NCBI GenBank assembly: GCA_025594325.1
Contig: JANHCV010000007.1
Coordinates: 1,612,001-1,676,000, forward strand
Direction: 5' to 3'
DNA: 64,000 nucleotides
Source: Blastocladiella emersonii ATCC 22665
Taxonomy: Eukaryota > Fungi > Blastocladiomycota
In this document: one piece after another, positions 1 through 64,000 of the stretch
Layout of the letters: the number at the start of each line of letters is the position of its first letter
Numbering within the stretch: the first letter of the stretch is position 1
Made by a program: the position numbers and the translations under genes
Notes under the pieces: model-generated
What the model was told of the DNA's origin: nothing
The model's input: the letters and a program-made list of their open reading frames with translations, nothing else
Database searches by the model: none

Positions 1-3000
1 GCCGCGTCGCTGTCGCTCCCGCGCCGCCCGAGATCGCCTACGCCTGTTCCGAGCCGGAGCCGCAGCGAGGGTACGCCGTCGCCGAGCCCGTCGCTCTCGC
101 GGAACCGCGGGTCGCGGAGTAGCGGCTTGTGGCTCGATGACCGCGGCGGCGCCGCCAGCGACGTCGTCAAGAGCCCGACGCCCCCGCCCGCGCCAGCGCC
201 GTCGCACCTCGACCCGCTCGAGCCCGCGTCTGTCATGTCGCTCCTCGGCATGAAACCGCCGACCCCGCCGCCTCAGCCGCCGCCCCCGCTCGTCATCCAC
301 CCGTCGATCCCCGTCGGCATCGCAGCCGGCGGCGCGCCCGTCGCCGCTTTCCCGCCGGCCCACGCGCCCGCGCTCGCCGCGGCCGCCGCCGCCGCCGCCG
401 CCGTTGCCGCGGACCCCGTCGGGAGCATGGCCTCCCTCGCAGGCTCCGCGTCCGCACTCACCACCGCCCACGGCCGCTCGCGCTCGCGCGCGCGCGCCCT
501 CTCCCTACAAACGCCCGACGCCGCGGCCCTCGTCCGGCTCGCCGCCGACTTCCCGTCGCTGTTCGCCGCGGCCTCCGCGTTTCCCGCGGTCCAGGCCGCT
601 GACAAGCTGCTCATGGACGAGGCGACGCGGTACCTCGTGCAGTCGCGCCACGCGAAAGCGGCGAAGTGGCACCGCACGCCCGACCGGTGGACTGATTGGG
701 TCGACGAGGAGCGCGAGCGGCGCGCCAAGACGTCGGCGTGTGCGACGTGGGCGGCGTCGGTCACGCCGCAGTCGCCGACGACGCCGACGACGCCCGGGTT
801 CGGCGCCGGTGTACGGGCCCGGAGTGCGTCACGCGGCGCGGCCAGTGGGGTTTCGTCCCCGCCCCCGCCGACGGCAGCGTACCCGCGCACCCGCCCGCGC
901 GCAGCCAGTTTTGCGGGCCCGTCGCACCCGATGCCCCCACCGCTCGCGGCCGCGCACCAGCCGGCGGCTGACCCTCCCGGCGCCGCGGGCGGAGCCGCGA
1001 ACCGCCGCCGCTCGTCCATCTCCGTGTCCCCGTCGCGCCGCCGGTCGCAGTCCAAGGACACGTCCCCGCTGCGCCGGCTGTCGGCCGACAACCTGCGGCA
1101 CAAGCGCCTCTCGCTCGCGTCGTCGTCGGTCACGCAGTTCAGTACCGCCGCGGGGACGATCCAGGGGAGTGTCGCCGACGACCTCGACTCGAGCGGGTCC
1201 GGGTCCGGGTCCGAGCCGCCGCACTCGCGCCGCGCGAGCGAGACACCGTTTCTTGACTCCGCGCACGCCCATTCCCGGTCGCGTTCCGGGCTCCTCGACT
1301 CGTCGTCGCTCGCGATCGCAGGAAGCGCGGTCCCGTCTGAACTCGATCTCGCGGCATCCGTCGCGCCCGCGGCCGCGATGACGCCCACCATGATCCACTC
1401 GGCCGCGGGGTCCGGGACCGGGTCGCCCGCGCACTCGGCCGAGGTCCGCGACCGCTCGCACGATCTCGAGGGGACGCGGATCGTTGAGGAGGAGGGCCGC
1501 GGGCGTGTCCTCGGGCGCCGCGCGAGTGGTGAGAGCCAGCCGAGTACCGCCGAGGGGAGCGGCGAGACGTACCCCGAAGAAGACGAGCAGGAGCAGCAAG
1601 CGCCGCCGTCGCGCCCCGCGTCGTCCACCCCGCAACCGCAGCCGGTCCTCCTGCAGGGCCTGTCGGACAAGTTCGCCCTGCTGAAACAGTCGGTCGACCA
1701 GACCATCGCGCGCAGCATGTCGCAGCTGTCGGCGATCGTCGAGGACGAGCTCAAGGACGGGTCGCCGCAGGGCGGCAGCGGCGAGGTCGCGCCCACCCCG
1801 CTCCTCCAGCTCCTCCTCAACCTCATCGGCGTCTCGCAAGCCATGATGGACGCGTCCCCGCGCGACCTCTACGACCACCCCGCCACGTGTTTCGCCATGG
1901 TCCGACGCATGCAGGCGCTGATTACCGCGGCGGGGCTCCCCGCGGGGTCGCTCGTCGGGCATTGTGTCTACGGGATCCTCATTGCAGCCGCGATGCTGTC
2001 CAAGCTCCTTGAGATCAAAGTCGCGGGGACTACGCAGCTCGGGGCCGCGGGCGCCGCTGACGGGACCTCGACCCGCGGCGGCGGACACGGCGGGGCGGGT
2101 GGGCACGGTGATGGTGCCGCTGTCGCGAACGCCTCGGCCAAGTCGACGGCCGGCATCTCCGAATCCGTCACCGCCGCCGGCACCGGGTACAGCGACTACC
2201 TGCTCATGACCAGCGACCTCAACTCGGCGTCGTCGTCCGGGTCCGGCTCGCTGAGCACGTCGACCTCGGCGTCCGCGTCGACTGGGTCCTCGGGATCGTA
2301 CGAGTCGACTACCTCGGCGTCCTCGTCGTTCTCGTCCGCGTCCGGTGGCAGTTCGCCGCCCAGCGAGCCGTCGGCAAGTGCCGCGGCGTCGGCGAACGCG
2401 AGCGGCGCGGATGACGACGAGCCTGGCGCGACCGACGCCGCTGCGCGGGTTGGCAGTGGGACGGGCAGCAACGCCAGCAGCGCGACGCGCCGGCGCCGCC
2501 GCCGCGAGAAGCGCGCCAACAAGCAGCCGCGCCCGCAGCAGCTCGCGTCCATGGCCGCGGCCGACCTCGCGGGCGGCGACACCGACGACGGGCTCGCCGA
2601 CGACGAGGCAGAGCACTACCTCGACCACGCCAAGACGGCGCGCGGGCGCACGCGCAGCCGCAGCATTGAGGGCCTCGACGCGGCGCGCGCGAGTATCCCG
2701 GCGCTCGACGTCGCGGGCGCCGTGCACCTCGAGCCCGTGTTCGACGTGCCTGCAACGCCTACTGCGGCGCCGACCGACCACAAGGCCAACTACGTGTTCG
2801 AGCTCACGCTCGACGCGCGGTTCCGCTACGTCGCGCCCATGTTCGCGCAGATGCTCGGCCAGGACCCGGACCACCTCCAGCACATGAGCTTGGGGGAGGT
2901 GTTCTCGCCCGTCGAGGAGGCCCTGTTCCGCGACGCCATCGCGCTCCTCGTCGAGTCCGCGTCCGTCGACGACCACGCCTCGGCCAACGTCCAGTTCACG

Positions 3001-6000
3001 GTCCTGCAGGGCGGGCGCGAGGTGCTGCTCGACTCCAAGGGCGTGCTCGTCCCGCAGCGCGGCGACGCGCTCCCGTACACGGTGTGGGTCGCGACGCGCG
3101 ATGTGACCACGGTCCTCTGCCACGTGTGCGAGCGCCGCGTCCCCGACTTCATGTTTGAGCTGCACACGCCCATGTGCGTCGACGTGCACAAGGCCGAGAT
3201 GGAGGTCGGGCTCGTCGTCGAGAACCTCCGGGAGCTCCACGGCGCACTCGAGCGGTTCCTCCCGCTCCCGCCCTCGCCCATGTCGCCCGCCGCCGCCGAG
3301 AGCCCCGTCGTCATGACGTACACGCCAGCGGCGTCTGCCGACGAGGCGTTTGCCCGCATGCTCATGGATATCGTCGTGGATGTGACGCGGATCAACCCCG
3401 AGGTCAACGACTTTAACTGCAACCTGCCCATCTGCGTCATGTACCTCCCCGCCGTGTACACGGCTTCAGCCACGGGCGCAGCGGCTGGCGGCGCCGACGC
3501 TCCGAGCGGCAGCGTGCTCGACCCCGCCTCGGGCACCGCGACCACGACCCCGACCGCGTCCGCTTTCGACCAGCCGCTCCCGATCCCGCACGACTGCTGC
3601 CCGCTGTGGGTCCCGACCTCGGTCGAGGGCTGGACAATCCCGCCCGACGCGCACCCGGACCTCGTCAGCCTGTCGCACGACCTCGCCGCCGTCATCACTC
3701 TGCTCCTCGAGGCCAACCAGCGGCTCCTCGCCGCGCGCCAGCGCCAGTGGAAGATCCTCCGCGAGGAGCAGGGGCACGAGGGGATTCTCCCGACCCCCGC
3801 CATGTTTGGCGCCTCGCCCGGGAATGGGGCGAGTGGGAACCGCAAGTCCCGCTCGCGCACCATGTCCAAGGCCAACCGCCGCACGCGCACCGCCGGCGGG
3901 TCCGAGATGGATGTGGCCGCCGTCGCCGACGCGTGGCGGTCCGGGTCGCAGACGATTGGCGAGCTCGATGAGGACGCGGACCAGGGTGGCGAGAAGCGCG
4001 TCCGCGGCGATCCGCCGACTGGCGGCGAGGCGGTCGCGCCTGATGCCGCTGACGACGAGGGCGACGAGCGGTCCCGCCAGGGCTCGCAGTCGACGGCGCG
4101 CACGCGGCAGAGTACCGCGCAGTACGTCGGTGTTGGCGACCTCGCTTCAACCGGTGGCGACGATTCCGGGTTTGCGGGCAGCGCGGCCAATGTCAAGAAG
4201 CACCGGCGCCGCCGTCGGCCGAGCGCCATCAACACGCTGCTCGGGTCGTCGGGCCGGTCGAGCTCGTCCAAGCTCAGCGCGGCGCCGCTGATCGGGTCGC
4301 CGCTGGCGTCGCCCAAGTCGATGCGCAGCACCACGGCGCCGTCGATCCGCGACTACGAGCTGGTCAAGCCCATTTCCCGGGGTGCGTTCGGCAGCGTGTA
4401 CCTGGCGCGCAAGATCATCACGGGCGAGTACTGCGCCATCAAGGTGCTGCGCAAGGCCGACATGATCGCCAAGAACCAGGTCACCAACGTCAAGGCCGAG
4501 CGCCTCATCCTCATGATGCAGCCCGACTCGCCCTTCGTCACCCGCCTCTACTGCTCGTTCCAGACCCGCGAGTCCCTGTACCTCGTCATGGAGTACATGA
4601 ACGGCGGCGACTGTGCTGCCTTGCTCAAGGCCGTCGGGTGCCTCCCCGAGGACTGGGCAAGGACTTACCTCGCGGAAATGGTGCTCATCCTCGAGTACCT
4701 CCACGGCATCGGGATCATCCACCGCGACCTCAAGCCTGGTACGCTTTCCTGAGTGCGAGTTTGTCTTTGAGCGCTGAACTGACTCGCTTTGCCACCGTAG
4801 ACAACTTCCTGATCCATCAGTCGGGCCACCTCAAGCTCACCGACTTTGGCCTGTCGCGCATCGGGTTCCTCGGCCGCCGCGAGCAGGCCGCGACCATCGC
4901 GAGCCCCGCCGGCACCACCTCGACGCCGAGCGAGTCCGCCGCCGCGCCAGCCGCATCCTCGTCGTCGCTCAGCGTCCCGCCCGCCACGACCGCGCTCGGC
5001 CGCCGCCGGTCCATGACCGAGCCGTACGGCGGTGGCGGGTTGAGCAGCGGCGGCAGCCTGCCCACGACCCCGCTCCTCGCCAACTACGTCCTGCACAGCC
5101 GCCGCAACTCGACGTGCCTGCCGCTGTCCGGCGACCCGCTCGCCCACGCGCCGCCGTCGTTCCTCAGCGCGGGCCGGTCCAACAGCGGCGGTGGCGGTAT
5201 GCACTCGGACGGGAACCTGTCGTCGCCCGAGTCTGCGCACGCGCCAGGGCAGCATGTTTCGGCGTCAGCCGCGTCCCTCACGTCGTCGGGCCTGCAGCTC
5301 ACCCCGCGCTCGATCGCCTCGCCGCGGGTAGAGCGCGAGCCGATCGACCCTAACTCGCTCAACGCGCCGATCCCGCCGCCCCCGCCGCCGCCGTCATCGT
5401 CGTCCATGACGATGCCCGGGCTCTCCCGGCTCACCGAGTCGCCCAAGGAGGAGGTTGGCAGCGAGGCCGCCAAGTCGAGCGAGAGCTCGCCCGCGTCGCT
5501 GCAGCAGCCGATTGGTCCCGCCGCCGCCGTCGACGACCTGACGGCGGCCGCGAGCGCCGCGAGCAAGCCGCACCGGTTCGTCGGCACGCCCGACTACCTC
5601 GCGCCCGAGAGCATCCTCGGGATCGGGCAGGACGACGCGACCGTCGACTGGTGGGCGCTCGGCGTCATCCTGTACGAGTTTCTGTTCGGGATCCCGCCGT
5701 TCCACGCCGACTCGGTCGAGGAGGTGTTCGAGAACATTTTGTCGCGCCGCCTCGAGCTCTCGGCCGACATGGACGAGGACGTGTCCCCCGAGGCCATTGA
5801 CCTCATCGACAAGCTGCTCACCATGGACCCCGAGCAGCGGCTCGGCGCCGGCGGCGCCCCCGAGGTCAAGGCGCACCCGTTCTTCAAGGAGGTCGACTGG
5901 GACACGCTGCTCGCCAAGACGCCCAACTTCATCCCGAAGCCGACGAGTCTCGAGGACACGGACTACTTTGACGACCGCGGCGTCGAGGCCATTGCGGGCG

Positions 6001-7943
6001 GGAACACACCGCGGTCGTCGACGGCGAGCGGCAGCACGGACCAGGCGCACTCGAGCCACGCCAGCGGCGGCGGCGGGTCCCGCTCCAGCGGCCGGCGCGA
6101 GCGCGGGCGCGAGCGGGAGAGCAGCAGCAGCCACCGTCTATCGGACCTGGACGGCGCGACGAGTTTCGGCAACTTCTCGTTCCGCAACCTCGACGTGCTC
6201 GAGAAGGCCAACATCGACACGGTGCAGCGGCTCAAGTCGGAGCAGCAGCAGTCCATCTCCAGCAGCATGTCCGGGCTCACGTCCGCGTCGTCGTCGTTCT
6301 CGTCGCTCCCGCTCTCGCCCGCGTCGCCGCTCATCTCCAACGCCGTGGGCCCCGCGGCGATGCAGCAGCAGGGCCGCCCGCGCTCCCGCTCCTCGTCGTC
6401 CACGCAGCCCCGCCGCCCGCGCGTCATCAGCTTCTCGGCCGGCGTGCCCACGGGCAGCATCCTGTCGCCGTACGAGTCGGCCGGCGGGAGCACCGGCCAG
6501 GTGCACTCGCCGCGGTCCGAGACGTTCGACTCGGACGCGTCGTCGTCCGCCGCGGACAGCCCCGTGGTTGGCAGCGTCGATACCGCGGGCCGCGCGTGGT
6601 CCAACTCGCCGCGGTTTGCCGCCGCTGCCGCCGCCGCCGCCGCGGGCACGTCGCCCGGATCCGCTGCCGCGGTTCCAGCGCCGTTCCCCGGCTCGTCCCC
6701 ACCGCGCCCGCCCGGGTACGCGCTCCCGTCGTCGTCGTCGGCCACGCCGCTGCAGCGGTCGCTGTTCTCGGGCCGCCAGCGCACCATGTCGCTGTCGTCC
6801 ATGGCGTCGTCGTCGTCGACCACGGGCGGCGGGACTGGGAGTGGGAGCGGGAGCAGTCTCGGCAGCCGCCCGCACGGCTTCGGCCCGCTCCCGATCCCGC
6901 CCCCACCCACCGCGTCCGAGCTCGCCGCGGGCGCCGCGTCTTCCTGCTCATCCACGCCGTCGACGCCCGGCAACGAGTTTGACGGGATGCCCCTGCCCAT
7001 GGGCTCGCGCGCGGCCGACGCCATGTCGGACACGGGCGGCGGCGGCGGGAGCGGGAACCAGAGCCCGCGGTCCCCGCCCGCGACCACGCTCAAGTTCGCC
7101 GCCGCCGCCGGCGCGTCCCCGCCGCAGTACTCGCCGCTCGCGCCCGTGTTCCCGCTCGCGAATGATACGACGGGCGGGAGCAGTGGCGGCGCGAGCGGGC
7201 TGCCGCCGTGGACGTCGTCGACGCCGCCCGTTGGCGGTGGAGGCGACAGCATGTCCGGGGCGGGCGCGGGGTCGGTCCCCGGCTCGCCCGTGCTCGGGAG
7301 CCCGCTCGCGCGGTGCGGGTCCGGGTTCGAGGCCGAGGGCGGCAGCCGCGACAGCCCGCTGTCGATTGCGAGTGCGCCGGTGCACTCGGACGCGCCGCCG
7401 TCGCTCGGGCTCAGCCAGCCGGTACAGCTTGCGGCGTCGCAGCACCATCACCGGCACCACCACGGCTCGGCGTCCGCGTCGCAACAGCAGCTGTCGTCGC
7501 GGCCCTCGTCGTCGTCGCAGCAGACGGCGCGGCGCGCGGCCACGGGCTCCGCGGTCTCGTCACGGCGCGACGGTCCCGTGCGCGTTCTCGTCGCCGACGA
7601 CAACCCGATCGCGTGCAAGATTCTGGAGACGATTCTCCGCCGGCTCGGCGCCATGTGCTGCGTGGTGTTCAACGGGGCCGAGGCGGTGCGGCTGGCGACG
7701 GGGTCGGTGCAGTTCGACATGATCTTCATGGACGCCGGGATGCCGATCCTGGACGGCGAGAACGCGGCGCGGATGATCCGGTCGACGGACAACGTGAACC
7801 GGTTGACGCCCATCATCGCCGTGACGGGCTACGAGCGCACGGCGATCGCGGGAAAGTACTTTAACGTGGTGCTGCCCAAGATGGTCAACAAGGCGCAGGT
7901 CGTTCAGCTGTTCCGCGACCACGGGCTGTTGCCGCCCGAGTAG
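1..7943 (+). CDS. RIM15: Rim15/Cek1/Greatwall-family Ser/Thr kinase with PAS-like, C2HC and C-terminal receiver (REC) domains; 5' end lies outside the window
   Basis: The frame is open from base 1. One intron, 4739..4800 (GTACGC...CTGAC...TAG), joins HRDLKP to DNFLI. Kinase motifs: [24 protein letters not shown], a long activation-segment insertion, then [11 protein letters not shown], and an AGC C-tail [12 protein letters not shown]-like segment [20 protein letters not shown]...H...C motif, and REC domain VLVADDN...IFMD...AVTG. Confidence 0.93.
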
Positions 7944-8257
7944 TGTCGGGACAGGCGCTGTTTTCGTTTTGGTTTGTCGTCATCTCTCATCACCCCCACA
8001 AGTGTATACCCCATCTCCCTCGAATCCTCCTCCCCCTCAGTCAAATATCATTGTTATATGCTACCCCATCCTGCTCTGACGGCTTCGGCAGCTTGCGGTC
8101 GGCGGTGGCGGATGCCGAGCGACCGAGGCGCGCGTGGTCGTGGACGCGTTGCGCCACACCGGCGTCACCGCTGGTCGCGACGTACTTCTTCGGGCGGCCG
8201 GCCCATCGAAAAGAAGAGAAGCAGAGGCGAGGGACACTGATTTATACACCGGTCGCC

Positions 8258-8777
8258 TCAGAACAAGCCCACCGACTTGGCCGCGCCGTGCATCGCGACG
8301 CCAAACAACGCAACGTAACTCGTGAACAGAATCGGCATCCCACGGACGCGCGCCTTGGGGCTCTCCTTGGCGTACCCGTGGATGTACACCTCGCGCCCCA
8401 CGACGTACGCGGCGGCGAGTCCCGCGGCGAGCTTCGGGTGGAACAGCCCCGCGAGGGCGGTGGAGAAGAGGACGTTGGGCAGCTGCTCGAGGTAGTTGAG
8501 CTGGACGCGGACGGCCGAGTTGAACTTGACCCAGTCCTTTTCGGACAGTTTCTGGGCGTAGATGCCGGTGCCCATGTCCGGGTACTCGACCTTGAGCTGC
8601 TTGCGCAGCGAGATCACGAAGCGCGAGGAGAGCTGGTACTGCAGCATGATGCCTAGGCGCGGGAGGAGGATGGGTTAGCGGTCGCCGTGCCTCGAGAGAC
8701 CGGCGAGGTGCGAGCGTACCGCCGAGACCGAGGATCACGTAGCCGTAATCGGCGGGGAGGGTGATGGCGGTCGACAT
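8258..8777 (-). CDS. MAPEG-family microsomal glutathione S-transferase (MGST3-like), 150 aa
   Basis: join(8777..8720, 8652..8258); intron 8653..8719 is GTACGC...CTAAC...TAG. The protein has MSTAITLPADYGYVILG, VEYPDM and FNSAVRVQLNYLEQLP followed by GREVYIHGY, with hydrophobic helices typical of MAPEG. Confidence 0.88.
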
Positions 8778-9332
8778 GGTGGTGTGTGGTGCTCGTGTGG
8801 TTGGTGGTCCGTTGCAGCGAGTTACGTCGCGTGTGCGACGCTCCACTTCTTATAGTGAAAGAGAAAGGCCGGGCTTGCGAATAGGCCCCGAGCACGAGTG
8901 CGCGAAGAAGCGCGTCGAACCGCTGGCCGCGGTCGTGGCCCAGTCAGCGCAGGACTCCTTGCTCCGTCAGCGTCAGCGTGCTCGCGTAAGCTGCTGCTCA
9001 GGCTGCTGCTGCTGCCCTTGACAGCCACGGCTCGCCACGTTGCGCTCTCTCGTGCCCTCGCGGCCTTAGCGGGGCTGCGGGACCCGCGGCGGCCGACCCG
9101 GGCGCGGCACCGATCGCGTCGCGCCACTCACACGGGCCGCGCGCTGCGCCCCGCTGGGCACCCCAAGGTCCAGTCAATCAACGCAATGAACCAAACGAAT
9201 ACATTCCAGTCACAGCTGCGCCCTCGGCGCGCTCGGGACCATCTCGACGAGCCTGCTCCCAGCCGCCTGCTCGTGCGCGCCGCCCGCCTCCGGCACCGCC
9301 ATAGCCTCGAGCGCATCCCCCGCGTCACCGAG

Positions 9333-10897
9333 TCACCGCATCGTGACGAGCTCCTCGGCGGCGGTCGGGTGGATCGCAACCGTGTTATCAAAGTCGGCCT
9401 TGGTCGCGCCCATCTTGACGGCGACCGCGAACCCCTGCATCGCCTCGTCGGACCCGAGCCCGATGATGTGGACGCCGACCACCTTCTCGTCGCTGCCGGC
9501 GCACACGAGCTTGTACAGCGTCGCGGGCTTATCGGTGAGCGACCCGTCGGTGCCCGTCAGCGTGTAGTACATGTTGATGAACCGGGACGTGTACACCTTG
9601 ATCTGGTCGTCGCCGATCTTGGCGCGCGCCTCGGTCTCGGTGAGCCCGACGGTGCCGATCGGCGGGTGCGAGAAGACGACCGTCGGGATGTTCGTGTAGT
9701 CGAGCTTGCTGTTCGCGAACTGCGGGCCGCCGAACAGGCGGTCCGAGAGGCGACGGCCGGCCGCGATGGCCACGGGCGTGAGCTCCGCGACGCCGCACAC
9801 GTCGCCGAGGGCAAACACGTTGGGCTGGCCCGTCGCCTGCCACTCGTCGACGACGACGTGCCCAGTGCGCGTCTGCGCGACGCCGGTGGGGAGCTGCAGG
9901 CCGCCGACGGCGGGCTCGCGGCCCGTCGCGAACAGGATCTCGTCGACGTCCGTCAGCGTCGAGTCCTCGCCCGACTTGCTGTCGTGCAGGGTGACGGTGA
10001 GGTTACGGCCAGCGTGGAACTTTTCGCCGTGGGGCTCGCCGCCGGCCTGGATGCCCGTGACGTGCGAGTTGTACACCATGTCGACGCCGGACTTGGCCAT
10101 GGCGTCGCGCAGGAAGCCCTGGATCGAGTGGTCAAAGGTGCGCAGGATCGTGTCGGAGCGGGAAACGAGGTGGACGTGCGACCCGAGCGCGTGCAGCATG
10201 CCGGCGAGCTCGACGCCAATGTAGCCCGTGCCGACGACCACGATCTTCTTGGGCACGTAGGTCAGCTCGAAGAAGCCGTCGGACGTGATGCTGTGCTCGG
10301 CGGCGCCCGGGATCGAGGGAGGGACGAAGGGGCGGCCGCCCGTCGCGATGAGCACCTTGGCCGCCTCGATCTCCTCCTGCACCTGGCCGTTCTTGTCGAG
10401 GATCTCGAGCGTGATCGGCCCCTCCTCACTCGCCGCGCCACCGGCCTTGAACCGGCCGAACCCGCCGATATGCGTGACGCTGTCCTTGTTGAGGTTGGCG
10501 TGGTAGATGCCGTTGAGGCGGGTGACGTAGGCGTCGCGCATCTCCTTGAACCGCTTGTAGCTGAAGTCGCCGCCCTCGGTCGTCGCGGTGGGCGCGGCGG
10601 TGCGCAGGCCGTACCGGCGCGCGTCCTCGCGCAGCACGTCGAACATGTGGGCCAGGTTGAAGGTCACCTTCTTGGGCACGCACCCGCGGATCACACAGGT
10701 CCCGCCCAGACGGTCCGCCTCGACGATCGCGACCTTCTTACCGTACGACGCCGCGCGCCGGCCGGAGCCGAGGCCGCCGGAGCCGCCCTAGATGGTGGTG
10801 TTGGGGGAATTTGAGCGCGCGCGATCGGGATCGATGAGGGAGGCAGGAGCGGACGTACGCCGAGGACGACGTAGTCGAAGATGCGCTTAGCGGCCAT
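9333..10897 (-). CDS. GLR1: Glutathione reductase, 497 aa
   Basis: join(10897..10859, 10787..9333); intron 10788..10858. FAD motif FDYVVLGGGSGG, redox motif [18 protein letters not shown] motif [20 protein letters not shown], and C-terminal [16 protein letters not shown]. Confidence 0.95.
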
Positions 10898-11484
10898 GGT
10901 TACGTGGTGATGTTGCAAGTGGTTTACAGCTACGTTGCATCAAGTGGCGGGCAGGGCCTTCTTGTACGAAGCGTGCGAAGAGAGAGGGAGTGCGGGCGAG
11001 CGAGGCCTGCACTGGGCCTGCACCGCCGACGCGGATCAGCGGACGGCGCGATTTGTCATCCTCCCCCACACCACACGTGCGGTTGAACACCGCCCCTCTC
11101 GCTCTCGGATGGCGCGACTCGGCCCAGAATAACGCGAAAGTACGCTGCTGTAGCTGCTGAGTAACTGAGCAGAGGACTGGGGGCCAGGACTGCTCCGGAG
11201 GCCTGATCGAAGCGTGATCCGGCTCGGAGAAGGCCGCAGGAGCACGCGTGAGAGCCTTGTTGTGCGATCCACCGGCGCTCGGATGATGCGAGGCAGCGGG
11301 AGACGCGAGGAGAGGAGGCGGAGGCGGCCGCGAAGCATGCGGCTCAACGCGACGCTTGTTCCTGAACGGCGCGTCTGTGGGCGAGCGAGCCACACGAGTT
11401 TGTTCGACCTCGTCTCTCGCTTCGCTTCTCCCCTCTCAACACGCATGTAACAGCCCCAGAAGGCCTCAGAGAACCATTGACACG

Positions 11485-12308
11485 ATGCAATACGCCCCGA
11501 TCCGCCTCTTCATCTCGCGCATGTGCCCCTACGCGCAGCGGTACGTTGGCCTTCACCGTCCGCCGCCACCGCCTCAACTCACGCCGCCATCCGGCCCTCA
11601 GCACGACGCTCGCACTTGCCGAAGCCAAGGCCATCACTGGCGTGACGTCGGGCGTGTACTCTAGCGGCGCGCTCGAGCTCGTCGAGATCAACCTGCGCGC
11701 CAAGCCCGAGTGGTACCTGCGCGGCGTGAACCCGTCCGGCAAAGTTCCCGCCATGGAGATCACGCACGCTAATGGGGGAAAGGAGGTGCTCGTCGAGTCG
11801 CTCCCGATCGCGCGCTTCATCCTCGAGCTGCTCGACGCCCCGCAGCTCACGGGCCTGACGCCGCTCGAGCGGTACCGCGCGGCCATCTTTGTCGACGTGG
11901 TCAACGCCGCGTTCGTGCCCGCCTTCTACGCGCTGCTGCGCGAGAAGAATGCCGAGATGCAGCCTGCCGCTGCCAAGAAGCTGCTCGAGGCCGTCGCCAA
12001 GGTCAGCGCCGCGCTCCACCCGCAGGGGCCGTACGCGACGGGCGAGCAGTTCAACTGGGCGGATATCGCATCGGCGTCGTTCATGGTCCGCCTCAACGGT
12101 ACGTCGTTGGGATTTAGATGACGCTTCGCGGCTGACACCAGGCCCGGATCTAGTCCTCGAGCACTACCGCGGGTTCACGGTCCCCGACGCGCCCGAGTAC
12201 GCCGCCTTCCACCGCTACGCCGCCGCGCTCAAGGCCCACCCGAGCGTCGCCATGACCACGGCCTCGCTCGACGAGCTTGTCGCTTTCTACGCGGTCATGG
12301 CCCTCTGA
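11485..12308 (+). CDS. Soluble glutathione S-transferase, omega/DHAR-like (Cys active site CPYA), 235 aa
   Basis: join(11485..11540, 11602..12098, 12154..12308); both introns are GTACGT...AG. Motifs: MCPYAQR, KPEWYLRGVNPSGKVPA, LVESLPIARFI and N-cap FNWADI. Confidence 0.9.
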
Positions 12309-12453
12309 TCGCCAAGTCGAGAACGGTTTCGTAACGAAGGGTGGTGATATATATTCATATTTACATTCATCTCGCTTCTCACGCGGCTTCGTAGTTCGAT
12401 GTGCAGGCACGTACGAGACTGACGCTGGCTGCGAATAGCGAGGGTCGGCCGTC

Positions 12454-12894
12454 CTAGTCGACGGACGTGCCATGGGCCGGCGAGATCTCGCTCGACTCCT
12501 TGGTTTCTTCTTCTTGTTGCTTGTACAGGTTGAGCAGGCTCATGATGTAGTGATCGGCCAGCGAGACGCACGCAGCGTCCGCGGCAGGGCCCGAGGTACG
12601 GGCTTCCTTGGTGTGCGACTGACACCCGGAGACCGCAGCAGGAGCAGAGCTCGTGACAGCGGTCGCGTCGGGGTCGTCGGTGTTGTTGGCGGGGACGGGG
12701 GCGAGGGACTTGAAGAGTGGCGGAGGCGCGCCGTCCTCAAGGTCGACGCGGAAGTCGAGCGTGGTGGCGCCACAGTCGCCCGCGGCTGCCGCGACCTCGT
12801 AGGTTTCGTCTTGGTCGTTCCACGGCATGTAGTCAGCCCATTCGGTGCCGGTGTTGCTGTAGGTGTTGCGCAAAGTCGTGGCCGTTTGATTCAT
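12454..12894 (-). CDS. Hypothetical small acidic protein (about 146 aa)
   Basis: ATG-started ORF MNQTATTLRNTY...; no recognisable family motif; may be non-coding. Confidence 0.3.
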   Translation of the reverse strand: MNQTATTLRNTYSNTGTEWADYMPWNDQDETYEVAAAAGDCGATTLDFRVDLEDGAPPPLFKSLAPVPANNTDDPDATAVTSSAPAAVSGCQSHTKEARTSGPAADAACVSLADHYIMSLLNLYKQQEEETKESSEISPAHGTSVD

Positions 12895-13921
12895 GGTGTT
12901 TTGGTGTGGCAGCAGCGGTCGCTCGCGATGGGGAGAGCCGAAGTCGATCGCGGGCCGCCACCCCAACTTGGGAGCGTGGGACCCGGCAAACGAGGTGCCA
13001 AGAAAGATCGAGGGCGTGCTCGTGCGCAAAACCGAGAGAAACCCGCGGTTTTCAGCTCAAGTGAGCACACGTGGGCCCGGTGCCATGCCCGTCTCACGCC
13101 TCGCTGGGCCTTCGATCCGCGCGTTGATCTTAGCGAGCTGAACAGAGGATCGGGTTATATGAGGGCAGGCATTTGGCTGCGCTGCCTGGAATCCGAGCGA
13201 CTCGGCGGCCGAAGGAGCGTTGAAGGCGTATACGTCACGTGAGTGGCGCAGCGCGTCTCCGTCTCGCACTGCTCACGGACCTGGCGCCAACGACGGACCC
13301 CTTTGGTCGTGTATCCCTACTTCAGTACCCTCAGTTTGCGCGCCACTTAAGCCTCGTTTGGGCGTGTTTAGCGGAAGCGGGCCAGCAGCTAGCACTCGTG
13401 CGGAGTCCTTGGATCGTGGCCGCCTTTATGTCGACACAATCATTTAATCTAGTGATATACAGTTTTAAACAGTTATTTTCAAAAGAAAAGTCAGCAAGTG
13501 TTGATGGGACGCGGAAACAAAAGTGTAGGGAAGCATCGACGCGGTGGTGGGGAAGCAGCCGACCCAGAGGATCGAACCGCCGCCCTTGGCAATAACTACC
13601 GTGGAGTAGTCCCCCGCCTTGGGCATCTTAGACTAATGACCCACTTTCGGCCTGTCTGCACGCCGTTGATTTTGCTTATATATAGCTGCCTCCTGGCTCG
13701 TTCAACCCGAGCACATGCCCCAAGCGTCACATTAAGTGTGAAATGGACGCGTCGTGGATGAGCATCGCACGCGAGGGTCGGGATCTTCGGTTTTGTCCTT
13801 TTGAGGAATCGGCGTGTGACGATCACGGGCGGCCGACCACCTCGCCAGTAACTCGGCAGCGCAGTGAACGTGGGGATCGCGTCGCTTCACCCGCGTCTCC
13901 AACTCACCCCCATGAGCCTCG

Positions 13922-15191
13922 ATGAAATCTGACCCAGACATGGTGCAACGCTTGCCTTATGAGCTTGTCGAGGAGATCCTGGTGTGGGCCGTGCGCCTCG
14001 ACCCTCGCGGCACGGACGCGCTTCCCCTCTGCGCGTTGCTCCCGGCCTGTCTCGACTCCGGCGCCTCGTGCTCCGCAGGTCGCTTTCCAATCGAGCCTTT
14101 CATTTCAGCAAGATGATGCTGCTCAGCCCTTCCGCGACGCGCTCATCCGCTCCCGCGCTTCTGCAGCACCGTCAACTGACCCGGGATGGGTCCAGTTCTA
14201 CTTGACGCTGCTCTGCGTTGGCGGCCGCGTCCACTTGCTGGAAAAATGGCGCTGCTCAGCAGGCGACGCGCAGTGCAAGTTTCCTCCCTCGCCCGACTAC
14301 ATGGATCTCGCGTCGGCACACAACCAGTCCGAAGTACTCGAATGGCTGCACCAAGAAGAGCTGTCCTCCCCGCTGCAGTGCACGGAGCGTGCAATCAACG
14401 AAGCTGCGCGCCTCGGCGCGGTTGACTCGCTAAGAGTCTGGGCCGACTCGGAGCTCCCGCTCAAGGCATCGCCGAGTGTTTGTAACGAAGCCATTGCGCG
14501 CGACGACGCCGACGTTGTATACTGGCTCGGCGAGTGCCGTCTCGCGCCCATGGACGACGTGGACGGTGTCAGCGGAGAGCTCGACCTTGCTATCGTGGCC
14601 GGTGCAATCAAGGTACTCGAATGCCCCCGGTATCGCGAAGTGGAGATCACTGAAGCAGTCGATTGGGACAAGGTACTACCTCGAATCATCGATGACGAAA
14701 ACTTCGCGTCGCTCGAGTGGCTCTACCGAAGGACGGACCACGGCCATCGCGTTAACTTTGACTGCCTCACCGACCTGTCACTCGACTTGGAAGGCTTCGA
14801 GGATGAGCTCAACACCGCTGCGAATCTGACAGCTCTCAAGTACGGCTAGTTTGATGAAAACGACGAGTCCGAGGACTACAAACCTTCGAGTGATGGCGAC
14901 TCAGTTTGGCGCGTAGTGATTGCCTACGCGAGCCGCAAGTGCAAGAATCGCGTGCTTACTTGGCTCTACAACACTCTCCCGGGCAGCGTGTTCTATTGCC
15001 CTGTCGAGTGGCTTAGCGTTGTTGAGGGCGACGACGAAGACGCGATCCTCGCCCGCCCCGATTGGTGGGCAGAGTCGGGGATGAGGCTGCCATACCACGG
15101 AGCTCACCAAGCAGTTCTCGAGGCCAGCGAGCTGGGATTCGACCGCATCGTTGCATGGTGGCGCGATCGTGGCTATACTCGCGACGTTTGA
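13922..15191 (+). pseudogene. Degenerate ankyrin-like repeat protein with F-box-like N-terminus; frameshifted, with an internal stop
   Basis: The N-terminus (QRLPYELVEEILVWA) is in a different frame from the body (YMDLASAHNQSEVLEWL, AINEAARLGAVDSLRVW). An in-frame TAG at 14847..14849 is followed by the same frame continuing to 15191 (VIAYASRKCKNRVLTWL, AVLEASELGFDRIVAWW). No splice signals were found that bridge either lesion. Confidence 0.6.
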
Positions 15192-15565
15192 TGCTTCGCT
15201 GTTCCTGTCGCAGTTTATCGTTCATCATAAACTCGTATAGTCGGCAGATTCAGACCGCTGAGCAGCTCAACCAGCGTAATCCCGTCCATCAAGTCAGCCA
15301 TCAGCAATCAGCTGTCAGAGCTCGAGCGGGATCGCGTCGCGTCGCGTCGCGTCGCTTTTGCTCTCAAAATGAGCGAGGATTGGGCCCATTCAGCTTGTCC
15401 GCTCACTCGAACTTTGCCTCGGCCGCTAGCTTGCCGGACATTGATGGACGCAAGTTCAAGCTCACGATGCGAGCTCGGACAGGATATGAACGAAGCTTGC
15501 AGTTTATGAAGAGAGAAAAACACGACAACACTCAGCGACCCGACCTAAACGCAGGCACCCGCTCC

Positions 15566-17575
15566 TCACGCGACGATTTCGCCCGAGCGGACATCCTCGT
15601 ACACCTCGACGGTGCTCTCGAAGACCGCCTTGCCCGCGGTCGGCACGAGGCGGCGGCGCTCGATCCACGCCTTGGCGTCGAAGTCGAGCAGGTCGTCGAC
15701 GAACGCGTTCACGTCGTGCACGATGCGCACCTCGGTGCGGCTGACGAGCTCGACGGCCACGGTGAACACGGCGTCGCCCGCGCGGTGGACCAGCTCCTTG
15801 CGCCCGCCGAGCTCCTTCTCGGCGCGCTCGTCGCCGACCGTCGACGACGTGATCCCGCCAAACAGGTCGCGCAGCTCGCGGTTGCGCAGCACCGAGGCCA
15901 GCGGACCGTGCACCGTGGCGACGATGGCGTGCACGCGCGTCGACACGGACCGCGCCGCGTGCGCCTCGAGCGAGTTGCTGATCTCGTCGACCGCCACGAC
16001 GTCGGGCGTGTGGTTCTGGACCGCCTCGAGCATCGACTCGTGCTGGCGCGACCGCGCGGGCACGTGCATGCGGCGGCACCGGCGCAGCGACGAGTGCGCG
16101 ACGTCGCCCGGCCCGCCGACCTCGCCCGACGTGTCGACGATCATGACGTTGCGGCGGCGCCGGCCCGTGTCGCGCTCGCTGAGCCGCGCGCAGATGTCGC
16201 GCAGCGTGTGTGTCTTGCCGGTCCCGGGGCGCCCGACGACCAGGATCGACTCGCCGCGCACGAGGAGGTCGCGCAGGAGCGTCGTCGCGAGACCCGAGTG
16301 TGGCGGCGCGGCGCGCCCGATGCGCAGCGTGAGGCCGACGGGCGTCCCGTTGTCGCGGCCCGCGATCCACGAGATGCGGTGCAGCTGGCCGTCGATGCCG
16401 CCGCGGCGGTCCGACGAGAAGGTGCGCGAGGCGTGGATGGCATCAATCATCTCGCGCGTGACGGGACCAAAGTCGTCGAGGTCCATGACGCCGTCGGGGA
16501 CCACACCCTCGCCGTCGCCATTCGAGAGCGCGGCCAAGTCGAGGTAGCGGAGGCGCGGCGGCATGCCGAGGTCGAGCGAGATCTCGTCGAGCTCGTTGAT
16601 CGGGTCGCCCGGGAACTGGGCGTAGATGCACTCGCGCAGCTCGTCGGGGAGAAGCGAGAGCAGGTTCTCGACCTCGACGCGCACCTGCGCGCGGAACGCG
16701 GCCTCCTCGGGATCATCGACATCAGCCGCGCCGTTCTCGGTGGCGGCGGAGGCGCCGCGCCACTCGAGGCGCGCCGGGTTCTTGGGGTTGAAGCGCGCGT
16801 GGACGGGCACGTTGAGCGGCAGCGGCTTGTTGGTCCACTCGCGGATCTCGGCGGGGTCGGGAACGACGGGAAGATGTTCGAAAGCGGCTTCAAAAGGAGA
16901 AGAGGCGAGGGCCGGATCGACGTGCGAAGCAGGGCTCGACGCAGCTGCAGCAGCGGAGGCAGAAGCAGCGGGAGCCTTGGCGGGGGCGGGCGCAGCAGCG
17001 GGCAGCGAAGGGGCCGCGGGGCGAGCGGGGTTCGCCGCGGGCGGATGCGGCGAGGCCGACGGAACAAACGAAGCTTGCGCTTGGTGGAAGGCATCGATAA
17101 TCCGGGACGCGGCCATGAGGCCAACGAGGCGGCCCTCGTCGTCAATCTTGAAGTGCGAAGTGAGTGGCGCAATCAGCTTGCGGATCGACGGCGGCTGGTT
17201 GCGGAAGGCCAGGTGCGAAATGAGCTCAGTGTTGAGCTGCGCGAACGTGCGCGGGCCATTCTTGTGGAGGTACATGTGCAGGTCGATCAGGAAGACGAGG
17301 TGGGTGCCGAACTCGGGTTCGTGGTCCGAAACCGCGCGCACGAGCTGGTACCGCTTCGGCTTGACAGACACGCGGCGAAGAACCTTGGGGAACATGTCGG
17401 CGAGGGCAGCCACACCGCCGCAAAGAATAACGAACCGGGCGAGCGGAGTGAGGTGGACGTCGAGCTCGGCGGCCGAAAGCGTCTTGTCCTCGGCCTTGGC
17501 CAGGTGGCTGGCAACCGCCTTGGCCAGGTGGCTGGCAACCGCCTTGAGCAGCAGTCGAACGAAGTTGATCTCCAT
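15566..17575 (-). CDS. Ycf45/SpoIIIAA-like P-loop ATPase with an N-terminal putative winged-helix (LOTUS/OST-HTH-like) region, intronless
   Basis: Walker A SILVVGRPGTGKTHTLRD, VMIVDTSGEVGG, MLEAVQNHTPDVVAVDEIS (Walker B), ATVHG and GLTLRIGRA are diagnostic of the Ycf45/SpoIIIAA family. ATG at 17575, with TATAAA about 55 nt upstream on the minus strand. Confidence 0.85.
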   Translation of the reverse strand: MEINFVRLLLKAVASHLAKAVASHLAKAEDKTLSAAELDVHLTPLARFVILCGGVAALADMFPKVLRRVSVKPKRYQLVRAVSDHEPEFGTHLVFLIDLHMYLHKNGPRTFAQLNTELISHLAFRNQPPSIRKLIAPLTSHFKIDDEGRLVGLMAASRIIDAFHQAQASFVPSASPHPPAANPARPAAPSLPAAAPAPAKAPAASASAAAAASSPASHVDPALASSPFEAAFEHLPVVPDPAEIREWTNKPLPLNVPVHARFNPKNPARLEWRGASAATENGAADVDDPEEAAFRAQVRVEVENLLSLLPDELRECIYAQFPGDPINELDEISLDLGMPPRLRYLDLAALSNGDGEGVVPDGVMDLDDFGPVTREMIDAIHASRTFSSDRRGGIDGQLHRISWIAGRDNGTPVGLTLRIGRAAPPHSGLATTLLRDLLVRGESILVVGRPGTGKTHTLRDICARLSERDTGRRRRNVMIVDTSGEVGGPGDVAHSSLRRCRRMHVPARSRQHESMLEAVQNHTPDVVAVDEISNSLEAHAARSVSTRVHAIVATVHGPLASVLRNRELRDLFGGITSSTVGDERAEKELGGRKELVHRAGDAVFTVAVELVSRTEVRIVHDVNAFVDDLLDFDAKAWIERRRLVPTAGKAVFESTVEVYEDVRSGEIVA
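17493..17545. repeat. 24-nt in-frame tandem duplication (AVASHLAK x2)
   Basis: GCCTTGGCCAGGTGGCTGGCAACC occurs at 17493 and 17517, followed by GCCTT. Confidence 0.9.
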
Positions 17576-17629
17576 GGTGGGCGGGCTCGTCGTCGTCGAA
17601 AGAGCGGCCGCGCGTGAAGACGTTGCCCG

Positions 17630-17635
17630 TTTTAT
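17630..17635 (-). promoter_or_regulatory. TATA box of the ATPase gene
   Basis: Reads TATAAA on the minus strand about 55 nt upstream of the ATG at 17575, in GC-rich context. Confidence 0.5.
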
Positions 17636-17668
17636 ACGGCCCGCAGGGCTAGCCGCTGAAACGGTGAA

Positions 17669-17704
17669 TCTGTCCAAGTGCGTGCCTCTGTCCAAGTGCG
17701 TGCC
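17669..17704. repeat. 18-nt perfect tandem duplication in the promoter region
   Basis: TCTGTCCAAGTGCGTGCC x2. Confidence 0.9.
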
Positions 17705-18663
17705 ACGTGTCACTATTTTCAGTTGGTTTCGACGAGTTTCGGACAGTTTTGCGACTCACGTTTGCCTGCGTCGACCCGCAGCACTTTCTGGCCGTTCGAG
17801 TCCACCGAGCCCAGAAGCCGTATCGCATTGAGGGGGAACGTGGCCGTGGCCTCGGCTGCGTGCGTTGCCAAGCACCAGGTGTCGATTATTCCAGACGAGA
17901 GCTGTAAGCAGAAGGGGCGATTCCGGGTGATCGGTCGTGCAGCAGCAAGTCGGTAAGGCGGATGTCTCGAGCACACTGAAGGAAGCTGTGCAGCGTCATC
18001 GTACGCATTCAGAGCAGTTCGAACGAGGGAGCACCCGGCTCCGTTTAACAATGCTGCGATCCGGTCCCAAAGTTCGCAAGAAGGGCTCGTATCCAGCCGA
18101 GCAGTGCCAGTTGCTGCGTAGTCGCGGTGTCGGCCGCTCACGACAAGACTGCGGCGCCGGTCACGAAGGGACCGCAGGGACGCTTGGCCGTGCCAACGCT
18201 CGCACACGCGCGGCCGTCACGAGCATATTGCAAGAAGTCAAGATGCATGGCAGGTCCGTTGCGTTTCATGTCCGGGCTGAGGCGTCGCGATAGAGCGCCG
18301 AACGGCGGCGAAGCCGGACACGGAGCGGACACCGCAAAAACAGCGGCGGCCTGAGCGACGGCAGGTGAGCCGCGATCACACCGAAACCACATGATTTCTC
18401 GACGCGTCTCACGTCTCGTGGCCTTGTTTTCGCTTTGCCTCTCAGGTTGTACACAGTCACAGAACCCACTTCTCCATGAATCAGCACTCGATCCAACTCG
18501 CCGCACGTAGCGGGCTCCCACGCGAGCGAAAGGGTCAAGGACATGCGCCTGCTTCGTGGCTCCAGACGCGAAGGCAACCAGACTCTCGAATCGAATATAA
18601 AGACGACATATATTGCGGCCGGCCTACTCGAGCGTCGCCTTGCGCGCCTGCTTATCGCTACAG

Positions 18664-20835
18664 CTACGCGAACTCGCGGCGGAGATCGTCAAGGAACGAC
18701 GACTGCTCCTTCTCGAGGAGCCCGAGAGTCCACGGCATCATGTCAAAGGTGACGCGCTCACACAGGCCCTTGCCGTGCTTTCTCGCCTGTGGAAGCGAAA
18801 AATTGCGGCCCTCGATGTCGTGCTTGCGGACCACAGCGGCGAGGCACTTCTTGGCGGCGAGCGGGAGCTTCGGGAGGACCGGTCCGTGGTCAGGGTCGTC
18901 GGCGAAGCGGAGCAGGGTGACGACGGTCTGGACCCACTCGACCTGCTGCACGAGATCGCACTCGCCGCACGTCTTGCCGCCGTTGTCGTTGTACTCGACC
19001 GAGCTCACGAGGACGTGGCGCCCAACACGGCCCGCGGCCTGCGCCATGAGCATGATGCCGAGAAGCACGGGGGCGAGCTCGCACGCGCGAATCTGCTCGA
19101 GCAGCGGCCCAGAGAAGTGCGGCTCGTTGACGACCGCGACGGGAAGCCACGCGAGCGCCTCGTAGCCGTCCCAGTCGAACGTCACCTGGTCGGCTGGCGA
19201 GGCGAACAGGTACGAGTCGAGGAGATGGGTCGCGCGCATGAGCAGCGGCGGCAGGTAGTTGACGTCGTCGGTCTTGGTGAAAAGCGCGGCAAAGCGGGCG
19301 CGGCGGCGGAGCGCGCGTTTCGGCTTCTCGCTCGCGACCACGATCTCGAGCATGTCAATCAGGTCCTCGTTGTCGCCAAAGTACCGCTGCGCGAAGGTGA
19401 GCACGTCGTCGACATGGTCCTTGCCCTCGAGTGTGAACAGACCAAAGTCACGCAGCACTACACACTCGCATTCAATCGTTAGCGACACGGGTGGCGTAAA
19501 TCGAGCCCGTCACTACGTACAATCAACGAGCTTGGCGCCGTTGTTGCGCCCGAGCCGGTCGACGGCGAGCTGCACAAGCGGATCCGAAACCGGCGCGTCC
19601 GGTCCCTTCCGGAGAACCGCGAGGACGATCTTGCCCCACGCGTCCATATCAAGCAGCCCGTGGTCGTCGAACACGCCAAGCGCGTGCAAGCCGTGACCGT
19701 GCTTGCACCAGCCAGCAACGAGGGTCGGAACCTGCGGGGGGAACATGGTGTCGTCGATGCTTTTCGTGAGAATCTTGGTGTGGTGCTGGAGGACGTGGGC
19801 GAAGGGCTCGGGCGTCGATTGCCGAACCAGCAAGGACCATAGCGAGATACCGTCGTTCTCGCGTCCACCCTCGGGCCAGACGTTGAGCAAGGTCCAGTCG
19901 AGAATTGGGATGATGCCGCCGGCAGCAGCAGCGTACGGTTCTTTGAGACAGTCAAACACGAGCTCGAGCACCTGGTCGTTGTTGCCTAGCTCAAGGAGCA
20001 ACTCGTCGTCCACGCCCGCCGAAAGTCGGCCCTTGGTCATGAGTCCGAACGCGGGACCGTTCCCCGAAAGCATGGCCGTGATGGCGATCCACGTCGGAAG
20101 GGATAACCGCCAGTCGAGTTTCGGGGCGGCCTTCATCAAGTCGCGCCACGGGAGCACGCAGCACTTGACGCTCACATCCATCCACACGATGATGGATATG
20201 GGCAAGCAGGTAAACTCGAGCGCGTTCTGGGCGGTGCATACCACGAGTTGCCCGAGCAGCGCACGGCTGCGATCGACCGCGGCGAAGGCAATGAGCTGGA
20301 ACAGGGCGTTCACTGGGACTGCGGTAAAGAGCTGGATTTTCGGCGTGCCGCGGGTGACCTCGTTTATCAAGATGGACTGGGCGCGCATGATCAACTCGGG
20401 GGAATACGTGTTGCGGTCGCCGCAGCGGTTGAGCGCGGGCTGGAGCTCTACGAGGGGGCACCGGGCCGCTGCGAGCACGAGCGCATCAAGTCCAGGCCGG
20501 GCGGGAAGCTCAGAGGCATTGCCCTCGGCGAGATAGTCGAGCTCGAGGTAAGCGCACAGGTTCGTGCGCACGGTCCGATCGGCGTTGAGAAGGACCGCGC
20601 GGGCGGCCGCGGGCGTCTTCAACTCGCACAGGGTGTTGATCCATGTGAGCTTGACCCGGTGCGATTCCATGGCGTCAAGGAGCTCGCGGCTCGCCGTCAG
20701 CACGCGGTGGTGCGGCGCAGCAAGCTGGACAACCCGCGCGGTCAGGTCCGACGGGAGGGCGGCGAAGCTGAGCGGGGCCGCCGCGTTCGCCGGATCGAGT
20801 TGCAGCGACTCGAGGGCGGTCTCCATTTGTTTCAT
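18664..20835 (-). CDS. Lineage-specific protein with F-box-like N-terminus, tandem copy C (702 aa)
   Basis: join(20835..19521, 19457..18664). A 63-nt intron, 19458..19520 (GTACGT...CTAAC...TAG), joins the two ORF-track pieces (AKLVD|LLRDFG). N-terminus FAALPSDLTARVVQLAAP...LTASREL. Colinear with copy A. Confidence 0.8.
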
Positions 20836-20948
20836 TGCTTCTGATCGAGGAGCTGGTAGCGAGGCGAGCGCGCGCAAAGCCCAGCGCAAAGAAAGCCTCC
20901 TCGCTGGACGAATTCGGTCCCCTGACAACGGTCAGCTGGTTCCCCTGT

Positions 20949-20983
20949 CACTTCCGTCAGGACGCGTTGCGCCACAGTGGCCG
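20949..20983. promoter_or_regulatory. Conserved upstream element of tandem copy C (also at 22102..22136 and 24549..24583)
   Basis: CACTTCCGTCA[G/A]GACGCG-x-[T/C]GCGCCACAG[T/C]GGCCG is conserved upstream of all three paralogs while the flanking non-coding DNA has diverged. Confidence 0.6.
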
Positions 20984-21038
20984 CCCCGCCCCGCTGTCAC
21001 GCAGAACGGATGTCATTGTTTGGCGAGCTCGACGACTT

Positions 21039-21992
21039 TTATTCAAGGGAACCGGGTGCATTGGTCGAGATCCAGTCGAGAATCGGGCGGATGTTGCCAG
21101 CAGCGGCGACCGGCTTCTTGAGGCAGTCCAACACGACCTTGAGCGCCAGGTCGTTGTTGCACAGCTCGAGGAGCAGTCCCTTGTCGAGGACCGTGCGGAA
21201 TCGGCCCTTGGTGACGAGCTCGAACGCGGAACCGTTCCCCGAAAGCATGGCTGTGACGGCAATCCACGTCGGAACCGAGGGCCGCCAGTCGACTTCGGGG
21301 ACGGCCTTGACCAGGTCGAGCCACGGGAGCCCCGAGCACTTGACGCTCACCTCGATCCATTCCGTGATGGATACGGGCATGCAGACAAACTCGAGCGCGT
21401 TCTGTGCAATGTTTACAACAAGCTCCTCGAGCAGCGCGCTAGTCCCGTCGAACGCGGCGTAGGCAATGAGCTGGAACAGGGCATGCACTGGGGCCGAGGT
21501 AAAGAGCTGGAGTTTTCGAGTGCTGCTCGTCATTTCTTCCAGCATGATGGACGTGACACGTAGGAACAGCTCGCGCGAAAACATGTCGCGGTCGCCGCAA
21601 CGATCGAGCGCGGGCTGGAGCTCCACCACGAGGCAGCGGGCCGCTGAGAGTGCGAGGGCATCGAGTCCAGGTCGATCGACGACAATGCTGTTGGTGAGAT
21701 GCTCGAGCTCGAGGTAAGCGCACAGGTTTGTGCGCACAATCTGGTTGTTGTCGATGTCAAGCAGCCGGACGGCCGCGGACGTCTTCATCTCGCACGGGGT
21801 ATTGATCCACGTGAGTTGAACTCGGTGCGATTCCAGGGCGCCGAAAAGCTCACGGCTCGTCGTCAGCACACGGTGGTGCGGCGCGGCAAGCTGGACGACC
21901 CGCGCAGTCAGATTCGACGGGAGGGCGGCGAAACCGAGCGAGGCCGCCGGATCGAGTTTCAGCGATTCGAGGACAGTCTCCATTTGATTCAT
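21039..21992 (-). pseudogene. Truncated tandem copy B of the F-box-like family (N-terminal about 317 aa only)
   Basis: Homologous to copies A and C up to ILDWI, then diverges and stops. The C-terminal half is missing and copy C's promoter follows immediately. Confidence 0.7.
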
Positions 21993-22314
21993 TGCTACTA
22001 GATGTGCTGGCCGGTAAGTTGAGGGGCTGGGAAGCGCGCGCGAGAAAGCTTTCCCGCGCGACGAATTCGGCCTCGCGCACACCATCAGCTGGTTTCCCTG
22101 TCACTTCCGTCAGGACGCGTCGCGCCACAGTGGCCGTTTTTTCAGTGTTGCGGTCATTGAATAAGGGTGTTCGGTAATATCGCCGACACTTACCTAAGGT
22201 GACTGAGGGCTCAAATCAGGTTAGAAACGACATGCATTGAGGCTGTTTGGTCAAAAATCGTCTCGCTCGCGCCCAGGCGCCCGGCTTGGCGTCACCAGCT
22301 GCAGCCGCCGCCGA

Positions 22315-24459
22315 CTAGGCAAACTCGCGGCGGACGTCGTCCAGGAACGACGACGGCTGCTCCTGCTCGATGATCCCCAGGGTGAACGGCATCATGTCAA
22401 AGGTGGCGCGCCCGCACCTGCCCTTGCCGTGGTCGATGGCCTCGGGGTGCGCAAAGGGGCGGCCCTCGGCGTCATACTTGCGGAGCACGTCGGCGAGGCA
22501 CTTCTTGGCGGCGCGCGGGAGGTCCGGGAGGACCGGCCCGTGGGTCGGGTTGTCGGCGAAGCGGAGAAGGGTGACGATGGCCGAGGCCCACTCGACCTGC
22601 TGCGCGAGGTCGCAGTCGCCGCACGTCTTGCCGTTGACGGTGCTCGGAAGGACGTGGCGGCCGACGCGGCCTGCGGCCTGCGCCATGATCATGATGCCGA
22701 GGAGTACGGGGGCGAGGTGGTAGCGGCCGATCTGGCTGAGCAGCGGCCGGGCAAAGTTTGGGTCGTTGACGATCGCGACGGGCAGCCACGCGAGCGCCTC
22801 GTAGCCGTCCCAGTCGAACGCGTCCTGGTCGGCCGGCGAGGTTCTCCAGTAAACTTGGTCGAGAAAGCAGCACGCGCGCATGGCGAGGGGCGGCAAGTAG
22901 CGCGGGTCGTTCGATTTGACGAACATGGCGGCGAAACGAGCGCGGCGGCGCAGCGCGCGCTTCGGTTTCTCGCTCGCGACAATGATCTCGAGCATGTCGA
23001 TCAGGTCCTCGTTGTCACCAAAGTACCGATGGGCAAAAGCGAGCACCTCGTCAGTATGGTCCTTGCCCTCGAGCGTGAATAGACCAAAGTCGCGCAGCAC
23101 TAGACGCACGGTGTTAGTGAGGCGTGCGGCGTGAATCGAGTCCGCCACCGCGAACATACCGTCAATGAGCTTGGCGCCATTGTTGCGCCCAAGGCGCTCG
23201 ACCGCGAGCTGTACAAGCGGGTCCGAGGCCGGCGTGTCGGGGCCCTTCTGGAGCAGTGCGAGCGCGATCCGGCCCCACGCGTCCGAGTCAAGCAGCCCGT
23301 GGTCGACGATGACGCCGAGCGCGTGCAGGCCTTGGTCCTGGTCGCACCAGAGGGCGACCATGGACGGGAACTGGATGGCGAACATGAGGTCAAAGCTGTC
23401 CGTGAGAGCCTTGGTGTGGTGCTGAGCGACGTGGGCAAAGAGCTCGGGAGAGGGAAGCTGGGAGAGCCACATCCACAACGAGACGTTGTCAATCACGCGC
23501 CGACCCTCGGGCCACGCGCGTTCGAGAATCCAGTCGAGAACCGGAGTGACGTTGCTCGCGACGGTGCTGAACTGCTCGAGGTTTTCGAAAGCGACTCGGA
23601 GCGCAGGGTCAGTCGCACACAGGGTCTTGAGCTTTTTCATGTCGAAAGCGTCGCGCAGCCGGCCCGTGGTCACGGCGAGGAAGGTCGGCCCGTTCCACGT
23701 AAAGAGCGAGAGGATGACGAGGAAAGTCGCGAGGCTGCCCCTCCAGCCGAGGTCGGGCGCCGAGTTCATAATCTGCCGCCACGGAAGGTCAGCGCACTTG
23801 ACGGTAGCGAACGCCCACGTCCGGAGGGCGGACAACATGCCAAGGACCTCGGCAGCATCACGGGTGGTGAGCTCGAGAAGCTGGTGGATGGTGGTACTAT
23901 CGCAGTAGCCCGCGGCGTAGACGATCAGCTGGACGAGTGCGTAGGTCGGGACCGACGTGAAGCGCCGAATCGCCTTGCCCGAGGCCTTGACCTCATTGGC
24001 CATCTTCGTCTGGGCAACGTCGACCGCGTCGCCGCGGAACTCGACGCGGTCGCCGGCGCGGTTGAGCGCGGGCTGGAGCTCCTCAAGAAGGCAGCTGGCC
24101 GCCATAAGCACGAGGGCGTCAAGGCCAGCGCGCTTAGCGAACGCGGGATCATCGGGAAGGAGGTAGCCGAGCTCGAGGTAAGCACACAGGTTGGTGCGCA
24201 CTTTGAAGTCGGCGCGCTGCTTATACGCCTTTCGAGCAGCCGCTGGTGTCTTCATCTTGCACAGGGTGTTGATCCATGCGATCTTGACGCGGCGGGACTC
24301 GATAGCGCCAAAGAGCTCACGGCTCGCCGTCAGGACAAGGTGGCGCGGCGCAGCGAGCTGGACGACCTCCGCGGTCAGGTCCGACGGGAGGGCGGCGAAG
24401 CCAAGGGGGGCCGCCGGCCCGAGTTGCAGCGACTCAAGCGCGGTTTCCATTTGCTTCAT
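22315..24459 (-). CDS. Lineage-specific protein with F-box-like N-terminus, tandem copy A (about 694 aa spliced)
   Basis: Long ORF; probable 60-nt intron 23100..23159 (GTATGT...CTAAC...TAG) at the same position as in copy C. Ends SFLDDVRREFA like copy C. Confidence 0.8.
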   Translation of the reverse strand: MKQMETALESLQLGPAAPLGFAALPSDLTAEVVQLAAPRHLVLTASRELFGAIESRRVKIAWINTLCKMKTPAAARKAYKQRADFKVRTNLCAYLELGYLLPDDPAFAKRAGLDALVLMAASCLLEELQPALNRAGDRVEFRGDAVDVAQTKMANEVKASGKAIRRFTSVPTYALVQLIVYAAGYCDSTTIHQLLELTTRDAAEVLGMLSALRTWAFATVKCADLPWRQIMNSAPDLGWRGSLATFLVILSLFTWNGPTFLAVTTGRLRDAFDMKKLKTLCATDPALRVAFENLEQFSTVASNVTPVLDWILERAWPEGRRVIDNVSLWMWLSQLPSPELFAHVAQHHTKALTDSFDLMFAIQFPSMVALWCDQDQGLHALGVIVDHGLLDSDAWGRIALALLQKGPDTPASDPLVQLAVERLGRNNGAKLIDGMFAVADSIHAARLTNTVRLVLRDFGLFTLEGKDHTDEVLAFAHRYFGDNEDLIDMLEIIVASEKPKRALRRRARFAAMFVKSNDPRYLPPLAMRACCFLDQVYWRTSPADQDAFDWDGYEALAWLPVAIVNDPNFARPLLSQIGRYHLAPVLLGIMIMAQAAGRVGRHVLPSTVNGKTCGDCDLAQQVEWASAIVTLLRFADNPTHGPVLPDLPRAAKKCLADVLRKYDAEGRPFAHPEAIDHGKGRCGRATFDMMPFTLGIIEQEQPSSFLDDVRREFA

Positions 24460-24779
24460 TGCTTTTAGGCGTGCGAGTGGGGAGCCGATGCCGAGGCAGG
24501 CACGCGCGCGCGAAAACCTCCTGGCGAGCAGTCAGCCGGTCCGCCCGCCACTTCCGTCAAGACGCGCTGCGCCACAGCGGCCGTGCTGCAGTGTCCGCGC
24601 ACCTGCGGCGAGTGCTCAGTCCTCTCACCGTGAAATCCCCTCAAATGGTTTAGAGAGTAGAGAACGTCCTTGATTCGTGCCGTTTCCGATCATTCACGTT
24701 GCTCCTCCTGCGGCCACCGCCCTCGGTTCACATTTTGCAGAGTCAAAAGTGCCATGTATTCGCGCCCGCCCACCTCCGA

Positions 24780-27700
24780 TCACTCAGGATTCTCCTCGTG
24801 GATCTCCTGCGGCTGTTCCCTTGGCGACATGGGCAGCGGGACCTGCGCCGCGACGACCACTGCCGCCGCCGGCGACCCAGGCAAGTCGAGCATCTGCGGT
24901 TCTTGTGGCGTGTACCCCTGCAGCTCGTCCTCGGACGACCCTTCGCCCTCAGCATGCACAGACCGCAGCGACAGCATCGACATGGACGCGGCGTGGTCGC
25001 TGGCCAGGCTACTCGAGAACGACCCCGCCTGCATCGTCGGCGACGCGAGCACCGCAGTCCCAGGCCCCAGGTCAGCCTCCGAGTCGGCGAGGATCATCGT
25101 GGACACGGGGATCGCGTCCTCGGACCCGGACAGCGACGAGCTCGGGATCGACGTGCTGCCGTGGAGCACCTCCGAGTCCATGGACCCCGCCGTGATGAGC
25201 GAGGTCCCCGCGAGCGTCGTGATCGCGGGCGATGTGTGCTGCAACGTACCGGCACCACCGGTGGTCGTGTGGATGATGGACGCGGGCGACGACGCGTTCG
25301 AGTCGTACTCCGAGTCGGCGCCGCCCGCCGCCGCGAGCACCGACTGCGGCGCCGAGCTGCCGCCTGCGACTGTGGACGCGTCGCGCGCCGTATCCGAGCG
25401 CAAGCTGTCGTCGCTGTCGGAGTCGCTGTCGGCAGCAACTGCTGCAGGAACACGCCGGCTCGTTGACGGCGCGCGGCTGCTGCCGCCACCGACGCCCGCG
25501 AGACTGTCGTCGCTGTCGCTCGCCTCCTCCTCGTCGTCGTCCGCGATGCTGGACATGGTCACCGCCGCGGGCTTGTGCGGCGTCAGCGCGATGCGCGACG
25601 ACCCGACAACGAGCGCACCGGGCTGCACGAGCGAGTGGTTGACGACGACCTGGTGCGGCTGGCCCGCCGCGGCCGCGGCCGCGGCCGCCGCCGTGCTGTT
25701 GCTGGGCACCGAGACGAACCCGAACGACGACGTGGACGACGTGACCGTGTGCAGCGCGGACGTCGAGTCGGTCGCCGTCCCTGCGCCACCGAGCGCGGTG
25801 CGCGACCCAGCGACCGACGTGGATGTGGACCGCGAGCGAGACACGGCGTTCGGCTCGTGCCCCGCCAGCGCCTCCTGCGACTGCGAGACCATGGACGCGG
25901 ACGCCGAGTGTGACGGGATCGTGCGCGCTTCGGCGCTCGCGCCGCGCGACACAAGGGCAGCGACGCTGTGCGACGACGCGGCGCCCGTCGACGATCCGCG
26001 CGAGAGCGGGCTGGACGTGCGCGGCGGGAACGGGAGCGACAGGGCAGGGAAGTCTTCCTTGTCGGCGGCCGTCGAGCCGGAGTCGACCGACCCCGCGGGA
26101 TGGACGGGCGTCGGCGAGCCCGTGAGGGGGATCCGGGTCGACGACGACGGCGCGGCCGAGTGCGAGCTGCGCGCGCCGACCGAGTCGACGGTCGCCATGG
26201 TCGTCGACGAGCTCATGGTCCCGAGGACGTGCGTGTTGACGGCGGACCGGGCAGCCGTGGCCGCGGCGTCCTGCTCGAGCGTGTCGCCCGACCAGTTGTT
26301 GCGCGACGAAGACGCCGACGCGAGCGAGCTGAGTTTCTGGCTGACGCGCTGAATCGTGTCGCCGCCGCCGCCGTTGGGATGCCGGAGTCCCTGCTGCTGC
26401 TGCTGCTGGCGCGCCCACTCCTGCATGAGCCCGTTCGCCGCCTTGCTGTTCTTCTTGTTGATGGTGCACGATCGCGACGGGAGGACGGCCTGTGCGGCGT
26501 TGGGCTCGGCGGCGACCGTGGGCAGGAGCGACAGGAGCGTGTCGGAGACAGCGAGCGCGAGGGGCGCAACGTCCGCGTGGCGCGTGAGGTCGAGGATCGC
26601 CGTAAGGTTATCCGCATTCAGGTCGCCCTCAGCGAGCCGCACCGACGGCAGCGCGTGCTTGAGGAACAGGAGGTGCGCGTGGACCGTGGCGTGGTCGGTA
26701 GATGCGAGGAACCGGAACGCGGCGCGGAGGAGGGTGGCGGGGTGCGCGAGGTACGGGTCGCGCATCGCCTGCGCGAGCTGCAGCATGAGGTCGTCGGGCG
26801 ACTTGGCGCGGTACTTTGTCCACGCCGCGAGGTACTTTGCGAGCGGGCGGCACGACTCGGCGACCATGGTCGCGAGGTGCAGGCACACGGCGTCGATCTC
26901 GTCCGTGAACGGCGCGGCGACGAGGCGCGGGAGGTTGGCGAGGAGCACGAGCACGGGTTTCGCGGGGAGCTCGGTCTCCTCGACGGAGATGAGGCGGTTC
27001 ATGAGGGTGCGCGCGCGTTCATTCCCATGAGTCTGGAACACGTCGAGGAGCAGCGCCGAGACCGCCGGGTACGGCGCGAGGAACCCAAGGTCAATCGTGT
27101 GGATGCGCGTGGGGATGACGAGCAGGACCTCGAGGATGCGGAGCAGCAGGTCGACGTGGTCGGGCGTGGCGCGGGCGAGCGCCTGGAGGACGATCTGGAG
27201 CGTCTGCGTAAGCGAGTCGGGGTGCCCGGCAAACGACGGGTGCGAGAGGACCGCGTGGATGCTCAGCAGAATCTCGCTGACGAACTGGACCTGCGTCACG
27301 CCCGCCGCGAGAAACAGACGCAGGAGGTCCTGGAGCATCTCGTCGCGCGCGTCGCGCAGGCTGCACCGGAACATCTCGAGCGACTTGATGGCGACGTGCA
27401 GGATGGTGCAGTTGCTCGCCCACCGCAGCGCGATCAGGTTCCACGCGTCGACGAGCGAGGCGGGGAGCGCATCGACGACCTCGGCGAGGAACGCGTCAAA
27501 CGACTCGAACGTGAACTCGAACTTGAACACGGCGCACAGGAACGCCTTCATCTGCGCCGACACGTACGCGTCCGGGTGCGCGAGCTGCGCGATGGCGACC
27601 TCGAGGAACAGGGCGAGGTACTGCTCGACGAGCGTGGGCGGGAGGTGGCCAACGAGCCCCGCGAGGACCAGCGCGCCAACCACGCCCTCGGACCACTGCT

Positions 27701-30700
27701 GGTGGTCGAGCTGCGGCGGGATCACCGTGTCGAGGTTCGGCACAAAGAACTTGGCCGTGGGCGCGGGCGCGGGCTCGGGCTCGGGCGGGAAGTAGATGAA
27801 GGTCGCGGGCGTGAGGTACGGCAGGAGGCACTCGAAGGTGCTCTCGACGTCGTGGATAAACGAGAGCACGACCTGGATGAACGCCACGGCCACGTCGCTG
27901 CGTGTGGTCTTGGCGAGCTGCACGAAATACGCCACGACGGCCTTGAGGTTGTCGGGCGAGTCGGCAACGAGCGTGGTCCAGCACTTGCGGATCATGCCGG
28001 CGTGGTTGTCGGACTGCGTCACGGTCAGGTACATGAGGTTGTCAACGACGAACCGCGACTCGGACGAGATAAACGACGCGTCCGAGACGAGCACCACGTT
28101 GCGCATGAGCAGCGACGCGAACGCGAACAGCTCGGCCTGGTTGCGCGGGTCGCTCATCTGGATGCGCAGGAACAGCTCCGACAGCAGGCTGTAGGTCCAC
28201 TCGGGGTGGTTGCGCGCCATGCGCTCGACAATGTGCGCGTTGGCCGACTGCCGGTGGATCGGCTGCTCGATGGCCTTGGCGAGCGACGCCACGTCGAGGT
28301 CGAGGAACACGCGGTCCTGGAGGAACTGCAGCATGTCGAGGGCGGCGCGCGCCACGGCGCCCTTGTTGGGCCCGTCGTCGCCGAGCTTGAGCAGACCCAA
28401 AATCATGACCGTCTCGAGCGTGGTCGCCGTCCAGTGCTGCACCTGGACCGAGTTGCGGAACACGGTCGAGAACGCGCACAGGTAGTGCCCGCCGATCGCG
28501 TCGGACGACGGCAGCACGAAGCACGCGCGGACGATCATCTCGTGCAGGGGCTTCGACGCCGGATTACCGAGCAGCATGTTGACGAGGCCGCGGAACCCGA
28601 TGGCGGCGAACGTCGGGTTGGTGAGCAGCGAGTTGATCCAGCGCAGGACGCGGTCGCGGTCGAACGGGTCCGACGAGCTCGACGCCTTGCTCGGGACGGG
28701 TCCGCGGAGCAGCGCGGCCATGGCCTCCCACGAGACGGGGTCGTCCCACTCGCTGAGCAGCTGGTACAGCTGGCCGCGCAGCTCCATGTACTTGGACGAC
28801 GCCGCGGTCTGCTGCTGGTCGGCGGCGAGCTTCGAGAACAGCGACGTGACGAACTGCGCGAACGCCGTCTTGACGGGGTCCACGTCCGGGTTGTTGGGCT
28901 GGTCGGCCAGCCACTGCTTGTAGGCGCGGATCATGTTGACGATGGGCGCCTGCGTCGACGGCGGGAACGACTCGAAGGTCGTCAGCAGCCGCGGCACCTC
29001 GATGCGCAGCCGGTCGAGCTTGCTCGGCTTCTTGGGCACCGTGTACCGCTTCCCGACGCGCAGCCGCGCGTCGTCGGCGACGCTCTGGAGCATGGGCATG
29101 GCCTCGTCGAGGAGCAGCGACTGGTGCGTGACGGACGTGAAGGCGAGGGTGCTGAGGGCGGCCTCGCGGACGCTCGTGAACTCGGACCCGAGCAGGCTGA
29201 GGAAGGTGCCAAGCACCTCGCGCGGGTTGGCCAGGTACTTGATGCCGAGCACGACCAGCGTGCTGCACCGCTTCCAGTGCAAGATGCTCTCCTCGGGCGG
29301 CGACCGCGCGGCCGTCGTCCACAGGATGCCCGACTCGGACGGCGCGAGGACCGCGTGCAGGAAGTTGGTGCGCTCGAGGGCGATCTGGACCGCCTTCTTG
29401 ATCGAGTCGCGCGACAAAAAGTCGACGCAGTACAGCATGAACTCGCCAAACTGCGCGGCCCACTCGTCGGCGCCCGCCTTGGTCCCGCTGACGACGGCGG
29501 CCGCGAGCTTGGTCTCCTCGAGCAGCCCGACGACCGTCGAGTTGGCGTCCTTGAGGATCTGGACCGCGAGCCGGCGCACCTGGACGCTGGGCGAGCACAT
29601 GTGGTACAGCCCGAGCGCGTCGAGCGGGAGCTGCCGGGTATACGCGCGGCCGCGCGAGAAAAAGTCGGCGTAGATCTCGAGGACGCCGCGGTGCGCCTGC
29701 TCGGGCGACGTTTCGTCGGGCCGCACGTAGAAGGCCGTGAGGAGGTCGAACTGGCGGTCGGCGACGGCCATGACGCGGCCCTCGAGCGACAGCAGCACGT
29801 CCTGGTACACGTCGGACGCGGCGTCGACCATGCGGTCGAGCGCGGCCATAGCCACGTCGCACAACCCGCGGTCAAAGTGCACCGCGTACGAGCTCAGCAC
29901 GTCAACGAGCCGCTCGCGCTCGTACAGCGGCATGAGCCGCGGCGTCGCGCTGACCAGCGTCTTGAGCAGCTCGAGGAACGGGATGCGGACGGGCGGGAGC
30001 GGCGCGACAAACGACACGGGCGCGGCGGCCGACGCGAGGTCGAGGTTGCTCGCGTCGGCGTCGGGCCGCCCGCCCGTGGCCCCGCCGAGCAGGTCCGAGT
30101 ACAGGCTCGTGGTCGAGTTGGACCCCTTGAACGGCGCGACAGACCGGTTGCGCTCGTCGTCGAGCTGGAACCCGCCGACGAGCTGGTGCAGCGTGTCGAA
30201 AATGCGGTGCAGCGACCCGCTGAGCTGGCTGAGGAACGGCTGGTACTTGGCCTTGACGGCGTCGCCAGATCCGCCGCCGAGCTTGGCGCGGCCGGGGATC
30301 GGGAGCTCCGGGAACGCGCACCGCTGCTCGCCGGCGTTCCACGCCGAGAGGAGCCAGTTGAGCGCGACGATCCCGATCGACATGCGGTCGGGCGACCACG
30401 CGGATTCGGGCGACCCGGACCCTTCGCACGCGACGAGCGGCGCGATGATGTTGGTGACGGTCCACGCGCTGAACCGGATACCGGCCATGTACACAATGTA
30501 CGTGAACAGGTCGACCGAAACCTCGGGCGGGTGGATGGACCGGCGTCCTTGTGGGAACAGCAGCTTGACGAGCATGGCGAGCCGCTTCTGCGCCGTGGCG
30601 GCGGGCTCCGAGTACCGGAACAGGTACACCCACAGGAGCTGCGTCAGGCACAGGAGCGCGTCGCTGCGCATCCCGCGGTCGCGGTCCTTGAACTTGGACT

Positions 30701-32098
30701 GGCACATGTCGACGACCGTCATCCAGTGCTTGTGGAAGAAGTCGGACCGCGACACGCTCAGCAGCGCGGCGAGGAGCGCGAACGCCGCCGACTGGTGCCG
30801 CGGCCGCAGCGCCATTTTCTGCACCTTGGGGAAGATGGACTCGACAAAGGCGACCCAGGTCGGAACGTTGACCTCGGCCGTGATGGTCTAGTACAGGACT
30901 CGGGTGAGCGCGTGTTTGAGGAGGAGCAGGCGGGTGAGGATTAGTACCTCGCACAGCGGGCCGAGCAGCTCGAGAAACGTCTCGATAAAGGCCTGGCGGA
31001 TGGACGCGTCGACCGAGTTGAGGAAAAAGTGGCCGAGCGAGTCGAGAAAGTCGGCTGTGTCGTCGAGCGCGTCCATCGGGTACAGCTACAAGGAGTGAGC
31101 GATATTAGTACCGCGCAATGTCGATCAGCTAGGTCGCAAAGGTACCTTGATCCGGATGAAGCGCATGCCGTAGATGATGTGTTCGGCCTTGCCCTCCTTC
31201 ATCATGGCGACCGACGTCAGCTTCTCGAGCTCACGCAGGTAGCGGTCTGAGACGGAGGTGAAGCGGACGGCCGAGAGCTCGCCGAGGACGCGGGCAAAGT
31301 AGGTGGCGTTGGCGAGCCAGTTGGTCGAGTTGCGGATGAGGTCTCTGCATATGGTACCCCCAATTGTGAGTGCAAGGGTACGCGAGGGGCAGAGGTGGAG
31401 GACGTACGGAATCGAGAGGCGGAGCTGATTGAAGGCGAGCTCCTCGCACTTTTGGCCAATGTCGTCCTTCATGGCGGCGGGGCTCACGTTGGGGATGACC
31501 TCGATGAGCGCACGGCAGAAGAGGATGTTGGAGGTAATCTAGACCGGCAAAAAATCAGCCAACGAGCGCCCTCACGATCCCACGGCACCCGTACCAGCCG
31601 GATATCCCTCGCCGGCTCGGCCGACTTGACGCTGCCGCGCATACTCCCGCGGATCGAGCTGAAGTAGACGGGCGTCTGCGGGACGGTCTCGGGGAGGTCG
31701 CCCGCGACGTCGCGCCACGCCATGAGGGTGTTGATGGCGAGGCTCGGCGCGTGCTTGGCGAGCGACCCGAACGTGGCGAGGCACGCGTCGAATTCCGCGT
31801 CGACGCCCGCCTGCAGGTACCGGTGCAGGTCGATCTCGCGGTCCGTCGACTGGTGGAGGACGACCTCGAGCTTGCTGTCGGCGAGCGCGACGAACCGGCC
31901 GAACGTCGCGTCGAGACACCACTCGACGCTCGACGACGGCTTGATCTCGACGGCCACGGCACCCCCGGGCGTGCCCTCGCGCACAAAGAAGCGCTGCAGC
32001 AAGTGCAGCTGGTGGTTGCTCGCACTCGCGCCCGCGGCGCCCGCGGACGCCGGGCCGAGGGACCCCGTGGCCGAGTCGTTGGCCAGGAACAGCGACAT
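24780..32098 (-). CDS. TAO3: Cell morphogenesis scaffold Tao3/Pag1/Mor2 (Furry family), about 2359 aa
   Basis: join(32098..31595, 31538..31408, 31344..31146, 31085..30948, 30887..24780); four GTAC...YAG introns keep frame. Motifs ILFCRALIE, FARVLGELSAVRFTSVSDRY, LYPMDALDDTADFL, TAEVNVPTW, LLWVYLFRYSE and SKLDRLRIE, followed by a low-complexity Ser/Thr tail. Confidence 0.9.
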
Positions 32099-32353
32099 GA
32101 TGGCTCACTCAGATCGGAGATAGATGCAAGTTGCAGAGGGTCGTTGCGCGGGGTCGCGGCTTCATGGATGCATGGCAGTCTCGCCGGCAGAGGTGCAGAG
32201 GCTCAGCGCTCGTTGTGAGGAGGCGCGTGGCATGACCGACGCGACTGCGGCAAACCGGCACGCGACGGCGACACCGCGCCGCTTCCGCGAGAACACTAAG
32301 CGCGATGAGACACGGAATGAATGACATTATGAAACACGATGACCGCAGACACC

Positions 32354-35300
32354 TCATCCGCGCCGCTTGCGCAGCTTGGCCGTAGCAGCCGGCGCCGACG
32401 TCGCGGCGGGCGGCGGTGCGGGAGCAGGTGCAGCTGCACGCGACGGGTTGGTGCGCCGGGGCCGCTGATGCTGCTGGGCAAGCACCGGCGGCGGGGGAAG
32501 CGGTGCGGCCAGGACCGGCGTCGACGGGACCGCGGCGATCTTGGCGACAACGGGCGCAACGGGCTCGGCGGCAAACGGGTCCGCGACGTGCTCGGACGAC
32601 AGCACGCGGACCTTGTTGCGACGGACGGGCGAGGCGCGCAGCGGGCGCTTGGGCGAGGCGCCGAACGCGAACGGGTCGCCGCTCGACTGCGACGTGTTGA
32701 CCGACTCGACCGTCGCGAGCCCGCGCCCGGTCCCGTTCCCGCTCGCGGCGCGCGACAAGGACTTGTCGACGTCGCCGAGCGTTCCCGACACGCTAATGTG
32801 CGCTGGGTGCTGCAGGGGCAGGCACGGCGGGGCCGGGAGCGCGAGCCTCCCGCCGGCGCCCTGGCCGGTCCACTGCTGCTGCTGCTGCGTCGCCCACTGC
32901 GTGGTCCCGTTGCTCGCGGCGGTCGCCGTCAGGAGCTGCTGCTGGTGCTGCCGCTGCACCTGCGCCTGCGCGTTGAGCTGCTGCTGGATCTCGTCCTGCT
33001 GCTCCTGCACGTCGCGGATTGCGCGCCCGAGGTCGGCCGTCTTGGCGTCTACCTCGCCGCGCAGCGCCGTGACCGAAGTCGCGAGGTCGGTGAGCAGCGC
33101 CGCGAGCGTGTCGTGGTTGGCCCGGTGCGCCGACTCGGCCTGATCGCGCGACTCGCGGACCGCCGTATCGACCAGGCGCGCGCCCTAGGCACACGATTCG
33201 CGTCAGCACGGGAGGGCGAAGGCAGGCGAGCACCCGATTGTACCTGCTTGTGCGACGACACGAGCTGCTCGAGCCCGGCGTTGAGCTGCGTCTCGAGCCG
33301 CGTCATGCGCTCGACCCACGCCGTGCCGAGCGACTTGACCATGGCCTCGACGAGCGCGCCCGACGCCGCGAGCCGGTTCACGTCGGCTGCCGCCTTGGCC
33401 TGTGCGTCCGTGAGGGACTGGGCGAGTGCGTCGACTCGCTACATTCGTTGGGGCCCGAGTCAGTCTTCATCCCGCACACGAAGCCTCAAAGACCGTACCT
33501 GCTTGACCGCCTGCACCTCGCCGTGGTGCTCGGCCGTCCGCGCCGCGAGCTGCGCGACCGCGTCCGCTGCTTGCTCGCGGCCCTCGCGCACCGCCTGCGC
33601 GACGCCCGCGATCCCGTCGCGCACTCCGTCGAGCCGCTCGCCAGCATACGCGCGGTCAGCCGACGCCCTCTCGCGCGCCTCGGCGTACCACGCGGCGGCG
33701 TGCTCGGCCCCCGCCTCGACCGCCGCGCGCACGAGCGGGATCTCGGCCGCGATCCCGGCCACGCGCTCGTCCATGATCCGGCGCGTCTCGTCGCGCTCCG
33801 CGGCCGCCAAATCGCGCTCGAGCGTGCGCGCCGCGAGAGCGCCCTCGGCCTCGGCGAGCCTGCCCGCGAGATCGCGGACCTCGGCCGCGCTCGCGTCGCA
33901 CGCGGTCTGCGCGCGGTGGAGCTCCTCACCGACTCGGCTATCGAGCGCTGCGATCCGGCCCACGACGCGCGCCTCACCGTCAGCCGTGCGCGCGGCGTCT
34001 TCCGCGAACGCGGCGCGGATCGCCTGCTCGAGGTGCGTGCATACGCCCTCGGCGGCGCCATCGACGTGCCCACCGACGGTTGCGGCGTACGCGGCCACGC
34101 GCGCGTCGATCCCCGCCACGGCGTCTGCGAGCCCGCCCGTGCGCGACTCGACGGCGCGGCACACGGTGTCGGCGGACCCGGCGATCCGCGCGCCGAGGTC
34201 GCCGACCACGCGGTCGAGCGCGTGCCGCTCCAGCCCACGCAGCTGCGCCGACCGCGCGGCGATCGAGGCTGCGAGCGACTCGGCGTGCGCGGCCATGGTG
34301 GCGTGTGCCGACGCGGCGAGGTCGCGCGCGCGGGCCAGGTCGGTGAGCGAGTCCCACAGCTGCGGCGACCCGGCGTCATCATCTCCGTTGTCGTCGTCGA
34401 ATGCGGACGGCTCGGTGTGCCGCGCGCGCTTGTCGGGCCCGTGGTGGTGCGCGGCGGCAGCACCGTCCTCGTCGTCGGTCGCGTACCGCTTGCCGCGCGA
34501 CACGGGCCGCTGCGGGTCGGTCGCCGCGCCCTGGCTTCCGCCCGCGTCCTCCTCGGGGATCGGCGTCAGGACCGCGGGCCCGCGCGGCGTGTACGCGGAC
34601 ACGGGGATCGACTCGACGGCGTCGGCGAACGCGACCATGGTCGGCGAGGGCGACGGGGAGCCGCTGCCGTCGGGCACGGCGTAGTCGGGGCCTGTGGTTG
34701 TGGTGGCGGGCGAGGGTGGCGGCGGGGGCGGTGCGCGCGCCGGGGGCGGTGCGCGCGCCGGGGGCGGTGCGCGCGCCGGGGTCGGCGGAGAAGTAGAGGG
34801 CCGAACGGGCGTGGTCGCCGCCGACTCGGACGACGGGTGCTGCGGCGGCGTCGGGACCTGCTGCCGCTCGTCGCCGAATTGGCGGTGTTGGTGCTGCTGC
34901 GGCTGCGGCTGAGGCTGAGGGGGCGACGGGGCCTGCTGTTGGATCGGCGGGCGCGGCGGCGATGGGACAGCGGCCGGCGCAGGACTCGGCGCCGCGCCCG
35001 CTCCGCTGTGCGACGACGCAAGCGCGTTCGCCACCACCGCGGGCCCGATCACGCCCATGGCGTGCTGCTGCTTGTGCTGCTGGTGCAGCTGCTGGACGTG
35101 GCGGCGGGCCCACGACTGCTGCTGCGCGGCGACGGCGCCGCCTGGACCCGTCCCTGCCCCCGCGGCGCTCGCGCCCGAGCCCGCAGGTGCCGCCGCCGCG
35201 CCCACGGCGCGCGGGCCGTAGACGGTCCACGCGACGCCCTGCGGACGGCCTGCGCGCGGGAACGGCTGGCCGAACGCGGTGGGCGGCAGGCTGAGCACGG

Positions 35301-35457
35301 GCTCGGCGGTTGCGGGGCGCGTGATGGACGGCGTCGAGGGTTCCGACGGCGCGGGGGTCGGCGGCGCGGGGGCCGTCGTGGTCGCGGGCGCGCGAGCGGG
35401 CGGGTGCCCACTGCCGCCGTGGTGATGGTGATGATGGTGCGGTTGTTGGTTATCCAT
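32354..35457 (-). CDS. Hypothetical protein with low-complexity N-terminus (poly-His, Pro/Gln-rich) and Ala-rich coiled coil, about 994 aa
   Basis: join(35457..33499, 33438..33244, 33184..32354); two canonical GTAC...TAG introns keep frame. Basic motifs KRARH and KLRKRRG. Confidence 0.7.
34723..34781. repeat. 18-nt coding tandem repeat x3 (ARAPPP)
   Basis: CGGGGGCGGTGCGCGCGC x3. Confidence 0.85.
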
Positions 35458-35685
35458 ACGGGCTAAGATACATGGTCGCGCGGCAGGCGGGCGGAGAGAG
35501 GGAGGCCGCGTCGCGACGCGACGTCGTTGATCAGATCGTTCATCACGGAGATGAGCGCGAGACACTTCTCCGCGCGATGAGTCAGCGAGCGAGTCAAGCA
35601 GCGGTGGTGGAACACGATACGATTAAATAGCCCGAGCACAGGTGCTCGAGAAGAGAGGGACAAAACGGTGGCGGCGATGCGAGGC

Positions 35686-38600
35686 CTACTGCGACGAGCT
35701 CTTGGTGATACCGAAACTCGGCGGCGGCTGCTGGAGATAGTCGAGCGCGCTCGCGAGCCGCTACACGATCGCAGACGCGTGTCAGTGAGGTCACACACCG
35801 CGCGACGAGTTGGGGTCGTCAAGCGCCGCGACGTACCGTGATGTTCTGGGCGGGCGTCTCGACGATCGCGATCATGGACGCCTGCGCGGGCCCGAGCCGC
35901 CGCTTGCTGCGGGTGACCGTGGACGTGACCGGCGAGGCCGTGACCGCCGCGTACGTGGGCGACGGCGGCGGCTGACTGGCTGCCGCGGCCGCCTTCTTGC
36001 TCGCGGCCGTCTCCCGCTTCTGCTTCTTGGCCGGTGGCGGGTGCAGCGCCGCGTCACCGCCGTCCGCCCTGGACGACGATGACGACGCGCCGTTGCTCGC
36101 CGCAGCTGGTGGCTCGGCGTCGACCTTGGCCTTGCTCGCCGCCCGCTTGCGCGGGTTGGCCGCCACCGCCGCGGTCTCCTCAACGTTCTCGGCCTCGGCC
36201 TCAGCCTCCTCGGCAGCCTTTCGCCGCCGCGTCGTGACCGTGGGCTTCGGTTTGGCGGCGGCCGCGGCCGCGGCGTTGGCAGCGGCAGTGGCCGCAGCAG
36301 CAGCAGCAGCAGCGGCGGCCGCGGCGGCGGCGGCGGCCTTGGTCGGCCGGCCGCGCTTCTTGGGCGCGGGCGAGGGTTCGGGCTCCTCAGGCTCAACCTC
36401 CTCCTCCTCCTCCTCGGACTGCGACTCGGACTCGGGCTCCGGAGTGGTAGCTTTGCGCGGGCGGCCGGGCTTGCGCTTCACCTGCGCCGCCGCCGGGTCG
36501 GTCGAGTTCTTGCGCGGGCGGCCGGGCCCACGCTTCGCCGGAACCGGCGCGGGCGGTTCTGGCTCCGGCTCCGGCTCCGGCTCGGGCTCGGGCGCAGCAC
36601 GAGCAGCCTTGCCGCGGCCCGTGCGCGACGCGGGGCCCGGCTTGCCGTTGGCGGCGGGCGCAGCGGGCGCGACGGCGACAACGTCCTCCTCCTCCTCGTC
36701 GCGGTCGGCCACGTTGTTGTCGTCGTCGGTGCTGGTGGTAACCAGCTTGGAGTACCTGAGGCGGGTGGCGGGGTCGAGGACGTTGCGGCGCGACCGGGTC
36801 GAGGCCGCCGTGGGCGCGGGTTTTGGCTTCGGCTTCGGCTTCGCCCTCTGCTTCGGCGCAGCTGCAGGCAGGTCCGACGGCACATCGCTGAGCTCGCTGT
36901 CGAGGTCGAGGTTGTCGTGCCCGTTGGCGGCCGCGGGGGACGGCGCGGGCGCGGTTATGACGTGGCGGGACGAGGATGAGGACGACGACGACGATGCAGC
37001 GGTCCCGTTGACGGCGGCGGCGGCGGGCTTGGCCTTGCCCTTACCCGTCGTTGGCGCGGGCGCGGGCGGCTCGTCCTCGGACATGGGCTCGGCGCCGTCA
37101 ACCTCGCCGCCGTCCGTCTCGGCGGCCCCCATGGCCTTGGCGTACGACCGCTTAGGCGGGCGGGGCGGCGAAGCGGGCGCAGCGGGCAGCGGCGCGGCCT
37201 TCTTACTGCCGGCGCGGGGCGCCGCGTTGATCTCGACCGTGATCTCGGCCGACCCGGGCCGCTTAGGCCGGGGGTCCGCCGACGCCGCAGCGGGCGCGAC
37301 AGCAGCCGCGGTGCCCGGGACCGGGAACCCGATCTCGGCGAGGGTCGCGCGGACCTCGGCGAGCTGGTCGCGGGCCCGACGCGCGTCGTCGGCAGCAGAC
37401 CGCTCAGCGGCGCGTGATACCTCGACCTCCTTCGCCAACCGCGCCACGTCGTCGCGCGCGGACCGGAGATCAGCACGGAGGGCGTCGAGGTCGGGGCGCG
37501 TGATGAGCGGCGGCGAGCCAGGCCGTGCGCGCGCGGTAGCGGCGTTGAGGTCGGCCTCGAGCTCGTTGACGCGGTCGGCGAGCCGGTCAACGTCACGTTT
37601 CGCGTCGGCGAGCTCGGCGCGGGTGCGGTCGGCGTTGGCGACACGCGTACGAAGGTCCGCGACCTGGTCGCGTGCGGCGCGGAGGTCGTGGTTGGCGCGG
37701 TCGCGGTCGGCGGCGACGGCCGCGAGGTCGTCCTGCATGCGCTGGGCCTCGATGCGCGCGGCGCGTTTCGCGTCGGCGACCTCGGCGCGGAGCCGCGCGG
37801 CCAGCGAGTGGTCGTTGGCGGCCGCGGCGGCGGCGTTGACGAGGTCCGCGACGCGCGTCTCGAGGGTGTGCTCGCGGGCGCGCGCGGCGTTGAGCTCGGC
37901 CTGGAGCCGCGTAGCCGTGGCACTGGTCGCGGTGTGCTGGCGCAGGAGGTCGTCGGCGCGGGCGGCAGCAGCCTGGGCATCGTCGCGGGCGCGGGCGAGG
38001 TCCTGCTCGAGTGCAGCGACGCGGTCGCGCGCGTCGTCGAGGTCCTGGCGGAGGAGCTCAGCGGCGGCGCCGGCGTTACCGCGGAGCTGCGCGACCTCGT
38101 TGGTGCGGAGCTCGAGCGCGACCTCGGCGCGGCGGAGCTTGGTCTCGGCGGCGCGCAGCTGGTCCTCGGCGTCGCGGCGCTCCTGGTCGGCCGCCTGGAC
38201 ACGCTTCTCGAGGTCGTGCGTGGTGCGGGTCGCCGCCTCGTGGTTGGCGGCAAGGCGCTTGTTCTCGGTCTCGAGCTTGGCCATATCGAGCGCGAGCACG
38301 CGCTTCGCGGCCTGCACCTGGCTCAGCTCCTCGGCGAGCTCGATCTCGCGGCGCGCGCGTTCCGCGAGGTCCTTGTCGGCGGGGGACCCGGCGGCGGCGG
38401 CGGTGCGGCGGGACGAGGCGCGGAGGGCGTCAGCTTCCTTGCGCGCGGTCTCAGCGTGCGCGACGGCGCGCTCGACGGTGCGCTCGAGCTCGGCCTTGTC
38501 GGTGGCGAGGGCGCGCGCCTTGGCGGCCTCGCGGTCGAGGTCAAGCTCGAGCTTGAGGTTGCGGTCGCGGAGGGACTCGATAGTCTCCGCGAGCTGCTTG

Positions 38601-40996
38601 CGGTCGGCGCGCGCCGCGTCGCGGGCGGCCGTCGCCGCGTCCTCGGCGGCCATGACCTGCTGCTCGGCGAGCGTGTTGGCGTTATCGACGGCGACCTCGA
38701 GCGCGGCGATCTGCGCCTTGGCCGACGCGAGCTGCGTCTGCAGAGACTCGAGCTCGGCCGCGTGCTTCTCGGCGTCGGTCAGGTTGCGCACCACCTCGTC
38801 GCTGAACATGGCGTTCTCGGTCTCGAGGTCCGCGATGCGCGCCTTGAGCGCCTTGCGCTCGGCCGCGTGCTTGGCCGCGACCTGCGTGCGCTGCGCGGCC
38901 GTCGCCTCGAGCGCGCCGCGGAGCCGCTGGACGAGCGTCTTGAGGTTGCGCGTCTCGGCGGCGGCGGGCGCGAGCACGCGGTACCGCTCGACGAGCTCGG
39001 CGTGGCGCGTCTCGGCGGCGTGGACCTGCGCGGCGAGCGCCGCGTTGCGCTCGGTCTCGCGGTGGAGCGCAGTCAGCAACTCGGCGCGGTGCGTGTCGAG
39101 CTCGGCGGCGGCGTCGCGGGCGAACGTCACCTGGGCATTGAGCTCGCGCGCGTTCCAGTCGAGGTGCTCGGCGGTGCCGATGGCCTCGGCGCGGGACCGG
39201 CGCAGCTCCTCGATCTCGACGTGCAGGCGGTCGATGTCCATGTCGCGGCCGGTGAGGGCGAGCTCGTGCGTGATGATGGCGAGGTCGCGGTCGCGCAGCT
39301 GCCGCTGGAGCTCGTCGCGCTCGCGGCGCAGGGTCTCGAGCTCAGCAGCGTCGGCGGGCGCTGGAGCAGCGAAGGCCTCGGCAAGAGCAGCGCGTGCGGC
39401 ATCGGCGTCGGCCTGACACGCGGCGGCGTGCTCGAGGGCCTCGTCGCGGGCGCGGATCGCGACGCCGACCGAGTACTCGTGGCGCTCGCACTCGGCCTCG
39501 AGGGCGGCGATGCGCGCCTCGTCCTCGGCGTTGCGGTCGGGGATCGCGGCGGCGGCCTCGGCGAGGGCGGTCGCGACGGCGCCCTCGACGGCGGCTGCGG
39601 TAGCCGCCGCAGCCGCGACGTTGACGGCGTGCGTGGTGGCGATCGTGTGCGCGGTGACGGACGAGAGGGGCATGGGGAGGGTATGGAGGACCTTGATGCG
39701 TCGGAGGAGGTCGCCGAGGCGGAGCATGTCGACGCACTCGGGCGACTCCATGGCGACCTCGAGCAGCCACAGCGACGCGCAGTTATCGGAGAGGTACGGG
39801 AACGCGAGCGAGGTGAGCGGGCACGCCTCGGGGCACAGGTCGGCGCCGAGGGGCAGGCCGGCGAGGTTCGCGATGAGCTCCTCGAGCTTGGGGAACGAGT
39901 GCATGAGGTGCGACGCGTGGTGCGGCGGTTGGCCGGTGGGCGCCCCAAAATCGAGGCCGGGCAGGCCCGCGGTCGGCAGCGGCACATAGTACCCGAGGTC
40001 CGCGAGGCAGAACCGCGACACGATGTCGCGGCCGCCGATGGTGCCCTCGAGGCGCAGCAGGAGGAAGAAGGGCACCTCGACGGGACGGCTCGACAGCATG
40101 ACGAGGTCGGCGAGCGAGGAGACCTCGACAAAGTCCGGGTCGAGCTGCCCGAACACGGGGTCGTACTGGACGGGCTCCTTGGTGTGCAGGTTGATGCACG
40201 CCGTGTCGGTGACGCTCATCAGGCTAACAATCGTGTTGCGTCGGACGGGTTAACCGCGATCCAATCCGAGTACCGGTGGCGAACGTACGCGAAGAGGATG
40301 CGCAGCGAGTCGGGCTCGGCGACCTCGTCGAGGTAATGCGCGAGCCGCTCGAGGGTCATGTGGGCAATGTCGTTGCCGCGGGTGGCGGGGTTGCGCATGT
40401 TGACGGTGAAGACAGCGGTGCTGAAGCCGTCGAGCAGGCCGCGGAGCTGCTCGTCGATCTTGCACTGCACGAACAGGTTCTCGAGCGTGTTGGGCTCGGC
40501 GGGGAGCATCGTGGCGCCGTCAATGGGCGACCGGACCGCCGGCATGTTGACGTAGGGCGAGATCTGGACGTGGTCGAAAAAGTACTTTCTGCGGGTCGAG
40601 GGCGTCAGCACACGGCATGCCGTCGCGGGATCGGGAGAGAGCGGTTAACGTACTTGTCGTTGTCCTTGGCCGGCTTCTCGCCTGGACACACACACGCGCA
40701 GCACGAACGCCGATCCGATCGTTAGCCTCCATCCATCCCTCCGCTTGACACCAACCTGAACGCGTACCCTTGCCGCCCCCGCCCGAGTGCGCGCGCGTGT
40801 GCTTGTTCTTGTGGACGATGCCGCGCGAGCTGCCGCGCATCACGCTGCACTGGGTGCCGGCGACGTTGTCGATGAGCAGGCCGGTGCGGTGCGTGAGGAC
40901 GTTGATGCCGGTCACGGCCGGCGCCGTCGCCGCCCGCGCCAGCGACGTTGGCGACGCCATCGTGTCCACACACGAAAGGTTGCGCTCCGATGCCAT
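35686..40996 (-). CDS. Degenerate (pseudo-)kinesin motor domain + long coiled coil + AT-hook tail, about 1670 aa
   Basis: join(40996..40768, 40681..40654, 40588..40289, 40223..35837, 35760..35686); all four introns are GTACG...AG and keep frame. Kinesin-like segments appear in order: YFFDHV, LLDGFSTAVF, VEVSSLADL, SRFCLADLG, LTSLAFPYLSDNC, DMLRLGDLLRRIK. AT-hooks GPGRPRK, KPGRPRK and KRGRPTK lie at about 36340..36540. Confidence 0.8.
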
Positions 40997-41349
40997 CGGG
41001 GATGGTGGTTGATGGATGATGAGCTCAGGCCGCGGCGGTGCGTCGATGCATGTGGGGGGCCGGGCCGCGTGGGGGGTGGGTCGTCGATGCGTTGCGTTGC
41101 GTTGCGTTGCAGGGAGTCGGTGGAGCGCTCGCGCGCCGTGCGTTGCGAGGGCCGTGTGGGAGGGGAGCCGCGGGAAAGGAGGCCGAGACCGCCGGCCGCC
41201 GCCGCGCGCGGCAACCAACGCTCCGCGCTGCGAAGCCGCGAGGCGATCCGCGGCCGCATCCACGCCCCGTCACCTGACGTATCCGCATAACAGGGGTGAT
41301 ACAGGCCTAATTAAAATTGCGATTGCAGATACTACCTCTCCTCTCCCTC

Positions 41350-44282
41350 TCAAGAGCTCTTGGAATTACTCGTCCCGAGCAGCGGCGCGAGCTCCTCGAC
41401 GAGCTCCGCGGGGAGGACCGCCGTGAGCGCGTTCATCCCGCCGAGCTGCGCGGCCAGCACCCCGATCTGCTCGCGGATGTACGCCGCGAGGGAGACGGCG
41501 TGGACCGCGTCGCTGCGCATCACGTCGCGGCGGCGCGTCGCCTCGGCCGCCTCCTCGTCGTCCTCGAGCCCGTAGTCGGACGCCTCCATGCGCCAGTACA
41601 GCGGCGCGTCGCCCGCCTCGTTCTCGCTGACCTCGTGCAGGATCTCGGTCCACACCGCCGCGACGGCCACCAGGTGCTGCGGCGACAGCGGGACCAGGCG
41701 GGTGAGGGCGAGTGCGCTCAGCTTGCGCTGGCTCGGGTGGCCGATGTGGTCCCACAGGTCGAGCCACACGGGGAAGAGTGCGGCGAAGACGTCGGGGCCG
41801 CCGACCAAAGACACGAACTGGGACGGGTCCGTGATGGCCACGGCGCGCGCCAGGACGGCCACGAACGCGACCAGGGCCAGCGTGTGGTCCTACAAATCGT
41901 GGCGCAGGAGCGTTAGCGCCGCTGGACTCGCGAACCTCGGAGACAACGTACGTGTTTGCTGACCAGGCCGTGGACCAGGCGCGGCACGACCTGCGACTGC
42001 GCCATGAGGTTGAGCGCGTCTGCTCCGCCGGTAATCAGGAACGTCTCGAGGACGCGCGTGACGATCGCCGACGCCTGCGGGCGCATCGGCGCGAGCCCGC
42101 CTGCCCTTGCCTGCGCGTCAGGGACGCCGCCGAGGAGCTGGAGGAGCTGCGCCATGGCGGGCGCGCCGATACTCGCCATGGTGCTGCGGGCGTCGAGGAA
42201 CAGGTACGACTGGACGATCCCGAGCACGGTGCGGAGGGACTCGGACCCGGTCTCCATGAGCGGCGGGACGAGCGGGAGGAGCGCGCCCAGATCGCCGAGC
42301 GTCTGCGCGTGCTGCAGGAGCGAGTGCCACAGGAGCAGGGCGTCCTCGAGGAGGTACAGGGCGGCGGGCGACCCGGCGACGCACGCGACGCCGAGCAGCG
42401 GCACCGCGATCGGCTGCAGGTGCACCGAGTGCCCGCGCAGCGACACGGCGAGCTTGCGCAGCATGACAAGCAGCGTGGCCTGGAACAGGGGCTCGTCCTG
42501 GGCCTCGTCCCACAGCGACGGGACAAACTCGGCGACGGCGGGCGCGAAGGCGGCCACCTGGGTGTCGAACCGCTCGATGATGACCGAGATGCAGTTGACG
42601 ACCTTGGTCTTGAGGTCAAACTCGTCGAGGGCGCCGAGCAGCCTCAGGAGCTGCTCCATGAGCGCGGGCATGTACGGCGCAATGTCCTCGACGACGAGCT
42701 CCCACTCGTCGACGCAGAACCGCAGCGCGTCGACGGCCGCGAGCTGCACCACGGGGTGCTGGGCGGGGACCAGCAGCTCGCGCGCGAGCGCCTCGTACAC
42801 GGCGGGCCGCGCGGTCTTGGGCGTGTTGTTGATGAAGGCGGCGATCGCGAGGCACACGGTGCGTGCGACGAGCGGGGCCTCGGGGCCGAGCGCGCGGCGC
42901 GCCCACGGCATGAGGAACTCGGTGAAGAGCGGGGCAAAGGGGACGAGCCGGTGCAGGCGGTCGGCCGAGTCGTTGACGGCGGTCAGGACGGCGAGCATGG
43001 CGCGGGCATCGCCGGCGAGCTGCATCGAGGTGACGGCCTGCAGCATGGCGAGGACCGAGGGCACCACGGCGGCCTCGTAGTTGAGAATCAGGTCCATGAC
43101 GAGGCGCGCGGCGCACCCGCGCACGCGGTACTCCCAGTGGTCGTTGTCCTCGTCGAGGACCCACGCGTACGGCTCGGCGTGGATTGCACGTACGTCCGCG
43201 TCCGAGAAGCGCAGGTAGTGCTCGACGAGGACCGCCGTCAGGCCGCGCGCGAAATCGGGGGTCACCATGGCGCGCAGGGCGGCCCACTGCGCGGGCGCCT
43301 CGTCGGGCGACGACGGGTGCAGCGTGCCCGTCGCCTCCTGGACCGTGAACTGGCCCGTGAACCGGATCAGCTGCTTGAGGACGTGCAGCGCCTGCAGCAG
43401 GACCTTTTCGGGGATCGCGTCCGACTTTGCGGCCACAGCCTGCGAGTACCACTGCACGAGGGCGGGGGTGCCCGGGTACGTCAGCCACGGCAGGCCGCGG
43501 TATTCCTGGAGGTCGATGGCGAGCTTGCCGAGGTTGGTGACAATCTTGGCGTGGCCGGCGGCGTAGTAGGCGCCAAGGTAGGTCGAGAGGTTGGCGAGGA
43601 ACGCGGCGGCCGAGTTGCTGGCGGCCACGTCCGGGGTCGCGAAGACGAGCAGCTTGCGGATGCACTTGACGGCGTAGAGGGCCGTGTTGAGGCGGTGGAG
43701 GTCGCCGGGCTGCGCGGCGCACTCGGCGAACAGGGCGACGATGCCGTCGAGCACGTGCGGGGCGATCTCGGCGACGTGCTTGCGCGAGGCGCCGATCTTG
43801 ACCGAGACGAGGGCCTTGACGACGTGGTGCAGGGCGATGAGGGCGCGCTCGCGCAGGTCGCCCGGCGTGGCGGGGCTCTCGATGAGGGCGAACAGGTCGG
43901 CGAGGACGGACGGCCACTCGGCGGGGAAGTCGAGGCGCGCCATCTTGGCAATGGCGACGGCGACCTGGGCGAGCATGGCGCGGTCGGGCTCGTGCAGCAT
44001 GTCGAGGGCGCGCGCGCGGATCGCCGCCTTCTCGTCGTGCCCGATGCACCCGCGCGGCCCGCGCCGCCAGTGCCGCTCGATGCCCGCGCGCAGGCACCGC
44101 ACCGCCATCCAGCGTGCCGTGGGGGAGACGGCGTCGCGCTGGAAGAAGACGGCCTGCAGCCGCGCGTGGAACCCGGGCACCGCCTCGGCGCGCTTCAGGG
44201 CGGCCTCGGCGTCGCGCAGCACGCCCGCGTCCTGGCTGCACAGCCGCTCGAGCAGGCCGACGAGGGCGGCCGTGTCGTCCAT
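41350..44282 (-). CDS. KAP120: Importin-11/Kap120-like karyopherin-beta, 956 aa
   Basis: join(44282..41952, 41889..41350). IBN_N-like start (AEAALKRAE...RWMAVRCLRAGIERHWRR), IAKMARLDFPAEWP, VKALVSVKIG, and C-terminal PSQRKLSALAL. Confidence 0.85.
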
Positions 44283-44516
44283 GGTTGTTGTGTGCGTGGG
44301 TGAGTGTAGAGGGGAGAGCGAGCGGTCCGTGTGCGAACAGCAGAGAGGGAGAGAAGAGAGACACTTTTATTTTCGGTGAGTCGACACGTGCGGGTTGCCC
44401 TCGCCCTCTCGCCACCGTTTCCGCCGCGGTCGCTGAGCCTGGCCCTCCTCCCTCCCCCTCCTTCAAAGTAACACGCGCCAGACTACGCGCAACGAACCGA
44501 ATGCATTCCACCCGAC

Positions 44517-47500
44517 ATGTTTGAAAAGACGCTGACTGACGTGATCCGCGGCCTGCGGTACGCGCTCCCGACTCTGCGCGCGCCGCTCGACAACTAACGC
44601 CCAGCGCAGCGCAAACAAGGACAACGTCGACGAGCACGCGCAGCAGTGCATCGCCGAGTGCCGGCGCGAGGTGGCCGTGCCGTCGGACCCCGCCGTCAAC
44701 GCGCAGGCCGTGCTCAAGCTCGCCTACTTCCACATGATGGGCTACGACATGGGCTGGGCCAGCTTCCACGTCCTCAAGACCATGTCGTCGCCCGTCTTTG
44801 CCCACAAGTGGATCGGCTACCTCGCCGCCTCGCTCTCCTTCTCGCCCAAGACGGACGTGCTCATGCTCACCACCAACCTCATCAAAAAGGACCTCAACTC
44901 CAACTCGCACTTTGAGACCTCGGTCGCCGCCGCCACGCTCAGCGAGATCGTGACGCGCGACCTCGCGGGCGACCTCGCCGTCGACCTCGTCGCCAAGGTC
45001 ACCCACTTCAACGCGTACACGCGCCGCCGCGTCCTGCTCGCCATCTACCGCACCGCGCTCGTCTACCCGGACATGCTCGACATGGCGCTCGACCGCCTGA
45101 CCGCCCCGCTCTCCGCGTCCGCGGGGCTCGACCCCGCCGTCGTGTCGTGCGCCGTGTCCGTCATCTGCGAGCTCGCCACCGCGAGCCCGCGCGAGTACAT
45201 TGCCCTCGCCCCGCAGCTCTTTGGCCTGCTCACGTCGACGGGCAACAACTGGACGCTCATCAAGCTCGTCAAGGTGTTTGCCCGCATGGCCGAGCTCGAG
45301 CCGCGTCTCGTCAAGAAACTCGCCCCGCCGCTCGCCGAGCTGATCCGTGCCACGGGCGCCATGTCGCTGCAGCACGAGTGCATCCTCGCCGCCCTCACCG
45401 GGGGCCTCACCCGCCACCCGACGCTCGGCCCGCCGCTCGCCGCCCTGTGCCGCGACAAGCTGTGCGTGTTCCTGGGCCACCGCGACCCGAACCTGCGCTA
45501 CGTCGGCCTCGTCGCCACCGAGCACCTCGTCCGCTTGCACCCAGACCTGGTGACGGAGGCGCTCGAGGACGCCGTCTTTGATTGCCTCGACGCACCCGAC
45601 CTCACCATTCGCCACCGCGCCATGGACGTGCTCGCGCTCCTCGTCACACCGACCAACCTGCCCGACGTCGTCGCGCACCTGATGCGCGGCCCGCGCCGGG
45701 CTGCTTCGTCCGATACCGAATCGGATTCCGAGGAGCCGGACCAGATCGCCGCGGCCATGGACAAGAAGACAGCCACCGTGATCCTGGACGTGTGCACGCG
45801 CAGCGGGTTCGCGCTCGTCACGGACATTGAGTGGCTCGTCGCCACCCTCGTCGCGCTCATGACCCACCCGACCGCGCCGTCGCACATCGGCCCCGCGCTC
45901 GCCCACCACACCATGGACCTCGCCCTCCGCGGCGGCACGCACCTCCCGCACCTCCGCCCGCTGCTCCTCGCCGCGCTCGTCCCGCTGCTCTCGGCGAACA
46001 ACGGCACCACGTCATCCTCGCTCCCGCCGCCCATCTGGTCCGCGATCGTCTGGATCGCCGGCGAATTCGCCGCCGAGTCCGCCGGCGGGCCCGGGCTCGC
46101 CCTCGAATCGCTCCTCGCCGTCAGCGTCCCCGCCACCCCGCGCGTCCACGCGACGTACGTGCACGCGCTCGCCAAGACGGCCATCGCCGCGCTCCTCGCC
46201 ACTCCCGCCCTGACCCGCGACGCCGCAGCCGCGGTCCTCGACGACCCGCTCCGCGTCATCGACGGGTACCTCGCGTCGTCCGACAACCCCGAGGCTGTCG
46301 AGCGCGCGCGGCTTGCGTTGGCTGCGCTCGCCGCGGTGCGCAACGCGCCGTCCGCCGAAAACCTACGCGCCGTCGCCGCGTGGTACCTCCCGACCACGCC
46401 CGCGGCCGCCCTCGCGCCGCACGTGCCCGGCGCGGCAGCCGCGCCGACGCCGCCGTTCGATCTCACTCAGTGGTGCGAGGCCGACGCGCGCGACTTTTTC
46501 GATGAGCCACCGCAGCCCCTGTTCGCCGCGCCGTCGGTCGCGGACCCCGCGCTCGCCGAGGTCGGGGAGGGGAAGCCGGACTCGGTCGAGGACCTCCCGC
46601 GGCATTCCAAGTCAGTGCGGGGTGGAGCGGCGAAGTCCAAGGTTTTGGCCGAGGGCGCACCGCTCGTCACGCCCGCCGCCGAAACGAGCAAGTCCCCCGC
46701 TGCGACGCCCGCCAAGACGTCCCGCGCGCGCAACGTCCTGCGCAAGGGCTCGCCCGCAGACAACGCTGCGCCATTGATTGCCCCACTTGGGTCGACGCCC
46801 ACCTCTACGGCGACGCCTGCGCCGCTCGTTGTCAAGTCGACCGTCTCAAAATCCTCGCCTCGGTCCACCCGCGCGCCGCCGTCGACGCGCACCCCGACCG
46901 ACCCGGCGTCCACCGCCACCGCGTCCGCGACCGCGTCGACCGACGACATGCACCTCGCGCTGCACCTCGCCGCGCCGCGCGCCGCGACCGCCGCCGCGTT
47001 CGCCGTCCCGCTCACCGTCGCGTGGACCCCGCGCCACGCGCTCGCGCTCGCCGACCGCCGCGCGGTGCTCCTGCATCTCGCGGCGCCCGCGTGGATCGGC
47101 GTCGCGGGGACCCAGGACGAGGGCGTCGTCGCGGAGCTCGTGCCCGGGAGCGAGGCGGTGTCAAAGCTGCTCCTGCTCAAGCTGCGCAAGGCGAAGCTCG
47201 CGGGCGCGTTCGCTGCCGCCAATGGCGGGGAGGAGACGGAGATCGTCCTCCGCGCCGTCGACGCCGACACGCACGCCGAGCTCGCGCGCGTGGTCCTGCG
47301 GGTTGAGCTGACGCACGTCCTGTCCCCCGCCACTATCCAGCCCGACGAGTTCGAGGCGCGGCTCACGGGCCCGACCGCCGCGTCCGAGTTCCCACCCACC
47401 GCCCCGCCCGCGCTCACCGCGGTACCCTACGTGCCGTGGCCCACGCTCGCGCGCGTCGCGAGGATGCACCTTGTCGAGGTTGTCGCTGGGTCCGCGAGTC

Positions 47501-47679
47501 TGTGGGGGAAGCTAGAGATGGCTGCGGGCAAGGTGTGCTGGATCGCGGCGCTCGCCAAGGCAGATGGCGAGGGAAGGATCGCGGTCCAGGTCAAGGCGGG
47601 CGAGGCGTGGGTCGCGGCGGCTGTAGCGAGGGCGGTCGAGCGCGGGGTCGCTGAGGCGGTGCAGGCTGGCGCGCTGTAG
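44517..47679 (+). CDS. APL5: AP-3 complex subunit delta, 1036 aa
   Basis: join(44517..44557, 44610..47679). MFEKTLTDVIRGLRANK, KLAYFHMMGYDMGWASFHV, KWIGYLAAS, MLTTNLIKKDL, NNWTLIKLVK and DPNLRYVGL are characteristic of delta-adaptin. Confidence 0.92.
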
Positions 47680-48015
47680 TAGTGGGAGATGAATGCGATA
47701 TACGCGTATTGATAGGTTTTGATTGTTCGGGTCGCGGCTGCGGCCGCGAGGGCTGGGTTCCTTGGTCGGCTGTACCGCTCGAGGCCTGAATGATGAGGCA
47801 AGAGACGCCGGAGGCCTGACTCGCCTGACTCGGGAGGTGACGTCCCGGATCGCGACGCGTCGCGATATTACGTTTTGTCTCCGACGCGACGTGAGACGCG
47901 TTTCGGGCGTCAACGGCTCCGACTTTGGCTCGCACGGGTTTGTGAGGCGACAAGTTGGCGAGAAAACAATCCTATTATTGGCTATCCATGACAAGCAGGA
48001 ACGGCTCTGCCTAGG

Positions 48016-49824
48016 TCAACTCGAATCCATCAACTCAGGAGGATTAATCAGAATGTTCTTGAGCGAGGCGGGCGCCGCGTCCTCGATCGCGCGCTTGCCA
48101 ACAGCCGTGATGCGGGTGCCAGTTACGCGAAGCGTCTCGAGGGCCGGCGGCATGTGCTGGGCGAGGAGCAGGGCGCAACGGTCGGTGAAGCCCCTGCCGC
48201 ACGTGAAGTCAAGCTCGCGCATCGTCGCGGGAAGCACAGGCGTGAGCGCCTCCATGCTCTCCTCCGTAATGTTCTCGAGCCCTGACAAGCGGAGGTGCTC
48301 CAGCCGCGGCGGCATGCACTGTGCAAGGACTTGGTGCCCGACCACGGTCAAACTAAGGGCCCGAAGACGGGACGTGCAAAGCTCCAGGCGGCGCAGCGTG
48401 CGTGGCATGCGCCGGAACAGGTACACGGCAGTCGTGTCGTACAAGCCTGTGGTGTTGAGGATCAGTTCCTCGTGGTTGGGCGGGAGAACGCGTGCGAGCA
48501 GGTACTTGGTCGCGGGGAATGCGCAAATGCTGACGAACGAGAAGTCAAGGCTGCGCACGGTCGGCGGGAGCGCTAGGAGCAAGGATTTGGCGCCTTCGAT
48601 TGAGAGATCTGAACCGCCAACGTCCAGCTTTTCAAGGGTCGAGGGCATGGCGTCCGCCAGTGCGCGCGCAGCGTTGGTGTACAGCCCGCCGCAAACGAAC
48701 GTAAGCTCCGTGATTGTTGCAGGGAACGACCAGCGGACCTTGGGGCCGGCGTCCTCCACCTCGTCGCGCGTGTTGAATGATATGGTAAGTGATTGGAGTG
48801 TGGGAGGAAGGGCCTCGCATATGGCGACGAATCCATGGATAGAAACATCGTTGGAATACAGGTCGAGGGACAGCAAGGACGGGGGCAAGGCCTTGACGAT
48901 CTCGAGCGTCGTCGCGTCATCGTACTTGTTCTGCGCAAGCTTCAGCGATTTGAGACCGGTCGGGAGGCGCTCAAGGAGCTGAGCGCTGAGGTACGGATCG
49001 TGCGGATTCATCGAAAAGTCCAGGCGTTCGAGATGCCGCGGCCACTGCCAGGAGTCCACCCATTGCTCGGTTGCAATTTGAAGAATCCAAGTATCGCTAA
49101 GGTCGAGACTAGTGAGCGTTGTCGCGAAGTTGAGACGAGACAAGCGATCGCAGTCGATCGAGGAGCCATGAAAGCTAAGCGACGCGAGAGCCTGCGTCGG
49201 GCTCGCCATAGCCGCGTTGAGAGCATCAATCCCTTTCATGGCAATGGGGACGTGCTTGAGCTCCAGCTCGGTCCGATTTCCCGCGGCGATCACATCAACG
49301 GCAGCGAGAATGGTTGAGTCGGCTGGGATGCGCTCCTAGGTCGGTCGGTGCGTCAGAGTTGCAATATAGTCACAAGAGTCCAACGAGAGTTCTTTCACAT
49401 ACCAATGAATCCTTACCCGGCCAGATTGGGTCGAACTGGATTCCAAGTGCTGCAAGGACGCGTTCATCGCCGTGCTCGTCCTCGTATCCGCTGTACGGTA
49501 GGCCCGAGTCACGAATCCACTCAAGCGTGCGTAGCTCGCACATGCTGAGCATCGCCAGGTTGACCCGGATGGGAAGCCCCATCGAGTGCCACTTGCGGAG
49601 CAGCGCAACGTGGCCAGTTTGCAATGCCCCGAAGAATGAGTGACAGCCCGAACATTGTAAGATAGCCTCGGAATGAGATGCGTGTGCGTGACTGCCGCAA
49701 TCTGCTGGAAACCGTCGAGGTCGTCACGGTCGAGCGACCAAACTGCGTGACAAAGCACGCGCTCGATGATTTCCGGTACGTTCAGGACCACGGGCATGTT
49801 TTGCATCAGGTTCATGGGTTCCAT
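48016..49824 (-). pseudogene. RNI-like leucine-rich-repeat protein with lineage-specific N-terminal module; one apparent frameshift
   Basis: LRRs include LERLDFSMN, LKSLKLAQN, LLSLDLYSN, LEKLDVGGS and LEHLRLSG. Intron 49336..49402 (GTATGT...CTGAC...TAG) links them to the upstream exon. The N-terminus (LNVPEIIERVLCHA) and SEAILQ...TGHVALLRKW are in different frames near 49680-49700. Confidence 0.6.
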
Positions 49825-50347
49825 GACATGTGGGTTGTAGGACGTCGAGAGGCTCAAGTCCAAGCGTGAGAAACGCGGCGGCGACGTCGACGCGAGGACT
49901 CACTCGGTCGGCAACGCGCGCGCCGGGCTTCACCCGGGCATCACCGGAGCTCAGATCGAGCAGCTTTGCGGAAGCGCTTTTTATAACATGAGAACACAGC
50001 CTCTGTGACCTGGAGTCATGCGAGACGATGATGGTGGACAAGGCCGCCGAACCCTCCCAGCGGGTTTTGGCCCAACGCAGACCGCCAGTCGTCGGTAACC
50101 CACCCGGAGCGAGTAACCAGCTTCCTCTATCGTTCAATTTGGGCGCAAAGGGACGCAACGCACGGGCGGCGATGACGGCGAGGCGCGCGGCGCGGCCTGG
50201 GTTGATGGACGCGTCGCGAAATCATGTGAGCGGCGATGTTGATCAATTTTCAGGCGCGACCCTGCCCGCCTCCGCTCCTCCCTCTCCAGCCGAGCAGCGA
50301 CTCGAAGTGAAGACCCGACTGACTGCAACGTATCAAGCACTTCCATT

Positions 50348-50940
50348 ATGGGCCTTTTCTCGTGGTTCTCCGGCAATTCCTCGTCGGCCGCCGACGCTCC
50401 TGCGCCGGAGGTCGATCCGACGCACTCGTCCACCTTCTCGGGCGATCTGGAGACGGTGCCGCGCAACAACACGGTGTGCTACCACCTCGAGGGCTTCCTG
50501 TCGTGCGAGTACTTCCAGAGCGCGCTGAGCCTGGGCTCGCGTGTCGCTGCGACGTCCAACTCGGCGGCCAACCCGAACGGCGGCGAGATCCACGTCGACA
50601 CCAACATCTTCTCCGAGTCCGAGTTCTTCGGGTCGCGCCTGCCTGAGCTCAAGCAGGTGCGTGGGCGTTTGGGATCTAGTCGTTACCGTGCGCTGACCGC
50701 GGCATGGTGCCGTCTAGCAACTGCGCGAGAGGGTGAGTGCAAAGGGCGCGCTCGCCCGCCACCGGACATGCCCGATCGTGTACGAGGGGTGCGACGAGGT
50801 CAACCTCACCTACGGTACGCGTTCTTTTCCGTCACCTCGCGCGCGATAATCGGACACTTATCACGGCACTCCCTGTAGTGGGCGGCTACGATGACTTTGC
50901 CAAGGTCGCCGCCGAGCGCCACGGCGTGCGGCCTCAGTAG
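50348..50940 (+). CDS. Small thioredoxin/glutaredoxin-like protein resembling the N-terminal domain of MDH1B/PPIL6, 155 aa
   Basis: join(50348..50656, 50718..50814, 50879..50940); canonical introns keep frame. Motifs LEGFLSCEYFQSA, HRTCPIVYEG and YVGGYDDF. Confidence 0.65.
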
Positions 50941-51038
50941 GGCCATCCCGACACCTTGTAGATCTCCTAGTTACCGCCAAACCACTATCTATATACGCTC
51001 ACGTACACCACCACCACCGCCGCCTCCGCCTCCCTACG

Positions 51039-51661
51039 CTACGGCAGACTCTCCCGCGCGCCGCCCCACCACTTGAGCGTGTCGACGCGGCCGGGCGCGA
51101 CCCTTGCGAACCGGTCGAGGACCTTGCCCTTGTGTGCGGCAAACTGCCACCCGTACGCCTCGGCCGTGGTCGCCGGGAACGTGTACTTGTCCTGCGGCGG
51201 GGCGCGCCGGATCATGTGCTTGACGTTGTAGGTGGCGAGGTCGCCGAGCACGGCCTCGCTCGTCTCGGGCTTCTCGCGCGCGGGGAATACGGAGTTGACG
51301 GACGACGAGGTTGGCGGGGTGATGGGCGGCAGCGCGCTCTTGCCCTGCGCTTCGGTGCGCTTCGACTTTGAGAAGGACGAGCGCGGGTACTACGTGATGC
51401 GAGATGCGGAGTGAGTGGTCGGTGGTTCGCGAGTGTGAGCGTGGGCAGCGCGGCGCACCTTGGCTTGCGCCATGAAAGCCCAGTTTTTGTCCCAGTTGGA
51501 CGCGCAGACGTATTCGTTCTGGATCATCTGACGCCTAGCCGTCGCAGGAAGTGAGTGAGGTTCCCGCGCGCAGTGCATCTCGCTCAAGTCACGAACCAAA
51601 TCGCGTCATCGTGGACCTGGTTGTGCACCTTCTTGGTGCCCGCCTTTGCTGCTTCGGTCAT
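51039..51661 (-). CDS. Ciliary microtubule inner protein, CIMIP1/C20orf85-like, 163 aa
   Basis: join(51661..51597, 51534..51459, 51389..51039). NQVHDDAIWRQMIQNE...NWDKNWAFM and FPATTAEAYGW match the C20orf85-type N-x-V-xx-D-x-IW...NWxxNWxF and P-x-TT-xxx-GW motifs as I recall them. Confidence 0.7.
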
Positions 51662-52176
51662 GGTTGATCAGAGTTCCTCGACAAGTTTCATGAAGTCTCC
51701 GTTGGATCCCTTCCGGGTTGGTTTTGTCGAAAGTGAAGCGAACCCGCGCGCTTTGACGCGGACTCGAAAACTGTCTCGCGCGGGACGCGTTCCGGCTCAC
51801 GTGGGTGGCGCGAGACACGGAATGAGCGACGCGTGAGGTGCTGCCACGCGCGGCTGACGGCTGACCGATCGCACGAGGCCCACGCCACGCCACACCGCGT
51901 TCCCACAGATCGACGCCGATCGCAACTGATTAGTCGGCAAGGCGTGGGTGCGACCGGATCTCGCGGCCGTTCTCGCGCGCTGAGCCGCAACCCAGCTTCC
52001 GTCGGATACATGCGAGCGTCTGCCTGGATGTCCCATCGGCCGCCCACATGAAGATGAGGGTGACGTCGCAGCGCTGTGGGCAGGCAGGGACCGCGCGCGT
52101 GTCTGCGGCTCCATCGCGGCTCCTTCCTCGCGCAGAAGCAGGATCATCTGCGAACCACGCAAACCCATGCAGCACC

Positions 52177-55150
52177 ATGATGCGCCAGACGAACATCCCT
52201 CGGCCGCCGTCGCACGCGGCCACCGCGACCGCATCCGCCACTGAGGCCTCGTCCGCGTCCTCGGAGAGCTGGGAGCTGCGTCGGCCGCTCGCTCCAGCGT
52301 CGCCGATCGGCCATGCCTCCATCACAATCGACGCGAGCCACGCGCCCGCGATGCCGCCGCCTACGTCGTCGGACACGCCGACGTCGCCCACGCTTACGGC
52401 TGACGGGAACATGGGTGCGGGCGGCGCGGGCGGTGCCAATGCACCGAGTCAGGGTAACGGCAACGGCCATGACCATGGCCCGCGCATCACGCTCGCGTTC
52501 GAGAACTTCTTCTACACGGTGCCGGTGACCAACACGCGCGGGGTCCCCGCCAACGGGAACGGGAACGGCGGCAACGGCCACGGTGCGACGAGCGGCGCTG
52601 CCCTTCCCCCGCCACCCACCGAGAAGCCGTCCCTGCGCCAACGGATCCACGCGCGCAAGGAGACGTCGACCAAGACGGTCCTGCACGGCCTGAGCGGCGA
52701 GTTCCAGCCGGGTCGCCTCACCGCGGTACGCCGACGCTCCCTTTCACCCCGAATCGTGCTCTAACAGCTTCGAGCGTGCAGGTACTAGGCCCTAGCGGGA
52801 GCGGCAAGACGACCTTGCTCAATTCTCTCGCCGGCCTCCCGAGTACGGGCTCGACGCGTGGCGCGATCAAGCTCAACGGCGTCGCCCTCGAACCGCACCA
52901 GCTGCGCTCGGTCATCGGGTTCGTGTTCCAGGACGACGTGATTCTCGAGACCATGACCGTGTCCGAGGGTACGTGCGGCGGTCGAGCCCCTTCTCGCGTG
53001 TGCTGACTCGTGGTCACGTTGTGTAGCCATCGACATGTCGCTCCGCCTGCGCAACCCGCCCATGTCGGACGAGGAGCGGCAGACGCGACTGGAGCGCGCC
53101 ATCGACCTGCTCGGTCTCGCCGACGCGCGCAATACGCTCATCGGGTCGCCGCTGCGCAAGGGCGTGAGTGGCGGCGAGCGCAAGCGGGTGGCCATCGGCA
53201 TGGAGCTCGTTGCGCGGCCCCAGGTCGTGCTTCTCGATGGTACGCTTCGACTCGGGCCTCGGCCATGTCGACACGCTAACCGCCTTGCCGACGATTAGAG
53301 TGCACGACGGGCCTCGACGCGTTCACGGCCTACTCGGTCATGGCGCTCCTCAAGGGGCTCGCGCAGACCCAGGGCAAGACCATCGTGTGCACACTGCACC
53401 AGCCCTCGTCTGAGATCTTTGATATCATCGACGACATCCTGATCCTGGTCAAGGGCGAGGTACTCTTCACAGCGGCCATCGACCACGAACACGCGGCGAA
53501 CTGACATGCTGGCCATTGCCGCGTAGATCCTGTACCACGGTCCGGCCAAGGATATGGTCGACTACTTCTCGGCGCGCGGCTTCGACTGCCCGCGGTTTAC
53601 CAACCCGCCCGACTTCGTGTTCATGCAGGTCATCAACAACAACCCGGCCGGCACGCAGGTTCTCGTCGAGGAGTTCAAGCGCACCAAGGCCATCGCCGCC
53701 GGCAACGGCGACGACGAGCAGTTCCTCCCGACCATTGAGCCCGTCTCGCCCGTCTCGCCCGTGGCCCACCACCGCCGCCGGCGTCACCGCACCTTCAGCT
53801 CGGGCAAGTACAACCACCGCCGCCACCAGGAGGACGAGGCGACGCGCCGCGCGCTCGCCGAGATGACCAAGTACCGGCCGTCGTTCGGCCAGCAGTTCCG
53901 GTACCTGTCGTCGCGGTCGTGGTACAACGCGATCCGCAACCCTCTGATGCTGCAGGCGCACCTTGGCCAGGTCGTGTTCCTAGGCGTGCTGGTCGGGCTC
54001 ATCTACCTCGACATCCTGGGCGGCGATGAGCCCGGGTCGTCGATCGCGCAGTCGGTGTCGGGCGCGCTCTTCTTTGTGTGCACCAACTCGTTCTTCTCGG
54101 CGGTCATGCCGGTGCTGTCGGTCTTCGCGTCCGAGCGGCCCGTGTTCATTCGCGAGTACTCGACGGGCTACTACGGGCCCGCCGCGTACTACTGGTCCCG
54201 CACCCTCGTCGAGCTGCCGTTCCAGATCCTCTTCCCGCTAGTCTTCGCGTGCATCACGTACTGGATGATCCTGTTCTCCGGGTCCTTCGTCGAGTTCCTC
54301 GTCTACACCATGTTCATCGTGCTGCTGGCCCTCGTCGGATCGGCCTTCGGCATGTGCATGGCCAGTACCTTCGAAGATATCGGCATCTCGCTCGCGGTTG
54401 CGCCGGGTACGTTTCCTCACGCGTGTCCGACATCGGGGTGACTTGGGTCACCTCCCGACCACGTTCCCCCGCCTCCCCGACCACCTCCCTTGACCTCCCT
54501 GACCTCCCCGACTTCGCTAACACCCCAAAAATCGTAGCGGCGATCTTGCCATGGATGTTGTATGGCGGGCTGCTGGTGAACACGGCGACATCGGCAGTGT
54601 GGTTGGTGTGGATCCAGTGGATCTCGCCGATCCAGTACGCGTTCACGGGCCTCATGCTCAACTTCTGGGCCGGGCGCGACGTGAACGGCTTCGACGGCGA
54701 TGCGTACCTCGAGCAGCTCCAGTAAGTTCTTCTCGTGTACTTTCTTGACATTCCGAGCGTGGTTGCTGACCGAAAAACGCGTCCAGGGTGACCAAGCGCT
54801 TCTCAATCGGTGTCAACGTCGTCTTCATGGCCATCCTGTACGCGTTTTACACCATCCTCGGCTATTTCGCGCTTCGCCGCATCGCGTACGCCATCGGCGG
54901 GCGCGCGACGCCGAGCGACCGGTCGATCACGGCGCTGATCGCGCGGGCCAAGTACCGCGTGCACCGCGGCCACGACCCGATCATCGACATGGCCGGGCAC
55001 GAGGACGACGTCGACGGTGCTGCCGCAGCTACCACGAGCGCGGCGAGTCGCGGCCAAGCTGGGGACGGAATGGTCCCGCCCGACGTCGTCCAGGCCGGCG
55101 TCCTGCAGCCCGCGATGCAGGGGTGGACCGCATCGACGGGCGCTGAGTGA
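52177..55150 (+). CDS. ABCG (White-type) half transporter, 845 aa
   Basis: Seven exons; introns 52726..52781, 52969..53026, 53240..53298, 53460..53526, 54407..54537 and 54722..54786 keep frame. Walker A GPSGSGKTT, FVFQDD, signature VSGGERKRV, LLDECTTGLD, CTLHQP, then ERPVFIRE and ABC2 transmembrane helices. Confidence 0.93.
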
Positions 55151-55201
55151 GGGGGGTTGGAGGAGGGAAAGAGTGTATTCTCAGAGGTCCAATTGATTCA
55201 T

Positions 55202-56388
55202 TGTATTGTCGTTTCCCTTCGCCGTGTTTCTCGGCCCTCGGGAGCCCATACTTGAGTCGTCAGGCGCGGGTGGGGGCGTGTTCGTATCTCAGCGATGCTC
55301 CTGCACCATGGTGAGCGACAGGAACTGTTCCGGGTCGGCTGGTGTGTGGGCGCGCTAGCGCGTCTCCCGTCTCGCGTCCCGCGCGGGATGCGATGCGACG
55401 CTCATGCACTATCGCGTGCGGCTACTCTGAGAAGGATAGCGCGACCTTTGTTTTGCAAATGACGCGTCTGCTCGACGCGTACTTGACAAGATGGTTCAAC
55501 ATGGGCCTCCGTTCTTCCAGTGGAGCTCAAGTCCAGGAGCGCGCTCGCGGCGGGGGACTCGCTCGAGCGCGCCCTTTGACTGATCCGGCGGGCCGCGGGT
55601 TCGTCGCGTGCTTCAATTCGATTGCAAACGGCAACGGGGAACGCTACCACGCTCGAGATGATCATGCGCAAACCGTCCTCCTCGTTACGGCCATGGAGCC
55701 GCAAGATGTTGTATGGTCCATCAACGTGGTTCCATCACACCCGCGCTCTACCGCATCACGCTCTTCACAAAACTCGGGCAGTTTGACGTCACAAACTTTT
55801 TGCTCGAGCAAGCGGTTGTCATGATCACGGATCTGGACGCCCTTCACGGCGCGCCGCCGCGGCTGCGACCTCAACTCGGACCCGCGGCCCTTCCTCGCAC
55901 GTCTTTACGGCGTACGACACGACTCGCAACTCTCCCTGGCCGTGGAAGTTGAGATTGCGCCCGCGCCCGTCAATATACCAGCTTTATATACCGTGTTTTA
56001 CGGGCGTACCAAGTCGCGCCTGCTCGAGCGAGTCCCCCGCCGCGAGCGCGCTCCTGGACTTGAGCTCCACTGGAAGAACGGAGGCCCATGTTGAACCATC
56101 TTGTCAAGTACGCGTCGAGCAGACGCGTCATTTGCAAAACAAAGGTCGCGCTATCCTTCTCAGAGTAGCCGCACGCGATAGTGCATGAGCGTCGCATCGC
56201 ATCCCGCGCGGGACGCGAGACGGGAGACGCGCTAGCGCGCCCACACACCAGCCGACCCGGAACAGTTCCTGTCGCTCACCATGGTGCAGGAGCATCGCTG
56301 AGATACGAACACGCCCCCACCCGCGCCTGACGACTCAAGTATGGGCTCCCGAGGGCCGAGAGACACGGCGAAGGAAAACGGCGATACA
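55202..56388. repeat. Long inverted repeat: arms 55202..55568 and 56022..56388 (367 bp; inner 340 bp perfect), 453-bp spacer
   Basis: Base-by-base reverse-complement match from 55229..55568 to 56022..56361; the outer 27 bp carry four C/T differences. Confidence 0.97.
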
Positions 56389-56407
56389 TGTGCGCGTACG
56401 TTTTGGG

Positions 56408-57102
56408 TCATGGTTGTGGTGCGATGCTCGAGGTCTCGGTCCCGATAGTCGTGGCGACCGAGCTGGTCGCGTCGCCTTCGGCGAGTGAGGACGCCGAGGG
56501 ACCGACGTTTTGGAACGCGAGCGAGTACAGCAGTGGTCTAGCGGAGGTGATTCGGGTCAGTGCCTGAGCGCAAGGGATCGAGCGAGTGGAGGGTACTGAC
56601 ATGGACTCGGATGAGGTCTCCTGCGTCGTGACGTGAAGCTCCTTCTCGACCGACTGGCGCGTCATGCGAGGGCGAGCGGTCGAGGGTGATTCTACAGCGA
56701 GACATGACATGTCAGCCCAGCATGGTTGCTCAAGCGCCCGAGATCCACGCACCTCGATCGAGCACCGACTTGGTGAAGAGGTACCCGTTGTACTCGCAGT
56801 ACTCTGCAATGAGCCAGTTGATGAGCTCGTTCTCACCGCTCTCCTGCGGTGTGATGCTTGGCTACCCACGAGTGACGACGGAGCGCGTAAGCACTGCGCC
56901 TCTGAAGCAATCGAAGCGAGAGCAACAGACAGGTGATGTGATAGACTCAATCACGCTCTTCCTCATGTCTGCTTTGAGCCGCTGCAGAACGCCGCGCCGC
57001 TCGAGCGACTCGGCGATGGCTGGACGACGGCGGCACGAGCGTCAGCCCTCGAAACGACCCTCACCCGGCTGACATCAACCTGCCCTTTTCAAGTTCATCC
57101 AT
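56408..57102 (-). CDS. FOR20/CEP20 (FOPNL)-like centriolar LisH protein, about 150-166 aa
   Basis: join(57102..57084, 57019..56931, 56861..56753, 56691..56408). AIAESLERRGVLQRLKADMRKSV, LisH-like ENELINWLIAEYCEYNGYLFTKSVLDRE, and C-terminal ELH...PLLYSL. The gene is not visible in the ORF track. Confidence 0.78.
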
Positions 57103-57377
57103 CGACGAAGTGCGATTCATTGCTGCATGTGATTTTGCGTTCACAGGAGACTGGGAAGAGGAGAAGACGCGACGCGCCTCGTTTCAGCCTTTCGCAAGTG
57201 CGGCAACTCCTCACGTGGCATCAGCTGATGCGAGACGCACCGCTGCTTTGCCTTCGTCGTCGAGCCCTTGCGCTCTCCCCCATCCCCGCGACGCCGTCCA
57301 GAAGCAGTGACGGGGGCCCCACCCACCACGTAGCACACGCAGCAACGCATCCGCCCATCGCCGCCGCCGCCGCCACG

Positions 57378-58707
57378 ATGTCCGACTACGCCTACCAGAT
57401 TCCGCCAGGCGTCGACCGCGCCGAGTTCATGCGCTCCCGCGTGTTTGTCGAGCGCGACCGTGTCACCAACGTATGCGGTTTGCTTGCGGGGTGTGGTTTG
57501 TGCGAGCCCCGGGATCGCTTGGGCTGTTCAACCCGCACCGATTCGATGCGCGCACACGAAACGAGCTCACCCGGCTCCATCGCATCGCACGGTGTAGACG
57601 GCCGACACGGCGTTCCCCGGCACCTGGAGCGCGTATGATGACAGCTGGGACTTTGAAAAGTGGGCTGCGGTACGCTTTTATCGGCCGCTCGAAATCCATG
57701 CAGCGCAGCCCACGCTAAACAACTTCCTCTCGAATCCATAGCACTTCCGCATGGACATCCACCGCGTGTCGCCCAACTCGATCGAGTTCGACATGGTCGG
57801 CGTGCACGCGACCGTGGCCAACACGCTGCGCCGCATCCTGATCGCGTCGGTGCCGTCCATGGCGTTCGAGGACGTGTACGTGTGGTCCAACACGGGGATC
57901 ATGACGGACGAGATCCTGTCGCACCGGCTGGGCCTGATCCCGATCCGCGCGGACGTGACCAAGTTTGGCGAGCGTACCGCCAACGACCAGCCCACGGACC
58001 TCAACACGCTCGTCTTCAACCTGAACGTGCGGTGCGAGCGCAACGCGGCGGCGCCCGCCAACGCGCCGCTGTCGGAGCGCCTCATCAACCGCACCGTGAC
58101 GTCGGGCATGCTGGTGTGGGAGCCGCAGGGCGACCAGGCCGTGACCTTTGCCAACGACCCGATCCGCCCCGCGTTCGACGACATTGTCATCACCAAGCTC
58201 AACGAGGGCGAGTCCCTGACGGTGGTGCTGCACGCGCGCAAGGGCATTGGCCGCGACCACGCCAAGTTCTCGCCGGTCGGCACCGCGTCGTACCGCATCC
58301 TGCCCGAGATCCACCTGCTGCGCCCGATCGTCGGCGACGAGGCCATCAAGTTCCAGAAGTGCTTCCCCGAGGGCGTCATTGCCCTCGACACGGACCCCGT
58401 CACCAAGCAGCCCGTGGCCCGCGTCGCCGACGCCCGCCGCGACACCGTCTCGCGCGAGGCGTTGCGGCATCCCGAGTTCCAGGACGCCGTGTCCCTGTCG
58501 CGCGTGCGCGACCACTTCATCTGTACGTCTACTCCCGCACCGAGGCTTTTCACTGGTTACTAACCACTTTTCTATGGACCGCCCACAGTCCAGGTCGAGT
58601 CCACGGGCGCCATGGAGCCGCAGCTGCTGCTCGTCGAGGCGTTCAAGGTGCTCAAGTCCAAGGCCCTTAAGCTACGCGCGTGCCTTGACGCCCTCAACGT
58701 CGACTAA
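57378..58707 (+). CDS. RPC40: RNA polymerase I/III subunit AC40, 354 aa
   Basis: join(57378..57470, 57598..57669, 57742..58522, 58589..58707). IEFDMVGVHATVANTLRRILIASVPSMAFE, DEILSHRLGLIPI, KGIGRDHAKFSPV and DHFIFQVESTGA. Confidence 0.95.
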
Positions 58708-58871
58708 TCGCCGTCGTCGTCGTCGGTCGCCCGCCCCGCCCGTCTCTATTGTGGTATTCGCATTGCAAATCAACTAGTTGTATCAACGTTTGTTCGTCTG
58801 ACATGAGCAGCGCGCGCTCTCCGCCCATCGCGACCATGTACTCTAGACTGCGAGGGTAGGCCTCTCACTCC

Positions 58872-61154
58872 ATGCAACACTACCGATACGGCCCTGATGA
58901 TGTATTCGCGCGATTAAGGACGACGAGAGGCGGCGCTGGACTACGGCTCGCCTCGACCAAGGCTGCACCACAGCCACGACATCGCCTCCGTCAGCCGACC
59001 AAGGACCCGCCACCACCGCCGCCGCCGCCAACGTACCGCCCGACGGGTCTGCGCCCGCTCGCTCTCTCGCAGCCCGACCGGCTCCCCCCCGACGCCGCCA
59101 GCGAGCACCTCCTGCCGGGTTTCGCGTTCGCGTCGTCGCGCGACTCGCCGTGGTCACCGAATGCCGGCGACCGCGCCGCGGCGCGTCATAATCCGCAAGC
59201 GACCAACGCGCCAGCGGCCATGGCGCAGTTCCGCGCCCTGTTCCCTTCTCCCGATCCCGGCGCCGCTGCGGGACCCGAGTGGGCGCCACCCGCTGTGAAC
59301 CGGCCGCTGCCATGGTCGCTCCCCGTCGCGGTACGGCTGGCGCGGACCGTCTCGCACCGGCTTCTCGCCGCCGCGGCGCCGCGGTCCGGGGACGACGACG
59401 GCGTGCCGACGTTCATGGTCCCATCGCCCGTGTGGAGCCCGTGGACCGGCATTCATGCGGAGTGGGAGGGCGTGGCGTGGACGGACGTGCACCGGCTGTA
59501 CCAGCACATCGTGCACCACCCGGACGCTAACCCGCAGCCACGGCGCGAGTCAAGTCGTGCGCCGCCGCGCGTCGTCACGGTGCACGACACGAACCTAGCG
59601 CTGTACGCCTTCCACCAATCGCTCCTCGCGTCGTCCGACCTCGCGACTACCTCGGCGCGGGTGCTCCCGCACCTGCTGCGCCGCGGGACCCCGCTGTCGA
59701 CGTTTCCCGACACGGTGGCGCTCGGCGTGTACCACGCGACGCGCGCGCACCGCGATCTCGCGGCGGTGCACCTGCTGGTGCGCGACCGGCTCGAGCAGGC
59801 CGGCGGTGGCGGGGATGCGGTGCAGGAAGCCGCCATGGAACGCGCGGTCCACGCGCTGCTCGTCGGGCTCGCGCACGGCGGGTACCCGGTGCGGTCGATC
59901 GCGCGCGTCGCCGAGGATATCGCGCCGTGGCTTGCCGGCGCCGGGGCGGAGGCGGCAAGGGCGAGGTTTCTGTCGACGGTCCTGTTCCTCGTCGTGCACC
60001 ACCCGGAGGTGCAGCGGCACGCCCCGGGCGCGGGGCGGGCCAAGTCGGGTGGGGTGGCGGCGATTGACGAAGCGCGCAAGGTCGTGGCGCGGCTCCTCGA
60101 CCAGCTCGCGACTTTGCCGTGGACGGCGACCACGTACCACTCGGTGCTGACGTGGGCGGTGGCGGTCGCCGGCGACCGCACGCTGGTCCCGTTCTGGGCG
60201 GCCGAGATGCGCGCGCGCGGGATCAAGTGGTCGCTCGCCACGCATAACCTGATGCTGCGCGATACCGCGGCGCGGGTCGCGGCCAAGGCGGCGGTGGCGA
60301 CGGACAAGGCCGAGACTCCGGCCACCGAACCGCCGTGGTGGACCCGGCTCCGCACACTCTGGCGGCAACGCCGCCGGTCCTCGCCCACCTTCGACTCTCC
60401 CCTCGCCGACCCGCGCGACCGGGTGTGGCGCCCGCTCCTGTCGGCGCTGCGCGCGATCCCGCGGCCCAACGCCGAGAGCTACGCAATCGTCGTGACCGCA
60501 CTCGCCGACGGCGGCCACGTATCGCGCGCGTGGGGCGTGTTCCACGAGGGCGTCGCGGCGGGCGCCGCGCCCGTCGCCGCGGTCCCCGCGGTCCTCGACC
60601 GGCTGCTCGACGCCAACCGTGTCCACGACGCGCTCGGGCTGCTCGTCACGCTCGCCGAGGGTTCTGGGGATGCAGGGGACGAGGTCGCGCGGGTTTTGCT
60701 CGCGCACGCGGCGCGGATCCGGCGCGCGGTCGGGGGACCGCCGCCCGTGGCGCAGGCGGGCCGGCTCGCGGCGGCGGCTGCGCTCAAGCACATGGGCAGC
60801 GAGTCGGGCGACGACACTGGCGCACACCACCACGAGCGCAGCTGGACCGCCGCGCTCGACATCGCGCTGGCGGGCCCACACATCGACCTGCTCCGCGCCC
60901 TGCTCGCGTGGTCGTCGCCCGCGCCCGGGTGGATCCCGCCGACGCACGCGGGCGCGGTCCTCGAGGTGCTCGGGTCGCGCGGGCTCGCGAGTGATGCGGC
61001 CGCCGTGATCCGCGCTGCTTCGCGGCAGGATCGGGGTGCGAACCGGCTCGCGCTCGAGGACGCGTTCGCGCGCGGGGCCGCGCGGCTCGGCGCGCAGGCG
61101 CAGGCGGGGCTCACGGGCGAGTTGAGGGTGCAGTTGTTGTCGGAACGGGAATAA
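58872..61154 (+). CDS. Degenerate pentatricopeptide-repeat (PPR)-like protein, probably mitochondrial
   Basis: PPR-like units TTYHSVL...EMRARGIKWSLATHNLML and PNAESYAIVVTALADGGHVSRAWGVF; Arg-rich N-terminus (RLASTKAA). Confidence 0.6.
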   Translation: MQHYRYGPDDVFARLRTTRGGAGLRLASTKAAPQPRHRLRQPTKDPPPPPPPPTYRPTGLRPLALSQPDRLPPDAASEHLLPGFAFASSRDSPWSPNAGDRAAARHNPQATNAPAAMAQFRALFPSPDPGAAAGPEWAPPAVNRPLPWSLPVAVRLARTVSHRLLAAAAPRSGDDDGVPTFMVPSPVWSPWTGIHAEWEGVAWTDVHRLYQHIVHHPDANPQPRRESSRAPPRVVTVHDTNLALYAFHQSLLASSDLATTSARVLPHLLRRGTPLSTFPDTVALGVYHATRAHRDLAAVHLLVRDRLEQAGGGGDAVQEAAMERAVHALLVGLAHGGYPVRSIARVAEDIAPWLAGAGAEAARARFLSTVLFLVVHHPEVQRHAPGAGRAKSGGVAAIDEARKVVARLLDQLATLPWTATTYHSVLTWAVAVAGDRTLVPFWAAEMRARGIKWSLATHNLMLRDTAARVAAKAAVATDKAETPATEPPWWTRLRTLWRQRRRSSPTFDSPLADPRDRVWRPLLSALRAIPRPNAESYAIVVTALADGGHVSRAWGVFHEGVAAGAAPVAAVPAVLDRLLDANRVHDALGLLVTLAEGSGDAGDEVARVLLAHAARIRRAVGGPPPVAQAGRLAAAAALKHMGSESGDDTGAHHHERSWTAALDIALAGPHIDLLRALLAWSSPAPGWIPPTHAGAVLEVLGSRGLASDAAAVIRAASRQDRGANRLALEDAFARGAARLGAQAQAGLTGELRVQLLSERE

Positions 61155-61390
61155 AGCTGGTCCCTGCCAGATGCGAGGGGTGATCGGCGGACGCAGGCTG
61201 AGCCACGGTGCTTCGCGCCTGAATCACCGTGACGCGTCGTTGCTGGCGCACGTGGGTGGCCGCCGGGAGGAAAGCCCGAGTTCTCATCGGAGCCTGCGGC
61301 CAGCATCGCTCCCTCTCCCCGCAACAAACGCTATTCGCGCCCCCACGGAGCTCATACACGACCTGCTGCATCCAGCAGATCACGCACCAC

Positions 61391-62788
61391 ATGTCCAAGA
61401 CCGCGCGCCGGCTGTTCAAGAACCAGGGCCGCGCGTCGGCCGCCGCGAGCGACGCCGAGTTCGAGTCGGACGGGTACCTGTCGGACGGCTCGGTGCTGTC
61501 AATTGACGACTCGCCGGGCACCCCGCCGGGCGTCGAGATCGACATGGCCGAGGAGCTGCGCACCGCGCTCGACGGGCTGCTCGAAAAGCGCGCGTCCACG
61601 CGCGAGGACGCCCTCGAGAAGCTGATCCGCCTCCTCGGCAACCACTACCTCGCCGACGAGGTCGACCCGCTCCTCGACACGGTCCAGGACTACGTCCTCA
61701 AGGCCGCCCGCAGAGACAAGTCCGCCGCCGAGAACACGCTCGCTGCTAAGGCCCTCGGGCTCTACTTTCTGACCATTGGCCCCGACCACGAGTCGCGGTT
61801 CGTCGACGTGCGCGACGCGCTGCTCGATCTCATCACCAAGACCACGGCGGGGCGGTCCGAGCCCGTGCGCGCCGCCCTCGTCGACGTGCTCACCCTCGCG
61901 TGCTTCGTCGCCGGGTCCACCGAGCACACGCGCGACCTGCTGCTCGCCCTCGACGAGCTCGCCGCCGGCACCTTCAAGTTCCTGTGCGCGCGCGCCGAGG
62001 CGTCCGGGTCCGCTGCCGCTGCGGCGGCAGCTGCCGCGCAGGCGTCGTCGACGTCGGGCGTCGCCAAGACGCGCCTCGCGACCGCCGGGTCCGCGAGCAA
62101 CACCCTGACGGGCGCGCGCTTCCTGCCCAACCTGCTCGCGTGCATCGGCGTGCTCGCGTCCACGGCGCCGCGGTCCGTCATGGATACGGTCGTCACGCGG
62201 TCGCTCCCCGTCTACCTGCAGATCCTCGAGTCGGGCGTGATCGGCGCCGAGACCAAGATCCTCGCCGCCGAGAACCTCGCCATCTTCGTCGAGTGCGGCG
62301 CGCTCGCCAGCGATGCGCCCGAGCTCGAGCCCGCGACCGCGCTCCTGCAGGCGCTTACGGGGAACGGCGGTTCCGCCTCGGGGGCGGGTCTCGACGTGGC
62401 CAGCGTTAAGTCGGTCGCGCAGCGCGACCGCAAGGCGCAGCGGGCCGCGTTCCGCGACGTGCTCGCGTTCCTCGACGCGGGCGACGCGCCGCACCTCAAG
62501 CTCAAGTTCCGCAAGGAGAACGTGGTCCTGCAGACGTGGGCCCACCTCCGCCAGCTGTACCTGATCCGCGCCTCGCTCGGCGCCGCAGTCCACGTCCACT
62601 TCCTGCGCAACCCGCTGCTCCGGGATATCTTCGGGTTCTCGCTTGCGGAAGACGCGGGGCTGTCGCGCGCCGAGCGCCGCGCGCTCTACTCCCAGTCCGG
62701 CGAGATTGCGCGGTCACGCACGCAGCACCTCCAGAAGCAGCGGTCCATCCGCGCGAACAAGATTGGAGGGTACTTTGGCGACGATTGA
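61391..62788 (+). CDS. Interferon-related developmental regulator (IFRD) family ribosome-binding protein
   Basis: LDGLLEKRASTREDAL, IGAETKILAAENLAI, RDRKAQRAAFRDV and the C-terminal LQTWA...HFLRNPLLRDIFG (IFRD_C-like). Confidence 0.85.
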   Translation: MSKTARRLFKNQGRASAAASDAEFESDGYLSDGSVLSIDDSPGTPPGVEIDMAEELRTALDGLLEKRASTREDALEKLIRLLGNHYLADEVDPLLDTVQDYVLKAARRDKSAAENTLAAKALGLYFLTIGPDHESRFVDVRDALLDLITKTTAGRSEPVRAALVDVLTLACFVAGSTEHTRDLLLALDELAAGTFKFLCARAEASGSAAAAAAAAAQASSTSGVAKTRLATAGSASNTLTGARFLPNLLACIGVLASTAPRSVMDTVVTRSLPVYLQILESGVIGAETKILAAENLAIFVECGALASDAPELEPATALLQALTGNGGSASGAGLDVASVKSVAQRDRKAQRAAFRDVLAFLDAGDAPHLKLKFRKENVVLQTWAHLRQLYLIRASLGAAVHVHFLRNPLLRDIFGFSLAEDAGLSRAERRALYSQSGEIARSRTQHLQKQRSIRANKIGGYFGDD

Positions 62789-63026
62789 GCGGGTGGGCGA
62801 GTGTTATCAGCATTATGTATTCTGTTTCTTAGCACCTCCTAGCGCGATGGACTTGGCGAGGGAGCGGTGGTGACGCCCGAGGCGTGCACGTGCGGATGAG
62901 GCCCGCGTGGGCATCCTGGCGGCGCCGACTTGCGCCACCCGGAACTTTGCGCGCTCGGTTGTCCGCCGCCGCCACACTGCGAACCAACGCACAGTAAGCG
63001 CCGCCTGCACGCCCCGCACCGGCGAG

Positions 63027-63032
63027 TATAAA
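63027..63032 (+). promoter_or_regulatory. TATA box of the downstream orphan gene
   Basis: TATAAA about 60 nt upstream of the ATG at 63091. Confidence 0.5.
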
Positions 63033-63090
63033 GCGGCCGCGCTCCCTGCGTCCCGATCCGCGCTCCCTCGACCACCCCTCACTTATTGCA

Positions 63091-63975
63091 ATGACTGTAC
63101 CCGACGACGCACTCACGCTCTCTCTCGGCTCCTCGGTTATGACCATTCCGGTCGGCTCGGAATTCACCCTGCTCGGCGTCAGCGGCAACAAGCTCACCTT
63201 CACGGCGGAGCGGCCCGAGGGCCCCGTCACGCTCAAGGTCAAGCTGATCAGCGTTGAGCCGGGCGACGACAGCGGCGACGAGGATGAAGAGGACGAGTAC
63301 GATGTCGCTCTGCTGGACGGCAAGGAGGGCAAGGCCATGCCGTCGTCGTCCTCGTCGACCATGTGCCAGATTAGCGGCTCGTCCGCGCGCTACGGTTCGC
63401 GCGATGTTGCCGAGGCGACCAAGATTGCGCCGTCGCCGTCCTCGTCGACCATGGGCCAGATCAACGGCTCTTCCGCGCGTTACGGGTCGCGCGAGGCCGT
63501 GCCCGCCGCTTTTGCGCCGCTTCCTGATGCCGCCTCGGCCTCCACCACGTCGGTCTCTGCTGTCTCGTCGTCCTCCTCGGACCCGTCAACGCACTCGACT
63601 CTTTTCGCTGGCTCGAGCACCGCGCCGTCTGCCCACGCCACGCCCGCGACGGCCAGCACTGGCGGCGACCGCCACGCCGAGATCCTGGCCAAGGCTATGC
63701 AGCGCGCCTTGGACTGCAAGTTCAAGGAGTCGTCGGATTTGGGTGGGACGGTGTACCCGATCGGCTACCTTGCCCGGATCCATGGCGACTTTAAGGACCA
63801 GACCGCGGCCAACGACTGGGGGGCTCGGACGGTCCGAAGCCTCAAGGGCAACACTGGCCTTGACTTCGACTCGCGCTTCACAAAGCAGTACTTCAGCGGC
63901 GCGTGGGCCTGTACCATCGAGACGTTTGACGAGTATCTTGCAGACAAGGCGCGGGCGTTCAAGCACCGCAAGTAA
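63091..63975 (+). CDS. Hypothetical protein, 294 aa (beta-rich N-terminus, acidic patch, internal 30-aa repeat, globular C-terminal domain)
   Basis: Intronless ATG..TAA ORF with an upstream TATA box and host-like GC3 codon usage. Confidence 0.7.
   Translation: MTVPDDALTLSLGSSVMTIPVGSEFTLLGVSGNKLTFTAERPEGPVTLKVKLISVEPGDDSGDEDEEDEYDVALLDGKEGKAMPSSSSSTMCQISGSSARYGSRDVAEATKIAPSPSSSTMGQINGSSARYGSREAVPAAFAPLPDAASASTTSVSAVSSSSSDPSTHSTLFAGSSTAPSAHATPATASTGGDRHAEILAKAMQRALDCKFKESSDLGGTVYPIGYLARIHGDFKDQTAANDWGARTVRSLKGNTGLDFDSRFTKQYFSGAWACTIETFDEYLADKARAFKHRK
63339..63494. repeat. Direct repeat, two about 66-nt copies at a 90-nt period
   Basis: 63339..63404 and 63429..63494 encode PS[S/P]SSSTM[C/G]QI[S/N]GSSARYGSR. 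Confidence 0.85.
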
Positions 63976-64000
63976 GAGCGGCTGTTGGTGTTGTTGATGA

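Follow-up and report, generated by a model that had tools for sequence, protein, structure and literature searches.

The DNA between two convergent genes of Blastocladiella emersonii ATCC 22665 contains two long, nearly identical sequences in inverted orientation, and the question raised by this locus is whether such a palindrome represents a mobile element, a regulatory module shared by the two genes, an artefact of assembly, or the trace left by a past event of DNA repair. The window referred to in this work is the whole stretch of DNA that was analysed (64 kb, C19:1612001-1676000, within a genome of 32.65 Mb in 21 contigs), and all positions given without a contig or locus name are positions in this window. 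The results described below indicate that the locus is quite probably a small, non-genic local inverted duplication, viz. a spacer palindrome, lying between the two convergent genes, and that it most likely belongs to the familiar scars left by DNA repair.

Structure of the inverted repeat and its flanking genes

The main features of the locus are as follows.

55148-55150, plus strand: stop codon of an ABCG-type transporter gene, whose upstream exon (53554-54441) matches ABC2_membrane (E=6e-30)
55202-55568, no strand: left arm, probably the derived inverted copy of the right arm, beginning 51 nt past the ABCG stop
55202-55228, no strand: frayed outer edge of the left arm, with four C/T differences from its partner (56362-56388)
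55561-55568, no strand: GCTCGAGC, a self-complementary octamer closing the left arm on its inner side, a candidate microhomology for fold-back priming or template switching
55569-56021, no strand: spacer (fold-back loop) of 453 nt, with single-copy intergenic DNA of lower GC in its left 257 nt
55826-56068, plus strand: decayed remnant of a LINE-like pol ORF, from the region just after RNase H, spanning the junction of the spacer and the right arm
55982-55990, minus strand: TATATAAAG, inside the decayed LINE remnant, where the family members are GC-rich
56022-56388, no strand: right arm, probably the source copy, adjoining without a break both the spacer and the native 3' flank of the FOR20-like gene
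56408-56410, minus strand: stop codon of a FOR20/FOP-like gene, 19 nt beyond the right arm
56736-56861, minus strand: LisH-bearing exon piece of the FOR20/FOP-like gene (LisH_2, E=6.6e-5; FOP_dimer, E=0.022, under the curated cut-off)

The two inverted arms (55202-55568 and 56022-56388) were identified by a repeat search; they are 367 nt each, 99% complementary and 453 nt apart, and they form the sole inverted repeat of at least 60 nt in the 64-kb window whose arms lie within 5 kb of each other. Base-by-base comparison of the arms revealed four mismatches (at 55207, 55209, 55215 and 55228), all of them C/T differences. As all four fall within 27 nt of the outer ends, the remaining 340 nt on the inner side (55229-55568 and 56022-56361) are perfect, with 0 mismatches. 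If four mismatches were placed at random, then the chance that all of them would land in the outer 27 of the 367 positions is (27/367)^4 = 2.9e-5. The structure claimed in the preliminary description of this DNA, viz. perfect arms of 340 bp, a spacer of 453 bp and an outer 27 bp with only C/T changes, is thus borne out by this comparison, and the arrangement of near-identical inverted arms around a spacer (367 nt, four mismatches, 453 nt) is that of a local inverted duplication. The edges of the arms are sharp. Past the outer arm ends there is no further homology, nor is one half of the spacer related to the other in inverted orientation; a larger, decayed palindrome was ruled out, as no leftover homology was found outside the outer ends or inside the spacer.

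The identities of the two flanking genes come from single exon pieces, and their exons are unjoined. The ABCG gene ends in a stretch where two frames overlap, with stops 4 nt from each other (TGA at 55144-55146 and TGA at 55148-55150), and the frame ending at 55150 has a higher GC3 and a more protein-like tail than the frame ending at 55146. On the other side, the last exon of the FOR20-like gene, which shows raised GC3, extends on the minus strand from about 56710 to 56411 and is followed by the stop codon at 56408-56410. This gene is clearly split, with its LisH exon (56736-56861) in a different frame from the last exon, and therefore the 180-aa ORF listed at this locus (56408-56950, minus strand), which is without overall GC3 periodicity, is not the protein. 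The distances reported earlier are also correct: the ABCG stop (55150) lies 51 nt before the left arm and the FOR20-like stop 19 nt after the right arm.

Palindromic chimeras can arise in PacBio libraries, and a chimeric palindromic read or a mis-join could in principle have produced a structure of this kind. However, the structure described here is interstitial, it is bounded by two different unique genes, and it has its own spacer and four arm-specific differences. Further, the arms are far shorter than HiFi reads, and adapter-containing reads were filtered and Illumina polishing was carried out for the published assembly of ATCC 22665 (21 contigs, 34.27 Mb), a product of the La Jolla Assembler and PacBio HiFi reads (PMC9730499). 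An artefact of the assembly or the library is thus very improbable, and single reads should easily contain a structure which measures 1.2 kb and has four arm-specific differences and unique flanks. When metagenome contigs were scanned for exact matches to the novel junction, none was found. The words 'palindrom' and 'inverted' are absent from the text of the genome paper (PMC9730499).

Retroelement-derived sequence in the spacer and the direction of copying

In a whole-genome search with the entire 1187-nt unit, the stretch 55826-56068 matched at least 27 other loci, with 68-76% DNA identity. Of this stretch, 196 nt belong to the right part of the spacer and 47 nt to the beginning of the right arm, and one colinear alignment covers both. 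A part of it (55840-56004, frame +2) is 38% identical (E=1.8e-7) to residues 1311-1365 of a 1682-aa ORF that bears a reverse transcriptase (L047:2249-7297), and the retroelement family to which it belongs has the C-terminal end of an RNase H domain (PF00075, E=2.7e-5, a little short of the curated cut-off) immediately upstream of the part that matches. Based on the RNase H neighbour and the similarity to the reverse transcriptase-bearing ORF, the stretch can be assigned to the interior of a LINE-like pol gene, of which it is a decayed piece in plus orientation. The related ORF (G000:C6:1218248-1223296) can be regarded as a distant parent type of the remnant in the spacer. It is intact over its 1682 aa, with a reverse-transcriptase domain (RVT_1) at residues 448-719, an RNase H-like stretch near residue 1242-1292 and about 390 residues beyond RNase H; RVT_1 is its only Pfam match, and no match to an endonuclease, an integrase or a tyrosine recombinase was seen in it.

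These results modify some of what was stated previously concerning the spacer. The spacer was described as unique, which is correct for its left 257 nt, which are single-copy, but not for its right 196 nt, which are retroelement-derived and have relatives at 27 or more loci. Likewise, no transposase is present, as had been stated, yet a remnant of a LINE-like pol ORF is found in the spacer, and this has to be added to the earlier account. The TATATAAAG that had been noted on the minus strand at 55982-55990 is present.

The remnant also provides information regarding the direction in which the arms were copied. The homology with the retroelement family is unbroken across the boundary of the spacer and the right arm (56021/56022), whereas the inner 44-51 nt of the left arm match the same family in reverse and the homology there ends abruptly at 55568/55569. 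The right arm is thus continuous with its neighbourhood and the left arm is bounded by two novel junctions, and this difference indicates that the junction of the right arm is ancestral and that the left arm is derived. The reading of the right arm as the source and of the left arm as its inverted copy appears solid, being taken directly from alignments in one genome.

Inner breakpoint and proposed origin of the duplication

Each arm ends on its inner side exactly with GCTCGAGC, an octamer that reads the same on both strands. For a breakpoint to coincide exactly with this octamer by chance, the probability is about 3e-4 per position. The inner boundary on GCTCGAGC is what would be expected if a short inverted microhomology had served for fold-back priming or template switching, which we infer to be the most likely origin of the duplication. 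In human fold-back duplications, short inverted sequences at the boundary of the spacer and the duplication are a signature of the process (PMC3907307), and in yeast one end of the local fold-back insertions is set by microhomology, whereas their other end is made by end-joining (PMC11724301). No microhomology is seen at the outer junction (55201/55202) of the present locus.

The sequence of events that would lead to the observed structure can be outlined as follows. A break or a stalled fork would have occurred at what is now the left end of the spacer, and the 3' end would have folded back, or switched template, pairing through GCTCGAGC with the copy of this octamer 453 nt away. About 360 nt would then have been synthesised outward, through the 3' flank of the FOR20-like gene, after which end-joining at 55201/55202 would have connected the new end with the other side of the break. 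The product of a replicative template switch would not differ from that of the route by a break and fold-back. However, there are three observations that weigh against the fold-back route. First, GCTCGAGC is over-represented about 4-fold in the 64-kb window, where it has 22 sites compared with 5.7 expected from shuffles, none of which reached 22, and a third copy of it is present in the spacer itself (55802-55809). Second, the microhomology is hidden, since it has been absorbed into the arms. Third, the known templated fold-back insertions in yeast are mostly 5-34 bp, which is far below 367 nt (PMC11724301). Examples of the sites of GCTCGAGC in the window are those at 216, 11671, 38482, 55802 and 56999, and short palindromes such as this one are ready-made microhomologies for fold-back events.

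The frayed outer edge of the arms

The differences between the arms are distributed very unevenly, with 0 of 340 positions mismatched in the core versus 4 of 27 at the outer edge, and a core of higher identity than its edge is the pattern that arm-to-arm gene conversion produces. The direction of the mismatches is mixed, the left arm having T at three of the sites and C at one. Two explanations of this pattern have to be weighed. If the duplication is old, then its core would have been re-homogenised by arm-to-arm gene conversion, with the conversion tract homogenising the core and the extreme edge, which is hard to include in a heteroduplex, escaping from it. The same logic of conversion that spares the extreme edge applies to the palindromes of mammalian sex chromosomes. 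On the other hand, if the duplication is young, then the last 27 nt would be its error-prone part, as the end of the copied tract, beside the end-joined junction, would have been synthesised or processed with errors. Error-prone synthesis of the end accounts for the difference between the core and the edge equally well as conversion does. Edge escape by itself predicts fraying at either edge, but it is found at the outer edge only; with four sites, however, the corresponding probability is 0.125, which is not significant. An old, converted duplication and a young one are thus nearly equally probable, the former perhaps by a slight degree the likelier. The suggestion made earlier of an inverted duplication that is either recent or maintained by gene conversion is in agreement with the single-copy nature of the arms, with the polarity given by the retroelement remnant and with the identical core and frayed edge.

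Evidence against a mobile element, a gene or an RNA in the arms

When the sequence of the arm was searched against the whole 32.65-Mb genome, only the two arms were returned, even at E<=10, and the arms are therefore not a dispersed repeat; their sequence is locally confined and absent elsewhere in the genome. This result bears directly on another explanation of the locus, viz. the insertion between the two genes of a foldback/MITE-like DNA transposon of the non-autonomous kind, or of a DIRS-like retroelement that has inverted terminal repeats and an internal deletion. The long terminal inverted repeats and the short non-coding core with retroelement-derived sequence are features which such an element would show, and the genome does contain hairpin-ended mobile units that bear the same LINE RNase H tail. 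However, the locus is single-copy in 32.65 Mb, and no target-site duplication of any length is present at the ends of the arms, where the flanks (...GATTCAT / TGTGCGC...) show no direct repeat beyond 1 nt. The arms are also without tandem subrepeats, except for a 25-nt run of a 7-mer in each arm, and they are unlike the ends of the Helitron2-like unit described below. Further, when four loci with copies of the retroelement family were searched, no inverted repeats, terminal or otherwise, were found in them. The DIRS-like variant is in addition at odds with the facts that only a 243-nt scrap of pol is present at the locus and that the related 1682-aa ORF matches RVT_1 only. Based on these observations the locus is not a mobile element, and we consider the insertion of one to be highly improbable. 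The foldback/MITE-like option that was raised in the preliminary description is thus not upheld, given the absence of other copies, of a target-site duplication and of subrepeats. The accompanying statement that there is no clear target-site duplication was correct for the arm ends.

Several other candidate explanations were considered and rejected. The GC content of the arms at the three codon positions is 0.60-0.66 in all frames, with GC3 of 0.87-0.93 in the neighbouring exons; coding arms were ruled out based on this flat codon-position GC, and the two ORFs that run from an arm into the spacer have no Pfam match. An RNA gene in the arms or the spacer was ruled out, as neither an Rfam match at E<=1 nor a tRNA was detected. 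RIP-like mutation was ruled out due to normal dinucleotide indices and to the lack of a common context for the four changes. LINE twin-priming was ruled out because the arms are mainly non-LINE DNA and are duplicated, not merely inverted, and a retro-copy of the FOR20 3'UTR because the end of the copy is without poly(A). Lastly, membership of the locus in an abundant 1.77-kb family was ruled out, as the match with it is limited to 243 internal nt and the Helitron2-like ends of that family are unrelated to the arms.

The shared 3' flank and its possible role

As the left arm places a sense copy of the FOR20 3' flank after the ABCG gene, the mRNAs of both genes would enter the same sequence. The earlier claim to this effect is right geometrically, with the sense copies located 51 and 19 nt past the respective stops. 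The common flank begins with TGTAT, which is followed by a T/GT-rich tract, and in this regard it resembles the flanks past other likely gene ends in the window. TGTA shows an enrichment of about 2.3-fold in such flanks, although this value comes from a noisy set of ORFs and is suggestive only. If read-through of the locus occurs, then the RNA of 55151-56407 is predicted to fold into a 367-bp stem with an MFE of -1028 kcal/mol, in which, for the plus-strand RNA, three of the four arm differences become G-U pairs and one a C-A mismatch.

These features lead to the proposal of a functional module, in which the inverted repeat would serve as a shared 3'UTR or terminator, or in which read-through would give a 367-bp dsRNA that is loaded into Argonaute, in either case co-regulating the ABCG and FOR20-like genes. 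In its favour, both 3'UTRs almost certainly enter the arms and do so in the same sense sequence (the arms being 51 and 19 nt past the stops), the predicted read-through stem is uninterrupted (MFE -1028 kcal/mol), the outer end of the arm is T/GT-rich like other gene-end flanks (with the TGTA enrichment of about 2.3-fold in the noisy set), and the genome contains four loci with a Piwi domain (Argonaute), all with long open frames. However, the six-frame, exon-by-exon search of the genome found no Dicer_dimer and no RdRP, and only one weak match to RNase III (31 bits, C1:2959876-2960049). As the search was made exon by exon and its control genomes were prokaryotes, the blanks for Dicer and RdRP are weak evidence. 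A survey of fungal Dicers also indicates that Dicer-less species exist within Blastocladiomycota (PMC12663654), which likewise goes against the proposal. Taken together, the results suggest that Argonautes may be present in this genome without a canonical Dicer. In addition, the arm is made of whatever adjoined the FOR20-like gene, the dead LINE scrap included, and it thus looks accidental, not designed. For these reasons a functional module of the kind described is unlikely. A stronger form of this idea is that the palindrome is active as a shared 3'-end module, coupling the two genes either by a hairpin that enters a Dicer-poor Argonaute pathway or as a two-way terminator, and that 3'-flank palindromes are recurrent and selected in Blastocladiella emersonii; this we consider to be very unlikely. 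The presence of an identical sense sequence in the 3' flank of both genes is a passive consequence of the duplication, and a regulatory role for it is only putative.

The Argonaute loci are located at C17:1404132-1405055, C17:1586553-1587476, C11:2504843 and C20:476549 (G000). The two on C17 have the same scores and the same open-frame lengths and may represent a recent duplicate pair.

Comparison with known inverted duplications and hairpin loci

The locus is an inverted duplication of a known kind and does not involve a new principle. It is closest in its arrangement to the fold-back duplications of the human germline (PMC3907307) and to the inverted insertions induced by double-strand breaks in yeast (PMC10622511, PMC11724301), in which, as here, an inverted copy lies beside its source with a single-copy spacer between them. 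The likeness may extend to the junctions: a short self-complementary sequence is present exactly at the boundary of the spacer and the duplication, and the other junction is without homology, as in capture by end-joining. However, the 367 nt duplicated here are intermediate in size between the local yeast insertions (5-34 bp) and the human duplications (kilobases to megabases). The present duplication is also fixed, interstitial and two-ended, without a terminal deletion or a dicentric, and its mechanism is read from the sequence alone. The palindromes of mammalian sex chromosomes (PMC8327919), which are >99.9% identical due to arm-to-arm conversion, similarly consist of inverted arms and a unique spacer, and here also the core is near-perfect with the divergence confined to an edge. 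However, those palindromes range from 10 kb to 1.5 Mb, in contrast to the gene-free arms of 367 nt in the present case, for which conversion is only a candidate process. With foldback elements and MITEs the locus shares long inverted termini and a short non-coding middle, but it differs from them in being single-copy, in having neither a target-site duplication nor subrepeats, and in the continuity of the inner arm end with the spacer.

Long hairpins of another kind are formed by endogenous hpRNA loci of animals and inverted-repeat siRNA loci of plants, and dsRNA arises by read-through at convergent genes in fission yeast. The locus resembles these in having a long, perfect inverted repeat at a place where convergent read-through could give dsRNA; it differs in that a canonical Dicer and RdRP were not detected in this genome, and what is known of it comes from DNA.

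The locus provides a small, clean and natural example of an inverted duplication of the fold-back type, which is useful as an illustration, as the probable direction of copying can be read from a scrap of a retroelement and the inner breakpoint lies on a self-complementary octamer. Small non-genic inverted duplications of this kind are the best material for the reading of breakpoints.

An abundant 1.77-kb unit elsewhere in the genome

A unit of about 1.77 kb, which was noted above in connection with the LINE RNase H tail, is found at L016:690-2461 (G000:C15, about 724253-726024) and at 20 or more other loci (L013-L030), in copies that are 93-97% identical and have fixed ends. Its 5' end is ATCGAGGGCTAAAGCCCTC, which has an inverted partner, GGGCTTTAGCCCTCGA, near the 3' end; the latter is followed by a small hairpin, AGACGCGAAGCGTCT, and by the terminus, AAGTATAAT. 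These ends look Helitron2-like. The cargo of the unit consists of the C-terminal part of RNase H together with the tail of a LINE pol, and the unit also contains a 15-bp tandem array (2280-2393 in L016). In some cases (L026, L028, L030 and L010/L027) copies of the unit follow one another head to tail or are nested, at distances of a few kb, and such nested or tandem copies are located at G000:C20:648-651 kb and 686-688 kb and at C3:58-60 kb. In one instance the last 78 nt of one copy directly adjoin the start of the next, which suggests that these units have inserted into or beside existing copies of themselves.
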